From assembly GCA_038870975.1 (NCBI GenBank), contig JAVZJD010000001.1:544001-608000 (forward strand): a stretch of DNA of 64,000 nucleotides, given 5' to 3'. Positions within the stretch are counted from its first letter, which is position 1; the number at the start of each line of letters is the position of its first letter. Made by a program: the position numbers and the translations under genes. Under the pieces are notes generated by a model. The model was not told where the DNA came from and did no database searches. It saw nothing but the letters and a program-made list of their open reading frames with translations. Source of the stretch: Candidatus Bathyarchaeia archaeon. Lineage in GTDB: Archaea; Thermoproteota; CALKCG01; B24. Shown here piece by piece: positions 1 through 64,000 of this stretch.

Positions 1-592
1 GTGTCGGTTCCCTTTCTCCAAGCGTTAGTACGGTTTCCGCGGCTGCTCTAGCGGCGGGAAACTGAAGCTTCTCCACTTTAACGTAGAGGGAGTAGGTGAA
101 ATACCCCATGGATATGTCTGCGATGAATCCAAATATCATTGCAAGCACTGTAATGCTGATTGGAAGAAGCCATACTGGGTCGAAATACAGGAAGCTAACC
201 TCACGATATATTCTAAGCACTTCTGTTTCAGGTGGAATCCACCATGAGGGGACATACTGGGCAACGCCTAATGCATAGGATGGTTGGCTATAGGCCATAT
301 ACATGTTCTTCAGGAAGTCGTATCCTCCACCCATACTATAGAGACCAGCATAGTACGATGCCATCCACTGGAAGCTGAGTAGGATGAAGAGCTCTTGTTT
401 GGTTAGTGGTGACCCTAGATAGTGGGCTATTTCAGACCATAGCAGGATTACTATCCAAGCCTGTAGTGGAAACCACTGTCCACTTATCAGATAATAGTAG
501 ATCATTACGGGTTGTACTAAGGCAAGGGAGAATGTTAAAGCTAGTAGAGACCTCCATGTTAATCCTCGACGGACTTCACCCTCCGAGGACAT
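1..592 (-). CDS. OPT-like polytopic membrane transporter (runs off window edge)
   Basis: Manual translation from ATG at 592: MSSEGEVRRGLTWRSLLALTFS...LTKQELFILL...YVKVEKLQFP. Open to position 1; starts 4 bp after the 597..5297 stop. Not in the ORF track. Confidence 0.65.
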   Translation of the reverse strand, partial: MSSEGEVRRGLTWRSLLALTFSLALVQPVMIYYYLISGQWFPLQAWIVILLWSEIAHYLGSPLTKQELFILLSFQWMASYYAGLYSMGGGYDFLKNMYMAYSQPSYALGVAQYVPSWWIPPETEVLRIYREVSFLYFDPVWLLPISITVLAMIFGFIADISMGYFTYSLYVKVEKLQFPAARAAAETVLTLGEREPT

Positions 593-596
593 TCGA

Positions 597-3500
597 TCAC
601 CTCTTTTCTACATCAGAACCTTTCTTAAACTCCTCAAGACCTATGAAGCCCTTCTTCTTAAACGTTTCTAAGCCCGTCTCAATATATTTCTCTTTAACAT
701 CGGTTTTCAGTGTTCTCCAGATCAAAAGCTGCTTTCTCATGTTGTCTATAAACGGTCTGTTCGAGTTAACCCAATCGCTAAGCAGACCCGTGGTTCTACG
801 TAGGTATATGGTAAGTCCGTAAGGCCTCTTTCTATGCGATTCTGCTATCAGTGAAACCTGCTGAGTGATTCCTACGTCGAAGGGGGCAAGTCTAACGTTA
901 GCTGTAATGAGTTTAACATCTTTATCCTCCGCTATGTTCTCCTCAGATTTCCACTCAATGTCACCGAATGTGGCGAAAGCTCCTACACCCTCAGTTCTAT
1001 GGGCATCGAAGTACTCGTTTACGAACGCTAGGAATCCGTATATCTCACGACCGGAGAAGACGAAGGGCATTTTAATCTCCCACTCGTCTCCACGTGGCGG
1101 TGGAACCTTCCACTTACGCTCTAGAGATGGAGTTACAAGCTTAGACGCCTTGATAGATGGATAGACTGTTGAAATTATTGTTACTAGCGATGTAGACCCC
1201 AGCACGATGAATACGTAGAATGATGAGAAGTTCGGGTAGAATCCTTCAGGATACATGTTCAACGATGCGAATAGCCAGCATCCGATAACTCCGTATACAT
1301 AGCCCATTACCGCTCCGAGTAGAGCGTATACTAAAGACTCCGTTAGGAATAATACTGAAACGTGTAGCGGGGATAGCCCTACCGCCATGTATATCGATAT
1401 TTCCCTCGTCCTGTAGTATACGTTAGCTAGCATCATGTTTAGAATGGTAAAACTGCATATTATCGTTGGAAGTATGAATGTTTCAAAGCCGGTTATCGTG
1501 AACCATTGCCTATATCTAACCACTCCGAGCCTATTGGGGGCATCACTGTAGTATATGTCTGTAGTTATTCTTAAAGCTAAATCACGTGCGATGTCTCTTA
1601 TCGTCGCCGTATCGTAGGGTTTATATGCAATACTCACTATGTAAGCCCTTTCTCTTAAGAGCAGGCAGGCTTTAAGAGGCATTATCATTATCTGGCTTCC
1701 GGGGAAGTGGAAGGGTACAGCTCTACCAGCACCTGTAGTCACCAATGGCATTAGCGGAGTGATAGGTTCACCGTCAAGGTCTACTAGACCACTGCTTCCA
1801 GACCATAGCAAGTCTCCGTCGAATATACCTATGACTCTAAGTTCCATACCTAAGAAGGGTATTGTAGAGCCTATTGTTATCTCCCTACCGAGCTCCTTTG
1901 TAAGGTTGTCGGCTATTGTTTTACTTATTATACACGTGTAGACATCATCTGGACCGAACCAGTCGCTACCGGGCAATAATATTTCATCTACGTGGGAGAT
2001 CTCCTTCTCCTCGGGACTTAGAAATAGAACAGCTCCAACTTTCGTTATCAGCTTATCTGAAAATGCGAAGTATCCTAAACCTCTCTGTGGCGGCGGTGGG
2101 AATAGCCATCCTCTAGCCGAGTATATTCCGGTGCCTTTAAACTGGTTTATAACTTGGTAGTACATCTCCTCAGGAATCGCAGACCATACTGGCCTCCTTA
2201 TCAATATACCTTGATATAGTGGCGGTTCCTCCCCTTCTGATACCACTTTTACATCTTCCACTGGCCTTGGAGCAGCCATAAGCGATGTAAATGTCACCAT
2301 TGAGAAGACTAGGATGATTACCGATGATAGTGTTAATGCTGTCATAAAGCGTCTTCTCCTCATATTGCTGATAGATAGCGAAAATGCTTGGAAGGCTATG
2401 GCTGAACGGCTTATCTCCGCCGTGTGCATACCTACCATTCTCTCTTTCAAGGTCTTAGCACTCATCATAGCTTCTCTAATAACGAAGCCTAGAAGAGGCA
2501 GTATCACCATAGCTGAGCCGAATGCTAAGATTGCCATACCAGCGTTTGTAGCCAGGTGGAAGCCTGGGTGGAATATGTTCAATACGATTAACATGATTCC
2601 AAAGACTATTATAGTGGATGCTAGGAGTTTACGCTTTTCAAACCCTATGAGTCGGCTTATAGCATAGGCGAAGGGTATTGTAGCTATAGATATTACGACG
2701 ATCGTATATATTACCTGCATTATCAAATCCATCATCGAATAATACGCCATCTGCTCGTATGCCCAGGATGCGTAAGCTGCCGCATAGCTTAAACCGTAGT
2801 CTCTCATACGAGCCGCTGCTATGGCCTGATTGAAGTACTCCGTAGCTAGATTATGGAATAGCATTGTGACAGGATTGAACGTGTAGAATTGCGCAGCCAG
2901 CCTGACTCTACCATCATTCAACATATATATGTCTCTAGCGTAAATCAGAGGAGTAAACGGTATCATCAAAGTTTCGCCAGGTTTAACAGTATAACCGTAT
3001 CCAGCTGGGTTTTCAGCCGTACTGTTAAGTAGAAGACCCATTGGAAATCTCCCTCCAGCCCCACCTCCTCCAAAGGCGGCTCCGATAAATCCGAAGGTTC
3101 CAATTGCGACGCCACCACCTCCACCACCAGCAGCGGCGGCTCCATATGCACGTCCTCTCATTATGAGTATTTCAACGGGAGTGTTAGGTATGACGAAGCC
3201 CATAACGTCTCCATATGGGGACGCTAGAGCACTCTGTTGGATCAAGGGGCCGTGGGCTAATCTATTGTATAGTAATATGGCTGGCATTGAGCTTAAGTCT
3301 GTTGGATTAAAGAGGGCAAATAACACTATACTTGAACATCTAAAGATGGATACTAAGTATGATGCTTCTATGGTGGTTACGGAGGCGTAGTTTGACTGAT
3401 ACGGTGACCAGACACCTACATCTGTAGCCCATTCTATATGTCCATTTGTACTGTTGACTACAAAAGCGTTTACAGTTCCACCCGTGTAGGGTTTAACACC

Positions 3501-5297
3501 CTTAATTACAACTTCACCGTTACGGTTGGGTTTAACTACAACATCCAAAATACCTGCTAAGAAGGCTGCACCGAAGGCTGCGTAGGATGGTACTGCGGTG
3601 AGAGCGGGGGCTGAAGCTGATTGGTAATGTACGACCAAATCATCTATAGCTTCGGGGTGTCTAGTGGCGTCAAATGGATCCCAGTAGGCAGTCGTCATAT
3701 TATAGCTGACGACTCTTATAGTTAAACTGCAGTATCCCCACTCTCCCGTAGCCTCCATTCTTGAAGGTTGTTTTGGAAGATCTATTCTAGGCTCGTTTAT
3801 CAAGGCATATAGAGATGCGAATATAAACTGTACTTGAGGCCAGTAGTTTTTCCACTCGATTTTATCGAATGTATCAGCCGGAGTCTTCATAAAGTGTCTT
3901 GCGTCATTAGTTGTATGGAATGCAAATCCTCCACCGTAGCATGCTGCTACGAAGGGTTCAGAGTCGAAGTATGTTGCCCCCATGAATTCCGTCGGTGGGC
4001 ATGCGCTTATCCAGGGAGGATAAGTTAAAAGTATTTGGTCTAAGAAGTATTCGCCGTATCTAGCTCCAAGTATTTCCTTCAACGCTGGTAAATATGTCTG
4101 GAACAGTAGAGTTATCAGTTGAGTATATCTGCCGTTTAGAACCTGAAGGTTTGTATATGAGTAAACGTTGCCACGGTTGTATACGGCGAGTTGCTGACTT
4201 CCAGCAGACAGATCTAGGCTAACTAGAAAACCTACATTTCTAAACATTCCGAAGTGTCTATCAACCCATTCTCTAGCACCCCATAGGCTCTGCCAGTGTC
4301 CCGCAAATACAACAAGCATTACTGAGCGTTTAGGCGGGTTTTGAGCGAGAAGCTTAGCGAGGTTTAGCAGCGCAGATACACCTAGAGCGTCTGTCGCACC
4401 CGGGGCTAGAGCTGGTACTATAGACCATGAGTCTAGATACGCAGTTAATACGCATATTTCATTTGGATACTGTGTTCCAGGTATGAAGCCGACGATGTTG
4501 GGTACGCGTATGTTCTCCCATTTCATAAACGAATCTATCCATATTTTAACCTCACCCCTTCTCTCACAAAGCTCCTTCAGACGGAGACCTTCTTCAGGTT
4601 TCAAGTATATCCTTGGGAATGCCACTGGCAGGTTGTAGAGCTTCTGGAAAGCCTCCATTCTAGACTCTCTTCCACTACCGATGTATACGACGCCCTTGGC
4701 TCCGAACATCATAGCCAATCTAAAGAACCATCTGCTGTCGTCGAAGTCCATCAATACTACTCTACCTGTGACATTAACCTTTGATAGGTCGTCGAACTCG
4801 CCCTTACCAACATACACTAGGATATCGCCTTCAGAGGGGCTCTTATAGGGAGATGGGTTTACGAGGTTCGGCCAGAGGTTGTATCCTTCAAATGTTTCAC
4901 CATTTTCGAGGATTATCTTAGCACCGTAGTCAACTGGCACCGTGATTTCAAAGTATTCGAAGTATTCGTCGTCACCGTATGGTTGAATGCCGTAGCTTCT
5001 AAACTCAGACACAACGTAATCTACTGCTTTAAAGAAACCTGGATAGCCTGTAACTCTAGAACCACAGCTTGCGAAGAAAGCAATATGACGCATTATCTCA
5101 TCTTGGTCTATGCTACTCAAAACCTGTTTAAACATGGGGATTAGCTCTTCACTACGCTGAGGTATTAACTGTGAATAGGCTGGTGATACTACAGCAGACT
5201 CTAATAGGGCTAGTACGACCACCATAGCGAGGAAAATTGAGACCACTTTGGACTTTTGACGTCTTAGATCAACATCTAAACGTTTTGAATCTTTCAA
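597..5297 (-). CDS. Giant membrane protein: signal peptide + PA/M28 peptidase-like fold + FtsX/MacB-like permease domains
   Basis: M28-like motifs (SRVTGYPG, AYLDSWS, GATDALG, KTPADT); C-terminal FtsX signature RTREISIYMAVGLSP; multiple TM helices. Confidence 0.8.
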   Translation of the reverse strand: MKDSKRLDVDLRRQKSKVVSIFLAMVVVLALLESAVVSPAYSQLIPQRSEELIPMFKQVLSSIDQDEIMRHIAFFASCGSRVTGYPGFFKAVDYVVSEFRSYGIQPYGDDEYFEYFEITVPVDYGAKIILENGETFEGYNLWPNLVNPSPYKSPSEGDILVYVGKGEFDDLSKVNVTGRVVLMDFDDSRWFFRLAMMFGAKGVVYIGSGRESRMEAFQKLYNLPVAFPRIYLKPEEGLRLKELCERRGEVKIWIDSFMKWENIRVPNIVGFIPGTQYPNEICVLTAYLDSWSIVPALAPGATDALGVSALLNLAKLLAQNPPKRSVMLVVFAGHWQSLWGAREWVDRHFGMFRNVGFLVSLDLSAGSQQLAVYNRGNVYSYTNLQVLNGRYTQLITLLFQTYLPALKEILGARYGEYFLDQILLTYPPWISACPPTEFMGATYFDSEPFVAACYGGGFAFHTTNDARHFMKTPADTFDKIEWKNYWPQVQFIFASLYALINEPRIDLPKQPSRMEATGEWGYCSLTIRVVSYNMTTAYWDPFDATRHPEAIDDLVVHYQSASAPALTAVPSYAAFGAAFLAGILDVVVKPNRNGEVVIKGVKPYTGGTVNAFVVNSTNGHIEWATDVGVWSPYQSNYASVTTIEASYLVSIFRCSSIVLFALFNPTDLSSMPAILLYNRLAHGPLIQQSALASPYGDVMGFVIPNTPVEILIMRGRAYGAAAAGGGGGGVAIGTFGFIGAAFGGGGAGGRFPMGLLLNSTAENPAGYGYTVKPGETLMIPFTPLIYARDIYMLNDGRVRLAAQFYTFNPVTMLFHNLATEYFNQAIAAARMRDYGLSYAAAYASWAYEQMAYYSMMDLIMQVIYTIVVISIATIPFAYAISRLIGFEKRKLLASTIIVFGIMLIVLNIFHPGFHLATNAGMAILAFGSAMVILPLLGFVIREAMMSAKTLKERMVGMHTAEISRSAIAFQAFSLSISNMRRRRFMTALTLSSVIILVFSMVTFTSLMAAPRPVEDVKVVSEGEEPPLYQGILIRRPVWSAIPEEMYYQVINQFKGTGIYSARGWLFPPPPQRGLGYFAFSDKLITKVGAVLFLSPEEKEISHVDEILLPGSDWFGPDDVYTCIISKTIADNLTKELGREITIGSTIPFLGMELRVIGIFDGDLLWSGSSGLVDLDGEPITPLMPLVTTGAGRAVPFHFPGSQIMIMPLKACLLLRERAYIVSIAYKPYDTATIRDIARDLALRITTDIYYSDAPNRLGVVRYRQWFTITGFETFILPTIICSFTILNMMLANVYYRTREISIYMAVGLSPLHVSVLFLTESLVYALLGAVMGYVYGVIGCWLFASLNMYPEGFYPNFSSFYVFIVLGSTSLVTIISTVYPSIKASKLVTPSLERKWKVPPPRGDEWEIKMPFVFSGREIYGFLAFVNEYFDAHRTEGVGAFATFGDIEWKSEENIAEDKDVKLITANVRLAPFDVGITQQVSLIAESHRKRPYGLTIYLRRTTGLLSDWVNSNRPFIDNMRKQLLIWRTLKTDVKEKYIETGLETFKKKGFIGLEEFKKGSDVEKR

Positions 5298-5440
5298 CTG
5301 GAAACACCTGAATTTAGAAGTAGAGAAAAAGTATATAAGGATTTTCTCCTACGGATGACTAATCTATGCTAATAGAGCTACCTAGGAAAAAATTAAAGGA
5401 AAACATTTAAATTTGTTTTTCAATCTATCTGTAGCCTGAA

Positions 5441-5974
5441 GTGGAGCGGAAGATAATATATTTAGGCATAGCTATACTAATTGTAAGTATATACGTGTTG
5501 TTAGCAGCGCAGTCTCTATCTACCGTAGTAAGCGTAGATGAATGGATATATGATAAAAATATAAGTTTACTTGAAAATGAAATCTATGCAATAGAAGATA
5601 GGTTTGATTCTAATATCACGATAGTTGTAAATGTAATAACATATGAACACTGTATAAATTTCAAGTTTATGGATGAAGTAAACTATGGTAGATTCCTAAG
5701 GGGTGAAGAATACAACAGTATAATCGATGTTGAACATACTGCCAACTATATGCTTACGTATTGGAATAGTGAAGCCAACAAAACATACGTCGTTTTTTTA
5801 AGCAACGTAGGTCAATGCTTTGAAAAATTAGTGGAAGTGAAAATAGGAGTAAGCAAAATGCCACCTAGAAACCCCACTGAGGAAAAAGCCATTCTAACAA
5901 AATCAGGCTTCGGAATGTTAGCCGGAGCCTTTTGGATACTCTTGTATGGCATACTCAAAGAAAAGAGAAGTTAA
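5441..5974 (+). CDS. Hypothetical membrane protein (N- and C-terminal TM helices)
   Basis: 177 aa ORF with hydrophobic ends. Confidence 0.6.
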   Translation: MERKIIYLGIAILIVSIYVLLAAQSLSTVVSVDEWIYDKNISLLENEIYAIEDRFDSNITIVVNVITYEHCINFKFMDEVNYGRFLRGEEYNSIIDVEHTANYMLTYWNSEANKTYVVFLSNVGQCFEKLVEVKIGVSKMPPRNPTEEKAILTKSGFGMLAGAFWILLYGILKEKRS

Positions 5975-6822
5975 ACGGTTTGAGACGCCCCTTTCTGAGG
6001 GGGCCATTCCCTCAAATACTTCATAATGGCTTTCACCTCATCCTGCGTTAAACAAACCCTTTCAATATCTGCCGTCAATACTTCACCGCTCCAAGCGCTC
6101 TGAAGCATCTTCACGACGTTTCTTATACACTCTGGACACGAGGATACTATGCCACTCCATTGCTCCAATCCATCTTCCGTCTCAAACTTGCTAATAACCA
6201 TAACTGTTCTATCGTCTGATACGAGTATTAGTGGCAGAGGCGCTGTGGTCTTTCTAACTTCAAAGCCTAGGCTTTTAGCCCTCTTTTCAAGTTCATCACT
6301 CTGAACAATAAGCCTAACGACAACATTCTTCTTGGCTAGTTTAGATAAAGCCGACAAGAGTTTATCATATGGAATCAGCTCGTAAATGGGTAACGATATT
6401 GAGAGTGATTTAGAGGTTTTAGAGATTGTTTTAGAGAGCACGCGGCTTATTCGACTTTTGCCTAGTACGTGGGTTCGACCGTAAAACCTCATCTTAGATA
6501 TCGCGGTGTAGAGTGGTGTAAGCTCCGATATCAAGAAGTCTGAAGTCTTATAGATGTCTTTAATTATCCTATCCCTAAGGTCTCCTATAGACTTAGACGG
6601 GGGCTCAACTTGAAACATTAAAGGCCTCTGTTCAACCACGCTTATTAGATTGAGGGATTTAAGTTTCTCAATAGAAGTATAGACCTTGGGATATGGAATG
6701 CCAGTTATCGAGCTAATTTCAGAAGCCGTTAATGCGCCAAACCTTAAAATGGCTAGGTATGCTTTAGCTTCATAAGATGTTAATCCAAGCTTTCTTAAGG
6801 AACTTAATAAGTCGTATTCCAT
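5971..6822 (-). CDS. TrmB family transcriptional regulator
   Basis: LRKLGLTSYEAKAYLAIL...ISSITGIPYPKVY wHTH plus PLD-like effector domain. Confidence 0.9.
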   Translation of the reverse strand: MEYDLLSSLRKLGLTSYEAKAYLAILRFGALTASEISSITGIPYPKVYTSIEKLKSLNLISVVEQRPLMFQVEPPSKSIGDLRDRIIKDIYKTSDFLISELTPLYTAISKMRFYGRTHVLGKSRISRVLSKTISKTSKSLSISLPIYELIPYDKLLSALSKLAKKNVVVRLIVQSDELEKRAKSLGFEVRKTTAPLPLILVSDDRTVMVISKFETEDGLEQWSGIVSSCPECIRNVVKMLQSAWSGEVLTADIERVCLTQDEVKAIMKYLREWPPQKGASQTV

Positions 6823-6867
6823 TATAAAAAGGTTTATAGAAAACCTTTCATATTAAATTATCGGAAA

Positions 6868-7881
6868 ATGAAGGATGCAAGCACATTCGATGAAGTCAAA
6901 GAATTGAAAGTAGCGATTGAAGCTAGAGATTTAACCAAGCAGTACGGAGAATTCACAGCCGTAAACGGGTTGAACCTCAAAGTTTTCGATGGAGAATTCT
7001 TCGGCCTTCTTGGACCCAATGGAGCTGGGAAAACAACGACTGTTAGAATGCTTACTGGACTTATTAAACCCACTAAAGGTGAGGCGCTCATCATGGGCGC
7101 GAATATAATGGAGAGACCTCTCGACATTAAGAGGATCATAGGGGTTGTACCCGAGGTATCGAACATATACGTGGAGATGACTGCTTGGGAAAACCTCATG
7201 TTTGCAGCCGAGCTTTACGACGTCCCTCGAGGTGAAGCTGTTGAAAGAGCTAAAATGCTTCTAGAGGTTTTTGGTCTATACGATAGACGCCATGACAAAT
7301 CTGCTAACTTTTCTAAAGGTATGAGGAGGAGGCTGGCTATAGCCATGGCATTAATTCACAATCCAAAGGTTTTATTTTTGGACGAACCGACGAGTGGCTT
7401 AGACGTTCAAAGTACTAGAAACATCAGAGAGGTCGTTAGAAGACTCAATAGAGATGGAGTAACTGTTTTCATGACTACGCACTTCATAGATGAGGCCGAT
7501 AATCTATGCAATAGAGTCGGCATAATAAATAAAGGGCAATTGGTGACTTTAGATACGCCTGAAAAACTTAAACAGTCAATTGGGGGTAGACTAAGCGTTG
7601 AAATAGCGTTTCAACCCACACCAAGCTTAGAAGAGCTTAGAGAAATCTCAAGTGACATTGTGAAGACTGGAGATAAGTTTATAATTCACACGGAAAATCC
7701 ATCCACGACTCTATCTGGGCTTGTTAAACTAGCCAATACAAAAGAGTGGAGGATAGTATCAGTTAGAACTTTAACACCGAGCCTTGAGGATGTGTTTGTT
7801 AAACTCACAGGGCTTACGGCTGTTGACGTGGAACGGCTCGAGCTTGTCAGACCGTCTGGTAGAGGGAGGAGTAGAGAGTGA
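6868..7881 (+). CDS. ABC-2 exporter ATP-binding subunit (DrrA-like)
   Basis: Walker A GPNGAGKTT, signature FSKGM, Walker B LFLDEP. Confidence 0.93.
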   Translation: MKDASTFDEVKELKVAIEARDLTKQYGEFTAVNGLNLKVFDGEFFGLLGPNGAGKTTTVRMLTGLIKPTKGEALIMGANIMERPLDIKRIIGVVPEVSNIYVEMTAWENLMFAAELYDVPRGEAVERAKMLLEVFGLYDRRHDKSANFSKGMRRRLAIAMALIHNPKVLFLDEPTSGLDVQSTRNIREVVRRLNRDGVTVFMTTHFIDEADNLCNRVGIINKGQLVTLDTPEKLKQSIGGRLSVEIAFQPTPSLEELREISSDIVKTGDKFIIHTENPSTTLSGLVKLANTKEWRIVSVRTLTPSLEDVFVKLTGLTAVDVERLELVRPSGRGRSRE

Positions 7882-8627
7882 AAATAGATATTTCTCCGAG
7901 GAAGGTATTCGCCATAGCGGCGAAAGACGTTAAAACTTATTACGGTAAGCCTCCTTCACTATTCTACGGTATTGTTTTACCGTTTGCACTCTTTGGAGCC
8001 TTCCTCGCTGGAAGACCCTGTGTAACAGAAGAGTATAGAGTTGTTGGGGTTACGGTTTTATCGACGTTCTTTGGTGGAACTACAATAGCGGCTGTAATTC
8101 TTCCTCTTGAGAGGAGGAGTGGAACCATAGATAGGCTTATTCTAGCTCCCGTCTCTTTCAAGACGCTTCTACTGGGGAAAAGTCTAGCTGGTTTCATGTT
8201 TAGCTTTCCGATAACACTTTTAGTTTTATCAATAATACTTCCATTCACGGGATTCTGGAACCTTAACCCCCTTCTCCTAGTGGCTTCCATAGCTTTATCT
8301 GTGCTATTCTCCTGCTCTTTCGGTTTAGCATTCTCAGCTTCGGCTAACGACGTGGCGGATGTCATGTGGCCTATGAATTTTGTTAGATTTTTAATGATAT
8401 TCTTCTCAGGGGTCTTCATGCCTATAGATGAAATATATCTCTACATGCCCTCTCTGAAGTTCATAGCCTACTTGCTACCTTTAACGTACTCTGTGGATGC
8501 AATCTACCAGTCTATAGTTGGAATAAACGATGCAATTATGTTAATCGCAGACTTCACAATACTGATAGCGATGACACTTGTGTTTTACTACGTAGCTTAT
8601 AGAAGGTTCATAAAAACCCTGACCTGA
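7878..8627 (+). CDS. ABC-2 type permease
   Basis: ERRSGTIDRLILAP, FFSGVFMP, LPLTY motifs; about 6 TMs; overlaps the ATPase stop. Confidence 0.9.
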   Translation: MKIDISPRKVFAIAAKDVKTYYGKPPSLFYGIVLPFALFGAFLAGRPCVTEEYRVVGVTVLSTFFGGTTIAAVILPLERRSGTIDRLILAPVSFKTLLLGKSLAGFMFSFPITLLVLSIILPFTGFWNLNPLLLVASIALSVLFSCSFGLAFSASANDVADVMWPMNFVRFLMIFFSGVFMPIDEIYLYMPSLKFIAYLLPLTYSVDAIYQSIVGINDAIMLIADFTILIAMTLVFYYVAYRRFIKTLT

Positions 8628-8765
8628 AGAACCACTAGTATAGAGCTAGATAGAGGAATGACTGAGTTGTATTTTGCTCTTCCATAATTTCATCGATTTA
8701 TATCCATGTAGACGTTTGAACAGAAAAATTTATAACATTTAAAAGTTAAACATTAAAATGAGAAT

Positions 8766-10220
8766 ATGAAGAGAAAGTTTGTAGCGCTTTTTCTAATAGC
8801 GTTGGTTATTGCAGTCGCCTATTTCTTAGTCTATACAAAGCCATGGATTACTAAAATCTCCGTACTCTACCCTGAAGACGCAACAGACATAGTCAATGGA
8901 CTGAGGGCTAAGTTTGAAGAGGGAAACTGGTTTACGGGGATAGAGCTTAAGACATACGCTAGTAGTGAAGCTATCCATGAGATTTTAGGCTCAGAGAGGG
9001 TAGACGTTGTATTTGTAGACGGTATAAGCATCGCTGAAAGCTTATACGAAGATGGATACATAGATTGGTTTATAGAATTCGGGAATAGGAGTAGAAGCGT
9101 ATACTGTATAGCAACCGTTAAAGGCTCCGTCCATTCCACTCAGGCCTTAGAATTCGTGAGGTTTGTACTGGAAAACCCTGGGGTATATGCAGGTTTATGT
9201 ACTGTTGTAACACCAGCTAAAGGGTTTGGAAACGTTCCAGAGGAATTTCAGCAATACGTTGCAAAGTATAAAATTATCGTGGATTGGATTAATAGAAGCA
9301 TCGTAATACCTGAGAACGTTGGGAGAATTGTCAGCCTCGTTCCAGTGATCACAATTTCCATGATAATGATGAATGGTGGAGATTTACTGGTAGGCGTCGA
9401 TAGGATCTCCCCGACTTCTGAATTCCTACAAATAGTCTACCCGCGTATCAAAGATATACCCGTGGCCGGCTTTCTAACAGAGTTCGACGAAGAATACATA
9501 TTAAGCCTAAATCCAGACGTCGTTTTAGTGAAAGATCCTATTGTTGTTGAGAGGTTTGAAAAAATCGGAATACCCGTTATAGTGATCAACATGGGCGACC
9601 TTAACTATAACCAGCTTTATGACGCCCTTAGACTCATAGGTGACATTATCAATAGAAAAGATGAAGCAGAAGAACTAGTATCTTACTGTGAAAGTGTTAT
9701 AGAAGACCTGTTGAATGTAACGGCTAAAATCCCTAGGGAGGAAAAGCCGAAGGTTTACATTGCCATGGGTGACGGGTTGACGACACACATAACTCTTGTT
9801 TCAAAAGACACGATTCGAGTTGCTGGTGGTATATGTGTTGCTGAAAACCTCACAGCGCCCGTTGGAGCGCCTAGAGTGCAAGTATCTATGGAGACTATAC
9901 TTGAGTGGAACCCAGACGTCATAATAGCTTGGGACCCCAAGGTTAAACAACGTATTCTCTCAGACCCTAGGTGGTCTGCCGTCAACGCCGTTAAAAACGG
10001 CAGAGTTTACGTGCTACCTAGGGGTGTTAGAGAGTGGATTATACCTGAGCCTGAAGCCGTTTTAGGTGCTAAATGGCTTGCCGCAAAGCTCTACCCAGAC
10101 TTAATAAGTCCCTTAAGTAGGGATGACATTAGAGAGTTCTACAAGAGGTTTTTAAACTATACAGTTTCAGAAGAGGAAATCGATAAAATACTAAGTGGTA
10201 CATATGTCACAACGATATAA
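8766..10220 (+). CDS. Class III (BtuF/FecB-like) ABC substrate-binding protein with N-terminal partial WtpA/ModA-like domain
   Basis: C-terminal RIVSL, EYILSLNPDVVL, ETILEWNPDVII, AVKNGRVY; N-terminal part resembles one lobe of WtpA/ModA. Confidence 0.8.
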   Translation: MKRKFVALFLIALVIAVAYFLVYTKPWITKISVLYPEDATDIVNGLRAKFEEGNWFTGIELKTYASSEAIHEILGSERVDVVFVDGISIAESLYEDGYIDWFIEFGNRSRSVYCIATVKGSVHSTQALEFVRFVLENPGVYAGLCTVVTPAKGFGNVPEEFQQYVAKYKIIVDWINRSIVIPENVGRIVSLVPVITISMIMMNGGDLLVGVDRISPTSEFLQIVYPRIKDIPVAGFLTEFDEEYILSLNPDVVLVKDPIVVERFEKIGIPVIVINMGDLNYNQLYDALRLIGDIINRKDEAEELVSYCESVIEDLLNVTAKIPREEKPKVYIAMGDGLTTHITLVSKDTIRVAGGICVAENLTAPVGAPRVQVSMETILEWNPDVIIAWDPKVKQRILSDPRWSAVNAVKNGRVYVLPRGVREWIIPEPEAVLGAKWLAAKLYPDLISPLSRDDIREFYKRFLNYTVSEEEIDKILSGTYVTTI

Positions 10221-11250
10221 ACGGATTCTTGAAAAGATCCGAGGAAGAAAAGCTTCAACAACTATTTTAACCCTACTACCCATACTTTTTTTCCTAGCGT
10301 CACTATTCATTGGTAGGTATCAGATTCCACCCGACATGGTGATCTTAACTCTCATATCGAAAATACTGCCGATGCCGCACCCACACAATATTCCTAAGCA
10401 GGTTGAAATAACGATAATTCAGATTAGACTGCCAAGAGCCATAGCAGCTACGCTGGTAGGTGCTACTTTAGCCCTCTCGGGAACAAGCTTTCAAGCCCTA
10501 TTCAGAAACCCTTTAGTCTCTTCTCAAATACTAGGTGTTGCTTCAGGCGCAGGCTTTGGAGCCGCTCTAGCTCTTCTCTTATCCGGAGATCTCGTGGTCG
10601 TTCAGATTTCAGCCTTCGGGTTTGGAATAGCAGCCGTAGCCATGTCCTATGCAATAAGTAGAATACATAAGGAAACACCAGTTCTCACGCTTGTTTTAGC
10701 TGGAATGGTTGTTGGAGCCTTGTTCTCATCTCTAACCTCGCTTATAAAGTACGTAGCCGACCCGTATGAAAGACTTCCTTCGATAGTCTTCTGGCTCATG
10801 GGAAGTCTCTCAGGGGTTTCATTTAGAGAGCTCTCCTGGAGCGTTATTCCAATGATAGCCTCATGTATAATTCTAGTTATGATCAGATGGAGGCTGAACG
10901 TCCTTTCGCTAGGAGAGGAGGAGGCTAAAGCGTTAGGTGTGGATGTTGAAAAGATGAGGATGCTTGTGGTAAGCTGTTGTACGTTGATGACGAGTGCGGC
11001 TGTAGCTATAGCTGGTGTAGTCGGATGGGTTGGATTGGTAATACCGCACGTATGTAGGATGCTGGTAGGTCCAGACCATAAGGTTCTTGTGCCAGCTTCA
11101 ATATCCATAGGGGCTACGTATATACTGGCAGTTGATAGTTTAGCTAGAGCGGTTTCAACGGTTGAAATACCCCTAGGCGTATTGACTGCTATAATAGGAG
11201 CACCGTTCTTCTTCTACCTTCTGAGGAGGGAGAGATTGGGATGGAGATGA
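10195..11250 (+). CDS. FecCD/BtuC family ABC permease
   Basis: IRLPRAIAA, FRNPLVSSQILGV, FWLMGSL, GWVGLVIPH, EIPLGVLT. Confidence 0.93.
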   Translation: MVHMSQRYKRILEKIRGRKASTTILTLLPILFFLASLFIGRYQIPPDMVILTLISKILPMPHPHNIPKQVEITIIQIRLPRAIAATLVGATLALSGTSFQALFRNPLVSSQILGVASGAGFGAALALLLSGDLVVVQISAFGFGIAAVAMSYAISRIHKETPVLTLVLAGMVVGALFSSLTSLIKYVADPYERLPSIVFWLMGSLSGVSFRELSWSVIPMIASCIILVMIRWRLNVLSLGEEEAKALGVDVEKMRMLVVSCCTLMTSAAVAIAGVVGWVGLVIPHVCRMLVGPDHKVLVPASISIGATYILAVDSLARAVSTVEIPLGVLTAIIGAPFFFYLLRRERLGWR

Positions 11251-12080
11251 AAGTAGTAGACTTGCACTTTTCATATCCTACGGGTAAGGAGGTTATTAAA
11301 GGCATCTCATTTAAAGTGAATAGTGGAGATATCTTCTGTATATTGGGTCCAAACGGATGTGGTAAAACAACCCTTCTAAAGTGTTTATGCGGCATTTTAA
11401 AGCCTACCAAGGGTTTAATACTTCTAGATGGTGTAGAAGTGAAACCTACGTCTAGAGCTGAATATGCGAAAATCGTCGCCTATCTGCCTCAGGAGCATAG
11501 GTCTTTTCTCCCATATAGAGTCTTAGATTTTGTAGTCATGGGGAGGGTGCCGCACTTAGACATATTCTCAACGCCGTCGGATAAGGACTATAGGATAGCT
11601 GAAGAAGCGCTTAAGGAGGTTGATGCCTACCATTTGAAGGATAGGCCGTACGTAGAGTTGAGCGGCGGTGAGAAACAACTCGTACTGATTGCTAGAGCAT
11701 TAGCCCAACAGCCTAAAATCTTACTTTTAGATGAGCCGACTTCTCAGTTAGACCTGAAAAACCAAGCGATTGTGCTTAAAGTACTAAGTAGACTTGCACG
11801 ACGTGGCTTAATAGTGGTAATGAGTACACATTTCCCAACACATGCTTTTCTACACTCTAGTAGAGTGGGCTTAATGATGGATGGACGTTTCTTAGCATTA
11901 GGAGAGCCAGAGCAGATCATGACGGAGGAGAATCTCAGAAAGGCGTATGGTGTTGATGTAAAGGTTCTATCGGTAAGAAGTCCAATAGGTGATGGTTTTA
12001 TAAAGATGTGCATTCCGACCGAGGTTATCTTAGCACGCCGGTGCCTCTACGAGGGTGAGCGTAAAGAGGGAGATTCATAG
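11241..12080 (+). CDS. Metal-chelate ABC transporter ATP-binding subunit
   Basis: GPNGCGKTT, LSGGEKQ, LLLDEPT. Confidence 0.93.
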   Translation: MEMKVVDLHFSYPTGKEVIKGISFKVNSGDIFCILGPNGCGKTTLLKCLCGILKPTKGLILLDGVEVKPTSRAEYAKIVAYLPQEHRSFLPYRVLDFVVMGRVPHLDIFSTPSDKDYRIAEEALKEVDAYHLKDRPYVELSGGEKQLVLIARALAQQPKILLLDEPTSQLDLKNQAIVLKVLSRLARRGLIVVMSTHFPTHAFLHSSRVGLMMDGRFLALGEPEQIMTEENLRKAYGVDVKVLSVRSPIGDGFIKMCIPTEVILARRCLYEGERKEGDS

Positions 12081-12083
12081 GTT

Positions 12084-12710
12084 ATGAGTTATTCTAACTC
12101 ATCTGTGGAAGGGGATATACCTCATCCTCCCCTCTTCCCATTGATCGTATATCAGGCTTTAGCACAGCAGATTATTGAAGATTGTGAAATCTTAGAGGGG
12201 CTGTGTGTTGACCTAGGTAGTGGTGTTGGCATGCTTGGGATACAGCTTGCCAAGCTGACTAAGCTTGAAGTCTTACTCCTAGATGTTGATAGAAACGCTT
12301 TAGTATGCGGTTTGGAAAACGCTGAGCATTTCAAGGTTAGAGAAAAAGTTTCAGCAATCCGAGCAGATGTACATAATCTACCGTTTAAGCCTAACTCGGT
12401 AGACTTGATAGTCAGTAGAGGATCCATACCGTTTTGGAGAAACCATGTTAAAGCCTTCAGAGAAATATATGAGGTATTAGCTAGAGGGGGAAGAACCTTC
12501 ATAGGTGGAGGATTAACCAAGAATCTACCGGAGCATGTGAGGAGGAAGCTTGGAGAGAGAATAAGACAGTTCTTCAATAGCTCTAGAGGTAGACAGTATC
12601 TAGCTCCAGAAGACTGGAGGATAGAGGATTGGCTTAGAGAAGCCGGGATCACGCAGTTTGAAGTAATTCGAGGAGACCCAGGCAGATGGATTGAAATTAT
12701 CAAATCTTAA
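12084..12710 (+). CDS. Class I SAM-dependent methyltransferase
   Basis: DLGSGVG, ADVHNLPF, DLIVSRGS; paralog of 40738..41403. Confidence 0.9.
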   Translation: MSYSNSSVEGDIPHPPLFPLIVYQALAQQIIEDCEILEGLCVDLGSGVGMLGIQLAKLTKLEVLLLDVDRNALVCGLENAEHFKVREKVSAIRADVHNLPFKPNSVDLIVSRGSIPFWRNHVKAFREIYEVLARGGRTFIGGGLTKNLPEHVRRKLGERIRQFFNSSRGRQYLAPEDWRIEDWLREAGITQFEVIRGDPGRWIEIIKS

Positions 12711-12797
12711 GCCATCTCTTCTGAAGATTTGAAGATTGCAACTTTCCAGTTTTCAATAGCATATTTTGTCTACAGGTTTTAATCGCACATCTAATGC

Positions 12798-13240
12798 TTA
12801 AACTCCAAAGTTTTCCCTCAAATAGTTACTTATAACTAGAAGAGCCTTCTCAGCGCTTCTAATGGCTTCCTCAGCCTGCTCACGTCTGTACTCTTTAGAT
12901 GGTTGCCAAATTCTCCTACCTCTGACTATCGGATACCTCGCTAACGTGTAGTGCTCGAAAAGCCAATATACTTCCCTCAGAACATCTTTTAGAAGCTCAA
13001 CCCAATTGCTTGGTGCTGATGTTATAACCTCCGAGGCGAAGTACGGTGAAACATCATGCTCATTACACCATGCATGGTTAAAGCAGATTTCATGGCTAGT
13101 TCAACGCATTGTTGGGCGTTGAAAACGGCTCTAGCATATCTTTCAGCTTTAAAATCGTCTTTAGCTGACTCTAGAAACACCTTAGCTTCTCCAATTTGAG
13201 CTCTAGCTAGTTCAATGTTTAGGCTTGATCCAGAGTCCAC
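12798..13240 (-). pseudogene. HEPN domain protein, frameshifted
   Basis: FNAQQCVELAMKS in one frame; EHDVSPYF...YTLARYP...EQAEEAIRSAEKALLVISNYLRENFGV* continues in another frame after about 13062. Confidence 0.8.
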
Positions 13241-13724
13241 TCCACTTATACCTCCTCCATCCTTCCTCGCGTAAAGAAGCCTCCACCTCGTTTAAAAGCT
13301 CGCTCACTCCAAGTCTATCATATGTGACTTTATAACCTAATAGCACTCCAAGAATTAAAGGATGTTTTTGATCCAACATATACTTGAATTCGTCTACTGT
13401 GAATACTAGAGAGTCGATCGGTATTTCATACTCTATCATTATATTTTCAAGACCGCTACGGACATTTCTATCGCTCTCCGTAGCATCTGTGAGAACTACG
13501 ATTACGTCTAAATCACTTTCGAGCTTTCTTCTACCTTGAACTGTGGAACCGAAGAGAACGATCGATAAGAGTCTATCTTCATACTTGACTTTTAAACGTT
13601 CAACGATTTCTCTGCAAACATCCTCAAGATACGTCAATTCACAGTGAAAAGTTCTTTCGCGGTAATTAAAGCTATTGTCGGATCTGAGAAGCGAGGAAAA
13701 ATGGAATTGGAAGTCTAAATCCAA
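13212..13724 (-). CDS. Minimal nucleotidyltransferase (MNT) antitoxin (true start probably downstream)
   Basis: LFGSTVQGRRKLESDLDV (GS-x10-DxD); upstream of the HEPN gene. Confidence 0.85.
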   Translation of the reverse strand: MDLDFQFHFSSLLRSDNSFNYRERTFHCELTYLEDVCREIVERLKVKYEDRLLSIVLFGSTVQGRRKLESDLDVIVVLTDATESDRNVRSGLENIMIEYEIPIDSLVFTVDEFKYMLDQKHPLILGVLLGYKVTYDRLGVSELLNEVEASLREEGWRRYKWSGLWIKPKH

Positions 13725-13775
13725 GATAAAAGCATGCCCGTTATCAGAAGTGTGAGCTATTATGCTTTCAATTAC

Positions 13776-14480
13776 CTACTCTTCAGCTCTTCGTTTGACT
13801 TCCATCTTTAGTCTACCTATGTAGTCCTTCACTTTAGTAAGCCACATGTTAAACTCACGCTCTAAGTTTTCTCTTGGATAATTTCCACGGTAGAAGTATT
13901 CTACGTGCAACTTCTCTATTATCTGCTCAAACTCCTCTGCATACGGGTTTGGAAGCATCCTCCTCACCATCCCCCATCTTGTCACTTCAGTCGACAGGTA
14001 GACCATCGATGCTATTCTAGCGGCGTGGAATAATGCGTCAAAAGCCTCCCGTATCCTCCTATCCTTATCTAACGAGTCTACCGCCTCCTTAGAAAGTTTA
14101 AAATCTTCTAAAGCACCCCTAATGTACGACTCAGCCTGATCAAACGTCGGATCGCCGAGGCTTTTAGAGAGGCTTCTAATGCAATCCCCACTACCGTAAA
14201 GTATGTTAAAGGCACCCAATATATTTCTTAAGAGGTCTTCCCTTAGCGTTTCCCCGACCTCATGGACTATTATGTCCACGCTTATTGGCGCATCACATGG
14301 ATTGGCTAAGTCGAAGTATCTACCATAATCCTTTTTACGCTTAGTTACTATGAAAAGGTCTACATCTCTAGCATACTTAGGAGCGTAAACAGACGAGCCG
14401 AACTGCACTATTTCAACTATGTCAGGGTCGAATTCTACGAGCTTCTTACATAAACTACTTACATAGGATTTAATATCCAA
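13776..14480 (-). CDS. MNT-HEPN fusion protein
   Basis: QFGSSVYAPKYARDVDL followed by helical HEPN-like domain (AFDALFHAAR...LHVEYFY). Confidence 0.75.
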   Translation of the reverse strand: MDIKSYVSSLCKKLVEFDPDIVEIVQFGSSVYAPKYARDVDLFIVTKRKKDYGRYFDLANPCDAPISVDIIVHEVGETLREDLLRNILGAFNILYGSGDCIRSLSKSLGDPTFDQAESYIRGALEDFKLSKEAVDSLDKDRRIREAFDALFHAARIASMVYLSTEVTRWGMVRRMLPNPYAEEFEQIIEKLHVEYFYRGNYPRENLEREFNMWLTKVKDYIGRLKMEVKRRAEE

Positions 14481-14980
14481 ACTGTAACTAACTACTTTAA
14501 TGTACTCTTAAAAAGATTTTAGAAGATGGAAGTTATTGCTTAAAATACCTGCGGATAAACTCTCCAGGTCAGCGGAGCAAGAGATGGTATAAATTGGAAT
14601 CCTCCATAAATCTAAAACTAAAATGCATAGGGAAGTGCCTCCAAAGGTTATCATATCAAATCTATTCTATCATAGTTTAATTGTTATCCCTTTTACACCC
14701 ATAAACCGCCTCTACTGCTTTCTGTGTTAACAACACCATCAACAGTTGAGGGGAGCCGTCTCCAGCTCTTACAGCTTCTATAGGTTCACTGGGGTTCTTA
14801 AAACTGCACGTACAGCATAAAAGTGGAACACCAGAGTACTGTGTGAATCTGAGTTTTAAAGCAACTATGTACTATGAGAGACTGACCCATATGAAGCTTA
14901 AGAAGAGAAGTAAAGAAGTCTAGGCAAATCAACATTCATTATGGAGGAGGACTATGGCTGTTTAAGAGTTATATTCTCGT

Positions 14981-15277
14981 TTATTTAGAACAGGGACCTC
15001 TCGGACACAGATATACGTGGACTCTTTTCATACGCTCTTCCATAGATAGGCCACTGACGAACCTTCGAATATAATCCTCCACTATTTTAAATTGTTCTTC
15101 CGTTAATTTTAAAGTTGCAAACCCCGTCTTTTCAGCCTCCCTTTCATACCATCCGCAGAGTCCAATGCAAACATATCTATGTAAAAGACGTCTGGCTTCC
15201 TCCCAAGATATGTTCAACTGTTTGGCAATAGCCTCTATGACGTTCTCCACCCCACCATTGTGCGAAGACATCCGCAT
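14981..15277 (-). CDS. Small Cys-rich hypothetical protein
   Basis: 98 aa; CIGLCGWY and CPRGPC motifs. Confidence 0.6.
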   Translation of the reverse strand: MRMSSHNGGVENVIEAIAKQLNISWEEARRLLHRYVCIGLCGWYEREAEKTGFATLKLTEEQFKIVEDYIRRFVSGLSMEERMKRVHVYLCPRGPCSK

Positions 15278-15316
15278 AAACCTCCATTTTTAAAAGAGTG
15301 GATCTCTATGGAATCT

Positions 15317-16060
15317 TCAGCTTTTAGCGGTATTAGCCTTTTTTCTCTCTTCAGCTATTTTACGGACCAGGGGGTTAAACATGCATCTTTCCATGAGGCA
15401 GACCGGGTTCTCCTTCCATAGTGTACATCTACCTACGAGCCCGCCTGGGCTTGGTGTGGATAGTTTGTAGCCAAACTCCTTCTCAAAGACTCTAACGGCA
15501 TGCAGTATGACAACGTAAGATGCAAGCCTACAACAGTGAGGACCCCCATGTCTAGCCACCAATGTAATCGCTTCAGCCGAGTACTTTAAAGTTAAACTTC
15601 TCTCCTTATCATGGTATGGTGTAGCTTTGGTGATTATGCTTACAGCTATGCCCAGCCCAACGGCGGCTCCACACGCCCCAAGGAAGCCGCAAGCCGCGGC
15701 TGGGACGAGGGAGCCTCTTTTTAAAGCTTCTTCTACATCTTCATCTGTAAAGGGATAGCCGTTATTTCTTAGGGAGGCTATTAAAACTCCTGGGACGATT
15801 GCATGATGCCAGGGTCCGCTTACGGGCATCCTAGGCGAGAGATTCCACAATCCTCTAAGCTCATCGATGACTCTCTCAAACATGATGACTGGGTCTTTCT
15901 CCCTCGCGGCTAAAACCGTGTTGAAAACAGTGGGTAGAAACTCTACGTAGCGTCCAGGCTTTGGAGAACCCTTCATCATAGCAGACATCTTCCTATAGAG
16001 TTCATACCTTGGGGTATTCTTCAACTCCTCTATGGTAACTTCTTTAACCTCTTCACTCAA
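15317..16060 (-). CDS. DUF5714 family Cys-rich (C-GCAxxG-C-C-like) protein
   Basis: HHAIVPGVL, CGFLGACGAAVG, GGPHCCR, C-terminal C-x7-C-x4-C. Confidence 0.8.
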   Translation of the reverse strand: MSEEVKEVTIEELKNTPRYELYRKMSAMMKGSPKPGRYVEFLPTVFNTVLAAREKDPVIMFERVIDELRGLWNLSPRMPVSGPWHHAIVPGVLIASLRNNGYPFTDEDVEEALKRGSLVPAAACGFLGACGAAVGLGIAVSIITKATPYHDKERSLTLKYSAEAITLVARHGGPHCCRLASYVVILHAVRVFEKEFGYKLSTPSPGGLVGRCTLWKENPVCLMERCMFNPLVRKIAEERKKANTAKS

Positions 16061-16134
16061 GAGGATACACCATGTATTAGTGGTTTCTACGTTAATTTAA
16101 GTATTTCAAATTGTTAACTTCGCGTTGGAGTAGG

Positions 16135-17391
16135 TTAACGGACCTCCGATAGAAGTCTCAGCGACTCCTCTACAAGCTTCTCTCCAGTACCCTTCTCAAC
16201 TATGCACGTTGGGAATGACGCTTCGTATCCACCTTCATCGTATGCTTTTTCAACCGGAATGTATCCGAAGTATCCATTACAATATCCAACTACTAATGTG
16301 TTCTTAAAGGGAGAGTATTCTTTTATCTTAAGTCCTACCTCGACTAGTATCTCACTTGGGAGCATTACTAAAGCCGTATTGTCGGATAACGCTAGAACAG
16401 TTATCGGAAGATCTAAGTATTCCACGTTTCTGAACTTCTCTAAGACATAGATTTTAGTCTCGACGATGTAACGTCTATATGCGTCTAAAGATTCTCCAGA
16501 CTTTTCTAAAGCTTCAAGCTCCTGTTTAGCCTCTTCAATCGTCAAAGGCTTCCAAACCTTGGCTTTAACAGTCGAGCTTCTCATCCTTAAATTAGGCGTC
16601 TCAGGTGTAGATAGCTCAGCGGTTTTAACGGCTTCACACGCGAGGATACGACCCATCCAATCTACATCCTTAAAAGTCCCAATGCTTCTATCGTAGACCC
16701 TGTTTAAATCTGTCCCAAGCGTCAACGGGTTTATATCTCCACATGTACCATTGAGGAACAGTGGGAAGCCTCCGGTGAGCATTTTCACATAGCGGTTTAA
16801 AGCACCTGGATAATCTGCGCTTATATACAGGTTGTTATGCCCCATGACTACGGCGTGACATGTAAAATTGACTAGCAATGCCTCATATGTTGAATCATGT
16901 TTGAAGGAGACTACGTGAACTCTAGGGTCTATTAAGCCGGAGCTTGGATTCCGCCTATTCACTACGACTTTTTCAGCAGATCCAATTCCAGAGTATAGTT
17001 GGACCTCCTTAAGCTCTCTACTAGCCATGTAAACCGTTCCAGCGGCCACCTTAGCAATGTATTCGTTAAGCCACTGGTTGGGTTCCGGACCGGCATGAGT
17101 ATGAGTAGCGGCTATTGCAAGTTTGGATCTATCTACACCCAATGCCTTTGAAGCTAGGCTCTGGAAGTCGTCTAAAAGCCCAGAGCTTACCCCAATGAGG
17201 TCTAAGACAACTATTGCGAAGACTTCACCGTGGTCTTCAAAGTATAGTGCACGACACGTTAAATCATCATGTACCCCCTCAGACGGTTGAACTCTAGACG
17301 CATAACCTGAAAGACGTACTCCAACTGGAGGGGTTATTATAGATAGTGCATATCCTATTTTCAAAGGAGACACCATTATCAGATAGTTCAT
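16135..17391 (-). CDS. Neutral/alkaline ceramidase-like hydrolase
   Basis: ATHTHAGP, NFTCHAV, SADYPG, GTCGDINP, GGYE. Confidence 0.85.
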   Translation of the reverse strand: MNYLIMVSPLKIGYALSIITPPVGVRLSGYASRVQPSEGVHDDLTCRALYFEDHGEVFAIVVLDLIGVSSGLLDDFQSLASKALGVDRSKLAIAATHTHAGPEPNQWLNEYIAKVAAGTVYMASRELKEVQLYSGIGSAEKVVVNRRNPSSGLIDPRVHVVSFKHDSTYEALLVNFTCHAVVMGHNNLYISADYPGALNRYVKMLTGGFPLFLNGTCGDINPLTLGTDLNRVYDRSIGTFKDVDWMGRILACEAVKTAELSTPETPNLRMRSSTVKAKVWKPLTIEEAKQELEALEKSGESLDAYRRYIVETKIYVLEKFRNVEYLDLPITVLALSDNTALVMLPSEILVEVGLKIKEYSPFKNTLVVGYCNGYFGYIPVEKAYDEGGYEASFPTCIVEKGTGEKLVEESLRLLSEVR

Positions 17392-17442
17392 TCTAGTGGA
17401 GAATATTAAACTATCTTCTTATACATCGAGGTATCGATCGGG

Positions 17443-18252
17443 TTAGAGTCTAACTGGCACTCCGTGTCTGGCGAGGTATTCTTTAACTTCTCTAACTGTG
17501 TATTGTCCGTAGTGGAATATACTGGCCGCCAAAGCAGCGTCAGCCTCTCCAACTGTTAAGGCTTTTAAGATGTGGTCTAGATCTCCAGCTCCACTACTAG
17601 CGATTATAGGTACAGATACTCTTTTAGAGAGTTCTTTTAGAAGGGTTAGATCGTATCCCTGCTTTGTCCCATCGAAATCCAACGATGAAACTAAGAGTTC
17701 ACCCGCTCCAAGTTTAACAGCTCTCTCAGCCCACTTTAAAGCATCCATATTCGTAGATTGTCTTCCACCATAGATGTATACGTCCCACCAGCAGAGTCCT
17801 TTTTCCGACTCTACAGCCGTTTTATCCGTAGACTGCCGTTCATCTACGTAGACACGTTTAACATCTATAGATATCACTATACACTGACTTCCAAATACTT
17901 CAGACGCCTCTTTGATGAGATTTGGGTTCTGTACAGCCGCCGTATTTATGGAAACTTTATCTGCACCAGCGTGTAGAATCCTATGGATATCGTCTATACT
18001 TCTTATACCACCACCGACTGTGAAAGGTATGTACAGTACATCTGCAACCCGTTCTACGAGCGATATAAGTGTACCTCTTCCTTCGTAGGATGCGGTTATA
18101 TCTAGGAAGACGAGTTCATCAGCACCCTGCTCATAGTATTTTAAAGCTAGTTCAACGGGATCTCCAGCGTCTTTAAGGTCTTTAAATCCTATGCCTTTAA
18201 CTACTCTACCCTGTTTAACGTCTAAGCATGGGATTATCCTCTTCGCAAGCAT
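17443..18252 (-). CDS. hisF: Imidazole glycerol phosphate synthase cyclase subunit
   Basis: [43 protein letters not shown]. Confidence 0.97.
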
Positions 18253-18258
18253 AGCCGT

Positions 18259-18921
18259 CTACCTTTTAATGTACTCTATGAAGTTTTTAAGTATTCTAAG
18301 TCCAATCTTCCCAGACCTCTCAGGGTGGAATTGTGTTGCGAAGACGGATCCTTTAGATACAACCGAGGGGAAGACGACACCGTATGTGGTCTCTGCGTCG
18401 ATATTATCGATTTCTACTTCTGATATTTTAGCGTAGTATGAGTGGACGAAGTATAGGAAACTTCCGTCTGGAACGCCATCTAGAAGAGGACATCCAAAGT
18501 CTCTTATCTCAATGGTATTCCAGCCTATATGTGGAATCTTAACATTCGACGGGAGTTTCACAACTATACCTTTAAAGTAGTCTAAGCCCTTGTATAGTCC
18601 ACCTTCAGTACTCACCGTGAATAGTAGTTGCATACCTAGGCATATTCCAAGTAAAGTTCCTCCACCAGCCATGAATTTTTTAATGGTATCTATGGCGGGG
18701 TTTAACCGTCTAATAGCCTCTGGGAAAGCACCGACACCTGGAAAAACAAGGGCATCTGCCTTTTCGATTTCGGCTATTTCACTAGTAATCGAGACTTCTG
18801 CACCGGATTTTTCCAAACCGTTTTTTATGCTCCTAAAGTTTCCAACAGCATAGTCGAAAACGACTACTTTAACCAACTTTAATTTTAAAGTCGAAGTTTC
18901 ACTATTAAATCTTTCCAACAA
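18259..18921 (-). CDS. hisH: Imidazole glycerol phosphate synthase glutaminase subunit
   Basis: PGVGAF, GICLGMQ, PHIGWN, YFVHSY, QFHPE. Confidence 0.96.
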
Positions 18922-19075
18922 ATTATTCCCACGACTATTTTCACCTACTTAACTTGTGTCGACATACCCCTTAAACCAGCCAGCTCCCACTGTGTCCTAT
19001 GTAGTAGCCTTAGTTAGAATCTATACCTCTAGCCGCCTAGGAAATTGAAGCAAACACCACCGGAAAATCCCTACA

Positions 19076-20125
19076 TCATGGTTTAAGTTTCCTCCACCTC
19101 TCCTCATGCAGTTTAATCACTCTTAATACATTCCTATAAGCCATATCTTTTAGAGCTTCTTCAGTTAATCCAGCTTCAGCTAATGCATCCCACAGATTAC
19201 TCAACTTCGATATATCCTCTAAGCCTTGTGGTGGTTTTGCGGCTATCAATCCAAAGTAGTCTGTCCCTAGCGCTAGGAGCCTTGAACCATAGTTTTCGTA
19301 GACGTAACTTATGTGTTTAACCAAGTCTTTCACAGTGGGGTTGTCGGATATTGTGGAGGGTATGAACGTAAAGCCTACAACACCCTCCTTCGCACTTAGA
19401 GCTTCTAAAACCCTGTTGCTTAAGTTTCTAACGTGATTTTTAACGGCTTTCACATTCGCATGGCTCGCTATAACCGGTAGTTTAGATGCCTCTATCAGTT
19501 CTAAGCTCGTTTTTTCACCCGCATGTGAGATATCCAGTATAACACCGAGCCTATTGGCTTCCTCCACAAGGGCTTCACCGAAACCCGTTAATCCGTAGTC
19601 TCTAGCGCTCATACATGCGCCGCCATATTTAACGTCGTAATTCCAAGTCAGCTGGAGGCTTCTAACGCCAAGCCTGTAGAATATCTCTAGATCGCCAGGC
19701 TCATCTAAGGCTTCCGTTCCCTCTAAAGCTATTAGAAAACCTATCTTCCCATTTTCTAATAGCTTCTCAACATCACCCCTCTCAGAAATCGGCTCCAACT
19801 CTGAATGTGAAGCCATAAGCCTATGGTATATTTTAAGCTGCTCTATAACGTTCTCTTTGACAGCTCTTGGAGAATTTACGAAAGGCAGAGGTTTAACTTC
19901 ATAGCCTCTCCAAACAATTCTAGACAGACTTGGGTTGAAAGAAGGCATGAGTGGGAAGATGGATGCGAAGACGAGTCTAACATTAGCCTTGAGATACTTA
20001 GGTATATCTCCATGTCTACCTGGAAGGTCTACCGAGAAATCTTCAACTGGAAATCCATCATGTCCATTAGTAGCGTAGTAATAACCAATGTCTTCATGCA
20101 GATCTACAACGTGCTCCAATATCAA
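19076..20125 (-). CDS. Membrane dipeptidase family (M19)
   Basis: DLHED, LEG, LTWN, DISH, SHAN, RNL, GTDYFG. Confidence 0.9.
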   Translation of the reverse strand: MILEHVVDLHEDIGYYYATNGHDGFPVEDFSVDLPGRHGDIPKYLKANVRLVFASIFPLMPSFNPSLSRIVWRGYEVKPLPFVNSPRAVKENVIEQLKIYHRLMASHSELEPISERGDVEKLLENGKIGFLIALEGTEALDEPGDLEIFYRLGVRSLQLTWNYDVKYGGACMSARDYGLTGFGEALVEEANRLGVILDISHAGEKTSLELIEASKLPVIASHANVKAVKNHVRNLSNRVLEALSAKEGVVGFTFIPSTISDNPTVKDLVKHISYVYENYGSRLLALGTDYFGLIAAKPPQGLEDISKLSNLWDALAEAGLTEEALKDMAYRNVLRVIKLHEERWRKLKP

Positions 20126-20276
20126 TCAGACCTCCATTAGGAATAGAAGAAAGAAAGAATAAAAACCTAAAGGTAAAATCCGTAGAGAGACACCTACTAA
20201 GAACGTGTTCTCACCTATGGAGAAAAACAGTCGACATTAAACCAGTTAAAGAATGAACAACTTCTAAACTTTAGGA

Positions 20277-20302
20277 TATTAAGCCTCCATAGAGGCTTAA
20301 TA
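20277..20302. repeat. Perfect 11-bp inverted repeat (hairpin or operator) upstream of the dipeptidase
   Basis: TATTAAGCCTC-cata-GAGGCTTAATA. Confidence 0.5.
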
Positions 20303-20646
20303 GTCGAATTCCGAAGGAATCCAGAGTTTACGTTTCTGAAGACAGCATTAGCAAGCTAACCGTATAATTATTATTTCTAAAATCCACTACGACCAACATC
20401 CTCAACTTGAAAACGCTTCTTACTCGAAATTCTTTAACTCCTCCCCTTAGGGGCTTTATTCTTCTCCATGGTTTTTATGGCATTTCCCATAGGTTTTAGA
20501 GCGAAGCCCATTGTTTTCACTTCTAGACTATGGATTTTTGCAAAGATGAAAGATCTCTTCAGTTTGAAAGTTTTCAGCGAAAGAATATGGGAAGATCGAA
20601 AAAACTTTAAATCCGAGAATAGCATGGAGTACTTATAGCTTCTCTA

Positions 20647-20720
20647 GCCGCGGTAGCTCAGCCTGGGAGAGCGTCCGGCTGAAGACCGGATTGTCGCCGG
20701 TTCAAGTCCGGCCCGCGGCA
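20647..20720 (+). tRNA. tRNA-Phe(GAA), intronless, CCA not encoded
   Basis: Acceptor GCCGCGG/CCGCGGC, D-stem GCTC/GAGC, anticodon stem TCCGG/CCGGA with GAA at 20681-20683, T-arm GCCGG-TTCAAGT-CCGGC. Confidence 0.97.
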
Positions 20721-20966
20721 CTTTCTTCCATCAGAGCCTCCATTCTCTTGAAGAGAAAGTTTCTCTCTTAATCTTCTGGGGTATACCCTAACTCCATCTT
20801 TACTAGTAAAATTGCATTGTTTACTAGTAAACTCTTGATCTGCCAGTAACGCTTTAACGAATTGCTGAAGACTGTTGAAGCCGAGCATTTTAAGCTTTTC
20901 CATAAGTATTGGATATTCCTCCTCTCTTACGGATACTCCAACAGCCTTCCAACCCCTAACCGGCAT
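20658..20966 (-). pseudogene. Probable N-terminal fragment int(N) of an SSV-type split integrase, with RHH-like N-terminus
   Basis: ORF reads antisense into the tRNA 3' half, which is the int(N) topology; VGVSVREEEYPILMEKLKMLGFNSLQQFVKALL looks RHH-like; decayed paralogs follow the att copies at 22.3 and 24.4 kb. Confidence 0.6.
20799..20831. repeat. Tandem TTTACTAGTAAA palindromes, 21 bp apart
   Basis: 20799-20810 and 20820-20831; the same pair occurs at 22341/22362, single copy at 24496. Confidence 0.9.
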
Positions 20967-21119
20967 TTTACTTCCCTCTATACATCTTCTTAATTTTCAT
21001 GATTTTTTCATAAAATGCTTCCCTTCTTCTCCAATTATTCTCTCTTTAACCGTCATCCACTTCTTTCCCTTCCTCAGAAGATTTTCCAATATTTTGTATA
21101 GGAGGAACGCTTTTATAAA

Positions 21120-21276
21120 TTCATCATCAATCTTTATAGTTGATGAAAAGTTATGGGCTTGGGCACACTACGGAGCCCGTTCCTTAGGTTTAAGAGGTGT
21201 AGCCGATTACATTTTTGAATTGATCCGAAGAGACAAAGCTGAGGCTGAGAAAAGGTCTAAGCCCTCAAATCTTTAG
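21120..21276 (+). pseudogene. RHH/CopG-like DNA-binding protein remnant
   Basis: SSIFIVDEKLWAWAHYGARSLGLRGVADYIFELIRRDK has a beta-alpha-alpha pattern but no credible start codon. Confidence 0.5.
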
Positions 21277-21566
21277 ACCATATCCTACGGAGGCTTTTTC
21301 TAGTCTTTCCATTAAAATCCATAATCTTCCATTTTTATGGTAAATTTTATGGGTGTTTTTATGGTTAGTTAGACCCCCTCCCCCCTAGGTTTTTCCATTA
21401 TATTTTTACGGTGCTTTTCCATAAATATGTCCCGAAAATAATGGAAAATGTCCATTATTTAGCGAATAATTTAAGCATATTTTCATCCGCATTCCGCCGT
21501 TTAAGAAGCGTTATATATGAAGACGGTTAAGTATCTGAGAGAGACGCATATAGCGGTAGTCATCCC

Positions 21567-21869
21567 ATGAAAGACGAGGAATTTATAATCTCCAATAATG
21601 TCGTGAAGCACGTGTTTAGAAGACATAGAGATTGGATTAGTATGTTAGGTTTACGGAGTATTGAGGAGATAAGAATATTTATGGTAGATGTATTGAGGAA
21701 GCCCGATGAGGTTTATAGAGATGTTTTCCATGATAATGTGAGGTATTTTCTTCGAAGGATGAGCGGTGATCTCTGGCTATGCATTGTGACTGTTGGCCCT
21801 GAAGTCCACACAGCATATCTTATAAGCCAGAAGAAATACAATAAGTACAGGGTTACAAGATGGTTATAA
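21567..21869 (+). CDS. Putative BECR-fold/DUF4258-like RNase toxin
   Basis: KHVFRRH...VLRKPDEVY...LCIVTV...VHTAYLIS; overlaps a DUF2283 gene. Confidence 0.7.
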   Translation: MKDEEFIISNNVVKHVFRRHRDWISMLGLRSIEEIRIFMVDVLRKPDEVYRDVFHDNVRYFLRRMSGDLWLCIVTVGPEVHTAYLISQKKYNKYRVTRWL

Positions 21870-22138
21870 TGTCTCTGTTAGATATTGATATGCGGATGCT
21901 TATTGAGGGTATTGAAAGAGTCTGTGGCATAAGCCTACCTAGAAGGGTGACGGAGACATACTTAGATCCGGAAGCCGGAATCTTATATGTAAGGTTCTCG
22001 GAGCCTAAAAGAGTGGAAACCGGGGAGCCACTACCATTAAAAGCTTTAGCAACCATCTTTAGAGATGAAGACACGGGTGAGATCACAGCAATAGAGATTC
22101 TGAAGCCAGAGGAGCTTCTAAACGAACTCAACCTATAA
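21860..22138 (+). CDS. DUF2283 family putative antitoxin
   Basis: YLDPEAGILYVRF...DEDTGEITAIEIL. Confidence 0.85.
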   Translation: MVIMSLLDIDMRMLIEGIERVCGISLPRRVTETYLDPEAGILYVRFSEPKRVETGEPLPLKALATIFRDEDTGEITAIEILKPEELLNELNL

Positions 22139-22221
22139 TTTAGCGCCCCTATCGACCCTCTTCGTAGCCTAGTTTCAAAATCACGCCCCTACTCTTTACC
22201 TCCAATGGAGGACAGACCACT

Positions 22222-22430
22222 AAAAAATAGGGGGTTTGCAGGGGGATTTCTCCATCTATCCTTGGTTCAAGTCCGACCCGCGGCACCTTCACCATACAGC
22301 CTCCATTAGTTAAGCGGTGGAGACGGTCTTCTTTCAACTGTTTACTAGTAAACCAAGATAATTTACTAGTAAAAGCTGGCTCGCTTAGTAATGCTATGGT
22401 AAGCTGCTGAAGATTTTGAAAGCATTTAGG
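22222..22430 (+). repeat. Composite att-like junction 1: left arm A + tRNA-Phe 3' core (22264-22285) + int(N)-like right arm
   Basis: Core 21/22 identical to 20699-20720; minus-strand translation FQNLQQLTIALLSEPAFTSKLSWFTSK...NGG is homologous to 20658..20966. Confidence 0.9.
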
Positions 22431-22614
22431 TAAATAAAAACAAAATATTTTGAAACGATGTTCAAAAACAAATAGGGTAAAATATTATTTTCTTGTCTCA
22501 AAATTTAAAATATGAAGGTAAAGCTTACCAATATAGTGCGGCTCCTACCTATTAAGGCTTATGTTAAATGCTTTATAATTTGATTCCAATAGTTAAATCC
22601 CAAGATATCGCTAA

Positions 22615-22643
22615 GAGAAAAAGAGGGGGTTGCGGGGGATCTC
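22615..22643 (+). repeat. Partial left arm A without tRNA core
   Basis: GAGAAAAAGAGGGGGTTGCGGGGGATCTC resembles the arms at 22222, 23225 and 24375. Confidence 0.6.
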
Positions 22644-22744
22644 GTTAATCATTTTTGCATATAATAGGGTTTATAGGTTTAAATACGAGAGAATGTAAAA
22701 CTTTAATTTAGACATTCTAATAATCATCTTTAGGTGTTAAAGAG

Positions 22745-22951
22745 TTGGATGTATCTGTTTCTGAAAGCCAATTGAGGCTTATATTAAATAGATTGGATAT
22801 GGTTAGGCTGGAGCTTTTGAGGCTTAGAGCCATGCTTCTACCTGAAGAGGAGTTGAGTGAGGAAGAGAGGAGAGAGCTTGAAGAGGCTCGAAGAGAGATA
22901 GCTGAGGGCTTCAGCGTAAGCCTTGAAGATCTCATTAAGGAGATAGGCTGA
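22745..22951 (+). CDS. Antitoxin, RelE partner
   Basis: 68 aa acidic, EEELSEEERRELEEARREIAEG..VSLEDL; directly upstream of relE. Confidence 0.8.
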   Translation: MDVSVSESQLRLILNRLDMVRLELLRLRAMLLPEEELSEEERRELEEARREIAEGFSVSLEDLIKEIG

Positions 22952-22957
22952 CAATAA

Positions 22958-23221
22958 ATGTTTCAGATACTCGTATCCCAGAGAGCTAGAAAATCCATTG
23001 AGAAACTTCCTGGGTACTATAAAAGAAGGATCATTGAGCTACTACTAATTTTCCGTGAAAACCCGGTTCCAGCCGAATATTACGACGTCAAAAAGCTTAA
23101 AGGATACACTGATACTTATAGAGTTAGAATCGGTAACGTTCGGGTAATCTACGAAATATTATGGGATTCTAAGAAGGTTCATATTTTATTAGTCGAATGG
23201 AGAGAAAGAGCCTACACTTAA
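22958..23221 (+). CDS. relE: RelE/ParE family toxin
   Basis: RARKSIEKL...KKLKGYTDTYRVRIGNVRVIY...RERAY. Confidence 0.92.
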   Translation: MFQILVSQRARKSIEKLPGYYKRRIIELLLIFRENPVPAEYYDVKKLKGYTDTYRVRIGNVRVIYEILWDSKKVHILLVEWRERAYT

Positions 23222-23224
23222 AAC

Positions 23225-23293
23225 AAAAAGAAAGAGGGATTTTGCGGGAGATTTCTCCAGCCGTCTCTGATTCGAACCCCGCCTGGTCTACCA
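23225..23293 (+). repeat. Composite junction 2: left arm A + non-Phe tRNA-like 3' end (tRNA-Ala-like)
   Basis: Arm 37/40 identical to 24375-24414, followed in the same register by GATTCGAACCCCGCCTGGTCTACCA. Confidence 0.75.
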
Positions 23294-23510
23294 CTTATAT
23301 ACTCCTTGATGAACTCCTACAGCTTTAATCTTTTAAAACAATAATCTATGTTTTCCCACGACAAAGAACCGAAATGGATGAGGAAGAAATCACCATCACT
23401 AGTCAATGGCAGGTTCGAACCTATCCCCGTATATCATGACCCACGCAATTCCACCTTAGCATTTCAGGCTTATTTCAGCAACCACTCTTTTCTTTTGGCA
23501 AGCTTAATCG

Positions 23511-23867
23511 TTAATTTGCGACCTCTTCAATTTCTTCTAGTATTTTTGAGAACTGCTCTTTAAGTCTTGGTAGATCTCTCTTCACGGTCTCCCAAACTAA
23601 GTCTAGGTTTACGCCAAAATACTGGTGGATTAATTTATCCCTCATCCCAGCAATCTCCTTCCATGGAACCTCCGAATACCTTGATTTAGTTTCTCTACTA
23701 ATGTTCTTTGCCGCCTCTCCAATTATTTCGAGTCCTCTTAAGACCGCGTACTGCTTTTCAACGTTGGCAAGAAAATCCTCTTTACTGATACCTTCAATAA
23801 ACTTCTCTATATTTGATGCTGCCTCCACTATATGCTTGAGGTATGCTTTATCTCTTCTTGTAGACAA
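23511..23867 (-). CDS. hepT: HepT-like (DUF86) HEPN RNase toxin
   Basis: [27 protein letters not shown] (Rx4HxY). Confidence 0.92.
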
Positions 23868-24183
23868 TTATCATTTCCCTCTTTACATCATCGATTATGT
23901 GCGGGTTTATGCTGCTGAAAATCCCAAGGTCAACCTTCCTCCCAAAGACCTCGCTCATCTCCTCCTCAATCCTTATGAGATCAAGGAGAGATTTCCCACT
24001 ATCTCTATCAAATTCTATGGCAACATCTATATCGCTCTCCGACTTCTGCTCCCCTCTAGCGAAGGAGCCGAAAATAGCCATAAAAACTATATTATTTCTC
24101 TCACAAACCTCAATCAGCTTCTCTTCTAAACCTTCTTTCATTAAATCTTTTGGTAAATCCTGAATCTTGCTTTTAGGAAGCAC
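23848..24183 (-). CDS. mntA: MntA-like nucleotidyltransferase antitoxin
   Basis: [25 protein letters not shown]. Confidence 0.9.
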
Positions 24184-24374
24184 GTCTTTTATCTTCTATC
24201 TCCTTAAATTTAATCCTTTTTCTCACTAAGCACCCCGCTATTTAGGACTTCTATCTAAGTCTAAGTGAGACGCACGGAAAATGGGGAAGCTCAAGGCTAA
24301 TAAAACATTAAGATAAGATGCTTCTTACACCATTAAAAACCATTTCTTAAAGCGGAAATATAAACGCAAAACAG

Positions 24375-24517
24375 AAAAAGAAAGAGAGGTTTTGCAGGAG
24401 ATTTCTCCAGCCGTTTTTAGTTTAAGTCCGGCCCGCGGCACTTTCACCATACAACATCCATTAGTTAAGTAGGGATAGAGGTCTTCTTTCAAATCTTTAC
24501 TAGTAAACTCGAATAAT
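24375..24517 (+). repeat. Composite junction 3: left arm A + tRNA-Phe core (24419-24440) + truncated right arm
   Basis: Core 20/22 identical to the tRNA; CTTTCACCATAC...CCATTAGTTAAG...TTTACTAGTAAAC resembles junction 1. Confidence 0.9.
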
Positions 24518-24553
24518 GTATAAGCCCAGGGTATCACACTATAGTATGGCTAT

Positions 24554-24587
24554 GGGAGGCAATTAAGCTGTGCAAGCAGCTAGACAT
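24554..24587 (+). repeat. 34-bp exact inverted copy of 25306-25339 (inside the DUF3368 gene)
   Basis: GGGAGGCAATTAAGCTGTGCAAGCAGCTAGACAT; the flanking bases mismatch on both sides. Confidence 0.93.
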
Positions 24588-24679
24588 TCCACGTGATCAA
24601 GAGAGGATCTAAAAGCTTAGGCGGTATGATAGTTGGCGTGTATAAGGCTGCTTCAACATGGTTTGGAAAGGATAAGCCT

Positions 24680-24824
24680 CTATGGCTAGATGGGGTTAGG
24701 GTCATCGAGGAGTATGAGGAAGAGAAGAAAAGTGGAGAGCTAGAGCTGGTAGGCTGGAGGATGCTGAGAGAGCTGGAGACAGATGAGATTCGAGGTATAC
24801 CTTACGAAGAAAGCCATAATATAA
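24680..24824 (+). pseudogene. Decayed RelBE-like remnant
   Basis: Antitoxin-like tail VIEEYEEEKKSGELELV followed by MRFEVYLTKKAII* (RelE-like start, then stop). Confidence 0.45.
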
Positions 24825-25067
24825 CTAAATCCTCCCAAGAGAACAAGCATACCAACAGTGGCGGATATGTAATAGATAGAACAGCCGCAATAAAGGCTTT
24901 TGTTAACCCCTTTACCTCAAGGTATAGAGTATCTGAATAGAAAATGCTTGAAGTGGCATGGGCAGGCCGGGGATGGAGGTCGACGCCTAAGGCTCCTTAT
25001 GCTTGAACAGTTCCCTGCAATACCTTAACCTTAATTATCGGAAGACGACAAAATGTTATTGAGGCGT

Positions 25068-25622
25068 CTAAATATGGACCGTGGAATTGTTCGTAGGTTT
25101 TAGCTCGCAGAGGATTCTGCGGTATAATTCTGGGCTTATTCTGAACCCGGCTTTTAGGAGCTCGTCTAGGATTTGGACTGCCTCATCCCTCATTATTGTT
25201 CCCCGCTTATAAGCCTTGATTATTACGCCGCATGTTCCGATCGGCGTTACATTAAGCATCCTTGAGACTCTCCTCGCTTCTCTATCGTCCGCTATAAGAT
25301 ATTTTATGTCTAGCTGCTTGCACAGCTTAATTGCCTCCCTCTCCCCTGAACCGAGCCTCACATTTGTGTCCAGGAAGCGGTATTCAGCGTCTATCTTAGG
25401 CTTTACCCGCTCCCTAATTATCCATGCTCCAACAGCTCGCTCAATAATGAACGCATCACTAATGTTAAGAGCTTTCCCCTTGACCACCGCCTCCTCAAAG
25501 ACGGCCTCGGGGATAAAGATTCTCTCAAAGAGAGATCTAAGTATGTCAAGCTTGCCGACCTTCGCCAGATAGATTAGTGGTGTGGAGTTTGAGACTGCGT
25601 AGGTAGGCTTATCCTCGCTCAA
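25068..25622 (-). CDS. DUF3368 family PIN-domain protein
   Basis: VSNSTPLIYL, IPEAVFEE, LGSGEREAI, IADDREAR, GTCGVI, GFRIS. Confidence 0.9.
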   Translation of the reverse strand: MSEDKPTYAVSNSTPLIYLAKVGKLDILRSLFERIFIPEAVFEEAVVKGKALNISDAFIIERAVGAWIIRERVKPKIDAEYRFLDTNVRLGSGEREAIKLCKQLDIKYLIADDREARRVSRMLNVTPIGTCGVIIKAYKRGTIMRDEAVQILDELLKAGFRISPELYRRILCELKPTNNSTVHI

Positions 25623-25935
25623 GCGCCCTCAGATCCTCTTCCAAATCCTCAACGCTATATTGGAGTGTAACCTTCTTCTGCGCCAATACATCAATCATCT
25701 CCCATATTGAGATGCCAGCAATCTCGGCAGCTCTTGAAAGCGTAACCAACCCATCCCTATACAATTCCACAGCTTTCCTAAGCCTCCACTCACGCAAGTA
25801 ATGCTCCAAAGCTCTCTCCAGAATGGTCGACTTATCCACCTTCTCCTCCTTGGCTATCTCCTCTATGAAACGCACTATTTCCTTAGGCAGCCTAGCCGAA
25901 ACCACCTCAGACAAGGATAGACCCCCCGTATACAA
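25609..25935 (-). CDS. UPF0175 family antitoxin with N-terminal RHH
   Basis: VVSARLP...VDKSTIL; AVELYRDGLVTLSRAAEIAGISIWEM...LEEDL. Confidence 0.9.
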   Translation of the reverse strand: MYTGGLSLSEVVSARLPKEIVRFIEEIAKEEKVDKSTILERALEHYLREWRLRKAVELYRDGLVTLSRAAEIAGISIWEMIDVLAQKKVTLQYSVEDLEEDLRALERG

Positions 25936-26069
25936 TTTAAAACCATGTTTACATATTTAAACATTAACTATAACCATGCATCATCTCTCTAGGAAACATT
26001 CTTAAATATTGGGGCGATATTAAAAATGTTATTGGGTGCCCAGACGTGAGCGATGGTTCCACCCATGTA

Positions 26070-26102
26070 ATGAAGGGCACCAGCCTCTAGGGTTTAAATC
26101 CC
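26070..26102 (+). repeat. Composite junction 4 (degenerate): left arm B + T-loop remnant
   Basis: ATGAAGGGCACCAG is identical to 30583-30596; GGTTTAAATCC starts 21 bp after the arm start, the same register as the core at 30604. Confidence 0.65.
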
Positions 26103-26150
26103 TTCTTCTTTTAAATCCAGAAGTAATGAGTTTAGCGTGAAGAGCACTAT

Positions 26151-26183
26151 TTATGATCATTATGAGAGACTTAATGATCATAA
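26151..26183. repeat. Perfect 12-bp inverted repeat
   Basis: TTATGATCATTA-N9-TAATGATCATAA. Confidence 0.6.
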
Positions 26184-26214
26184 CTATCTTCATTTTTACT
26201 CCCTCAGTTTAAGA

Positions 26215-26793
26215 TTAGGTTTTGTAGTTTCTTGCGTAAAGGACTATGCCTACTGCTAGAATATCCATGCATGAGGCCGCGACGACCATTATATCAAATA
26301 ATATTGTTAGACTCGTGATGGACGCTTCCCTTAAGAAAAGCGAGGTTAAAGCGTCGGTAACATAGTAGCTAGGTACAAATTTGCTGACCACTTGAGCATA
26401 GGAGGATAGCGAGGCACCAACAAATGTGCCTAAAAATAGTTGTGGAAGCACAAAAAGAAAGGCTATTCCCGTTGCTGCATCGAATGTTTTGGCTAGGACG
26501 GCTGTAATTAAGCCGAAGCCTACATTAGATAAGGAGAAGATTAGCACAAGGAGGAAAGCCATGACGTAAACCAGAAGTCCTACATTCGGCCTGAAACCCA
26601 TAAGATAAGTTGCGATAAAAACGAGAGCCGCCTGAATTAAGGCTATGAGCATGTAAGATAAAACATGGCTCATAATGAATTCAGTTGGAGTCATAGGAGT
26701 TAACCTTATTCTCCTCAGCATACCGTTCTCTCGGTCTTGGGTAAAGGACTGAGCAACAACCATTAGGATGAAAATAGATGCGAAAGTGAGCAT
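26215..26793 (-). pseudogene. 5'-truncated ABC-2 permease
   Basis: DRENGMLRRIRLTP, PQLFLG, VPSYYVTDAL; N-terminal half and ATPase partner missing. Confidence 0.75.
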
Positions 26794-26836
26794 CTATTTT
26801 CACTTTCTTCACTTCTTCAAACAAGTGAAGAAAGTG
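26769..26836. repeat. Two abutting perfect hairpins at the permease truncation point
   Basis: TGAAAATAGATGC-N8-GCATCTATTTTCA (13 bp) and CACTTTCTTCACTT-N8-AAGTGAAGAAAGTG (14 bp). Confidence 0.9.
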
Positions 26837-27244
26837 GTTTTTATCCCCGCTTCACAAGTTAGTAAAGCTCACTAATATGATGCTACTCGTACTTATTAAA
26901 GCTTATGTTAAGTTAAATGCCAGCCCGATGGTTGCTCCATAATGTGTGCCGTATGCTATTAACACTTTCACAATCTTACCTGGACAATAGTTCTTAACAA
27001 AAAATAAAAAGATATAAGATTATCTTGACTGATAGAACACTTCACGTTCTTTACGAATCAAATGAAAATCTGGAAATTTAAAGGGATTGGTTGAAGAGTA
27101 AAATGATAGCTTAGAGGGGGAGGTCTAAAAGTCCATACAAAGTTCATACAAAACCAAAAAGCTCTAAACGAGGAGAGAGCAACTTGAGTACTTTCCATTG
27201 TAACATAGTTGTTTTTCACTAGCTCAGTTATCAGTCTGACGGAT

Positions 27245-28214
27245 TTAGCGAACTTCGCATACTCCTCCTGGATCTCGCAGGCCATATAGCGCTGTACGAC
27301 GCCTAATTGATAGCCCATAAGCACTCGTCACAATTACTTTTTCAATGAACCTCGTTAATTCACTAGCAAATCTTGTGGCCAATTTAGCGTCCACGCCTAT
27401 TTTTTCCACCATATACTGTTGTATCCGTTCAGCGCTTGAATCTCTGTCATAACCACAGGCATACATTATTTTCCCGATTTGCCACACTAGACTGTCAAGC
27501 CTTAGCAATGATATGTTGCCGCCTACTCTTTCCTTCAAGCTTTTGAGGACAAGTATCCAAGCTTTCCTGAAAGACTCATCGCTTCCATAATGCTCCAGTA
27601 ATCCGGCACTAACTGTAACATTTTTGACGTGAAAATCTACTGGGATAGGAATATCCCAAGGAAACTTAGCGTAATCACCGAAACAAATCACATGGGAAAT
27701 ATCAAATGCCTTCATGGCAAAGACCATGGTTTTCCGCTCCATTCTGCTTTCAATGGTTTCCGATAGCCTTTTCCAAAGTAGAACGGGGTTTTCCCTTATC
27801 CTCTCATAATTCTCAACAAACCATTTTCCAAACCCGGAATTAAAAATCTTCCAGATTCTGGCAACCTTTATCCGCAAACTACGTACATTTATGGGCTCAT
27901 TGAGGAAGACTTTTATTAAAAATTCAACCTGTTTTAAATTATTCAGGTTATCGAAGCCGCTTGCAACTCTAGCTAACGTTGCCCAAAAAATTATCTGCGC
28001 CGCCGTGACCAAGCTGAAAGTCGATGATTCCCGTACAAATAGATATTAGACCCAGAAACTCCGGCTTCACTCCCCTCTCTCGAATGGCTTTTAGGGCTTG
28101 ATACTCAGGTTCCAGCATATCGAACTTAACGATTTTATCGAGTCCTAATTCGCAGAATAAATCTGCAATAACTTTAACACGCTCAAGATTAACGTCAACT
28201 TCTTCCACAGACAT
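27245..28214 (-). pseudogene. AGOG-like N-glycosylase/DNA lyase, split by a 1-nt frameshift
   Basis: EPEY, DFQL, KTMVFAMK, IPIPVDFHV, LDSLVW motifs; removing one T from the T6 run (A6 at 27985-27990) joins ...GGADNF to WATLARV... Confidence 0.8.
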
Positions 28215-28231
28215 CCCAAATTACTCCCGAA

Positions 28232-28690
28232 CTAACAGTCAAAAGGATCATTATTTTCGATAGCCCTTCTCACATTTGCCATGGCCTCACCTAGGCGAAG
28301 TCCTGAAGTCGGTGCGATAACCTCTACCCTAAAATTCTCAAAAGCCCTTCTAACGATCTCAACGTAATCTCGACCGCCTAGTACAACCACCTTGTCAAAT
28401 CTACTAAGATTCTTCTCCTTAATCTGCTCTTTAAGCTTCTCCAAGCTAACAGGTTTGGTCTGGGGTTTCTTAAAGGTTACATTATAATTTTCAGGAATAA
28501 TGGAATCTGGGTCGATAAAACCATATTTAGCGGAGAGAATCACCCATCGGTCTGCAAACTTCTCTGCATACTCTCTATTGGTTTTGAAGAAAGCACTAAC
28601 ATATGTATCCCTCGCCGGCTTAGGACCAGCGTCTGGCTGGAGGTCCCAGATTTTCTTAAATCCACACGAAACTACCACTAATACCGCCAT
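28232..28690 (-). CDS. DUF6884 (YaaA-like) domain protein
   Basis: VVSCGFKK...PARDTYVSAFF...WVILSAKYGFIDPD..I.NYNVTF...LGGRDY. Confidence 0.8.
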   Translation of the reverse strand: MAVLVVVSCGFKKIWDLQPDAGPKPARDTYVSAFFKTNREYAEKFADRWVILSAKYGFIDPDSIIPENYNVTFKKPQTKPVSLEKLKEQIKEKNLSRFDKVVVLGGRDYVEIVRRAFENFRVEVIAPTSGLRLGEAMANVRRAIENNDPFDC

Positions 28691-29059
28691 CCAAAACCCA
28701 ATCTAGCTAATTAAAACCTTCTTATTTCAGTATAAATTAAATTGAGCTTAAACGCCTTTTAAATCCTAGTCTCAACATCCCCTACAAGCGCTTCTCAGAG
28801 AACCTATATTTGGAAGAAGACAATCTTGTTTAACTGTGAAAATAAAAATAGGAGCTTTGCAGGTCTTCTCGAATTGGGTAAGCCGCAAGCTCCCTCAGAC
28901 CTCCTAGAATCGGAAAGAGGGGTTGGACCTCGTTAGAATCTTCTTTCCACGTATCACTCTGGTTTGGAAACAGCCTTAGAAGTCTGGATTTGATAGAGGA
29001 TGCAGACGTTTCCTCAAAAGTGAAAATTGCAGACACTCTGATAAGCAGTTTTCTCTTAA

Positions 29060-29440
29060 TTATTGTAGAAGTTTAAGGCCGAAATTCTTGAAAATACTGA
29101 AGTGCTTTAAATCGAATGTGTAGAGGGATGCTCCTCTATTTAACACTATGGCTGCAATCATGACATCTGTCCTTCGTACAGGTGTTCCTAAACTTTCCGC
29201 TTTTAGCTCTAATTCGGCGGATAACTGGGCATCCCTCTTTGTATAATCAATTATTGGTAGGAGCAGAACATCTCTAACAGGCTTCGCATACTTTTCAAGA
29301 CCATATAAAATTTCATGGAGATTAATCACTGTTGTGGCAACATCCTCGCCTCTCTCAATAAGCTTCCTTAAAGCCTCATCGCCCCTAGCAGACCGCCTAT
29401 CAAAGATCTCAATTAAAACATCCGTATCTAAGACGATCAT
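29060..29440 (-). CDS. vapC: VapC PIN-domain toxin
   Basis: IVLDTDVLI, EILYG, DVMIAAI, LYTFDLKHF. Confidence 0.93.
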   Translation of the reverse strand: MIVLDTDVLIEIFDRRSARGDEALRKLIERGEDVATTVINLHEILYGLEKYAKPVRDVLLLPIIDYTKRDAQLSAELELKAESLGTPVRRTDVMIAAIVLNRGASLYTFDLKHFSIFKNFGLKLLQ

Positions 29441-29664
29441 AATCTACGCTCAGCCCTCGTAGCATAAATTTCCCTTAGCAGAACCTCTTTATCCCTAAAC
29501 TCCACGCAGCCCCTAAGATTCTTTAAGACTTCAAGGGGGCTAGTGCGCTCAATAAGCCTCTCAAATAACTCACTAAAGCTCTCACCCTCACGCTTAATCA
29601 TCAACAACTTCCTATATACGTCATCCCTAATCGTTATTGTTTTAACCAACAAATTCACCATCAA
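29437..29664 (-). CDS. vapB: VapB-family antitoxin
   Basis: KTITIRDDVYRKLLMIKREGESFSELFERL; 4-bp overlap with vapC. Confidence 0.9.
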   Translation of the reverse strand: MMVNLLVKTITIRDDVYRKLLMIKREGESFSELFERLIERTSPLEVLKNLRGCVEFRDKEVLLREIYATRAERRL

Positions 29665-29667
29665 AGA

Positions 29668-29695
29668 AAATGTTTAAACATACATTTAAACATTT
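29668..29695. promoter_or_regulatory. Putative vapBC operator (11-bp inverted repeat)
   Basis: AAATGTTTAAA-cataca-TTTAAACATTT immediately upstream of vapB. Confidence 0.6.
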
Positions 29696-30029
29696 ATTTA
29701 GAGCGCTTGAAATAGAATATTTGAAGAAAGCTCAACGTATCGATAAGGTGTTCATTAGAGAACATGAGGAGACGATTCTTCCCAAGTCATCTATCACCAA
29801 ATCTTGATAATAAAACCATCTTCCATTGATGGTTGCCATTGAAATTTGTACCCAGACAATTCTTTTAGAACATCTTTAACTTGGCTAAAAGAGGATAATA
29901 TTCCCTTTGTTGTTAGTTTCGTGCAACTGTACTCTAAGAACAAAAAATTAAAATTCTCCGTGCGGGAAAGTTTTCGCTTTTTTATCTGGATATTCCAAAA
30001 GAGCTTCCCTAAAATGCAAGAAAATTTTC

Positions 30030-30199
30030 TTAGTTTCACCATCCTGCATAAATAATGTGGCAATATTATGAACCAGTACGAGGTTAATCTCTGGATCAGA
30101 CTCCAGCAATTTTAACAGTTCTTCAAACGCCTGCTCCTGCTGATCTTCTGAGAAACAGCATATCACATAAATGTTGTCTAATGCAGCAGCCGGATCCAT
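30030..30199 (-). pseudogene. RadA/Rad51-like internal fragment
   Basis: MDPAAALDNIYVICCFSEDQQ...INLVLVHNIATLF resembles the RadA region before and at Walker B. Confidence 0.5.
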
Positions 30200-30561
30200 C
30201 CCTCCAGGGCTTAAGCTCCGTGAAGCTATAGCTGGAGCCGCCTTCTCCAGCAATTTCCTATAGAGCAGGTATCTGCTGACCCCCTCAACCTTCGCGTTAA
30301 TATAGACATGCTTTAGTGAAATGTCGAGTTTAGATGCCTCGCTCGTAATACGCTTGCCGTATTACGAGCGTATGGCGGTGCATGTTTTCCAGTTCCAACA
30401 CCGCAGACAATCTGCGTAACCTGAAGAAAAGCGTTCTCTGGATCTTCTAATACATGCTCATATAAGGAAAGTAAAACCCCAATCTGCCCTTTGCGGTGGG
30501 GTAGCCTCTCTGGAATGTAACGAGGTGAAAGCTTGCTCCTATCCTTAAATATTGAAACCAT
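30197..30561 (-). pseudogene. cdc6: Orc1/Cdc6 N-terminal remnant
   Basis: IFKDRSKLSPRYIPERLPHR, Walker A G..GTGK, then a frameshift and in-frame stop, then KHVYINAK; truncated. Confidence 0.85.
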
Positions 30562-30582
30562 AAACTTACACAAAGTAGATGC

Positions 30583-30636
30583 ATGAAGGGCACCAGAACC
30601 AGGGGTTTTGATCCGGCCTGCGGCACTTTCACCATA
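30583..30636 (+). repeat. Composite junction 5 (distal att-like): left arm B + tRNA-Phe core (30604-30625)
   Basis: Core 17/22 identical; followed by CTTTCACCATA, identical to 24441-24451. Confidence 0.8.
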
Positions 30637-30719
30637 AAACCTCACTCTCTAGGACTGGGGTTAACTTCTTTTAACCACTCCCCCAACCTTCCTCACGTCC
30701 TCTTCATCTTTTTTAAGAT

Positions 30720-33350
30720 ATGTCTAAAAACGGGCGAATTGTGTTATACTGTAACTTTTTTATTTTCCTCGCTCTACTATATGATGTGCATCAAGCAATT
30801 ATTCTTAGAGAAGGCTGGGCTATTAAGTCGTCAGCTGAGGTAAAGGTTGATGGAGGAGTTATATCTACTCTTAGTTTCTCTCCAGACGGTTGGTATGCTA
30901 CATCCGTTCCCAGTACGGTTTTAGCAGCTCTCGTCAAAACTGGTGTCTATCCAGACCCGTATTATGGTACGAATATACTGAAGATAGGGGGTAAGACCGC
31001 ATCGAATGTTTCCATAGTCCCTCCGTTCGATGTCCCGTGGTGGTATCGAACGGTGTTTAAATTACCAGCCGATTATAAGGGGAAACGTATTTGGCTAAAT
31101 CTTCAAGGTATAAACTACGCCGCGGAGGTCTGGCTCAACGGACGTTTAGTGGCTGATAGAAGCGCCATTGAAGGTCCGTATAGAATATTTCAACTTGAAA
31201 TAACTGATTATGCGTTGCCTGGAGAGGAGAATTGTCTGGCGATGAAGATATTCCCTCCTAGAAGCACATATCTAGACCTTACAATCGCTTGGGTAGATTG
31301 GAATCCAACACCTCCCGACCTAGATATGGGTATTTGGTACCCCGTGAAGATCACGGCAAGCGGACCAGTGAAGATGAGGAATCCTTTCGTCGCTACAGAC
31401 CTTGACTTGCCATCCCTTGACGTAGCACACCTAGAAATCTCCGTCGAGTTAACCAATCTACTTACAGAGCCAGTAAATGGAGTCTTATACGGCGAGATTT
31501 CGAACGTCAATAATATCGACGAGGGGGGAACATCGATAGGAGGGCCTGAAGTTATCCAGTTCTCCATAGAGGTCTCACTTGAGGCATGTGAAACTAAATT
31601 GGTTAAACATAAGTTAGATATCCCTAATCCACGCATATGGTGGCCTATTCATAGAGGCACTCAACAATTGTATGATTTGAAGTTGAGCTTCCTAATAAAC
31701 GGAGAAGTGTCTGACGCTGAAAAAGTCCGCTTTGGAATCCGCAAAGTCACTTCTTGGATGAACGTTTTTAATGGTAAGAGGACTAGAGTTTTCCAAATCA
31801 ACGGTGAGAACATAGTGATAAGGGGTGCAGAATACGCAGATGATATGATGATGCAGTACTCGCCTGAAATGGAGGAGGCGGCGGTTAAATATGCTGTAGC
31901 TATGAACCTCAACGCACTTCGACTAGAAGGGCCACGAGGCTCAGACCACCTATACGAGCTCTGCGACAAGTATGGGATATTAATTATGGCTGGTTTATGC
32001 TGCTGTTCTACGTGGGAAAGCTGGCCAACATGGACTCTTCACACGGCCGATGTCGCTGTATGGAGCTGGAGGGATCAAGTAATCCGCTGGAGAAACCATC
32101 CATCTGTCTTCCTTTACGCATATGGAAGTGACAAGTATCCACCCCCGGAGGTCGAAGCTAGATATATAGAGGTGCTCAATAAATACGACCCTACTAGACC
32201 CTACATATCTTCGTGTACAAGTGCTCCATCTAAGATAGCGGGGCATACGGGGGTTTACATGGGTCCTTGGCCTGATGTGTACGCCTACTATCCCCCGTCA
32301 TACTGGTATACGAAATTAGAATTCAACACTGAATGTGGTCCCAGTGGTGAGCAGGTTCCGCCTATAGCGAGTTTACGTAAAATGATGCCTGAAGAGGAGC
32401 TGTGGCCACCTACTACTCCTTCGTGGATGGTGCGTTTACACCCAAGTTTCTACCCTAAGATGAGAGCGGCCTTATATTCACGCTACGGCGAGCCAACAAC
32501 GCTTGAGGAATACTGCATGAAGTCGCAAGTGCTTCAGTATGAGGCTGTCCGTGCGATGTTTGAGGCATTTGCCCACAACAAGTACTTCTCCAGTGGCGTT
32601 ATATTTTGGAAGCTCAACTCCGCCTGGCCAACACTGTACTGGCAACTTTACGACTACTATCTAAAACCTAACGGCGCTTTTTACGGTGCGCAAACCGCAT
32701 GTGAGCCACTACACGTATATTACAACTATGTTGACAATTCAGTCTACGTTGTAAATGGATACCGTAAAAGCTTTGAAGATTTAGAAGTGCTTGTGAAGGT
32801 TTTAAACTTCGATATGACGGAGAAGTTTTCCACGTCAGTAACTATAAACGCGGGGCCAGATAGCACCAACTTTGTCCTCACGATCCCCACATTGGAAAAC
32901 CTGAGCCCAGTCTACTTCATAAAGCTTGAGCTTAAGGATAGAGGGGGGAACTTAATAAGCTCCAACTTCTACTGGCTGTCGACTAAAGGTGATGCATATG
33001 CTGACTTTACCCAATTGATGAAACTTCCACTTGTTGATTTAGATGTGACGGCGGAGTTGGAGGAGAAAAACGACGAATACATCGTTCACATAACGTTCGT
33101 AAATCCGACAAACAGCCTCGCGTTCTTCATCAACCCCAGCATACTTAAGGGTTCACATGGACCCGAAGTCCTGCCGACTCTCTGGAGCTCCAACTATTTC
33201 AGTTTGACCCCGGGAGAGAAAAGAACAGTGACAGCGACTTTCGCTAAGAAGACACTAGGTGCAGAAGACCCTCATTTAATGGTAGAAGGGTGGAACATAA
33301 AACCAAAAGAGATCAACCTGAGGGCGGTTAGAAGTTCAAGATTATCTTGA
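30720..33350 (+). CDS. Secreted GH2 glycosidase, exo-beta-D-glucosaminidase (CsxA)-like
   Basis: VPSTVLAAL, WVDWNPTPPD, NALRLEG, NHPS...YGSD, TECGP, WQLYDYYL. Confidence 0.88.
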   Translation: MSKNGRIVLYCNFFIFLALLYDVHQAIILREGWAIKSSAEVKVDGGVISTLSFSPDGWYATSVPSTVLAALVKTGVYPDPYYGTNILKIGGKTASNVSIVPPFDVPWWYRTVFKLPADYKGKRIWLNLQGINYAAEVWLNGRLVADRSAIEGPYRIFQLEITDYALPGEENCLAMKIFPPRSTYLDLTIAWVDWNPTPPDLDMGIWYPVKITASGPVKMRNPFVATDLDLPSLDVAHLEISVELTNLLTEPVNGVLYGEISNVNNIDEGGTSIGGPEVIQFSIEVSLEACETKLVKHKLDIPNPRIWWPIHRGTQQLYDLKLSFLINGEVSDAEKVRFGIRKVTSWMNVFNGKRTRVFQINGENIVIRGAEYADDMMMQYSPEMEEAAVKYAVAMNLNALRLEGPRGSDHLYELCDKYGILIMAGLCCCSTWESWPTWTLHTADVAVWSWRDQVIRWRNHPSVFLYAYGSDKYPPPEVEARYIEVLNKYDPTRPYISSCTSAPSKIAGHTGVYMGPWPDVYAYYPPSYWYTKLEFNTECGPSGEQVPPIASLRKMMPEEELWPPTTPSWMVRLHPSFYPKMRAALYSRYGEPTTLEEYCMKSQVLQYEAVRAMFEAFAHNKYFSSGVIFWKLNSAWPTLYWQLYDYYLKPNGAFYGAQTACEPLHVYYNYVDNSVYVVNGYRKSFEDLEVLVKVLNFDMTEKFSTSVTINAGPDSTNFVLTIPTLENLSPVYFIKLELKDRGGNLISSNFYWLSTKGDAYADFTQLMKLPLVDLDVTAELEEKNDEYIVHITFVNPTNSLAFFINPSILKGSHGPEVLPTLWSSNYFSLTPGEKRTVTATFAKKTLGAEDPHLMVEGWNIKPKEINLRAVRSSRLS

Positions 33351-33381
33351 AGAATTTTTTCTAAAAGACACATCAACATAA

Positions 33382-33406
33382 TCAAGCCTATTTTTCATAG
33401 GCTTGA
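33382..33406. terminator. Hairpin between convergent genes
   Basis: TCAAGCCTAT-ttttc-ATAGGCTTGA. Confidence 0.5.
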
Positions 33407-33414
33407 AGCTATGT

Positions 33415-34389
33415 CTAGTAAAGCCGATATCTTGGAAAAACAACCTTGGAAAACTCTTTCAACATAGTTTTTGCCGTGCCAGTCGAAACCCTTGTCATCG
33501 AAAAGTCTATTATTATCGTATCGGCTCCAGCCTCAGAGTAACTCTCTATATTTGAAAGCCACTCTTCGGGGGTTTCGCCGAGTCCATCAGGATATGTAAA
33601 TGAGGGAGCTAATGAAATTCGTCTCCCCCCTGCGGTTTCAGCAAGGCATAGAGCTATTCTCCTAAAATCCTTAATTGGAATGTTTGAAAGCAGTAAGAGT
33701 CCATCACCATATTTAGCGGTAGCCTTCAATATCGCATTAGAAGAGCCTCCGAACCATATCGGTGGGTGGGGCTTCTGAATGGGTTTAGGCCAGAATGGCG
33801 CTTCAACAACCCTATAGAACTTGCCTATATATGTGACCTTATCTTCCTCAACCCAGAGCTTCAGTACAATTTCTAGGGCTTCCAGCATTCTAGATATACG
33901 CTCTTCATGTCTACCCCAGTAAACACCGTAGGATACGGCTTCATCTCTAAACCATCCTGCACCAACACCGAAGTTGACACGTCCTTCAGAAATAATGTCC
34001 ACTGTAGCTACGATTTTAGCCAATTTAGCCGGCTCGTAGAAGGGTAGAGGTGAAACCCTAGCGCCTAATCTTATTCTTTTCGTCTGTGTTGCTAATGCTG
34101 AAAGCAGAGTCCAAGCGTCAAGTTTATTCGGCTTATCAGGGTCCCATCCGGTCTTCTCGTAAAATTCCCTCGGAAGGAAGAAGTGATCTCCAACCCAAAG
34201 GGAGTTGAAGCCCAGTTCATCAGCTGCAAGAGAAACCTCTAGAACCTCCCTATAGCCGTATTCACCGTGAGTAGGAAGATGAACCCCGAATTTCAGATGC
34301 AAAATCCTTCCCCCTTTAAAACTCCATGTATTTGATAGTCTTTTGCTCAGTCGTATAGAAGACTCTCTTTCACGAAAGCTTATAAGCAT
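33415..34389 (-). CDS. LLM-class (probably F420-dependent) oxidoreductase
   Basis: WVGDHF, DAWTLLSALA, GRVNFGVGAGW, PIQKPHPPIWFGG; true start probably near 34300. Confidence 0.9.
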   Translation of the reverse strand: MLISFRERESSIRLSKRLSNTWSFKGGRILHLKFGVHLPTHGEYGYREVLEVSLAADELGFNSLWVGDHFFLPREFYEKTGWDPDKPNKLDAWTLLSALATQTKRIRLGARVSPLPFYEPAKLAKIVATVDIISEGRVNFGVGAGWFRDEAVSYGVYWGRHEERISRMLEALEIVLKLWVEEDKVTYIGKFYRVVEAPFWPKPIQKPHPPIWFGGSSNAILKATAKYGDGLLLLSNIPIKDFRRIALCLAETAGGRRISLAPSFTYPDGLGETPEEWLSNIESYSEAGADTIIIDFSMTRVSTGTAKTMLKEFSKVVFPRYRLY

Positions 34390-34533
34390 TTTTCGATTGA
34401 GAACTCTTCATTCGTTGAGCGTAGTTAATCGTAGTTTTATGGTGTTCCTCTTCATTGCATCTACGAAGAGGGTATCCAGAGTTTGCAAATCTTAGGTAGT
34501 TGAATGGAAAACGTAGTAGCAGGATAGATTACA

Positions 34534-34830
34534 ATGGTAAAGATGGTGGTTTATGAGTCAAAGTATGGTGATGCAAAACGTGTAGCGGAGTTAATAATCG
34601 AAGGAGTGAGTGAAATTGGCGGAATAGAAGTCTCCCTTAAAGAACTTCAAAAAAAGTAGATCTTAAAAACTATCCCCGATTATGATGTAATTCTAATTGG
34701 TTCCCCAAACCACATGGGTGGACCTAAAAGAGCTATTAAAGGCTTCATAGACAAGCTTGACAGATTACAGTTAGAAGGAAAGATGTTTGCCGTTTTCGAT
34801 ACATATATGGAGGGAAGATTTCCAAAAAGC
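34534..34830 (+). pseudogene. Flavodoxin, frameshifted/truncated
   Basis: VVYESKYGDAKRVAELI..., a frame break near the A7 run at 34649, then YDVILIGSPNHMGG...FAVFDTY. Confidence 0.8.
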
Positions 34831-35256
34831 CCCAAGGTTAAAGCAGATGGCGGTCTTTTTTACTTCTTCCTCTAAGGCCCTTCTTAGAACCTGGAATATT
34901 GATGCCAAGTCTCTCAGCTTCCTCCTTAATATCCTTTCTAACTTTAGTGGAGACCGTAATATACCTACTCACTGAAAACGGTTATACGCTCATCAATTTT
35001 GCTTAGGTGATTTTTAGCCTTAATCTACACACGATTTGCTCTAACATATTGGATACTGTAGGATAGTCTCTGAAATTCTCCGCCCCTTGCTTTGAAACGT
35101 CTATGTCATTTCATAGTTAGGAGTACGTATGCCTAGAGGCTATTATAAGTCTACGGCTACACATAGAGGTAAGAGCCTTTTAATATATGGAGGGGGAACA
35201 CGTTAAGCTTATGTTTATCAAATGTCTAGTTTACCGACGTATGCTGGAGGCTTAAA

Positions 35257-36501
35257 ATGACTGCTTCCGATTTCTTTAAACGCTTAGATAGAAGGTTTAA
35301 GATTCTACTCGCCTCTATCGGTCTTCATACGTGGTCTTCAAGTCTACCATCGCAGTATAATCAGCTTTACGCAGTATCTTTAGGAGCCAACCCGATCGAA
35401 TTGGGCTCTTTAGATAGCATAGGAGGTGTGGTTAGCTCCATATTTTCAGCCCCAGCCGGGTGGCTTATAGACAAATACGGCGTTAAGAACATGTTAGTAG
35501 TAGGATTAATGATGTCGGCGCTAGTCGCAGCCATGTATGGTTTTGCGTTAAACTGGTGGATGCTCATACCAGCGATAATCTTAATGAGGATTAGTATGCT
35601 ACTTATAATGCCTTTAACCGATGTAATCATCATTGGAGTGACTGAACCTAAGAATAGAGCATTTGCAATGGGATTATCGCGTACAATATGGGCTATACCA
35701 AGCATTTTCGCACCATTCACAGCAGCAATGGTGGTCTCTAGCTTCGGAGGGATAAATGTTGAAGGTATAAGACCTCTATATTTCATACAACTAATAGCGT
35801 TCTTACTGACCGTAGTGTTCACTATGGTAATGCTCGAACCACTACCGATTCATAGGAGAGAGCCGCAATATGCTTCAAAGAAGTTCAACCTCTTCAACTA
35901 CTACAATGAATTTTTGAGAAGTGAAAAATGGCTTAAACATTGGCTGATTACGATGGCTGTTATACGTCTAGGAGGCATATCAACACCCTTTGTACCGCTA
36001 TGGATTGTGGACGTGAAAGGTGCCGATCCATATCTACTCGGGGTTTTGGGAACAGTAAGTGTAGCAGTATCACTCTTACTGCAGATTCCAATGGGTAAAC
36101 TTGCAGACACAATCGGACGGAAAAAGGTTTTTCTAATCCTCCGCCCCTTTAGCTACATCGGTACTCTACTACTTGTCTGGGCTCCAAACCCCATGGTCTT
36201 AATCTTTGCTGGGGCATTTGGGGCTATGGGGCTTATGGTTTTCGGCGGTGGAATAGGTGGTATAAGCTTTATTCCATTCATTACGATGTATTGGGAGAGC
36301 TTCCCAGCTGAGAAAAGAGGTAGACTTCAAGGGATAAGCGGTCTACTAGACTTTATAGGGTCATTCGCCACCATACTTGGAGGATTTCTATGGCAAGCTG
36401 GATACATGGAGCTTGTTCTACTATTGCCAATGCTAATAGATGTCATGGTTCTGGTTCCAACTTTCCTGGTTATACCGGAAAGCCTAGGTAGAAGTAGTTA
36501 G
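35257..36501 (+). CDS. MFS transporter
   Basis: GWLIDKYGVK, GKLADTIGRKK; about 12 TMs. Confidence 0.92.
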   Translation: MTASDFFKRLDRRFKILLASIGLHTWSSSLPSQYNQLYAVSLGANPIELGSLDSIGGVVSSIFSAPAGWLIDKYGVKNMLVVGLMMSALVAAMYGFALNWWMLIPAIILMRISMLLIMPLTDVIIIGVTEPKNRAFAMGLSRTIWAIPSIFAPFTAAMVVSSFGGINVEGIRPLYFIQLIAFLLTVVFTMVMLEPLPIHRREPQYASKKFNLFNYYNEFLRSEKWLKHWLITMAVIRLGGISTPFVPLWIVDVKGADPYLLGVLGTVSVAVSLLLQIPMGKLADTIGRKKVFLILRPFSYIGTLLLVWAPNPMVLIFAGAFGAMGLMVFGGGIGGISFIPFITMYWESFPAEKRGRLQGISGLLDFIGSFATILGGFLWQAGYMELVLLLPMLIDVMVLVPTFLVIPESLGRSS

Positions 36502-36545
36502 GTGAAAACCATACCATGGATGGCTTAAACAGTGGACGTTAGAGT

Positions 36546-36755
36546 TTAAAAAGTTTTAAATTCAGATGGCTTAGATTTCAGTTTTTTAAGGTACTCTGAG
36601 GCTTCTCTGGCGTTTTTAAATCTGGCTATGATTCTTGAAGACGTTAAATGGATTGTTGTATTACAGTAGGGACACCTAGCAGACCTAGTTGAAGAAGTTA
36701 AAGATAAACGTCCACATTCAGGGCATCTATATATTTTGAATTGCCTCCTACTCAT
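36546..36755 (-). CDS. DUF1922-like Zn-ribbon protein
   Basis: CPECG...CPYC. Confidence 0.7.
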   Translation of the reverse strand: MSRRQFKIYRCPECGRLSLTSSTRSARCPYCNTTIHLTSSRIIARFKNAREASEYLKKLKSKPSEFKTF

Positions 36756-37327
36756 TCAAATACACCTCTAATGTACTTCTCAAGAAGACCCTCCTCAGCG
36801 AGTTTAGATATCCAATCAACTATGCCTATTTTAGGCTTAGCTTCACCCCTGTAGAAGGCTAAAGCCTCTGAAATAAGCTGTTCAACGGGTTTATCTGTTG
36901 AATCGAGTTCGCACAGTTTATCCATATAAACCTCTGAAGCCTCAACTAAACATACGTCTAAAATTTCAGCCATAACGTTTTCATGTATCTTTCTATGAGG
37001 ATAGCCTTTAGATTTAAGCCTCATCATTAAAACCCTAGGATGACATCTCAAGACGAAGGCGATTCTAACGTATTTATATGGCGCTATTAAATGCGCTATA
37101 TGACCATCCAGAACTACATCGTCATTTTTAATACCTCTAATAGCTCTCCTAAGTCTAACCATATCTACGATATGCGTCTGCCTTTCATCGTCAAACCCCA
37201 GTATTAACCCCCTATCTAAGCAGAATCTTCCCACGTCTATATGCGTAAAGCCGATTTCCCTAGCTAAAGCCTCTGAAAAAACAGTCTTACCAGTTCCAGG
37301 AGTACCAGTTACAACTATGAAAACCAA
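36752..37327 (-). CDS. AK6/Fap7-family adenylate kinase
   Basis: VTGTPGTGKT, LDGH, LRCHP, ENVMAEILD. Confidence 0.92.
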   Translation of the reverse strand: MVFIVVTGTPGTGKTVFSEALAREIGFTHIDVGRFCLDRGLILGFDDERQTHIVDMVRLRRAIRGIKNDDVVLDGHIAHLIAPYKYVRIAFVLRCHPRVLMMRLKSKGYPHRKIHENVMAEILDVCLVEASEVYMDKLCELDSTDKPVEQLISEALAFYRGEAKPKIGIVDWISKLAEEGLLEKYIRGVFE

Positions 37328-37429
37328 GCTTCTCTAAATTTTAAGAATTTCCCCTATAAATGGTTTCACCATTCACGTTAAAAATCGCCAAAATTAAATA
37401 AACGAATAGAGTAGCTATTTTCAAGGTTT

Positions 37430-39295
37430 ATGAAAATCCCCGACTTACATGAGCTGAAGAGGCTTGTTAGGAATCCCACTACCCGTCCACTTCTTCTAAC
37501 GGACATCGGCGGTTTTGAAGCTCTACGTAGTAGAATGATGGAAGATCGTTTGAGAAATCGTATAGAGGGTGTGTTGAAAAACGCAAATAAACTGTTAAAT
37601 GATTCAATTCCACAGCTTCCACGTTCTCTCTACGACGACTTTTTTAGAACAGGTCGCCGTCATGTTTTCGAAGAGCCATACTTTCTACGTAGAAGGGCGG
37701 TTGAAGATTTAACCCTAGCCTACATATTTACTGGGAGAAATACATACCTAGACCGCTGTAGGGACTACCTGTGGGCTATAATGGAGGAGTTTACATGGGT
37801 TATACCAGCTCATGCGAAAACACCCTTCAAACCCGGGGAAGAGCACGTGGTAGATCTATTCTCCTCTGGAACTGCTATGCTTTTAGCCGACACGTGGGAT
37901 TTGCTGTTCAACGATTTAGATAAGGAGACGCTTGAATGGATGCGCTACAATATTCTACGACGTGTTCTAATACCTTTAAGAGAACACTATTATGAACAAT
38001 GGTGGAGTAAAGGCTACGAATCCAACTGGTGCGGCGTCTGCGCTGGAAACTCTGGCTGTGCTTTAATACTAGTAGCGTTAGATGAGCCCTGGTCTATGGA
38101 ACTGCTCCATAAGATTCTTAAGAGCATCGACGGCTTTCTATCGACGGCAGATCCAGATGGTGCTTGGGTTGAAGGTGTCGGATACTGGTTTTACGGCTTC
38201 TCCAGGGTCTTCTACTTCTCAGATTTACTTGCTAAAGTAACAGATGGCAGGATAGATATACTTGAAGACCCCAGAATTAAAGCGACTATAACATTCCCCG
38301 TTTGGATGTATCTTCCACCACGCTCCCAAGTGAACTTTGGAGATACTGGAAATACACCCTCAGTGTACATGGATATTCTAAACCTTATCTTAAAACGTTA
38401 TAAAGAGCCTAGTATTGCATGGTACATTCAACGTCTTGAAGAAGAGGGGCTTATAAACAACGGTGTATCTCTACGCGAATTGATATGGAAGCCTGATGAG
38501 GTAGAGCCAAGACCTCCAGAACAGACCTCTAAATGGTATCGTAGAATAGGTGTTGTAATTACACGGTCTTCTTGGAACGACTTAGACGCCCCGATTCTCG
38601 CGGTGAAAGCTGGCCACAATGCCGAGCCCCACAACCACGTAGATGTAGGTCAATTTATATACCACTGCTATGGCAACAGTTTCATCTGCGACTTAGGAGT
38701 AGGCATCTACGATAGAGACTACTTCGGCTTTAAAAGATACGAGAACCCCATCTGTGGGGCGGAAGGGCATAATTTAATCTTCGTAGATGGGAGGAGTCAA
38801 GCCGTAGGCAGAGAGTATAAGGGAGAGATAGTCGAGTTTAAACATGAAGACGACTGGGAGCTCATTAAGTTAGACCTTACAGGAGCATATCCCTCCGACA
38901 TACTATCGAAAGCCATGAGAACCCTAGTATTCTTTAAACGTAGTGGTTTAGTTTTAGTAGATGAAGTCGCATGTAGAGAAAACGCTCTAGTGGAAACAAG
39001 GTTGCACTTTAGAGGAGACTTCCAACAGATGGACCATTGGGTTGACGTAGTCGCGGAGAAAGGTCGTGTACGGATACAACCTGAAGGCTACTCCATAGAA
39101 GTAGCTGTAGACCACCATAAGGGGCTGAAGACCCGTGACGCGATGCTCGTTAATGCTAAGTACATCAGGTTGATTAAACGGGCTATTAGAGGATGTGCTG
39201 AAATACGGGTTTACATGATCCCACATAGGACTATTGAGGAACTCAATATACGTCTAACAGAGTTGGAGGAGAAGTTACTAGAGTTGAAAATTTAG
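37430..39295 (+). CDS. Heparinase II/III-like polysaccharide lyase
   Basis: NW...C, EGVGYW, NFGD, HNHVDVGQF, HN. Confidence 0.85.
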   Translation: MKIPDLHELKRLVRNPTTRPLLLTDIGGFEALRSRMMEDRLRNRIEGVLKNANKLLNDSIPQLPRSLYDDFFRTGRRHVFEEPYFLRRRAVEDLTLAYIFTGRNTYLDRCRDYLWAIMEEFTWVIPAHAKTPFKPGEEHVVDLFSSGTAMLLADTWDLLFNDLDKETLEWMRYNILRRVLIPLREHYYEQWWSKGYESNWCGVCAGNSGCALILVALDEPWSMELLHKILKSIDGFLSTADPDGAWVEGVGYWFYGFSRVFYFSDLLAKVTDGRIDILEDPRIKATITFPVWMYLPPRSQVNFGDTGNTPSVYMDILNLILKRYKEPSIAWYIQRLEEEGLINNGVSLRELIWKPDEVEPRPPEQTSKWYRRIGVVITRSSWNDLDAPILAVKAGHNAEPHNHVDVGQFIYHCYGNSFICDLGVGIYDRDYFGFKRYENPICGAEGHNLIFVDGRSQAVGREYKGEIVEFKHEDDWELIKLDLTGAYPSDILSKAMRTLVFFKRSGLVLVDEVACRENALVETRLHFRGDFQQMDHWVDVVAEKGRVRIQPEGYSIEVAVDHHKGLKTRDAMLVNAKYIRLIKRAIRGCAEIRVYMIPHRTIEELNIRLTELEEKLLELKI

Positions 39296-39422
39296 AGGAT
39301 TCATAGCATAGTAGTGTTATAAGCAAATTAAATGGATGGCTGTGAAGCCCCAAATCTTCTACTTCCCGCGTTTATTCGTAAAATTTAAAACATTTTAAGA
39401 ATAACGTGTAGAGAGATGACTT

Positions 39423-40646
39423 ATGCGCTCTACGCACGTGAAAATTTCAGAGGTAATAGCGAATATGCACGTTGTAGACACGCATGAGCACACTTACCCA
39501 CAGGAACTCGTAGCGAGTAGAAACCCGTCTATTGTTGACATTTTCGAGGGCGCCTACATTTTCTGGACTGCCAAACCTCCTGCGAAGAGAAATGATCTCA
39601 AAAGCCTTGTAGAAAGCGTTAGAGAGATTTCAGGAAGTACCTTCTACAAAGCCTGTAGTATTGCGATTAAGGACATATACGGAGTGGATATAGATCCTCC
39701 TACTGAAGAGGCTTTCATAGAAGCTTCAAATTTAATCCGTGAAGCCTATAAGAGCAAGTATTGGACTAGGAGAATATTTAAGGAAAGTTCTCTAATAGAT
39801 GGTGTTCTTTGGGATCCATACTGGGATATTTGGGGAGAGAGCTTCGACCCAGAGCTTTTCAAGCCCGTCTTTAGGATAAACTCACTACTGTTTGGCTATA
39901 GGAGAGACGTTAGAGACCACAATGGAAACAGTCCCTACGTTTTCGAAAAGTACTTGAATCTTAAAGTTGAAACGTTTGAAGATTACATGAATCTCGTTGA
40001 TAAGGTTTTAGAGGAGGCTAAGAAGAGAGGCTATGTTGCGCTTAAATCGGCTCTTGCATACGATAGACCAATACTGTTTGAAGAAGTTGAGGAAGATGAA
40101 GCTAGAAGGGTTTTTAATAAGAGAGATTTAGGATTAACGTCTAGAGATGTTAAGCTATTCCAAGACTTCATCTTCCACCATATTCTAAGTAAAGCGAGCG
40201 AGCTTGACTTTCCAATTCAATTCCATACGGGTTTAGCCATCATAGAAGGGTCAAATCCCATGAACCTAGTAAACGTCATACGTAAGTACAGCAATGTCGA
40301 TTTCATACTTTTCCACGGTGGATATCCTTGGATAAGGGAAACCGCGGCAATAGCTGTGAGCTTCAGAAATGTCTATATAGATTTCTGCTGGCTTCCAATA
40401 ATATCTCCATCAGCCTGTAGACTTCTACTAAGGGAGGTTATTGAACTGGGGCTTTCAAGTAGAGTCATGTGGGGAGGGGATTGTTGGGTTGCTGAAGCCA
40501 CATATGGCGCATTAAAAGTGTTTAAAAGCCTAATATCTGAAGTACTCTGTGAAATGGTGGATAGAGGCTATCTAAAACTTGACGAAGCTTTGGAAATAGC
40601 ATTCCGAGTCTTAAGTGAGAATGCCAGACGGATATTCAACATCTAA
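39423..40646 (+). CDS. Amidohydrolase family protein
   Basis: DTHEH, QFHTG, FHGGYP, WGGD. Confidence 0.88.
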   Translation: MRSTHVKISEVIANMHVVDTHEHTYPQELVASRNPSIVDIFEGAYIFWTAKPPAKRNDLKSLVESVREISGSTFYKACSIAIKDIYGVDIDPPTEEAFIEASNLIREAYKSKYWTRRIFKESSLIDGVLWDPYWDIWGESFDPELFKPVFRINSLLFGYRRDVRDHNGNSPYVFEKYLNLKVETFEDYMNLVDKVLEEAKKRGYVALKSALAYDRPILFEEVEEDEARRVFNKRDLGLTSRDVKLFQDFIFHHILSKASELDFPIQFHTGLAIIEGSNPMNLVNVIRKYSNVDFILFHGGYPWIRETAAIAVSFRNVYIDFCWLPIISPSACRLLLREVIELGLSSRVMWGGDCWVAEATYGALKVFKSLISEVLCEMVDRGYLKLDEALEIAFRVLSENARRIFNI

Positions 40647-40737
40647 ATTTTCTAATTAAACAGGTGAATAAGCATCGGTGGATAAAATGTTTTATTTAAA
40701 GCTATACACTATGATCTTCCAGCGAAGATTATAACTG

Positions 40738-41403
40738 GTGAACACGATGCCATCATTTCAAACAGATTTATCCGACATGCCTTATTGGGCGACTGTGAAG
40801 AGCTGTGAAGAACTTCATAGGCTTGCCTGTAAGCTTCTAGCTAAGCAGGTGGTTGATGATTATGGAATTGCTAGAGGGGTATGTTTAGACCTTGGATGTG
40901 GCTTAGGTTGGTTTGGAATAGAGCTTGCAAAAATCACCGATCTAGAGGTTTTCCTGTTGGATGTAGACCTCGATAAACTACTTAAAGCTCGGGATAATGT
41001 TTTAAAAGAGAACGTTAAAAACCGTGTACATCTACAACGTGCTGACGCGCACAATCTACCTTTTAAAGACTGCTCTATAGACCTTCTCGTATGTAGAGGG
41101 GCTGTATTCTTCTGGGAAAAACCTGATGTTGCTTTCAAAGAGGTTTACCGTGTTATGAAGGTAGGCGCCATTGGCTTCCTAGGAGGAGCCATAGGAAGAT
41201 ACATGCCCATTGATTTAAGGACTAGGCTCATCGATGCCGTTAAAAAAGAGGTGGAAAAACTCGGTTCAAATAAAGAAAGTGAGTGGTGGCGCAGGAGAAG
41301 CCCTGAATGGCTAGCTAAGTGGGTTAATAGGGCTGGCATAGAGTGGTTTAAATTTATACCAGACCCACCAGGAATATGGGTAGAGATCAGAAAGACGACG
41401 TAG
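40738..41403 (+). CDS. Class I SAM-dependent methyltransferase
   Basis: LDLGCGLG, ADAHNLPF, CRGAVFFW. Confidence 0.9.
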   Translation: MNTMPSFQTDLSDMPYWATVKSCEELHRLACKLLAKQVVDDYGIARGVCLDLGCGLGWFGIELAKITDLEVFLLDVDLDKLLKARDNVLKENVKNRVHLQRADAHNLPFKDCSIDLLVCRGAVFFWEKPDVAFKEVYRVMKVGAIGFLGGAIGRYMPIDLRTRLIDAVKKEVEKLGSNKESEWWRRRSPEWLAKWVNRAGIEWFKFIPDPPGIWVEIRKTT

Positions 41404-41505
41404 CGAACTATGCTTCTCGTGGCTTTAAATCCGAGGAAAACAAGTCGACCTATTAATATACTCAAACCAAACAAACTTTAATTTTACGAGCCGCGTTAAT
41501 TTTAC

Positions 41506-42774
41506 ATGGGGATTGACATAAAACCGGAGAATTTGAGGGTTATAATCCCCATAGGTGGTGTAGCTAAACGATTACTACCTCTTACCGTGGAAGTTTCCAA
41601 GGCATGTGTTAGACTGGTAAATTTACCGTTGATTGAAATATCCATTTTAACTTTAGCCAAACAAGGTGTAAGGAATTTTATATTCGGTGTTAAAGGCTAT
41701 GTAAACTATAGGAGCTTACATGACCATTTTGAATCTGGAGTTGGCTTCTCAGCCAAGTATGGCATTAGCCCACGGGTACATATTAAGTATCAGCCTAATC
41801 TAGACGATTATGGGAGCGCTGATTCTGTTAGAATAAACGTTGAGTACTATGATGTTACAGACCCTGTTTTTGCCGTTCAAGGCGATAATATATTCAATAT
41901 AAATTTAGAAGAAATGTTAAAGTTTCACGAGGAAAGAAAGGCTTTCTTAACGATCGGGCTTATGCCAGTTTCAGATGTTACTGGATATGGTATCGCTAGA
42001 GTTGATAATGACATGCATATATCTGAATTCGTTGAAAAACCCAGTTTACGAGAAGCACCTTCAAACCTAGCCAATACAGGCCTCTACCTTTTTAGCCCAG
42101 AGGTTAGAGAGGTGTTTAAAGAAGATAGAGTTCAAGAGATGATACGTAAAAATAGGCGTTTAGACTTCGGTTACGACTTTATACCTTATCTTATTGAAAC
42201 TGGTAGAACTGTCTATGGATACGTCTTAAAGGGAACATGGTACGATGTTGGAACGCCTGAAAGATACTTAGAAGCTATGACTGGAATATTACAAGGTAGA
42301 TTGGAGGCCCTACAGGATTTTGGAGGAAGAGTTTCTGAAGATGTATCAGTCTGGATACAGGGTGAAAGCCCCGAGTCAATTCGCAGGAGGGAAGAGATTA
42401 TACGGAAAATAAAGGATGGGAGGATTGAAGTAGAGGGTGCTGTCTTAATCGGTAGACACTGTGAGATTTCAGATGGTGTTAGAATCGTAGACTCCTGTAT
42501 AGACAACTATACGAGAATAGGTAGAAACGCTACGATAGAGGGGTCAGCCATAATGGATAGATGTATAATAGGCGATAATGCTGAAATAAAGGAGAGTATT
42601 GTAGGGAGACATGTAACCGTAGATTCAAATGCATCTGAGAAAACGAAGCTTTTGCAAACTACAGTTGTAGCAGATGATGTATTTTTAGAGGCTGGATGCG
42701 AACTAATATCCACGAAGATCTACCCGCATAAACACGTATCTAAAAGATTGGTTCACGGTGGAGTGATAATTTGA
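41506..42774 (+). CDS. NDP-sugar pyrophosphorylase
   Basis: GGVAKRLLPLT, QGDN, FVEKP, WYDVGTP; left-handed beta-helix tail. Confidence 0.9.
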   Translation: MGIDIKPENLRVIIPIGGVAKRLLPLTVEVSKACVRLVNLPLIEISILTLAKQGVRNFIFGVKGYVNYRSLHDHFESGVGFSAKYGISPRVHIKYQPNLDDYGSADSVRINVEYYDVTDPVFAVQGDNIFNINLEEMLKFHEERKAFLTIGLMPVSDVTGYGIARVDNDMHISEFVEKPSLREAPSNLANTGLYLFSPEVREVFKEDRVQEMIRKNRRLDFGYDFIPYLIETGRTVYGYVLKGTWYDVGTPERYLEAMTGILQGRLEALQDFGGRVSEDVSVWIQGESPESIRRREEIIRKIKDGRIEVEGAVLIGRHCEISDGVRIVDSCIDNYTRIGRNATIEGSAIMDRCIIGDNAEIKESIVGRHVTVDSNASEKTKLLQTTVVADDVFLEAGCELISTKIYPHKHVSKRLVHGGVII

Positions 42775-42811
42775 AGTGTAAAATCGGTATCTACATAATA
42801 TACTGAAGTGT

Positions 42812-44371
42812 GTGAAAATGCCAGATATTTGTATGATTTTTGAAGTTCATCAGCCCCTAAGACTAAGACGACAATTCAACGTAGAAATTCTTAGACGACA
42901 AAGAATAGATAATAAAGACCTCTATGATATATACTTTAACAATTTATTAAACAGGGAAATTTTTAATCGAATATCGGAGAAATGCTATTTTCCAGCAAGC
43001 AGAATAATTCTAGAGCAAATAGATAGATTTAGAAGAGAGAGAAAGTCATTTAAAGTTTCATTCAGTTTTTCGGGTACGTTTCTAGAGCAGTGTGAAAAGT
43101 GGAGTCCAGATCTTTTAGAACTATTTAAAGAAATGACTGAAAGTGGATGTGTCGAACTACTTAGTCAAACATACTATCATTCACTTGCAAGTTTAAACCA
43201 CATGGATCAATCAGAGTTCTCTGAGCAGGCCGAGGAACATCGTCAACTTATAAAGGATTTATTCGACTATGAGCCTAAAACATTTGAAAATACAGAGTGT
43301 ATTTACAATAACGATATTGCTAAAAAGGTAGAAGCTTTAGGGTTTGAAGCAATCGTAACCGAGGGGGCTGAAAGGGTTTTAGGTTGGAGGTCTCCAAACT
43401 TCGTCTACAAGGCGAAAGAATCTGATGTTAAGATTCTGACACGAAACTATAGACTTTCAGATGACGTAGGCTTTAGATTCACATCGGTTGATTGGGATCA
43501 GTGGCCTTTAACAGCAGATAAGTATGCTACTTGGCTAGCACACACTTATGGCCAAGTTATAGTACTATTCTTAGACTATGAAACATTCGGCGAACACTAC
43601 TGGGCTGAAAGCGGCATTTTCGATTTCTTAAAGTGGCTTCCATTGGAAGTCTCTAAGTGGGATAATCTCTCATGGATCACGCCTTCTGAAGCCGTTCAGA
43701 AATACGCTCCATGTGGAGAGCTGGATGTTCCACCGGATAAAACAGTCTCATGGGCTGATGTTGAACGAGATACGAGTGCTTGGTTAGGCAATCCCCAGCA
43801 GAACATTTCATTTAGTTTATTAAATGAAGTTGGTTTAATCGTTAAAGAGTTAAACGAGACGGATTTATTAAGGGTTTGGCGTTACCTGCAGACGAGCGAC
43901 CACTTCTACTATATGTATACTAGAGGAGGCGAGAGCGGTATTGTACATGATTCATTCAACCCGTATGGAAGTCCAACTGAGGCCTTCATCGCCTACATGG
44001 GTGTACTATTAGATTTTGAAGCTAGATGTAAAATCCTGCTTGAAAGCTCTGAATTTAAGTATAAACATATACTGCGCCGTGTGCCCTGGGATAAAAGTTT
44101 CAAATTCTTTTATGGATTTGCCATGCCAACTGGCTTATCTGCCAACAGCCTGGAGGAATTTTACGAGGCAATTAGAATAGTGGATGTTAAATCTGTGATC
44201 TTCCATTTGGAGAGGGGGGATTTTGAAAGGTGGATTTTAAACGTTATTGAGGACCATGAGCTTGCTGAACTTATAGCGGATATACGGAGTAGAAAGATCG
44301 ACGCTGAGGAAAAACGTAAATTGCTACTCGACTTAATTGAGAGAAGAATAAAAGAGCTAAAGGAAGCTTAG
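42812..44371 (+). CDS. GH57 alpha-amylase with C-terminal DUF5752 domain
   Basis: FEVHQP, ENTE, DYETFGEH, SWAD, QTSDHFYYM; tail FHLERGDFERWI. Confidence 0.92.
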   Translation: MKMPDICMIFEVHQPLRLRRQFNVEILRRQRIDNKDLYDIYFNNLLNREIFNRISEKCYFPASRIILEQIDRFRRERKSFKVSFSFSGTFLEQCEKWSPDLLELFKEMTESGCVELLSQTYYHSLASLNHMDQSEFSEQAEEHRQLIKDLFDYEPKTFENTECIYNNDIAKKVEALGFEAIVTEGAERVLGWRSPNFVYKAKESDVKILTRNYRLSDDVGFRFTSVDWDQWPLTADKYATWLAHTYGQVIVLFLDYETFGEHYWAESGIFDFLKWLPLEVSKWDNLSWITPSEAVQKYAPCGELDVPPDKTVSWADVERDTSAWLGNPQQNISFSLLNEVGLIVKELNETDLLRVWRYLQTSDHFYYMYTRGGESGIVHDSFNPYGSPTEAFIAYMGVLLDFEARCKILLESSEFKYKHILRRVPWDKSFKFFYGFAMPTGLSANSLEEFYEAIRIVDVKSVIFHLERGDFERWILNVIEDHELAELIADIRSRKIDAEEKRKLLLDLIERRIKELKEA

Positions 44372-44459
44372 GGATTTAAAGACTTAACAGACTGAATTAA
44401 CGAATAACCGCAATATTTTTCTCTTTGAAGAATGAAATCTTTACGAAACGTTTAACTTA

Positions 44460-45728
44460 GTGAAGAAGAGTGAAACTATGATGGAAATAACATTTTTCAC
44501 TTACGAGTACCCTCCATATGTCGTTGGAGGGCTTGGAACGTATGCCGAATATTTGACTAGATGGCTTGTAAGAATGGGTCATGATGTGACCGTTTTCTCC
44601 ATGCATACGAAGAATGCCCCAACAAGAGACGTATACATGGGTGTTGAAGTCCATCGACCGATTGTTGAGAATATAAACATAAGCTTACTGCTTCCAATGT
44701 TCATACCTGAGGAAGTACAACGTTGGTCTGAGGAAGGTAGAAAATTCTTCGGCGATGTCTTCCTCTACAATGTGCTTTCAGCGAGCAAGCTGGTGAATGA
44801 TCTCGTCAGAAATGAAGGTAGGAAGGTTGACTTAATAGCTTCACACGACTGGTTGGGTTCAATAGGTGGGATACTTTCAAGCAGAGGCTTGAATAAGCCT
44901 CTTGTTTTCCATGTCCACAGTACAGAACAAGGACGGACTGGAGATGGCTCGGAAACGATTAAACGCTTAGAGAGATTAACAGCTGAACACGCTAGTAGAA
45001 TCATAACTGTAAGCTATGCCATGAGGGACCACCTTATAGGCTTAGGCTATGATGAAAAGAAGATACATGTCGTCTATAACGGTGTGGATGCCGAAAAATA
45101 CGATCCAGGGAGGATTTCACCTGAAGACGTAACCAATGTCAGAAAAAGCCTTGGTATAGATGAAGATGAGTACATGATTCTATTCATAGGGAGACTGACT
45201 TGGGTTAAAGGTGCCGATACGCTTATACTTGCCATGCCTGAGGTTCTGAGTAAAGTACCAAACGCAAAGCTTGTGGTCGTGGGTGTTGGTGAACAGGAAG
45301 AATTATTAAGAAACGAAATCCAAAGACTTAGACTTAAGGATAAGGTCGTCCTTAAATGTGAATTCGTACCAGAAGACTTGAGGATAAAATACTATGCAGC
45401 TGCAGATGTATGCGTTTTCCCATCTAAATACGAGCCCTTTGGCATTGTCTGCGCTGAAGCCATGAGCATGGGTAAGCCTGTAGTCGTCGGAGCTAGAAAT
45501 GTCAGCGGTATGCGCGAACAAGTCATCCCTTCAGGTCCAGATCAATGCGGTTTTCACATAAATCCTTATGATCCAAGCGACATAGCTAAATTCGTAGTAG
45601 TACTATTAGAAGACGAAGATTTGAGGAGAAAATGTGGATTAAATGCTAGGAAAAGAGTTCTTGAGCAATTCACGTGGAAAAACGTGGCGGAGAATACAGT
45701 AAGAGTGTATGAAGAAGCTTTACGGTAA
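44460..45728 (+). CDS. GT4 glycosyltransferase (glycogen synthase-like)
   Basis: EYPPYVVGGLG, HDW, HSTE, YEPFGIVCAEAM. Confidence 0.9.
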   Translation: MKKSETMMEITFFTYEYPPYVVGGLGTYAEYLTRWLVRMGHDVTVFSMHTKNAPTRDVYMGVEVHRPIVENINISLLLPMFIPEEVQRWSEEGRKFFGDVFLYNVLSASKLVNDLVRNEGRKVDLIASHDWLGSIGGILSSRGLNKPLVFHVHSTEQGRTGDGSETIKRLERLTAEHASRIITVSYAMRDHLIGLGYDEKKIHVVYNGVDAEKYDPGRISPEDVTNVRKSLGIDEDEYMILFIGRLTWVKGADTLILAMPEVLSKVPNAKLVVVGVGEQEELLRNEIQRLRLKDKVVLKCEFVPEDLRIKYYAAADVCVFPSKYEPFGIVCAEAMSMGKPVVVGARNVSGMREQVIPSGPDQCGFHINPYDPSDIAKFVVVLLEDEDLRRKCGLNARKRVLEQFTWKNVAENTVRVYEEALR

Positions 45729-45836
45729 TGGTCCATCTAATTACAGTAGTCGATTCTACAGTAAATACGATGGTTTCTCGATAAAGGAAGATCATGGAGG
45801 AGGAAACCTATATATTGGAAAAGGCTTTAAACAATT

Positions 45837-47030
45837 TTGGTAGACTGGGCTGACAATCCGATGAATATTTGCATGATAACGTGGGAATATCCACCTAGAA
45901 TAGTTGGTGGTATTGCAAGACATTGTGAGGGGCTTGCGAAGGCACTTGTAAAAATAGGACATCCTGTGCATGTCATTACTCTTGATTTTCCAGGAGCATT
46001 GCAATATGAAGAAGTTGAAGGTGTGAAAATTCATCGGACGTCTGTAGAACTCGGTCATCCGAGTTTCATCGCTTGGGTGTTCATATTCAACCACTTTATG
46101 GAGAAGAAGGTTGCGATGTTAAGTAAGGATGTTAAATTTGACATAGTTCACATTCACGATTGGCTTGTAGCCTTCTCAGGCATAGCTACGAAGCACTATC
46201 TTAAGATACCACTCGTTTTGACTCTACATAGTACGGAATTTGGTAGAGCATTCAGCCTTAACAATCCAGACTCCTACCTTATCGATGGAATAGAATGGTG
46301 GGCAACATACGAGTCGAAGAGAGTAATTGTTACGAGCAACTCCATGAAACATGAAGTTGAAGAACACTTTCACCTTCCACAAAGCAAGATTGACGTAATT
46401 CCAAACGCTATTGATGCCTCCAAGTACAATGTTAAAGTTGATCGTGAAGCCGTTAAGAGACGTTATGGAATAGCTCCCGATGATAGAGTCGTCCTCTTCG
46501 TGGGAAGACTAGTTCCTCAGAAAGGAGTGGAACACCTGATTAAAGCCACGTCCAAAATCGTTAGTAACCATCCGAATACCCGCATTGTGATAGTTGGAGA
46601 TGGCTGGCTGAAGGAACACTTATGGAACCTTGCGGTTTCAAGTGAATACAAACATAAAATATTGTTTCTAGGCTTTTTATCAGACCAGGAACTCATCGAA
46701 CTGACTCTCAGCTCAGATGTTCTCGTAGTCCCCTCTATATATGAACCGTTTGGTATAGTTGCTCTCGAAGGAATGGCTGCAGGAGTCCCAGTTGTAGCCA
46801 GTAACGTCGGAGGTTTAGCTGAGATTATTGAACATGATAGAACCGGAGTCTTGGTCTATGCTGGAGACCCAAATTCAATAGCATGGGGAGTAAATAGAGT
46901 TTTATCGGATTTAAATTATGCACGTTGGCTGGTGGAAAATGCTAAAAGGAAGATCCGGGAAATATATAGTTGGGATGCTGTCGCGAAAAGAACGGTTGAA
47001 GTCTATGAGAAGTCATGCGTAGGGGTGTAG
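45837..47030 (+). CDS. GT4 glycosyltransferase
   Basis: WEYPPRIVGG, HDW, YEPFGIVALEGM. Confidence 0.9.
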   Translation: MVDWADNPMNICMITWEYPPRIVGGIARHCEGLAKALVKIGHPVHVITLDFPGALQYEEVEGVKIHRTSVELGHPSFIAWVFIFNHFMEKKVAMLSKDVKFDIVHIHDWLVAFSGIATKHYLKIPLVLTLHSTEFGRAFSLNNPDSYLIDGIEWWATYESKRVIVTSNSMKHEVEEHFHLPQSKIDVIPNAIDASKYNVKVDREAVKRRYGIAPDDRVVLFVGRLVPQKGVEHLIKATSKIVSNHPNTRIVIVGDGWLKEHLWNLAVSSEYKHKILFLGFLSDQELIELTLSSDVLVVPSIYEPFGIVALEGMAAGVPVVASNVGGLAEIIEHDRTGVLVYAGDPNSIAWGVNRVLSDLNYARWLVENAKRKIREIYSWDAVAKRTVEVYEKSCVGV

Positions 47031-47293
47031 TTATGCATAGAGGAAGACCTATGCCAATTTCAGATGAAGTATACTTCTTATGCATGCTCCACAATATTGG
47101 TATGACGACTCCTGAGAAGTCCCTCACGATTGAAGAAATATCACGTTGGACAGCTGTAGAACCATCTAAAGCTGAGGAAAACTTGAATAAACTTTTAAAA
47201 GCGAAGTACGTAGACGTAAGAATCATTTCTGGAATTAAGAAGTATTTCATAACGTCTGATGGAATAAGAAAGGTTTTAAGTATGTATAGTTGA
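47015..47293 (+). CDS. Small winged-helix protein
   Basis: LTIEEISRWT...LNKLLKAKYV...KYFITSDG. Confidence 0.65.
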   Translation: MRRGVVMHRGRPMPISDEVYFLCMLHNIGMTTPEKSLTIEEISRWTAVEPSKAEENLNKLLKAKYVDVRIISGIKKYFITSDGIRKVLSMYS

Positions 47294-48352
47294 CTACTCA
47301 TTACTCTTGAGCATGCTTTCCTCCATTTTAAAGGATTCTTTTAAACTCTCCGCAGCATCCTCTGGAGGAACTGTGTTTATAAATACCCCGGTACTCTTCT
47401 CCAATCCAGCCCATATAGTTAATCTAGGATAAACCTCTACATGCCAATGGTAGTGGTTCTCCAGTAGCATGTGAAAACCAAGATTATACGGGGGATCATT
47501 CAACAGACTCTTCAATCCACCTAGACTCACTCTTAGGGTTTCAGCAAGATTTTCAACTTCAATATCAGTCATTTCTAAAATAGATGATTGATGCCTCTTC
47601 GGGAAAATCCAGAATTCAAATGGGTTTAATGACGCCCAGGGTGTGAACACTATAAAGCTTTCATTATCCCAGATGAAACGTTCGCTTTTAGCCTCTTCTT
47701 CAATTATACTGCAGAAGATGCATCTACCTTCAGCTTTGTAGTAGCCCCTACTTGCCTTAGCTTCCTCTTTAACTATTCTTGGAAGTATCGGCATTGCTAT
47801 TATTTGAGAATGAGGATGTGAAAGAGAGGCGCCAGCGTTTGCACCATGATTTCTAAAGACGGATACGTATTTCACATACTCCTTTGATGATAAATAGTGA
47901 AATCTATCTTTAATGGCATTGATAGCAAGTTTCAGTTGAGATTTTCTAGCCATACTTGGATGCTCATCGTGAAACGGTGACTCAATGAGGACCTCGTGAA
48001 AACCCAAAGTTTTCATGGAGTTGCGGAAATCCGTAGATTTAAATCCCCGCTCAGGTTTTTGATCATCTGGCGGAGAAAAAGCTGGGTAAAGATTTGGAAT
48101 ACATCTAACAACCCAATTCTTATGACGAAAGACATCGACCTCTACGGTTTTTCTGACATCTCCATCGTCTATCAGATAGACCAGTGTTGCTGGTGGTGTT
48201 AGATGCTCATTACCTGGACAGAAGGGACATATCGTCTTTTTCACCTCATCCTTCTTCGCTTCAAAAAAATCTGAAGGCCTCCTCCTCCTTTGAGGAGCTA
48301 TTACAACCCATCGATCAAGTATGTAATCCTTTCTCAACTCGTTTTTAGACAC
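47294..48352 (-). CDS. galT: Galactose-1-phosphate uridylyltransferase family
   Basis: CPFCPGNE, PNLYPA, GASLSHPHSQ, HWHVE. Confidence 0.92.
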   Translation of the reverse strand: MSKNELRKDYILDRWVVIAPQRRRRPSDFFEAKKDEVKKTICPFCPGNEHLTPPATLVYLIDDGDVRKTVEVDVFRHKNWVVRCIPNLYPAFSPPDDQKPERGFKSTDFRNSMKTLGFHEVLIESPFHDEHPSMARKSQLKLAINAIKDRFHYLSSKEYVKYVSVFRNHGANAGASLSHPHSQIIAMPILPRIVKEEAKASRGYYKAEGRCIFCSIIEEEAKSERFIWDNESFIVFTPWASLNPFEFWIFPKRHQSSILEMTDIEVENLAETLRVSLGGLKSLLNDPPYNLGFHMLLENHYHWHVEVYPRLTIWAGLEKSTGVFINTVPPEDAAESLKESFKMEESMLKSNE

Positions 48353-48500
48353 TTTAGCATCACCATTTTAAACGGAACACCTTAAGCGGTAATCTTAAAT
48401 TTACTACATCCTCATAAACTCTACCATCCGATACTTAGTAGTTGATGTTGAAATTCTAAACGTTTAAAAGGAGGGATCTTCTAATTGAGCAGGGAGATTT

Positions 48501-49055
48501 TTGAAGCAGTTGAGTAAAGAGAAGAAGGATATATTGGAGCTACTGTGGAGGGTAAATAAGCCAGTAAACCTAGAAGACATAGTTCGAGAAGCCAAATTGA
48601 AGACAAGATCTGCCGTTATGCATCTTTCAACTCTCAGAAGGATGGACTACATATCGGTAACAGAAGACGGACTATACACATTGACGTATCGGGGTAAAGA
48701 GGCCTTGGGCTTACCGAAGATAGATAGAGATTTTGCTAGGAAAATTTTAAGTAAAGTGCCTCAAGAGAAGGCCTTCAACTTTTACATTGAAATAGATAAA
48801 CCACTAATGATTTCATCAGACTCTTTAACAGATTTCTGTGAGAGGATTAAGAATATCGATGTGAAATCGATAGAATTTCACTCTTCACGTGGAGACTTCG
48901 AGCTATGGATTCACTTCCTAGGCGATGTAGAATTAGCTAAAAGATTGAGATTCATTAGAGAGATGAATCTAACCGGCGAAGAACTTAGAAAAGAGATATA
49001 TGAAACCGTAAAATCAAGGTGCGAAGAACTCCAGAGAATCGCCTCCTCTAATTGA
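48501..49055 (+). CDS. wHTH-DUF5752 fusion, putative regulator
   Basis: N-terminal wHTH; KVPQEKAFNFY...SIEFHSSRGDFELWI. Confidence 0.75.
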   Translation: MKQLSKEKKDILELLWRVNKPVNLEDIVREAKLKTRSAVMHLSTLRRMDYISVTEDGLYTLTYRGKEALGLPKIDRDFARKILSKVPQEKAFNFYIEIDKPLMISSDSLTDFCERIKNIDVKSIEFHSSRGDFELWIHFLGDVELAKRLRFIREMNLTGEELRKEIYETVKSRCEELQRIASSN

Positions 49056-49096
49056 GAGGAGCATAAAATCTCCATCTTAAGTTGGATGCAGATATG

Positions 49097-49128
49097 AATT
49101 AAAGTCGTCTTTTCTGACGACTTTAATT
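49097..49128. terminator. 13-bp hairpin downstream of the wHTH-DUF5752 gene
   Basis: AATTAAAGTCGTC-ttttct-GACGACTTTAATT. Confidence 0.55.
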
Positions 49129-49487
49129 ACGGAGTTTATTTTAGTAGCTCTTATGAGGCTGCTTGAGATGGGTTTAAGCATGGTAGGAGTAGGCCAAGGA
49201 GTAGGTGTAAGTCTAAGCGTGGAAGACCATATAGGTTCGATATAGTTACATATAAGAGCATGAGAAGCACCGTTGAAAGTTTCTCCATATAAATAAAAGT
49301 ATTTAGAAGAATAGCCATGAAATGGGGGAGACCTACATCGACATTCCTAGGCTTCATAAAAAATAGCCCGCATTACTGCTAAGGGTTTTCAGATAATATC
49401 GCAATTAGTATAGTCGATGCACTCTTCTATCGATTCTATTCGTAGGTTTAAAATACTATCTTCAAGAATAATACAGAGTGTTTAAAA

Positions 49488-51864
49488 ATGGAGTTAATCG
49501 ATATTTCCGATACAATCATTTTAACGCCGAGACATATTTCAAGGATAGAAGCTAAAAGCAATTGCCATTTTAGTCGAGGAAGTAGAGAAGAGAACTGGGC
49601 TCAAGCTTCCAGTAGTCCATCAATGGGATGGGGAAGATTTAACAGTCATACTGGTAAGCTCAGAGGAATCTTTAAAGAATCTAAATTTCCCATATCTTAA
49701 TCTTCTAGACGGATTGGAAAAGCCGGGTAAGGAAGGCTATAGGATTCTTGTGGAAAAACTGAAAAACCATCCAGTTATTTTTATTGTCGGAAGAGATGAA
49801 CGGGGAGTTCTTTATGGCGTTGGAAGATTCTTACGTAAACTCATATGGGGAAGGGGCTTCATTAAAATACATTATGGCTTAAAGATCTCCAGTACACCAG
49901 CATTCCCTCTAAGGGGGCATCAGTTAGGCTACAGACCTAAGAGCAACACTTACGACGCGTGGTCTATTGAACAGTTTGACCAGTATATACGTGAACTGAC
50001 ATTCTTTGGAGCGAACGCGATTGAAATAGTTCCACCTAGAACAGACGACGAGCCAATAAACTCTCTCATGAATATTCCACCTTTAGAAATGATGGCGAAG
50101 CTGTCTCAAATAATCGACTCATATGGGCTAGATGTATGGATTTGGTATCCCAATATGTTCTCTGACTCAGAAATCGTAAACGAAGAAAACATGAAGAGGG
50201 AGCTGACTGAACGTGAAGAGATCTTCAGTAGACTACCTCGAATAGATGCGGTTTTCATTCCAGGTGGAGACCCTGGAATACTGAAAGCCGATGAATTATT
50301 CCAATGGGCTGAGAAGGTGGCAGCCATACTACGTAAATACCATCCAAATGCCAAAATTTGGCTATCTCCCCAGTTTCCAGAAACACCTTCAGACAGTTGG
50401 TATGCTGAATTCTACAAGAACGTTAAAAGAAGACCCGATTGGTTGGGTGGAATAGTTTTCGGACCTAGGGTAAAAACTCCACTACCAGAATTACGTAGAA
50501 TAATCCCCGATGAGTACCCCATCCGTCATTATCCAGATATTACCCATTCTATTAGATGTCAATACCCTGTTCCAAACTGGGATGTGGCCTTCGCCATAAC
50601 CCTAGGACGTGAGTGTATTAATCCGAGGCCTAAAGCTGAAAAACATATTCACAATCTATTTGCACCATATACGATTGGAAGCATAAGCTATTCGGAAGGC
50701 GTTAACGACGATGTAAATAAATTCATATGGAGCGATCAAGACTGGAACCCAAATACACCTGTAATAGAAACATTGAGAGATTATGTTCGAGTATTTATCA
50801 GTAGCGAGTGGGCAGATGAAATAGCCCACTGTATTATGGCTTTAGAGGATAATTGGATTGGCCCAGCTATAGCTAATGACAGTATAGAAGTAACTTTAAG
50901 ACAGTGGCAAGAGCTGGAGAAGAAAGTTCCTCAGGAGGTTTTAGAGAACTGGCGTTTTCAGATGGGACTACTTAGAGCATACTATGATGCTTATGTTAGG
51001 AGGAGGTTAATTTATGAGACAGAATTAGAAGAAGAGGCCATTGAACGGCTGGAATCTGCTAATTCAATAGGCTCACTAAGAGCAATAGAAGAGGCTGAAA
51101 AAATATTGAGAAAAGCTCAAACAGAACCTGTAGCCGTAGAATATCGAAAGAGGTGCGAAGAACTAGCTGATAAACTCTTCAAAAACATTGGACTACAACT
51201 TTCAGTAAAAAGGCATCAAGCTGCAAATTGGGAGCGGGGGGCATTTATGGACGATATTGACATGCCGCTAAACAACATGAATTGGTTGTTAGCTCAATTC
51301 CAAATAGTACGTAAAATGGAAGACGAAGATCAAAGACTGAAGGCAATAGATAGGATCATAAACAGGGTGAACCCTGGCCCTGGAGGGTTCTATGAAAATT
51401 TCGGAAGTTATGTAAGCATAAACCGCTTATTTGAAGCCAATGATTGGAGGAAAGACCCAGGATTCATATCATCTAGAGGCATAACGTTTGCCACGCCCTT
51501 ACTTCACTTAGAAGGGAAGCGATTTAAATATGACGGTGTTCCATTAGCTTGGGTTAATAAGATCTTCTCACCTTATCAGCATCCCCTAACTATTTCCTAT
51601 GACGGTTTAGACCCAACGGCATCTTACAGAATCAGAATAACATACGTAGGCTTTTCTGGAGATGAAGTGAAATTATTGGCCGATGAAAAATACATTATAC
51701 ACGATTTCATCAACATTACTGGTAAATGTATAACCATAGAGTGCTCCATCCCCCAGGAAGCAACCATCGGTGGAAAATTGAATTTAACTTGGATTGCAAA
51801 AGAGGGAAGTCGAGGAGTGAGTGTAGCTGAACTCTGGATAATGAAAACAAGAAATATCGATTAG
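49488..51864 (+). CDS. Large putative glycosidase (GH20/GH67-like N-terminal domain) with a 1-nt frameshift near the 5' end
   Basis: MELIDISD...IEAK joins AIAILVEEVEKRTG...EGYRI...GRDERGVLYGVGRFLR if one A is removed at 49554-49557. Confidence 0.7.
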
Positions 51865-51911
51865 CCTTTTTTAAACTGAAAATACGCTATATTCTTTATT
51901 TATGAATATTA

Positions 51912-52772
51912 TTACTCAGTCGGCTTCAGTATCTTACGGATTATCTCCTCCATTTCTTTTGTATCGAATACTTTCCTCCAATCTGGTTTTAAAATCCTAT
52001 CGCAACCATATCTTATGGCATTCTCAGCAGCTTTAGAGATTTTATGAGAGGATTCTTCGAATAAAACAGCCAGTAAAATTCTAATATGCCCGAGTAAAAA
52101 CGCCCGAGCTGCTTCTTCTGAGACGCCGTGTTTCACAACCTCATTAAACGCTTCCCTCATAAGATAGGATGCTGCTCCTATAATAACTTCTGAGGCTATT
52201 GGTTCAAGGATAGCCATTTCATCGACGGTTAACCTGTAACAGTTAACCACTGGTGCAAATATTTCCCTACAGATTCTCTCAGCGATCTTAAAATTTTCCT
52301 CTCTCCCATGCAGTAAAGCTATCACTATATCCTGTTTAGCGACCCCCCCAAAGAAGTCTCTATATGCTTCTGCCGACTCCTGATCTTGGAAAAGTTGAGG
52401 ATGGCACGGATGTGCTATGACGAAGCTACAGTCATCCCTTAAATATACATCCCCTATATACGCGGCCGCAGCATCCAGTAGAATCATAGTGGCATTTCTT
52501 TTCATCAGTGGAACAATTATTCTAGATAAATCACTTATCTTATCATCTGGAACAGTCATGATGACTACATCGCTTATCGGAACCGCTTTCTCCATTTCAA
52601 CGGCTTTAAACCCTTTTTTCTGAAGCCTGATAAGTCCTTCGTCTTTTTCACATAGAAGAACATTATAGTCTCCCTTAAGTAGTCTGTCTGTAATATAGCT
52701 ACCAGCCGTTCCCCCAGCACCTATAATTGTAACGGTTAGTTTCCCTCGGCTCTCTCCCAATTCAGCTTTCAT
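51912..52772 (-). CDS. apnO: D-apionate oxidoisomerase-like protein
   Basis: GAGG, VPD, LDAAA, AHPCHP, DFFGG.AKQ, YRLTVDEMAILEP match the ApnO/PGDH_C family. Confidence 0.8.
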   Translation of the reverse strand: MKAELGESRGKLTVTIIGAGGTAGSYITDRLLKGDYNVLLCEKDEGLIRLQKKGFKAVEMEKAVPISDVVIMTVPDDKISDLSRIIVPLMKRNATMILLDAAAAYIGDVYLRDDCSFVIAHPCHPQLFQDQESAEAYRDFFGGVAKQDIVIALLHGREENFKIAERICREIFAPVVNCYRLTVDEMAILEPIASEVIIGAASYLMREAFNEVVKHGVSEEAARAFLLGHIRILLAVLFEESSHKISKAAENAIRYGCDRILKPDWRKVFDTKEMEEIIRKILKPTE

Positions 52773-53584
52773 TCCAGCATCCTCCTCTTTAAATACTCAA
52801 TACTTCTAATAGCCCACTCTTCTTCTTTTAATATTGTTTTTTCTATTGACCCTAGAAACGGTACCCACAATTCTACTATTACATTTGGCGTTCTCCCTTT
52901 ACGTTTCAAAACTTTAAAAAGCCAATCGACGTTCAGTTTCCCCCCACCTACAGGACGGCCGACCACTTTAAACCCCATTCTATGTTTAACTCTTAATATG
53001 TCGAAATCCTTTAGGTGTAGATTTATCGTGAAAGATGCAAGCCTGTTTACAACCTCCTCTAAACCTTCTAGAGCACCGAACGAATTGACCGTATCTAGAC
53101 AAACTCCAACATAAGAGCTGCCTAGCCTCTTCACGAGAAGGGCCAGTTCTTTTGATTTAAATTGTTCATAGTTTTCTAAGGCTATGTAAACACCGTCCTT
53201 TTCAAACAGGGGAAGAACAGGTTTAATCTGTGTTATCATCTTATTTAAACTCGGTTTTTCACCAGGGACTTCAAATACCGTTCGAAGCAATTTCGCATTC
53301 AACTTTTTCGCTATCCTTAGATACGTTAGTAGGTTTTCAGGCTCAATTCCACGTGTACCAACTTCAATTTTAATCCCCATATCAAAGGCAATTTTTGAAA
53401 GATCGTTCAGTGCTTCATCTTCCATCCTATGTAGGGGGAAATTGTCACATATTTGAACAACATTAACCCCTAAAGATTCAGCTTTCTCCAGTAATCTTAT
53501 AGCGTTTAAGGGAGTTTTAAGTTGAGGATATCCTTGAACACCGAAAGCCCATGGAAAAGTATAGGAACTTATACCCAATTCCAT
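52769..53584 (-). CDS. Xylose-isomerase-like TIM barrel, candidate 3-oxo-isoapionate decarboxylase
   Basis: SSYTFPW, VVQICD, IEVGTRG, LENYE, CLDTVN, HLKDF; overlaps the apnO start. Confidence 0.7.
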   Translation of the reverse strand: MELGISSYTFPWAFGVQGYPQLKTPLNAIRLLEKAESLGVNVVQICDNFPLHRMEDEALNDLSKIAFDMGIKIEVGTRGIEPENLLTYLRIAKKLNAKLLRTVFEVPGEKPSLNKMITQIKPVLPLFEKDGVYIALENYEQFKSKELALLVKRLGSSYVGVCLDTVNSFGALEGLEEVVNRLASFTINLHLKDFDILRVKHRMGFKVVGRPVGGGKLNVDWLFKVLKRKGRTPNVIVELWVPFLGSIEKTILKEEEWAIRSIEYLKRRMLE

Positions 53585-53678
53585 TTATACAGCCTCCGTT
53601 GCATTCTACAATTAAATTTCAACGCTGGTTAAATTTAATAATTAACCGATGAAGATTCTGGTTTAAAGAGGTGGTGAT

Positions 53679-54680
53679 TTGAACTCTTTAACTATCGGTT
53701 ATAAAACCTGCCATGAACAGTATCAACCCGATAAACTTCTAGCACACGCCGTTTTAGCTGAAGAATACGGTTTTGAAACACTTTGGACAAGCGACCATTT
53801 CCACCCGTGGGCTCATACTGGAGCAGCCGGAGGTTTTGCCTGGACGTGGATAGCTTCAGCTGCTGAGAGAACGAAAAAGATTAAAATTGGAACGGCTGTA
53901 ACTGCGCCTATTCTTAGGTATCATCCGGCAATCGTTGCTCAAGCTTTTGCAACTCTCGCCTATATGTATCCCGATAGAATATTTCTCGGGCTTGGTGCAG
54001 GTGAGGCGTTAAATGAATCTCCCTTGGGGTATGTTTGGCCTACTCCAAAACAGCGTGTTGAAATGCTTGAAGAAGCGATAGTCATTATTAAGAAACTGTG
54101 GAGCGGAAAATTCATAACCTTTAGAGGAAAATACTATAGGTTGAAGAAGGCGAAACTATACACTACGCCAGTAAGGCCCATAAAAATTTACGTAGCTGCT
54201 GGTGGACCTAAAGTTGCAGAATTAGCTGGGAGACATGCCGATGGAATCCTTACAGGTCCTGGAGGATTGAAGATTTTTAGAGAGCTATTTCACGCTTTTG
54301 AAGAAGGGGCGAAGAAGGTTGGTAGAAAACCTGAGCTATTAGAAAAGGTGGTGGAACTCCTAGTCTCATACGATGAAGACTACGAGAAAGCGTTAAAATC
54401 GTGTAGATTCTGGAGAGGGTCTATGTTACCTCTCTTCTTTAAATATGATATATCTGATCCTAGAGAAATAGAAGAGCATGGAAAACTCGTCGGAGATGAA
54501 GCATTGGCTGAAAGATGGATAATTGCAACGACGGCAGATGAACATATTGAAGTAATAGAGAAGTACGTTAAAGCGGGTTTTAACCATATATACTTTGTAA
54601 GTTCAAGCCCAGATGAGAAAAAGTTCATAAAATTCTACGGAGAGAAGGTTCTACCATATTTTAGACAATATTCAAAATAA
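53679..54680 (+). CDS. F420-dependent LLM oxidoreductase (G6PDH-like)
   Basis: HEQY.P, SDHFHPW, RYHPAIVAQAFATL, GAGEALNE. Confidence 0.9.
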   Translation: MNSLTIGYKTCHEQYQPDKLLAHAVLAEEYGFETLWTSDHFHPWAHTGAAGGFAWTWIASAAERTKKIKIGTAVTAPILRYHPAIVAQAFATLAYMYPDRIFLGLGAGEALNESPLGYVWPTPKQRVEMLEEAIVIIKKLWSGKFITFRGKYYRLKKAKLYTTPVRPIKIYVAAGGPKVAELAGRHADGILTGPGGLKIFRELFHAFEEGAKKVGRKPELLEKVVELLVSYDEDYEKALKSCRFWRGSMLPLFFKYDISDPREIEEHGKLVGDEALAERWIIATTADEHIEVIEKYVKAGFNHIYFVSSSPDEKKFIKFYGEKVLPYFRQYSK

Positions 54681-54880
54681 CCATCGTTTTCAATTTGACA
54701 TCCATATTAGAAGGCGTTGAAAAATATCCATAGACAAGTGAAACTTGCCACTTCTCCTATTATTATGCTTAAAATAAAAATACTTCATAATTTTATATTG
54801 AAGAGTACATTTCTCTTAAAACTAATAGCTATCCAGTAAAATTATACGTCTTAGAAACACATTTAACAGATGGTGTTAGT

Positions 54881-56197
54881 TTGCCAGAAGAAAGTATGGT
54901 GAAAGTGGTTCCAGAGGAGATTGACGATCTACTAGCGAATCCTGATATGGGTTGGCAGACCTTCCACTGTTTCGCCGACGAAGATGAGACCTTAGAAGGG
55001 TTGCCAAGTACTTCAGCCTACTTCAGATTCTACTGGGCTGAAATCGAGCCAACTGAAGGCGAAATAGACTATCCAAAGTTTGACTATCTGTTATCACGTG
55101 CAAGAAAAGCTGGTCAAAAACTAGCCTTTCGCATTATGTGCGCTGGAACTGGAAGTAGTTATATGTATGTTCCACGTTGGCTGAAAGATAAAGGTTGTAG
55201 AGGTTTTGAGTATCAATACCGGGAAGGGAGCAGTTTAAAGTACTGGATACCGGACATGGATGACCCGATTTTTCAAGATGCACATTTTAGACTACTCGAA
55301 GAACTTGGAAGACGATATGACGGACATCCAGACTTAGGTCTCGTAGACATAGGCTCTGTTGGACTCTGGGGTGAGTGGCATATGAGCGGTACAGGCTTAA
55401 GCCTTCCCAGTCTCAAAACGCGTTTTGCTGTAATTGATACATATTGTGAAGCATTCCCAAAAACGCCTAAACTCATTAATATAGATGATGAAGACGGTAT
55501 GAGGTATGCTATACGTAAAGGCTGTGGTTGGCGTGCCGACTGTCTAGGCGACATGGGTGGCTTCTCGAAGAATTGGAACCATATGGAGCATTTCTACCCG
55601 CAACAGATTAGTAAGACTGGTGCTGAAGAAGCTTGGAAGATAATGCCAGTTGCTTTCGAAAGTTGCTGGGATATGAGAAAATGGAAGCAAGAAGGCTGGG
55701 ACATACACTACATTTTCGATTATGCTCTTAAATACCATGTCAGCTACTTTAACAATAAATCTACACCAATCCCTGTAAATACAAGACAAGAAGTTGAATA
55801 CTTTCTCAGAAGAATTGGCTATCGTCTTGTTCTAAGGGAACTTGAGAATAGTAGAGCTATAACGCCGGATTCACCGCTTTTAATTCACATGATTTGGGAG
55901 AACGTTGGCGTTGCACCACCATACAGAGATAGTTTACTCGCCTTTCGGTTAAAGAGCTTAGAGAGTAGAGAGGTGAAAGTATTCATAAGTCAAACATCGA
56001 TAAAAGGCTGGATGCCAGGTAGAATAGAGGTGACTACGTGGCTTAGGGTTTCTGATGATCTTAAACCTGGACCGTATGAATTAGCGATCGCTATTGTAGA
56101 CCCGGAGCTTAAGATTCCAACCATAAGAGTAGCTATAGCTGGACGCGCTGAAGATGGATGGTATCCTCTAAGTCGAGTTGAAGTAGAGAGTAGATAA
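54881..56197 (+). CDS. DUF4832-containing glycoside hydrolase-like protein
   Basis: NPDMGW, W.EIEP.EG, GLWGEWH, IGYRL, WENVGVAPPY. Confidence 0.78.
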   Translation: MPEESMVKVVPEEIDDLLANPDMGWQTFHCFADEDETLEGLPSTSAYFRFYWAEIEPTEGEIDYPKFDYLLSRARKAGQKLAFRIMCAGTGSSYMYVPRWLKDKGCRGFEYQYREGSSLKYWIPDMDDPIFQDAHFRLLEELGRRYDGHPDLGLVDIGSVGLWGEWHMSGTGLSLPSLKTRFAVIDTYCEAFPKTPKLINIDDEDGMRYAIRKGCGWRADCLGDMGGFSKNWNHMEHFYPQQISKTGAEEAWKIMPVAFESCWDMRKWKQEGWDIHYIFDYALKYHVSYFNNKSTPIPVNTRQEVEYFLRRIGYRLVLRELENSRAITPDSPLLIHMIWENVGVAPPYRDSLLAFRLKSLESREVKVFISQTSIKGWMPGRIEVTTWLRVSDDLKPGPYELAIAIVDPELKIPTIRVAIAGRAEDGWYPLSRVEVESR

Positions 56198-56272
56198 AGT
56201 AAAAGTTTCCTGGAATCCTTCTAAGTTAGACATAAAACCAGCAGTTTAAAAATCTACTTAAATGTTAAGGTT

Positions 56273-57427
56273 TTACTTTTTATGAACAGCTTGGAAAATG
56301 GTCACGGTAAGGCTTATGAATAAGCCTAGAATGTATGGAGCATTCGGCGCATATTCCGATACAAAACCTCCTGTTAATGAGCCTAGGAAATATCCTATAC
56401 CTATGAGGCTTTCGAACAGCCCACCAGCGTAACCTTTCTTAGAACCCCAGTCTTTAAGAAGGGTTGCTATTGAAGACGCATAGAGTACTCCTGCTCCAAA
56501 GCCGAAGAGTGCAAAAGATATGGCAAACATCGAGGCCGTAGAGCCGACTGCTGTTAAAGCTGAAGCAAATGCCATTATTAGCGAGCCAGTTAAAAACATG
56601 AAATGTCTACCGAATTTAGCCTCAATCTTATAAGTTTCAAGGAAGGCTATGAGTCTGAATAGCCCATTAATCAACATTATCAAGCCGACAGTATAAGCGG
56701 GAATTCCTAGGTTGACTGCGTACGCTGGAAAGAGGTTGAATATTATCCCACCGATTGAGGAGAATAGAATTATCTCTATTACAGCTCCAACTATTGAAAC
56801 TCTATTGTTTCCATTTGCTGAAGAGACTTCACTATGTTCAACTAGCCTTTCACCTTTTAACTGCTCTTCAATTAAAATAACCGATAGTAGAGCTAGTATA
56901 AGTGAAGTGGCTGAAGATGCTATGAAAGGCGTTCTAATTCCAAGAGCACTAATCAATGAGCCCCCTATCATAGGTCCTACGATAGTTGCAGAACCCCATG
57001 AAAGGTTGAATCTTCTAAGTGTCTCCTCGATATTTACTTCCGAGACTTCCGTTAGAAGAGCTTCCACGGATGGCCAGAATAGCGCTACTGAGACCCATTC
57101 TAAAGCTTTAATGGGAATAAGCATGTAGGGATCTTCCACTATGCCATATGCTACACAAGATAAACAGTATAGGAAGGTAGAAGTAAGAATGAAGGTTTTC
57201 CTTTTAAATTTATCGGAGAGAATACCTGAGACAAGAGGCATGAAGGAGTATATCAATCCTCCAGTGGCTCCTATAAATCCCAGTAGTAGCGGTGAAGCCT
57301 CCAGTTCCGCTGCATATATAGGTACGGTTATTCCAACAATTCCAGTAAGCATCTGCATTAGAAAAGCCGAGGCCAATAGAAAGCTTGAAGTAAGGCTTTT
57401 GCCGCGTTTTATGCTCTCCATATCCAC
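56273..57427 (-). CDS. MFS transporter
   Basis: GILSDKFKRK; about 12 TMs. Confidence 0.9.
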   Translation of the reverse strand: MDMESIKRGKSLTSSFLLASAFLMQMLTGIVGITVPIYAAELEASPLLLGFIGATGGLIYSFMPLVSGILSDKFKRKTFILTSTFLYCLSCVAYGIVEDPYMLIPIKALEWVSVALFWPSVEALLTEVSEVNIEETLRRFNLSWGSATIVGPMIGGSLISALGIRTPFIASSATSLILALLSVILIEEQLKGERLVEHSEVSSANGNNRVSIVGAVIEIILFSSIGGIIFNLFPAYAVNLGIPAYTVGLIMLINGLFRLIAFLETYKIEAKFGRHFMFLTGSLIMAFASALTAVGSTASMFAISFALFGFGAGVLYASSIATLLKDWGSKKGYAGGLFESLIGIGYFLGSLTGGFVSEYAPNAPYILGLFISLTVTIFQAVHKK

Positions 57428-57588
57428 TTAGAAAACTCACATTTAAGTACTTACAATATAAATTTATTGTTTAACTTTTACCTGCACCTTCTGAATACCA
57501 TTGCCCTACTAAATGTCTTCACGTGGTTTAAACCATATGCTCTAACTTTTAAATACCATTGGAGATTGCTATTATCACTAGATGACCG

Positions 57589-58746
57589 ATGATTTCAAGA
57601 GATAGAATGATGACTACCATAAACTGTGAAGAGCCTGATCGTGTGCCAGTATATCTTAGACTTTTTGAAAGAAGCTTCTTGATAGACGAGGGCATTGTTT
57701 GGAGAAACCAGTTTGAGAGGGCTAAGATACTTTTACATCTAGACCTTGATGACGCATTGAGTCTTCATGCTCCACTTACGATAAGTTCTGATGTAGACGT
57801 TAAGGTTATTAAAAAGTCTGAGGATGGCGAGAAATATCCGTTGATAGTTAAAGAATATCACACTTCTAGAGGTGTGTTAAAACAAGTTGTAAGAATGACG
57901 AGAGATTGGCCACACGGAGAGGATATTCCAACATTTGATGATTATATCGTTCCAAGGGCTAGGACTAAGAAGTACCTAGTAGAGAGAGAAGAAGACTTAG
58001 ATGCATTATCCGTTTTATTCGCTAGGCCAAGTGGTTTAAAACTTGAAAGCTTTCTAAAAGAGGCTGAGAAGGTTGGAGAGTTTGCTGAAGTAAATGGAGT
58101 TTTAGTAGAGGGCTGGGGACCTATGGGTGGTGACGCCGCAGTATGGCTCTGTGGAATAGAGAAGACTATTAAATGGGCATTCGAAGAGCCTAAACTTATG
58201 GATAGGCTTCTTAAAATAGTGCTAGAGTGGGATCTACAGAGTATAGAACTGCTTTCGAGGACTAAGTGCGTAGATTTAATCGTCCACAGGGGCTGGTATG
58301 AGAATACACACTTCTGGCCTCCAAGACTTTACAGAAAATTCATAGCTCCAATGCTTAAAAAGGAGGCTGAAGAAACTCATAAAAGAGGGTTGAAATTCGG
58401 CTATATCGTAACTACAGGTATTATGCATATTCTTAACGATATTGTAGATTGTGGGGTAGATCTTCTACTAGGTGTCGACCCAATTCAGGACCACGTGGAT
58501 CTAAACGTTGTAAAGGAGAGACTTGACGGGAGAGTATGTATATGGGGCGGTGTAAATTCAGCTGTTACACTTAGATCATCGAGTGAAATTATTGGGAAAG
58601 CTGTAAAGGAGGCTATTGGGAAACTGGCTCCGGGGGGAGGTTTTATTCTCGGGCCAGTAGATGCCGTATTTAAGGATACTCCACCCCAAGGCTTGAAAGC
58701 TTTTATAGATGCTTGGCGTAGAATACATTCATATCCATACCGTTAG
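57589..58746 (+). CDS. Uroporphyrinogen decarboxylase/MtaA-like family protein
   Basis: EEPDRVPV, IWGGVN, PGGGFILG. Confidence 0.85.
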   Translation: MISRDRMMTTINCEEPDRVPVYLRLFERSFLIDEGIVWRNQFERAKILLHLDLDDALSLHAPLTISSDVDVKVIKKSEDGEKYPLIVKEYHTSRGVLKQVVRMTRDWPHGEDIPTFDDYIVPRARTKKYLVEREEDLDALSVLFARPSGLKLESFLKEAEKVGEFAEVNGVLVEGWGPMGGDAAVWLCGIEKTIKWAFEEPKLMDRLLKIVLEWDLQSIELLSRTKCVDLIVHRGWYENTHFWPPRLYRKFIAPMLKKEAEETHKRGLKFGYIVTTGIMHILNDIVDCGVDLLLGVDPIQDHVDLNVVKERLDGRVCIWGGVNSAVTLRSSSEIIGKAVKEAIGKLAPGGGFILGPVDAVFKDTPPQGLKAFIDAWRRIHSYPYR

Positions 58747-58824
58747 TTTCAGATACCGACGTGTTTTAACTTACGTAGAGAAAAAATTAAAGACTGTCTT
58801 CACAAGACAAGTGTCTGTGAAAAT

Positions 58825-59901
58825 ATGCCTACGAGAAGTCCTTCAATATCATGGAGGGAGAACTACCTTAGGACTGTTGAGTTTAGAGAGCCTGAGTATA
58901 TACCATGCCGTATAACAGTTATGTGGCCTCTATGGAATACTTATAGGGAGAAGCTTGAGGAGGTCGCGTTAAGACATCCACTTGTTTTCCCAGGGTTTAA
59001 ACCTGGAGGTGTAAAGTACGGTGTTAAACCCGGCGTTTTAAGAGCCGACCGAAAGGTTAAAGACCCCTTCGGATGCATCTGGAGTTTCAATATAGAGGGG
59101 TTTCAAGGCCAAGTTATACAGCATCCATTGGAAAGTTGGGAGAATTTTAGAGATTATGAAATGCCCGATCCAGAGGATGGAGTCCCCGTTGAGGGCGCTG
59201 AAAAACCCATTCCATGGAATGAAGTATTTTCAAGTTTAGATAAAGCTAGGGCTGAGGGCAATCTAATAACTGCAGGTATGCCCCACGGTTTCTTCTTCCA
59301 GAGACTCTACTACCTTAGGGGGTTTACAAACCTCCTGAGGGATTTCATCCAGAAGCCTCCTCAGATTTACGAATTGATATATAGACTCACAGAATTCAAC
59401 CTCAAACTTGTAGATAAGTTTCTAGAGTACGGCAAGATAGATGTGATCTATTTTGGAGACGACCTTGGTACACAAACCAGAATGCCTATAAGCCCTAGAA
59501 CATTTAGAGAGTTCATATTTCCAAGCTATGCTAAAATATTTCAGAAGATAAGAAGCCGAGGCATTCACGTATATTTGCATACAGATGGACATGTCGTCGA
59601 GGTTTTAAACCAGCTTATGGAGGCTGGTGCCGACATCTTAAACATTCAAGATAGAGTAAACGGCTTAGACAACATAGCTTCCATATGTAAAGGCAAGATT
59701 TGCATAGATCTAGACATAGATAGACAATATCTAGTGCCATTTGGGAAGAGTGAAGACATTAAAAGCTACATCAAACGTATTGTTAAACTTCTCGCTTTAA
59801 AGACGGGTGGATTGATGCTTGAAGCCGAGATACACCCTCCGACACCGTTAGAGAATATAGAGGCTGTAGCTAGTGCTATGGAGACATACATGTGGCTTTA
59901 G
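58825..59901 (+). CDS. Uroporphyrinogen decarboxylase/MtaA-like family protein
   Basis: LRGF.N, GDDLGTQ, ISP..FRE, HTDG, TPLENI. Confidence 0.88.
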   Translation: MPTRSPSISWRENYLRTVEFREPEYIPCRITVMWPLWNTYREKLEEVALRHPLVFPGFKPGGVKYGVKPGVLRADRKVKDPFGCIWSFNIEGFQGQVIQHPLESWENFRDYEMPDPEDGVPVEGAEKPIPWNEVFSSLDKARAEGNLITAGMPHGFFFQRLYYLRGFTNLLRDFIQKPPQIYELIYRLTEFNLKLVDKFLEYGKIDVIYFGDDLGTQTRMPISPRTFREFIFPSYAKIFQKIRSRGIHVYLHTDGHVVEVLNQLMEAGADILNIQDRVNGLDNIASICKGKICIDLDIDRQYLVPFGKSEDIKSYIKRIVKLLALKTGGLMLEAEIHPPTPLENIEAVASAMETYMWL

Positions 59902-60024
59902 ACTCAGCATAGTTATACAAGCATCGTGGATCGGACAATAGATGAAACCTCAATGTTAATAGTCACACAATTTTGAGAATATTTAAATAGCTTGGAATAC
60001 CGTGTCTGAAAGAGGTATACGTAC

Positions 60025-61113
60025 ATGTACGATGAAAAAAGAATCTCAGATAGATTTAACGTAGGAGGTCTTGCAGAGTCTTTTCCAGAGCAGTTTGAAG
60101 AAGCCTATAGAATAGGCTTAGAGTCTACACAGCTTATAGAATTTGAAAAACTCAACCCCAATATGATCCTATTTGCTGGTGTAGGTGGTTCTGCAGTCGG
60201 AGGGGATTTAATCCGAGATTGGCTTAGATTTAAAGTAAGAATTCCAATAGATGTTTACAGAGGATACGACCCGCCAGTTTACATTTCAGATAGGACAGTA
60301 GTATTTGCTATAAGCTATTCTGGAAATACTGAGGAAACGTTAAACTTCATGGTTAAAGCTCATAAACTCGGGTGCAGAGTAATCTCGTTAAGCTCAGGCG
60401 GTCTTATGGAGAAATTGTCTGAGAGACTTAAAATACCTCATGTGAAAGTTCCACCAGGTCTGCTTCCGAGGACTGCTATAGCCTACCTATCCACACCATT
60501 AATACCTATAATCGAAAAACTGGCGGAGGTTGATCTTAAATGGGAAGTTGATGAAACTTTAGAAAACCTAAAAAAGCTTAAGATTAAACTTGCAAGAGCC
60601 GCTCCTACCGAAGAGAATCCTGCTAAAAGACTCGCTGGGATGATCTATGGGAAAATGCCCGTAATATTTGGATACGGGTATCTTTCATCCGTAGCTAGGA
60701 GGTTTAAAAACCAGCTTAATGAGAATAGTAAAGTTACAGCCAGATGGGATGAATTCCCAGAATTAAACCATAACGAGGTTATGGCGTATCAGAAGCCAGA
60801 ATACTACGTGAAAAACCAGTTTATCATATTTTTAAGAGGAAAAATAGAGCCTCCTGAAATCACAGCCAGAATCGAGATCACTAAGGAGATTATGAGGGAA
60901 TCCGTTTCAGGCATCTACGATTTATACGGGTTTGGAAGCTCAATACTTTCAAATATGTACACAGTATTGTACATGGCAGATTTTACATCCATATATCTAG
61001 CTTATCTTAGAAGTGTAGACCCAGGTGATACATCACTAATAGAGGATTTGAAGAAGAAGCTCGACTCATCAATAGGAATGCTCTCCAAGATTAGAAATGA
61101 ATATGAACTCTAG
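60025..61113 (+). CDS. Bifunctional phosphoglucose/phosphomannose isomerase
   Basis: GVGGSAVGG, SYSGNTEET, NENSK, PELNHNE. Confidence 0.93.
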   Translation: MYDEKRISDRFNVGGLAESFPEQFEEAYRIGLESTQLIEFEKLNPNMILFAGVGGSAVGGDLIRDWLRFKVRIPIDVYRGYDPPVYISDRTVVFAISYSGNTEETLNFMVKAHKLGCRVISLSSGGLMEKLSERLKIPHVKVPPGLLPRTAIAYLSTPLIPIIEKLAEVDLKWEVDETLENLKKLKIKLARAAPTEENPAKRLAGMIYGKMPVIFGYGYLSSVARRFKNQLNENSKVTARWDEFPELNHNEVMAYQKPEYYVKNQFIIFLRGKIEPPEITARIEITKEIMRESVSGIYDLYGFGSSILSNMYTVLYMADFTSIYLAYLRSVDPGDTSLIEDLKKKLDSSIGMLSKIRNEYEL

Positions 61114-61117
61114 CATT

Positions 61118-61546
61118 TTAGAGGTCGAGTAAAAACCTTAAAATCCATACTCCGTTTTTCTCCTCCACGTTCATCATGTGATAAGTTACTGCTTTAACAC
61201 CGACTTTCTGCTCGTGCTTGTTTGAATCGTAATCCTCACCCCATACTCTAGCCTTAAGCCTATAGCCTTCAGTCGTCTGATGAATACTTTCAATTTTAAA
61301 CTTTGAATAAAGTCTACTGTTTACGTCGAACATCACTAAAAGGCTTTCAAGCCAATTGTAGAGAAGCGATTCTAAGTCGAAGCCTTCAACTTCAACAACT
61401 TCTTCCATTGAAGGTTCAACTTTAGATGTATCGGTCATTACTTCAAACATAGCTAATGCCGCATTTTGAAACGCTTCTTCCAACGATGAGCCATAAGCTT
61501 CTATTAAAGCATCACCCATATGGGGAAGAAACTTAAACCTATTCAT
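61118..61546 (-). CDS. Archease
   Basis: PHMGD, AYG..LEEAF, VKAVTYH, LDL. Confidence 0.95.
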   Translation of the reverse strand: MNRFKFLPHMGDALIEAYGSSLEEAFQNAALAMFEVMTDTSKVEPSMEEVVEVEGFDLESLLYNWLESLLVMFDVNSRLYSKFKIESIHQTTEGYRLKARVWGEDYDSNKHEQKVGVKAVTYHMMNVEEKNGVWILRFLLDL

Positions 61547-61594
61547 AACGATAAATAAAGTTGTAAAGTGGCGCTTAAACTTTCCAGTTCAGAA

Positions 61595-61942
61595 CTAAGT
61601 AAGTTTAAACTTTTCGATGTTTTCTCTAATCCTCTTCCAGTCCACAATCTTAGTAACGATTACTCTAAGGTGTTCTTTCATGAGCTTCATAGCGGCTTCA
61701 CTTCCAAGTCTACTGTTATTCCAAGTTACGAATGGTGGGTAGAACATAGCTTCCTTAAACACAGGAGAGCCTTCTTTAATATCGAATTTTATATACCCAA
61801 GCTCTCTCAGGTAGCATGAGTCGTTTGGACATAGAATATCTATCTCCTTCATCTCCATCTTCAGGAAAAGCAGTTTAAACTCCTGCGGATTTGTAATGAT
61901 TCTTCCACATGGACACTGAAGAGTTGGGGCCTGCTCGCTCAC
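61595..61942 (-). CDS. Conserved archaeal hypothetical protein (Zn-binding)
   Basis: CPCG...CPNDSC...FYPPFVTWN. Confidence 0.7.
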   Translation of the reverse strand: MSEQAPTLQCPCGRIITNPQEFKLLFLKMEMKEIDILCPNDSCYLRELGYIKFDIKEGSPVFKEAMFYPPFVTWNNSRLGSEAAMKLMKEHLRVIVTKIVDWKRIRENIEKFKLT

Positions 61943-62045
61943 AGACTCACCGAGAAGAAGAATACCTATACTATAAGTTAAAGTTTTCCCTATCGATCCG
62001 ACTTAAGCAATTATTTATAGTAGAGTTCTACGAATAGTCTTCTAG

Positions 62046-63197
62046 ATGAGTGCAAAATGTACAGTTTTAGAATTGATCTTCGGAGTGATCGCCTTAGATG
62101 ATAAGATGAAGACCATAGACTATATACTCTTTCCAAACAATCCAGTAGAGTTGGCGGAGAGGCTTTACACCATGGAGGCTGGAGGAGTTGTAGATGAATT
62201 GGTAAAACTCGTTGAGAGGCTTAAAAGCAAGGGGTTCAAGTCTTTCATAGTAGAGCGTGAGCCATCAGCACGTTTTATACGAGAACGTTTAAACGTTGAG
62301 ACTGTAGTTGAAAGCCCGAGCACGATTGGGAGAATTGTTAGAAGAGAACTTGCATCTAAGGCATTAGAACTTGGATTTGTGAAAAATAGGGGCGAATATT
62401 TAGATGTTGTTCAAAAATCTTTAGACCTATTGGCAAGGAGAATTATAAGGGAACGGAGTGGGAGAGGAGACGTATATGTTATCCAGACGATACATGCACT
62501 AGAAGAGCTTGATAAAACGATAAACCTATTCTACGGACGGCTACGAGAATGGTATGGACTGTACTTCTCAGAGTTAAGCGATGCTGTGGAAACCCCTAAG
62601 GAGTATTTTAAAATAGTGTCTGAAATAGGTTGGAAGGAAAATATCAATATTGAAAGTTTGAGTAAAATTGGAATAAGCAAGAAGACGGCTTCAGCTGTTC
62701 TCGACGCTTTAAAAACATCTATAGACGTTGAAATGGATAGGCGGGACCTTGAGGAAATACAAGCAGTAGCTTCAACCGTTTTAAAACTCGTAAATCTTAG
62801 AGAGAGGCTGGAAAAATACGTGGAGGAAAGAATTAAAGAGATCTCTCCCAATCTATACGCATTAGTCGGACCGATATTGGCTGCTAAACTAATAGCTCAA
62901 GCAGGAGGCTTAGAAGCTCTGTCTAAAATGCCATCAAGTACAATCCAAGTGTTGGGGGCTGAAAAAGCCCTGTTTAGAGCCTTAAGAACTGGGTCGAAGC
63001 CTCCAAAGCACGGGCTCATATTTCAACATCCACTTATAAGGCAGAGTCCTAGGAAGCTTAGAGGAAGAATATCTAGAGTTTTAGCCGCTAAACTATCTAT
63101 TGCTGCTAGAATAGATGCATTCTCGGGGAAAGATGTTAGCAACAGGCTTAAGGAGGAACTTAACAAGAGGATTGAAGAAATTCTAAAGCAAGATTAG
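62046..63197 (+). CDS. nop5: C/D box sRNP protein Nop5/Nop56
   Basis: LREWYG, MPSSTIQVLGAEKALFRAL, PPKHGLIFQHP. Confidence 0.96.
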   Translation: MSAKCTVLELIFGVIALDDKMKTIDYILFPNNPVELAERLYTMEAGGVVDELVKLVERLKSKGFKSFIVEREPSARFIRERLNVETVVESPSTIGRIVRRELASKALELGFVKNRGEYLDVVQKSLDLLARRIIRERSGRGDVYVIQTIHALEELDKTINLFYGRLREWYGLYFSELSDAVETPKEYFKIVSEIGWKENINIESLSKIGISKKTASAVLDALKTSIDVEMDRRDLEEIQAVASTVLKLVNLRERLEKYVEERIKEISPNLYALVGPILAAKLIAQAGGLEALSKMPSSTIQVLGAEKALFRALRTGSKPPKHGLIFQHPLIRQSPRKLRGRISRVLAAKLSIAARIDAFSGKDVSNRLKEELNKRIEEILKQD

Positions 63198-63205
63198 CCA
63201 TTTTA

Positions 63206-63252
63206 AACGTCGTCAATATTATATACCAATTAAAATTGCATTTGACGACGTT
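63206..63252. terminator. Inverted repeat between convergent nop5 and rpl37e
   Basis: AACGTCGTCAA ... TTGACGACGTT with a 25-nt loop. Confidence 0.4.
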
Positions 63253-63439
63253 AGTTTTTTCTAAGCCTATTGATCGTTCTATTGCGCCAAGAGAAGTCTA
63301 AAAGCTTTCTGGAAGCACCAAAGCCACATGCAACACATTTGCGTTTTTTGACGTTGTAGGACCTACGTCCACACCTTCTGCAACGTATATGTAATGTTTC
63401 TCTTCCATATTTACCCATAGAGGGGGTTCCTTTAACCAC
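63251..63439 (-). CDS. rpl37e: 50S ribosomal protein L37e
   Basis: [23 protein letters not shown]. Confidence 0.96.
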
Positions 63440-63449
63440 GGTTGTTCAC

Positions 63450-63674
63450 CTAACCCGCTGGAGATATTATTACTACATTATCCCCCCTAAGTATAATAGG
63501 TCCTAAACTCTTAACCTCGCCATTTGACAGGATCTCTTCAGCATCTTCTAAGAAGAGGTTCATGTGTTGGTCGTAGCCCTCAAGCCGTCCTCTAATCCTT
63601 TTATCTCCCTTAAGTTTAACCAATACGATTTTACCTAAACTGTTCTCAAGAAGCTTTATAGACACGTCGGACAT
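63450..63674 (-). CDS. Sm/Lsm archaeal protein (SmAP)
   Basis: GYDQHMNL, LRGDNV; usual position upstream of rpl37e. Confidence 0.95.
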   Translation of the reverse strand: MSDVSIKLLENSLGKIVLVKLKGDKRIRGRLEGYDQHMNLFLEDAEEILSNGEVKSLGPIILRGDNVVIISPAG

Positions 63675-63760
63675 TAAGAGACACCGTTTAATGAAGAGTA
63701 GTGAGAATCTATAATATTAATCTTTTCCAAAAAATCAATAAGCCGTAATTTACCGACAGA

Positions 63761-64000
63761 CTACTTTCCAGACAACAATGTCCTCAAACTATCCGTAATA
63801 TCGTAGTTTAAAACCTCAGATTCTTCAACCCACACAGCTTCTGCAACCTCTTCCGATGGCTTAATGGGAGGGGTGCCCTCAACGTAGGCTGAGAAACATA
63901 TCAGTACGTAGTGGAATCGCACAGCGCCTTTTTTATCCCTCTCAATATAGTCTACAACGTTCAAAAGTTTACCAAGTTTAACCGTTAATCCAGTCTCCTC
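63761..64000 (-). CDS. NUDIX hydrolase (partial, 5' end outside window)
   Basis: EETGL at the window edge, RFHYVLI, AEAVWV. Confidence 0.8.
   Translation of the reverse strand, partial: EETGLTVKLGKLLNVVDYIERDKKGAVRFHYVLICFSAYVEGTPPIKPSEEVAEAVWVEESEVLNYDITDSLRTLLSGK

Follow-up and report, generated by a model that had tools for sequence, protein, structure and literature searches.

How small modules, most of them toxin-antitoxin (TA) pairs, came to be stacked behind a tRNA-Phe gene and separated by copies of tRNA 3' ends is the question raised by the window analysed here, a 64,000-nt stretch from a Bathyarchaeia archaeon of a hot spring. A first-pass annotation had read the region as an integron-like array of TA cassettes, captured by an integrase acting in trans. 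From this interpretation, integrase-less modules bounded by attachment (att) sites are retained for modules 1-3, together with a recombinase acting in trans; the integron comparison, the FTSK integrase, the rule of one TA pair per module and the circular forms are given up. The region is best explained as an integration hot spot at the tRNA-Phe 3' end, with tandem accretion of one tRNA-targeting archaeal element family, and we consider it probable that the array consists of integrase-less derivatives of the CIME type, built up by accretion and mobilised in trans, and is neither an integron nor a set of SSV-type scars.

Attachment sites at the tRNA-Phe locus

The tRNA-Phe(GAA) gene (20647..20721, plus strand, ARAGORN) provides the proximal attachment site (attL core) with its last 22 nt (20699-20720). 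As first noted, this end recurs downstream, and pattern searches located copies on the plus strand at 22264..22285 (21/22 nt, one mismatch) and 24419..24440 (20/22 nt, two mismatches), where shuffled sequence is expected to give zero matches. The copy at 30604 (17/22 nt, five mismatches) is the sole further Phe-like copy within the 1.85-Mb genome. By contrast, the junction at 23.27 kb, previously taken as tRNA-Phe-related, carries the 3' end of another, Ala-like tRNA, CCA included (23269..23293, plus strand), and this core accompanies module 3 in both strain variants described below.

The attachment site of the family has three parts, namely arm A, a linker of 5-10 nt followed by ~22 nt of tRNA 3' end from the T-loop, and a right arm. 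Arm A (~45 nt) runs from an A-tract through GGGRTTTTGC into the near-palindrome GGAGATTTCTCC. A profile search (nhmmer) placed it at 22221-22263, 23223-23267 and 24373-24418 (E 4e-9 to 1e-11), upstream of the junctions at 22.2, 23.2 and 24.4 kb, in agreement with the conserved 'type A' left arm reported earlier. The same profile found a fourth arm A-like copy without a core inside module 2 (22613-22656), which the earlier annotation lacks. Half motifs resembling arm A turn up in ordinary intergenic DNA as well. The supposed second type of left arm, 'arm B', is a 14-mer with just two exact occurrences in the genome, at 26070 and 30583, and is not of the same kind as arm A: compared by eye with the metagenome junctions L143 and L083, it appears to be the end of one more Phe-like core, after which comes a second T-loop fragment. 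Repeat analysis did confirm the identical registers within the pairs at 23.2/24.4 kb and 26.1/30.6 kb (repeats D4 and D8).

The right arms of modules 1, 2 and 4 carry the palindrome TTTACTAGTAAA, present twice in module 1 (20799 and 20820), with two palindromes in module 2 (22341 and 22362) and a single one in module 4 (24496). In module 1 it lies within a small RHH-like gene (20787-20966, minus strand), and the 'FTSK-x3-FTSK integrase N-terminus' proposed for this ORF is the translation of the DNA palindrome. Among 1.84 billion proteins there was no full-length integrase with such an N-terminus, all close homologues of the ORF being 68-109 aa long; a scan of genome contigs for the N-terminus returned only G005, and all that tblastn found in plasmids was noise derived from tRNAs. 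The predicted structure of the RHH-like protein has a beta-alpha-alpha topology, and its mean pLDDT of 63.5 made the model too weak for a fold search. By binding the paired palindromes, the small protein might serve in regulation or as a directionality factor. The palindrome pair had 0 matches in viral contigs, and two arm A matches there were dismissed as chance hits within genes.

Gene content of the modules

Stacked modules 1-3 measure roughly 1-1.5 kb each. Module 1 (20721..22263; 1565 bp counted core to core) comprises a right arm, the RHH-like gene, a candidate TA pair (21567-21869 and 21860-22138, plus strand) with weak Pfam matches (DUF2283, E 0.005; PBECR3, E 0.04), and arm A. Module 2 (22286..23268) contains a right arm, a truncated RHH remnant, the inner arm A-like copy, a RelB-like gene (22745-22951, plus strand) as upstream partner of a Pfam-supported ParE/RelE (22958-23221, plus strand), and arm A (23223-23267). 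Module 3 (23294..24418) encodes HepT (23511-23867) and MntA (23848-24183), both on the minus strand and recognised by Pfam, followed by arm A, and its right arm is similar to that of metagenome locus L141, where an integrase remnant comes after it.

The distal part of the array is less regular. Module 4 (24441..26179) has a right arm with one palindrome, a 115-aa ORF, DUF3368 (PIN; 25068-25622) and UPF0175 (25609-25935), both minus-strand Pfam matches, and a compound junction (26070-26102). It is followed by a composite block (26180..30582), not a mini-cassette, in which the C-terminal half of an ABC-2 permease (26215-26793), a split AGOG gene (27245-28214), DUF6884 (28232-28690), VapC (PIN; 29060-29440) and VapB (29437-29664) are all encoded on the minus strand, the last two supported by Pfam. 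The oldest junction (30583..30625, plus strand) consists of the 'arm B' 14-mer, the decayed Phe core and a right-arm stub, CTTTCACCAT, and homology to other species of the genus returns only past it, near 30745. Modules 4-5 do not qualify as clean cassettes. The earlier count of five intervals with five intact TA pairs holds for RelBE, MntA/HepT, UPF0175/DUF3368 and VapBC; the pair of module 1 is only weakly recognised. Likewise, modules are mostly TA pairs, but the rule of one pair per module fails for the composite at 26.1-30.6 kb and for a module X of sister strains, which carries a PadR regulator and no TA pair.

Comparison of strains and species

In this genome the order is tRNA|1|2|3, while sister strains have tRNA|2|1|X|3 (variant B), an order seen on at least seven contigs that are of independent metagenome and MAG origin and have 99.0% identical flanks. 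Compared base by base, the two orders break only at arm A or the core as far as modules 1-3 and X are concerned, and each of these units has a core and right arm on its left and arm A and a core on its right. Arm A of module 2 here is an exact hybrid of two variant B arms, and the switch points of three independent hybrid arms lie within ~2 nt of one another. Because the same modules are reordered in near-identical strains, they must have moved recently. The expectation that variable segments end at the junctions was thus borne out for modules 1-3 and X, but not for the left edge of the DUF3368/UPF0175 segment (24554-26179), which is specific to this strain variant: no att site coincides with its breakpoint at 24553/24554, and sister strains have an unrelated 1350-nt stretch in its position. 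Neither module 4 nor the 26-30 kb block has a clean att site on both sides. Sister strains also have a full ABC operon, of which 1385 nt are missing here.

Module 2 is 97.0% identical in another species of the genus, G004, compared with 82-83% for the flanks; it stands there directly behind tRNA-Phe, and modules 1 and 3 are absent. Its RelBE unit, flanked by arm A copies, recurs at 85% identity in an array that another family has at tRNA-Leu. The same tRNA-Phe/GH2 locus holds other arrays in two further genomes, G002 and G005. A variant C, with the same array (99.94% identical) behind the intron-containing tRNA-Phe of an unrelated Thermoproteota genome, was set aside because it rests on a single metagenome contig that may be a chimera.

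Read evidence for the array was drawn from contigs rather than raw reads. One Logan contig joins 20711 directly to 22277; joints with sides <30 nt (20716->26076 and 23273->26120) were left out. The gap in contig cover at 25276-25759 in runs X2, X4, X12 and X13 arises because the strain-specific segment lies there. The circular module forms predicted earlier did not appear: neither an excised circle nor an empty-site/circle pair was seen in the contigs. Contigs of 1595 nt covering module 1 (runs X12 and X4), with ~30 nt of arm and core at both ends, looked loop-like; they are not evidence of circles, because variant B flanks module 1 with identical arm+core repeats.

Integrases and complete relatives

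As first proposed, the array lacks a tyrosine-recombinase catalytic domain: six-frame searches with PF00589 and PF16795 found none, and tblastn with the family integrases gave no match in 20.6-30.9 kb, so that the units contain no integration or transfer genes of their own. A recombinase supplied in trans accounts most economically for these modules, and the genome does encode a candidate elsewhere, an intact integrase of the family (G000:C1:679357-680625) that adjoins no recognisable att site. Integrases matching PF16795, at tRNA-Gly in this genome and on G002:C74, showed no arms shared with the array and were discarded.

In metagenomes the arm A pattern occurs in at least 119 stretches, and true arm A is present in 59 of the 80 loci loaded, in most cases preceding the 3' end of one of a wide range of tRNAs. 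In six metagenome loci the sequence immediately past the core encodes an integrase or a remnant of one. Two elements are complete, L110 (~14 kb) and L107 (~5.1 kb), with the layout tRNA <- Xer-like tyrosine integrase ... arm A + core. In L110, tRNA-Phe is followed by the integrase and then by arm A with an identical 23-nt core. Both elements end in direct repeats of a tRNA 3' end starting at the T-loop, of 22-23 nt, compared with 22 nt in the window. The Xer-like integrase of autonomous members adjoins the tRNA and reads towards it; a zinc ribbon occupies its N-terminus, and its C-terminal tail ends in FRKRK. In this widespread family of integrase-bearing elements arm A forms the distal arm, and the modules are related to the family through the shared att site (L110 and L107) and the right arm of module 3 (L141). 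For the RHH-type right arms of modules 1, 2 and 4, the sole integrase-linked relative, L024, adjoins a different, PF16795-type integrase, so two integrase families may be involved in the array. TA enrichment beside arm A was rejected as a general property, since only about 5 of 84 neighbouring ORFs in metagenomes belong to TA families.

Origin of the array

Under the favoured explanation, units in the window have kept both halves of the site without an integrase, as archaeal counterparts of CIMEs, and retain mostly self-stabilising TA pairs as cargo. Modules would be excised and reinserted, singly or as blocks, by a family integrase supplied in trans, from the G000:C1:679357-680625 copy or an incoming element, with crossover in the tRNA-derived core and perhaps also within arm A near TTTTGC^GGGAG. 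Modules 1-3 were probably moved by an integrase encoded elsewhere; integrase-driven excision and transfer are suggested by the reordering in 99% identical strains and the 97% identity across species. The same deletions and hybrid arms could also result if the arm+core repeats of 45-70 nt recombined homologously, which leads to a possible but doubtful alternative, in which tandem integrations have decayed into dead scars, strain differences arise by host homologous recombination at the arm/core repeats (deletion, gene conversion and reinsertion of looped-out DNA), no recombinase is active today, and TA genes remain because they resist loss. Homologous exchange fits the hybrid arm A copies equally well, and decay is in keeping with the autonomous 5-14 kb relatives, integrase remnants at the same position elsewhere, the fall in core identity away from the tRNA (21, 20 and 17 of 22 nt), the progressive truncation of right arms, the broken genes in the distal block and the circle-free contigs. 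However, the change from 1|2 to 2|1|X would need excision and reinsertion at a ~45-70 nt repeat of 75-90% identity, and the three independent hybrid arms would have to switch at nearly the same point. Moreover, the identity of module 2 between species (97%, with flanks at 82%) and in another family at a different tRNA (85%) indicates that units cross species boundaries as units.

A further alternative is a dedicated cassette system, in which arm A would be an attC-like recombination site and a specific recombinase would shuffle small cassettes at many tRNA loci, as a library of addiction or defence genes. The RelBE unit between arm A copies, whose left side has no tRNA core, in two families, the clustering of hybrid-arm switches at TTTTGC^GGGAG, the joining of the same cargo and arm A to Phe, Ala-like, Leu and another tRNA core, and the strong conservation of arm A over many tRNA targets are consistent with such a system, but it is unlikely: the array has neither a linked recombinase nor a common promoter, metagenome arm A adjoins diverse and rarely TA cargo, half motifs occur in ordinary intergenic regions, and arm A as the distal arm of integrase-bearing elements is simpler. 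We would entertain, tentatively, that arm A is itself a recombination site with crossovers at TTTTGC^GGGAG, and that recombinase-less cassettes form a pool exchanged across species and tRNA loci and served by Xer-like integrases; if true, such a pool would give archaea a functional counterpart of integron or pdif-type cassette shuffling. Very improbable is an origin as SSV-type 'suicidal' scars, in which integration would have split the gene so that the ORFs through the junctions are Int(N) fragments and arm A begins Int(C). Minus-strand ORFs do run from the right arm through each core, an RHH-like domain stands at the N-terminus of one distant integrase (G376, 375 aa), and a stretch TNGGxMVKVPRAGLEP is similar in several elements. 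Nevertheless, the exhaustive search returned only 68-109 aa homologues and zero long proteins, 0 of ~60 true arm A copies run on into a long ORF, arm A substitutions ignore the reading frame, and the att site of complete relatives lies beside an unbroken integrase gene, not inside an integrase ORF with Int(N) and Int(C) at the element ends.

Relation to known systems

The closest counterparts are the CIMEs, defined together with site-specific accretion with ICEs and IMEs at Streptococcus tRNA genes (PMC5704250). Like the array, CIMEs have lost integration genes, have kept attL and attR, form tandem stacks at a tRNA 3' end beside related elements, and may move together as composite blocks. By contrast, the array has an archaeal host, no conjugation module and far smaller units (~1-1.5 kb, mostly a single TA pair); its mobilisation is inferred from strain comparison, and exchange would also occur within a conserved arm. 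Archaeal tandem integrated elements with non-suicidal (type II) tyrosine integrases have been reviewed (PMC8371274) and described in Thaumarchaeota (PMC6563490), with mention of post-integration integrase loss and of module exchange between tandem elements. They share the tRNA 3'-end target, the direct repeats of the tRNA end and the arrays at one locus, but are multigene elements of 2.6-140 kb, usually with an integrase (PMC8371274, PMC6563490). In the literature searched, no arrays of ~1 kb integrase-less TA units with strain-level reordering were found; surveys of archaea would miss such units because they count elements by their integrases. SSV and pT26-2 'suicidal' integrases, with the att site inside the integrase gene and tandem integrations never observed (PMC7253208), share with the array an archaeal tRNA target and ORFs through the att site, whereas complete relatives of the array have an intact integrase beside the site.

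Integron arrays, including the TA cassettes of sedentary chromosomal integrons, resemble the array in having small recombinase-less units, many of them TA, between conserved sites, and in differing in order and content among strains. The term 'integron-like' is nevertheless inappropriate: the array begins at a tRNA gene, with no IntI/attI platform or common promoter at its head, its genes, which have upstream regions of their own, occupy both strands, its sites are tRNA-derived cores with an arm rather than folded attC, and its family includes autonomous integrase-bearing members of 5-14 kb. If moved in trans, such units would be a route for the spread of TA and defence genes among uncultured archaea, and would help to explain the clustering of these genes beside tRNA genes. 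They also offer a testable system, with a ~45-nt arm that accompanies many tRNA ends, the corresponding family of Xer-like integrases and natural variants differing only in module order.

Organization of the tRNA-Phe array

The window (G000:C1:544001-608000) lies within a 1.85-Mb genome, and hot-spring metagenomes of nine studies contain DNA near-identical to it. The array begins at tRNA-Phe(GAA) (20647-20721), whose last 22 nt are repeated at 22264 (one mismatch) and 24419 (two mismatches), where shuffled sequence would be expected to give no match; the copy at 30604, with five mismatches, is the sole other Phe-like copy genome-wide. These repeats had been noticed in the first-pass annotation, and the shared flanks and registers described there for the junctions were borne out by repeat finding. 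The conserved left arm, arm A, consists of an A-tract followed by GGGRTTTTGC and the near-palindrome GGAGATTTCTCC. A profile of it detects copies at 22221, 23223 and 24373 (E 1e-11 to 4e-9), and an additional copy lacking the tRNA-derived core at 22613, immediately 5' of relB. At base level, modules 1-3 (20721-22263, 22286-23268 and 23294-24418), and module X of a variant strain, each have their own linker, core and right arm on the left and their own arm A on the right. Of the five toxin-antitoxin (TA) pairs originally assigned to the array, four assignments hold, and the first, in module 1, is weak. The reported lack of a tyrosine-recombinase domain was confirmed throughout the array for either Pfam family searched.

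Copies of the first half of arm A (AAAAAATAGGGGnTTTTGCGG) are also present in ordinary intergenic DNA away from tRNA ends, at G000:C1:692435-692472, 520501-520533 and 523227-523262, two of them within paralogous divergent promoter regions.

Variation of modules 1-3 between strains and species

In another species of the same genus (G004; flanks of the array 82-83% identical to those in G000), tRNA-Phe is directly followed by module 2 (97.0% identical) and next by the junction in front of module 4; modules 1 and 3 are missing. Variant contigs were found in several metagenomes and metagenome-assembled genomes through exact look-ups of the RelE, HepT and module 1 proteins. Variant A is equal to G000, with the order tRNA|1|2|3. 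Variant B has the order tRNA|2|1|X|3, where module X (875 nt) encodes a PadR regulator; its flanks are 99.0% and its modules 98.5-99.3% identical. A Logan contig of metagenome run X12 contains a direct joint from 20711 to 22277. The module 2 arm A of variant A is a precise hybrid, made up of the arms that modules 2 and X have in variant B; in G004 the arm is a hybrid between those of modules 2 and 1. The switch points (TTTTGC^GGGAG) lie no more than about 2 nt apart. The RelBE unit, bracketed by arm A, recurs at 85% identity in a tRNA-Leu array of another family, where its right arm A joins a Leu core. In the genomes G002 and G005, the stretch from tRNA-Phe to the same GH2 gene is occupied by other arrays, both of which close with a decayed arm A and core. 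Excised circles were not seen in the assembled contigs. The re-ordering between 99% identical strains and the cross-species identity of module 2, which exceeds that of its flanks, argue for recent movement of modules 1-3 as units.

In one metagenome contig (ERZ27245617 contig k141_107202; loci L056/L069), the array of variant B, together with 8.4 kb or more of downstream DNA, is 99.94% identical to the M19-flank strains and follows a tRNA-Phe from an organism for whose flank no match in the same order was found. This points either to a very recent whole-block transfer or else to an assembly chimera.

The arm A family and its integrases

Scanning of metagenome contigs with a 19-nt arm A pattern returned at least 119 stretches, and 59 of the 80 loci examined contain true arm A; in most of them a tRNA 3' end, drawn from many different tRNAs, lies 5-10 nt further on. 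No true copy runs on into a long ORF, and arm A is therefore a DNA site, not the start of a split integrase. At six loci, a Xer-like tyrosine integrase gene that points to the core has its 3' end immediately past it; three of these integrases are full length and three are remnants. The family integrase has a zinc ribbon at its N-terminus and a PF00589 domain, and its C-terminal tail reads …EAGFEYV…FRKRK. Two loci are whole integrated elements: L110 (about 14 kb), running from an intron-containing tRNA-Phe through right arm and integrase to arm A and an identical 23-nt core, and L107 (about 5.1 kb), with tRNA, integrase, a 727-aa wHTH protein, small ORFs, arm A and core.

Family elements are integrated at the 3' end of both intron-containing tRNA-Phe genes (L110 14250-14349; L056 3208-3321, the latter missed by ARAGORN), which bears on the published idea that introns shield archaeal tRNA genes from integration (PMC3119797).

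G000 has one intact family integrase (C1:679357-680625), with no recognisable att site adjoining. Remnants of family integrases lie next to tRNA-Ala and at C2:135 kb, the latter at a site where a further arm A and core precede a VapBC pair. At G000:C1:48300-50860 (L039), tRNA-Gly(GCC) is followed by an intact 321-aa PF16795 (SSV-type family) integrase and two more ORFs, a separate integrated element of G000.

Junction ORFs and a putative operator

The junction ORF at 20658-20966 (minus strand) runs into the tRNA, and its conservation is confined to the first ~55 residues. An exhaustive search of 1.84 billion proteins found only eight relatives, seven of them of 68-109 aa with alignment limited to those residues, several visibly finishing in residues translated from the opposite strand of a tRNA gene; the eighth (499 aa) is a weak match split over seven short stretches. 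The 'FTSK' motif is the translation of a perfect palindrome, TTTACTAGTAAA. With such short homologues, the junction ORFs were rejected as integrase N-termini, and the FTSK-type N-terminus of the first-pass annotation was given up.

The palindrome occurs as pairs, 21 bp apart, beside the 20.8- and 22.3-kb cores, as a single copy at 24.5 kb, and as another pair behind tRNA-Gln; we infer it to be a putative operator for the ribbon-helix-helix (RHH)-like protein, whose low-confidence predicted fold is beta-alpha-alpha, as in RHH proteins. A similar N-terminal domain is present in the distant integrase G376, and on one Logan contig the RHH gene is followed, two genes on, by a PF16795 integrase, so that the RHH-type arm may belong to a second integrase lineage.

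The tRNA-Gln locus, outside the window (G000:C1:1058369-1059850; L021 2370-3844), has the same right arm, comprising two palindromes and an RHH gene with a frameshift; beyond the right arm lies an AbrB-type VapB and PIN VapC pair. The locus thus resembles a second such small module.

Origin of the array

The array is best read as an accretion, at the tRNA-Phe 3' end, of integrase-less members of the arm A family. Such units resemble cis-mobilizable elements (CIMEs), as defined in PMC5704250. A family integrase acting in trans would be the most economical agent of module movement; homologous recombination between the short repeats is a serious rival. A review of archaeal tyrosine recombinases mentions elements that integrate in tandem or lose the integrase, and the swapping of modules between tandem elements (PMC8371274). 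The integron-like reading fails, as the array lacks the defining features of integrons. A survey of Thaumarchaeota places mobile integrons among the bacterial integrated-element classes undetected in archaea (PMC6563490). An SSV-type split integrase was rejected, given short ORF homologues (bar the one weak match) and an arm A without a long ORF. The study of suicidal integrases states that tandems were never observed (PMC7253208). A limited literature search returned no description of archaeal arrays of ~1 kb integrase-less TA units re-ordered between strains.

Module 4 and the distal block

Modules 4 and 5 differ in behaviour from modules 1-3. The segment 24554-26179, containing the DUF3368/UPF0175 pair and the 26.07-kb junction, is exchanged in variant B for 1350 nt of unrelated sequence, and its left breakpoint does not coincide with an att site. 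The ABC-2 transporter operon is complete in variant B; G000 retains only the C-terminal permease half, after the loss of 1385 nt between positions 26793 and 26815. 'Arm B' (…GGGCACCAG) resembles, by eye, a Phe-like core tail plus a second T-loop fragment, an arrangement found intact at metagenome junctions L143 and L083.

The left copy of a perfect 34-nt inverted repeat (24554-24587 / 25306-25339) is a piece of the DUF3368 gene in opposite orientation and lies precisely where the replaced segment has its left edge, which hints at an inversion or template switch during replacement.

The distal block also includes, at 27245-28690, a split AGOG-like N-glycosylase gene, in two overlapping frames (27969-28214 and 27245-28012), with an adjoining DUF6884 gene. 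Because sister strains keep the same arrangement, the split may be a genuine two-gene pair or a programmed frameshift.
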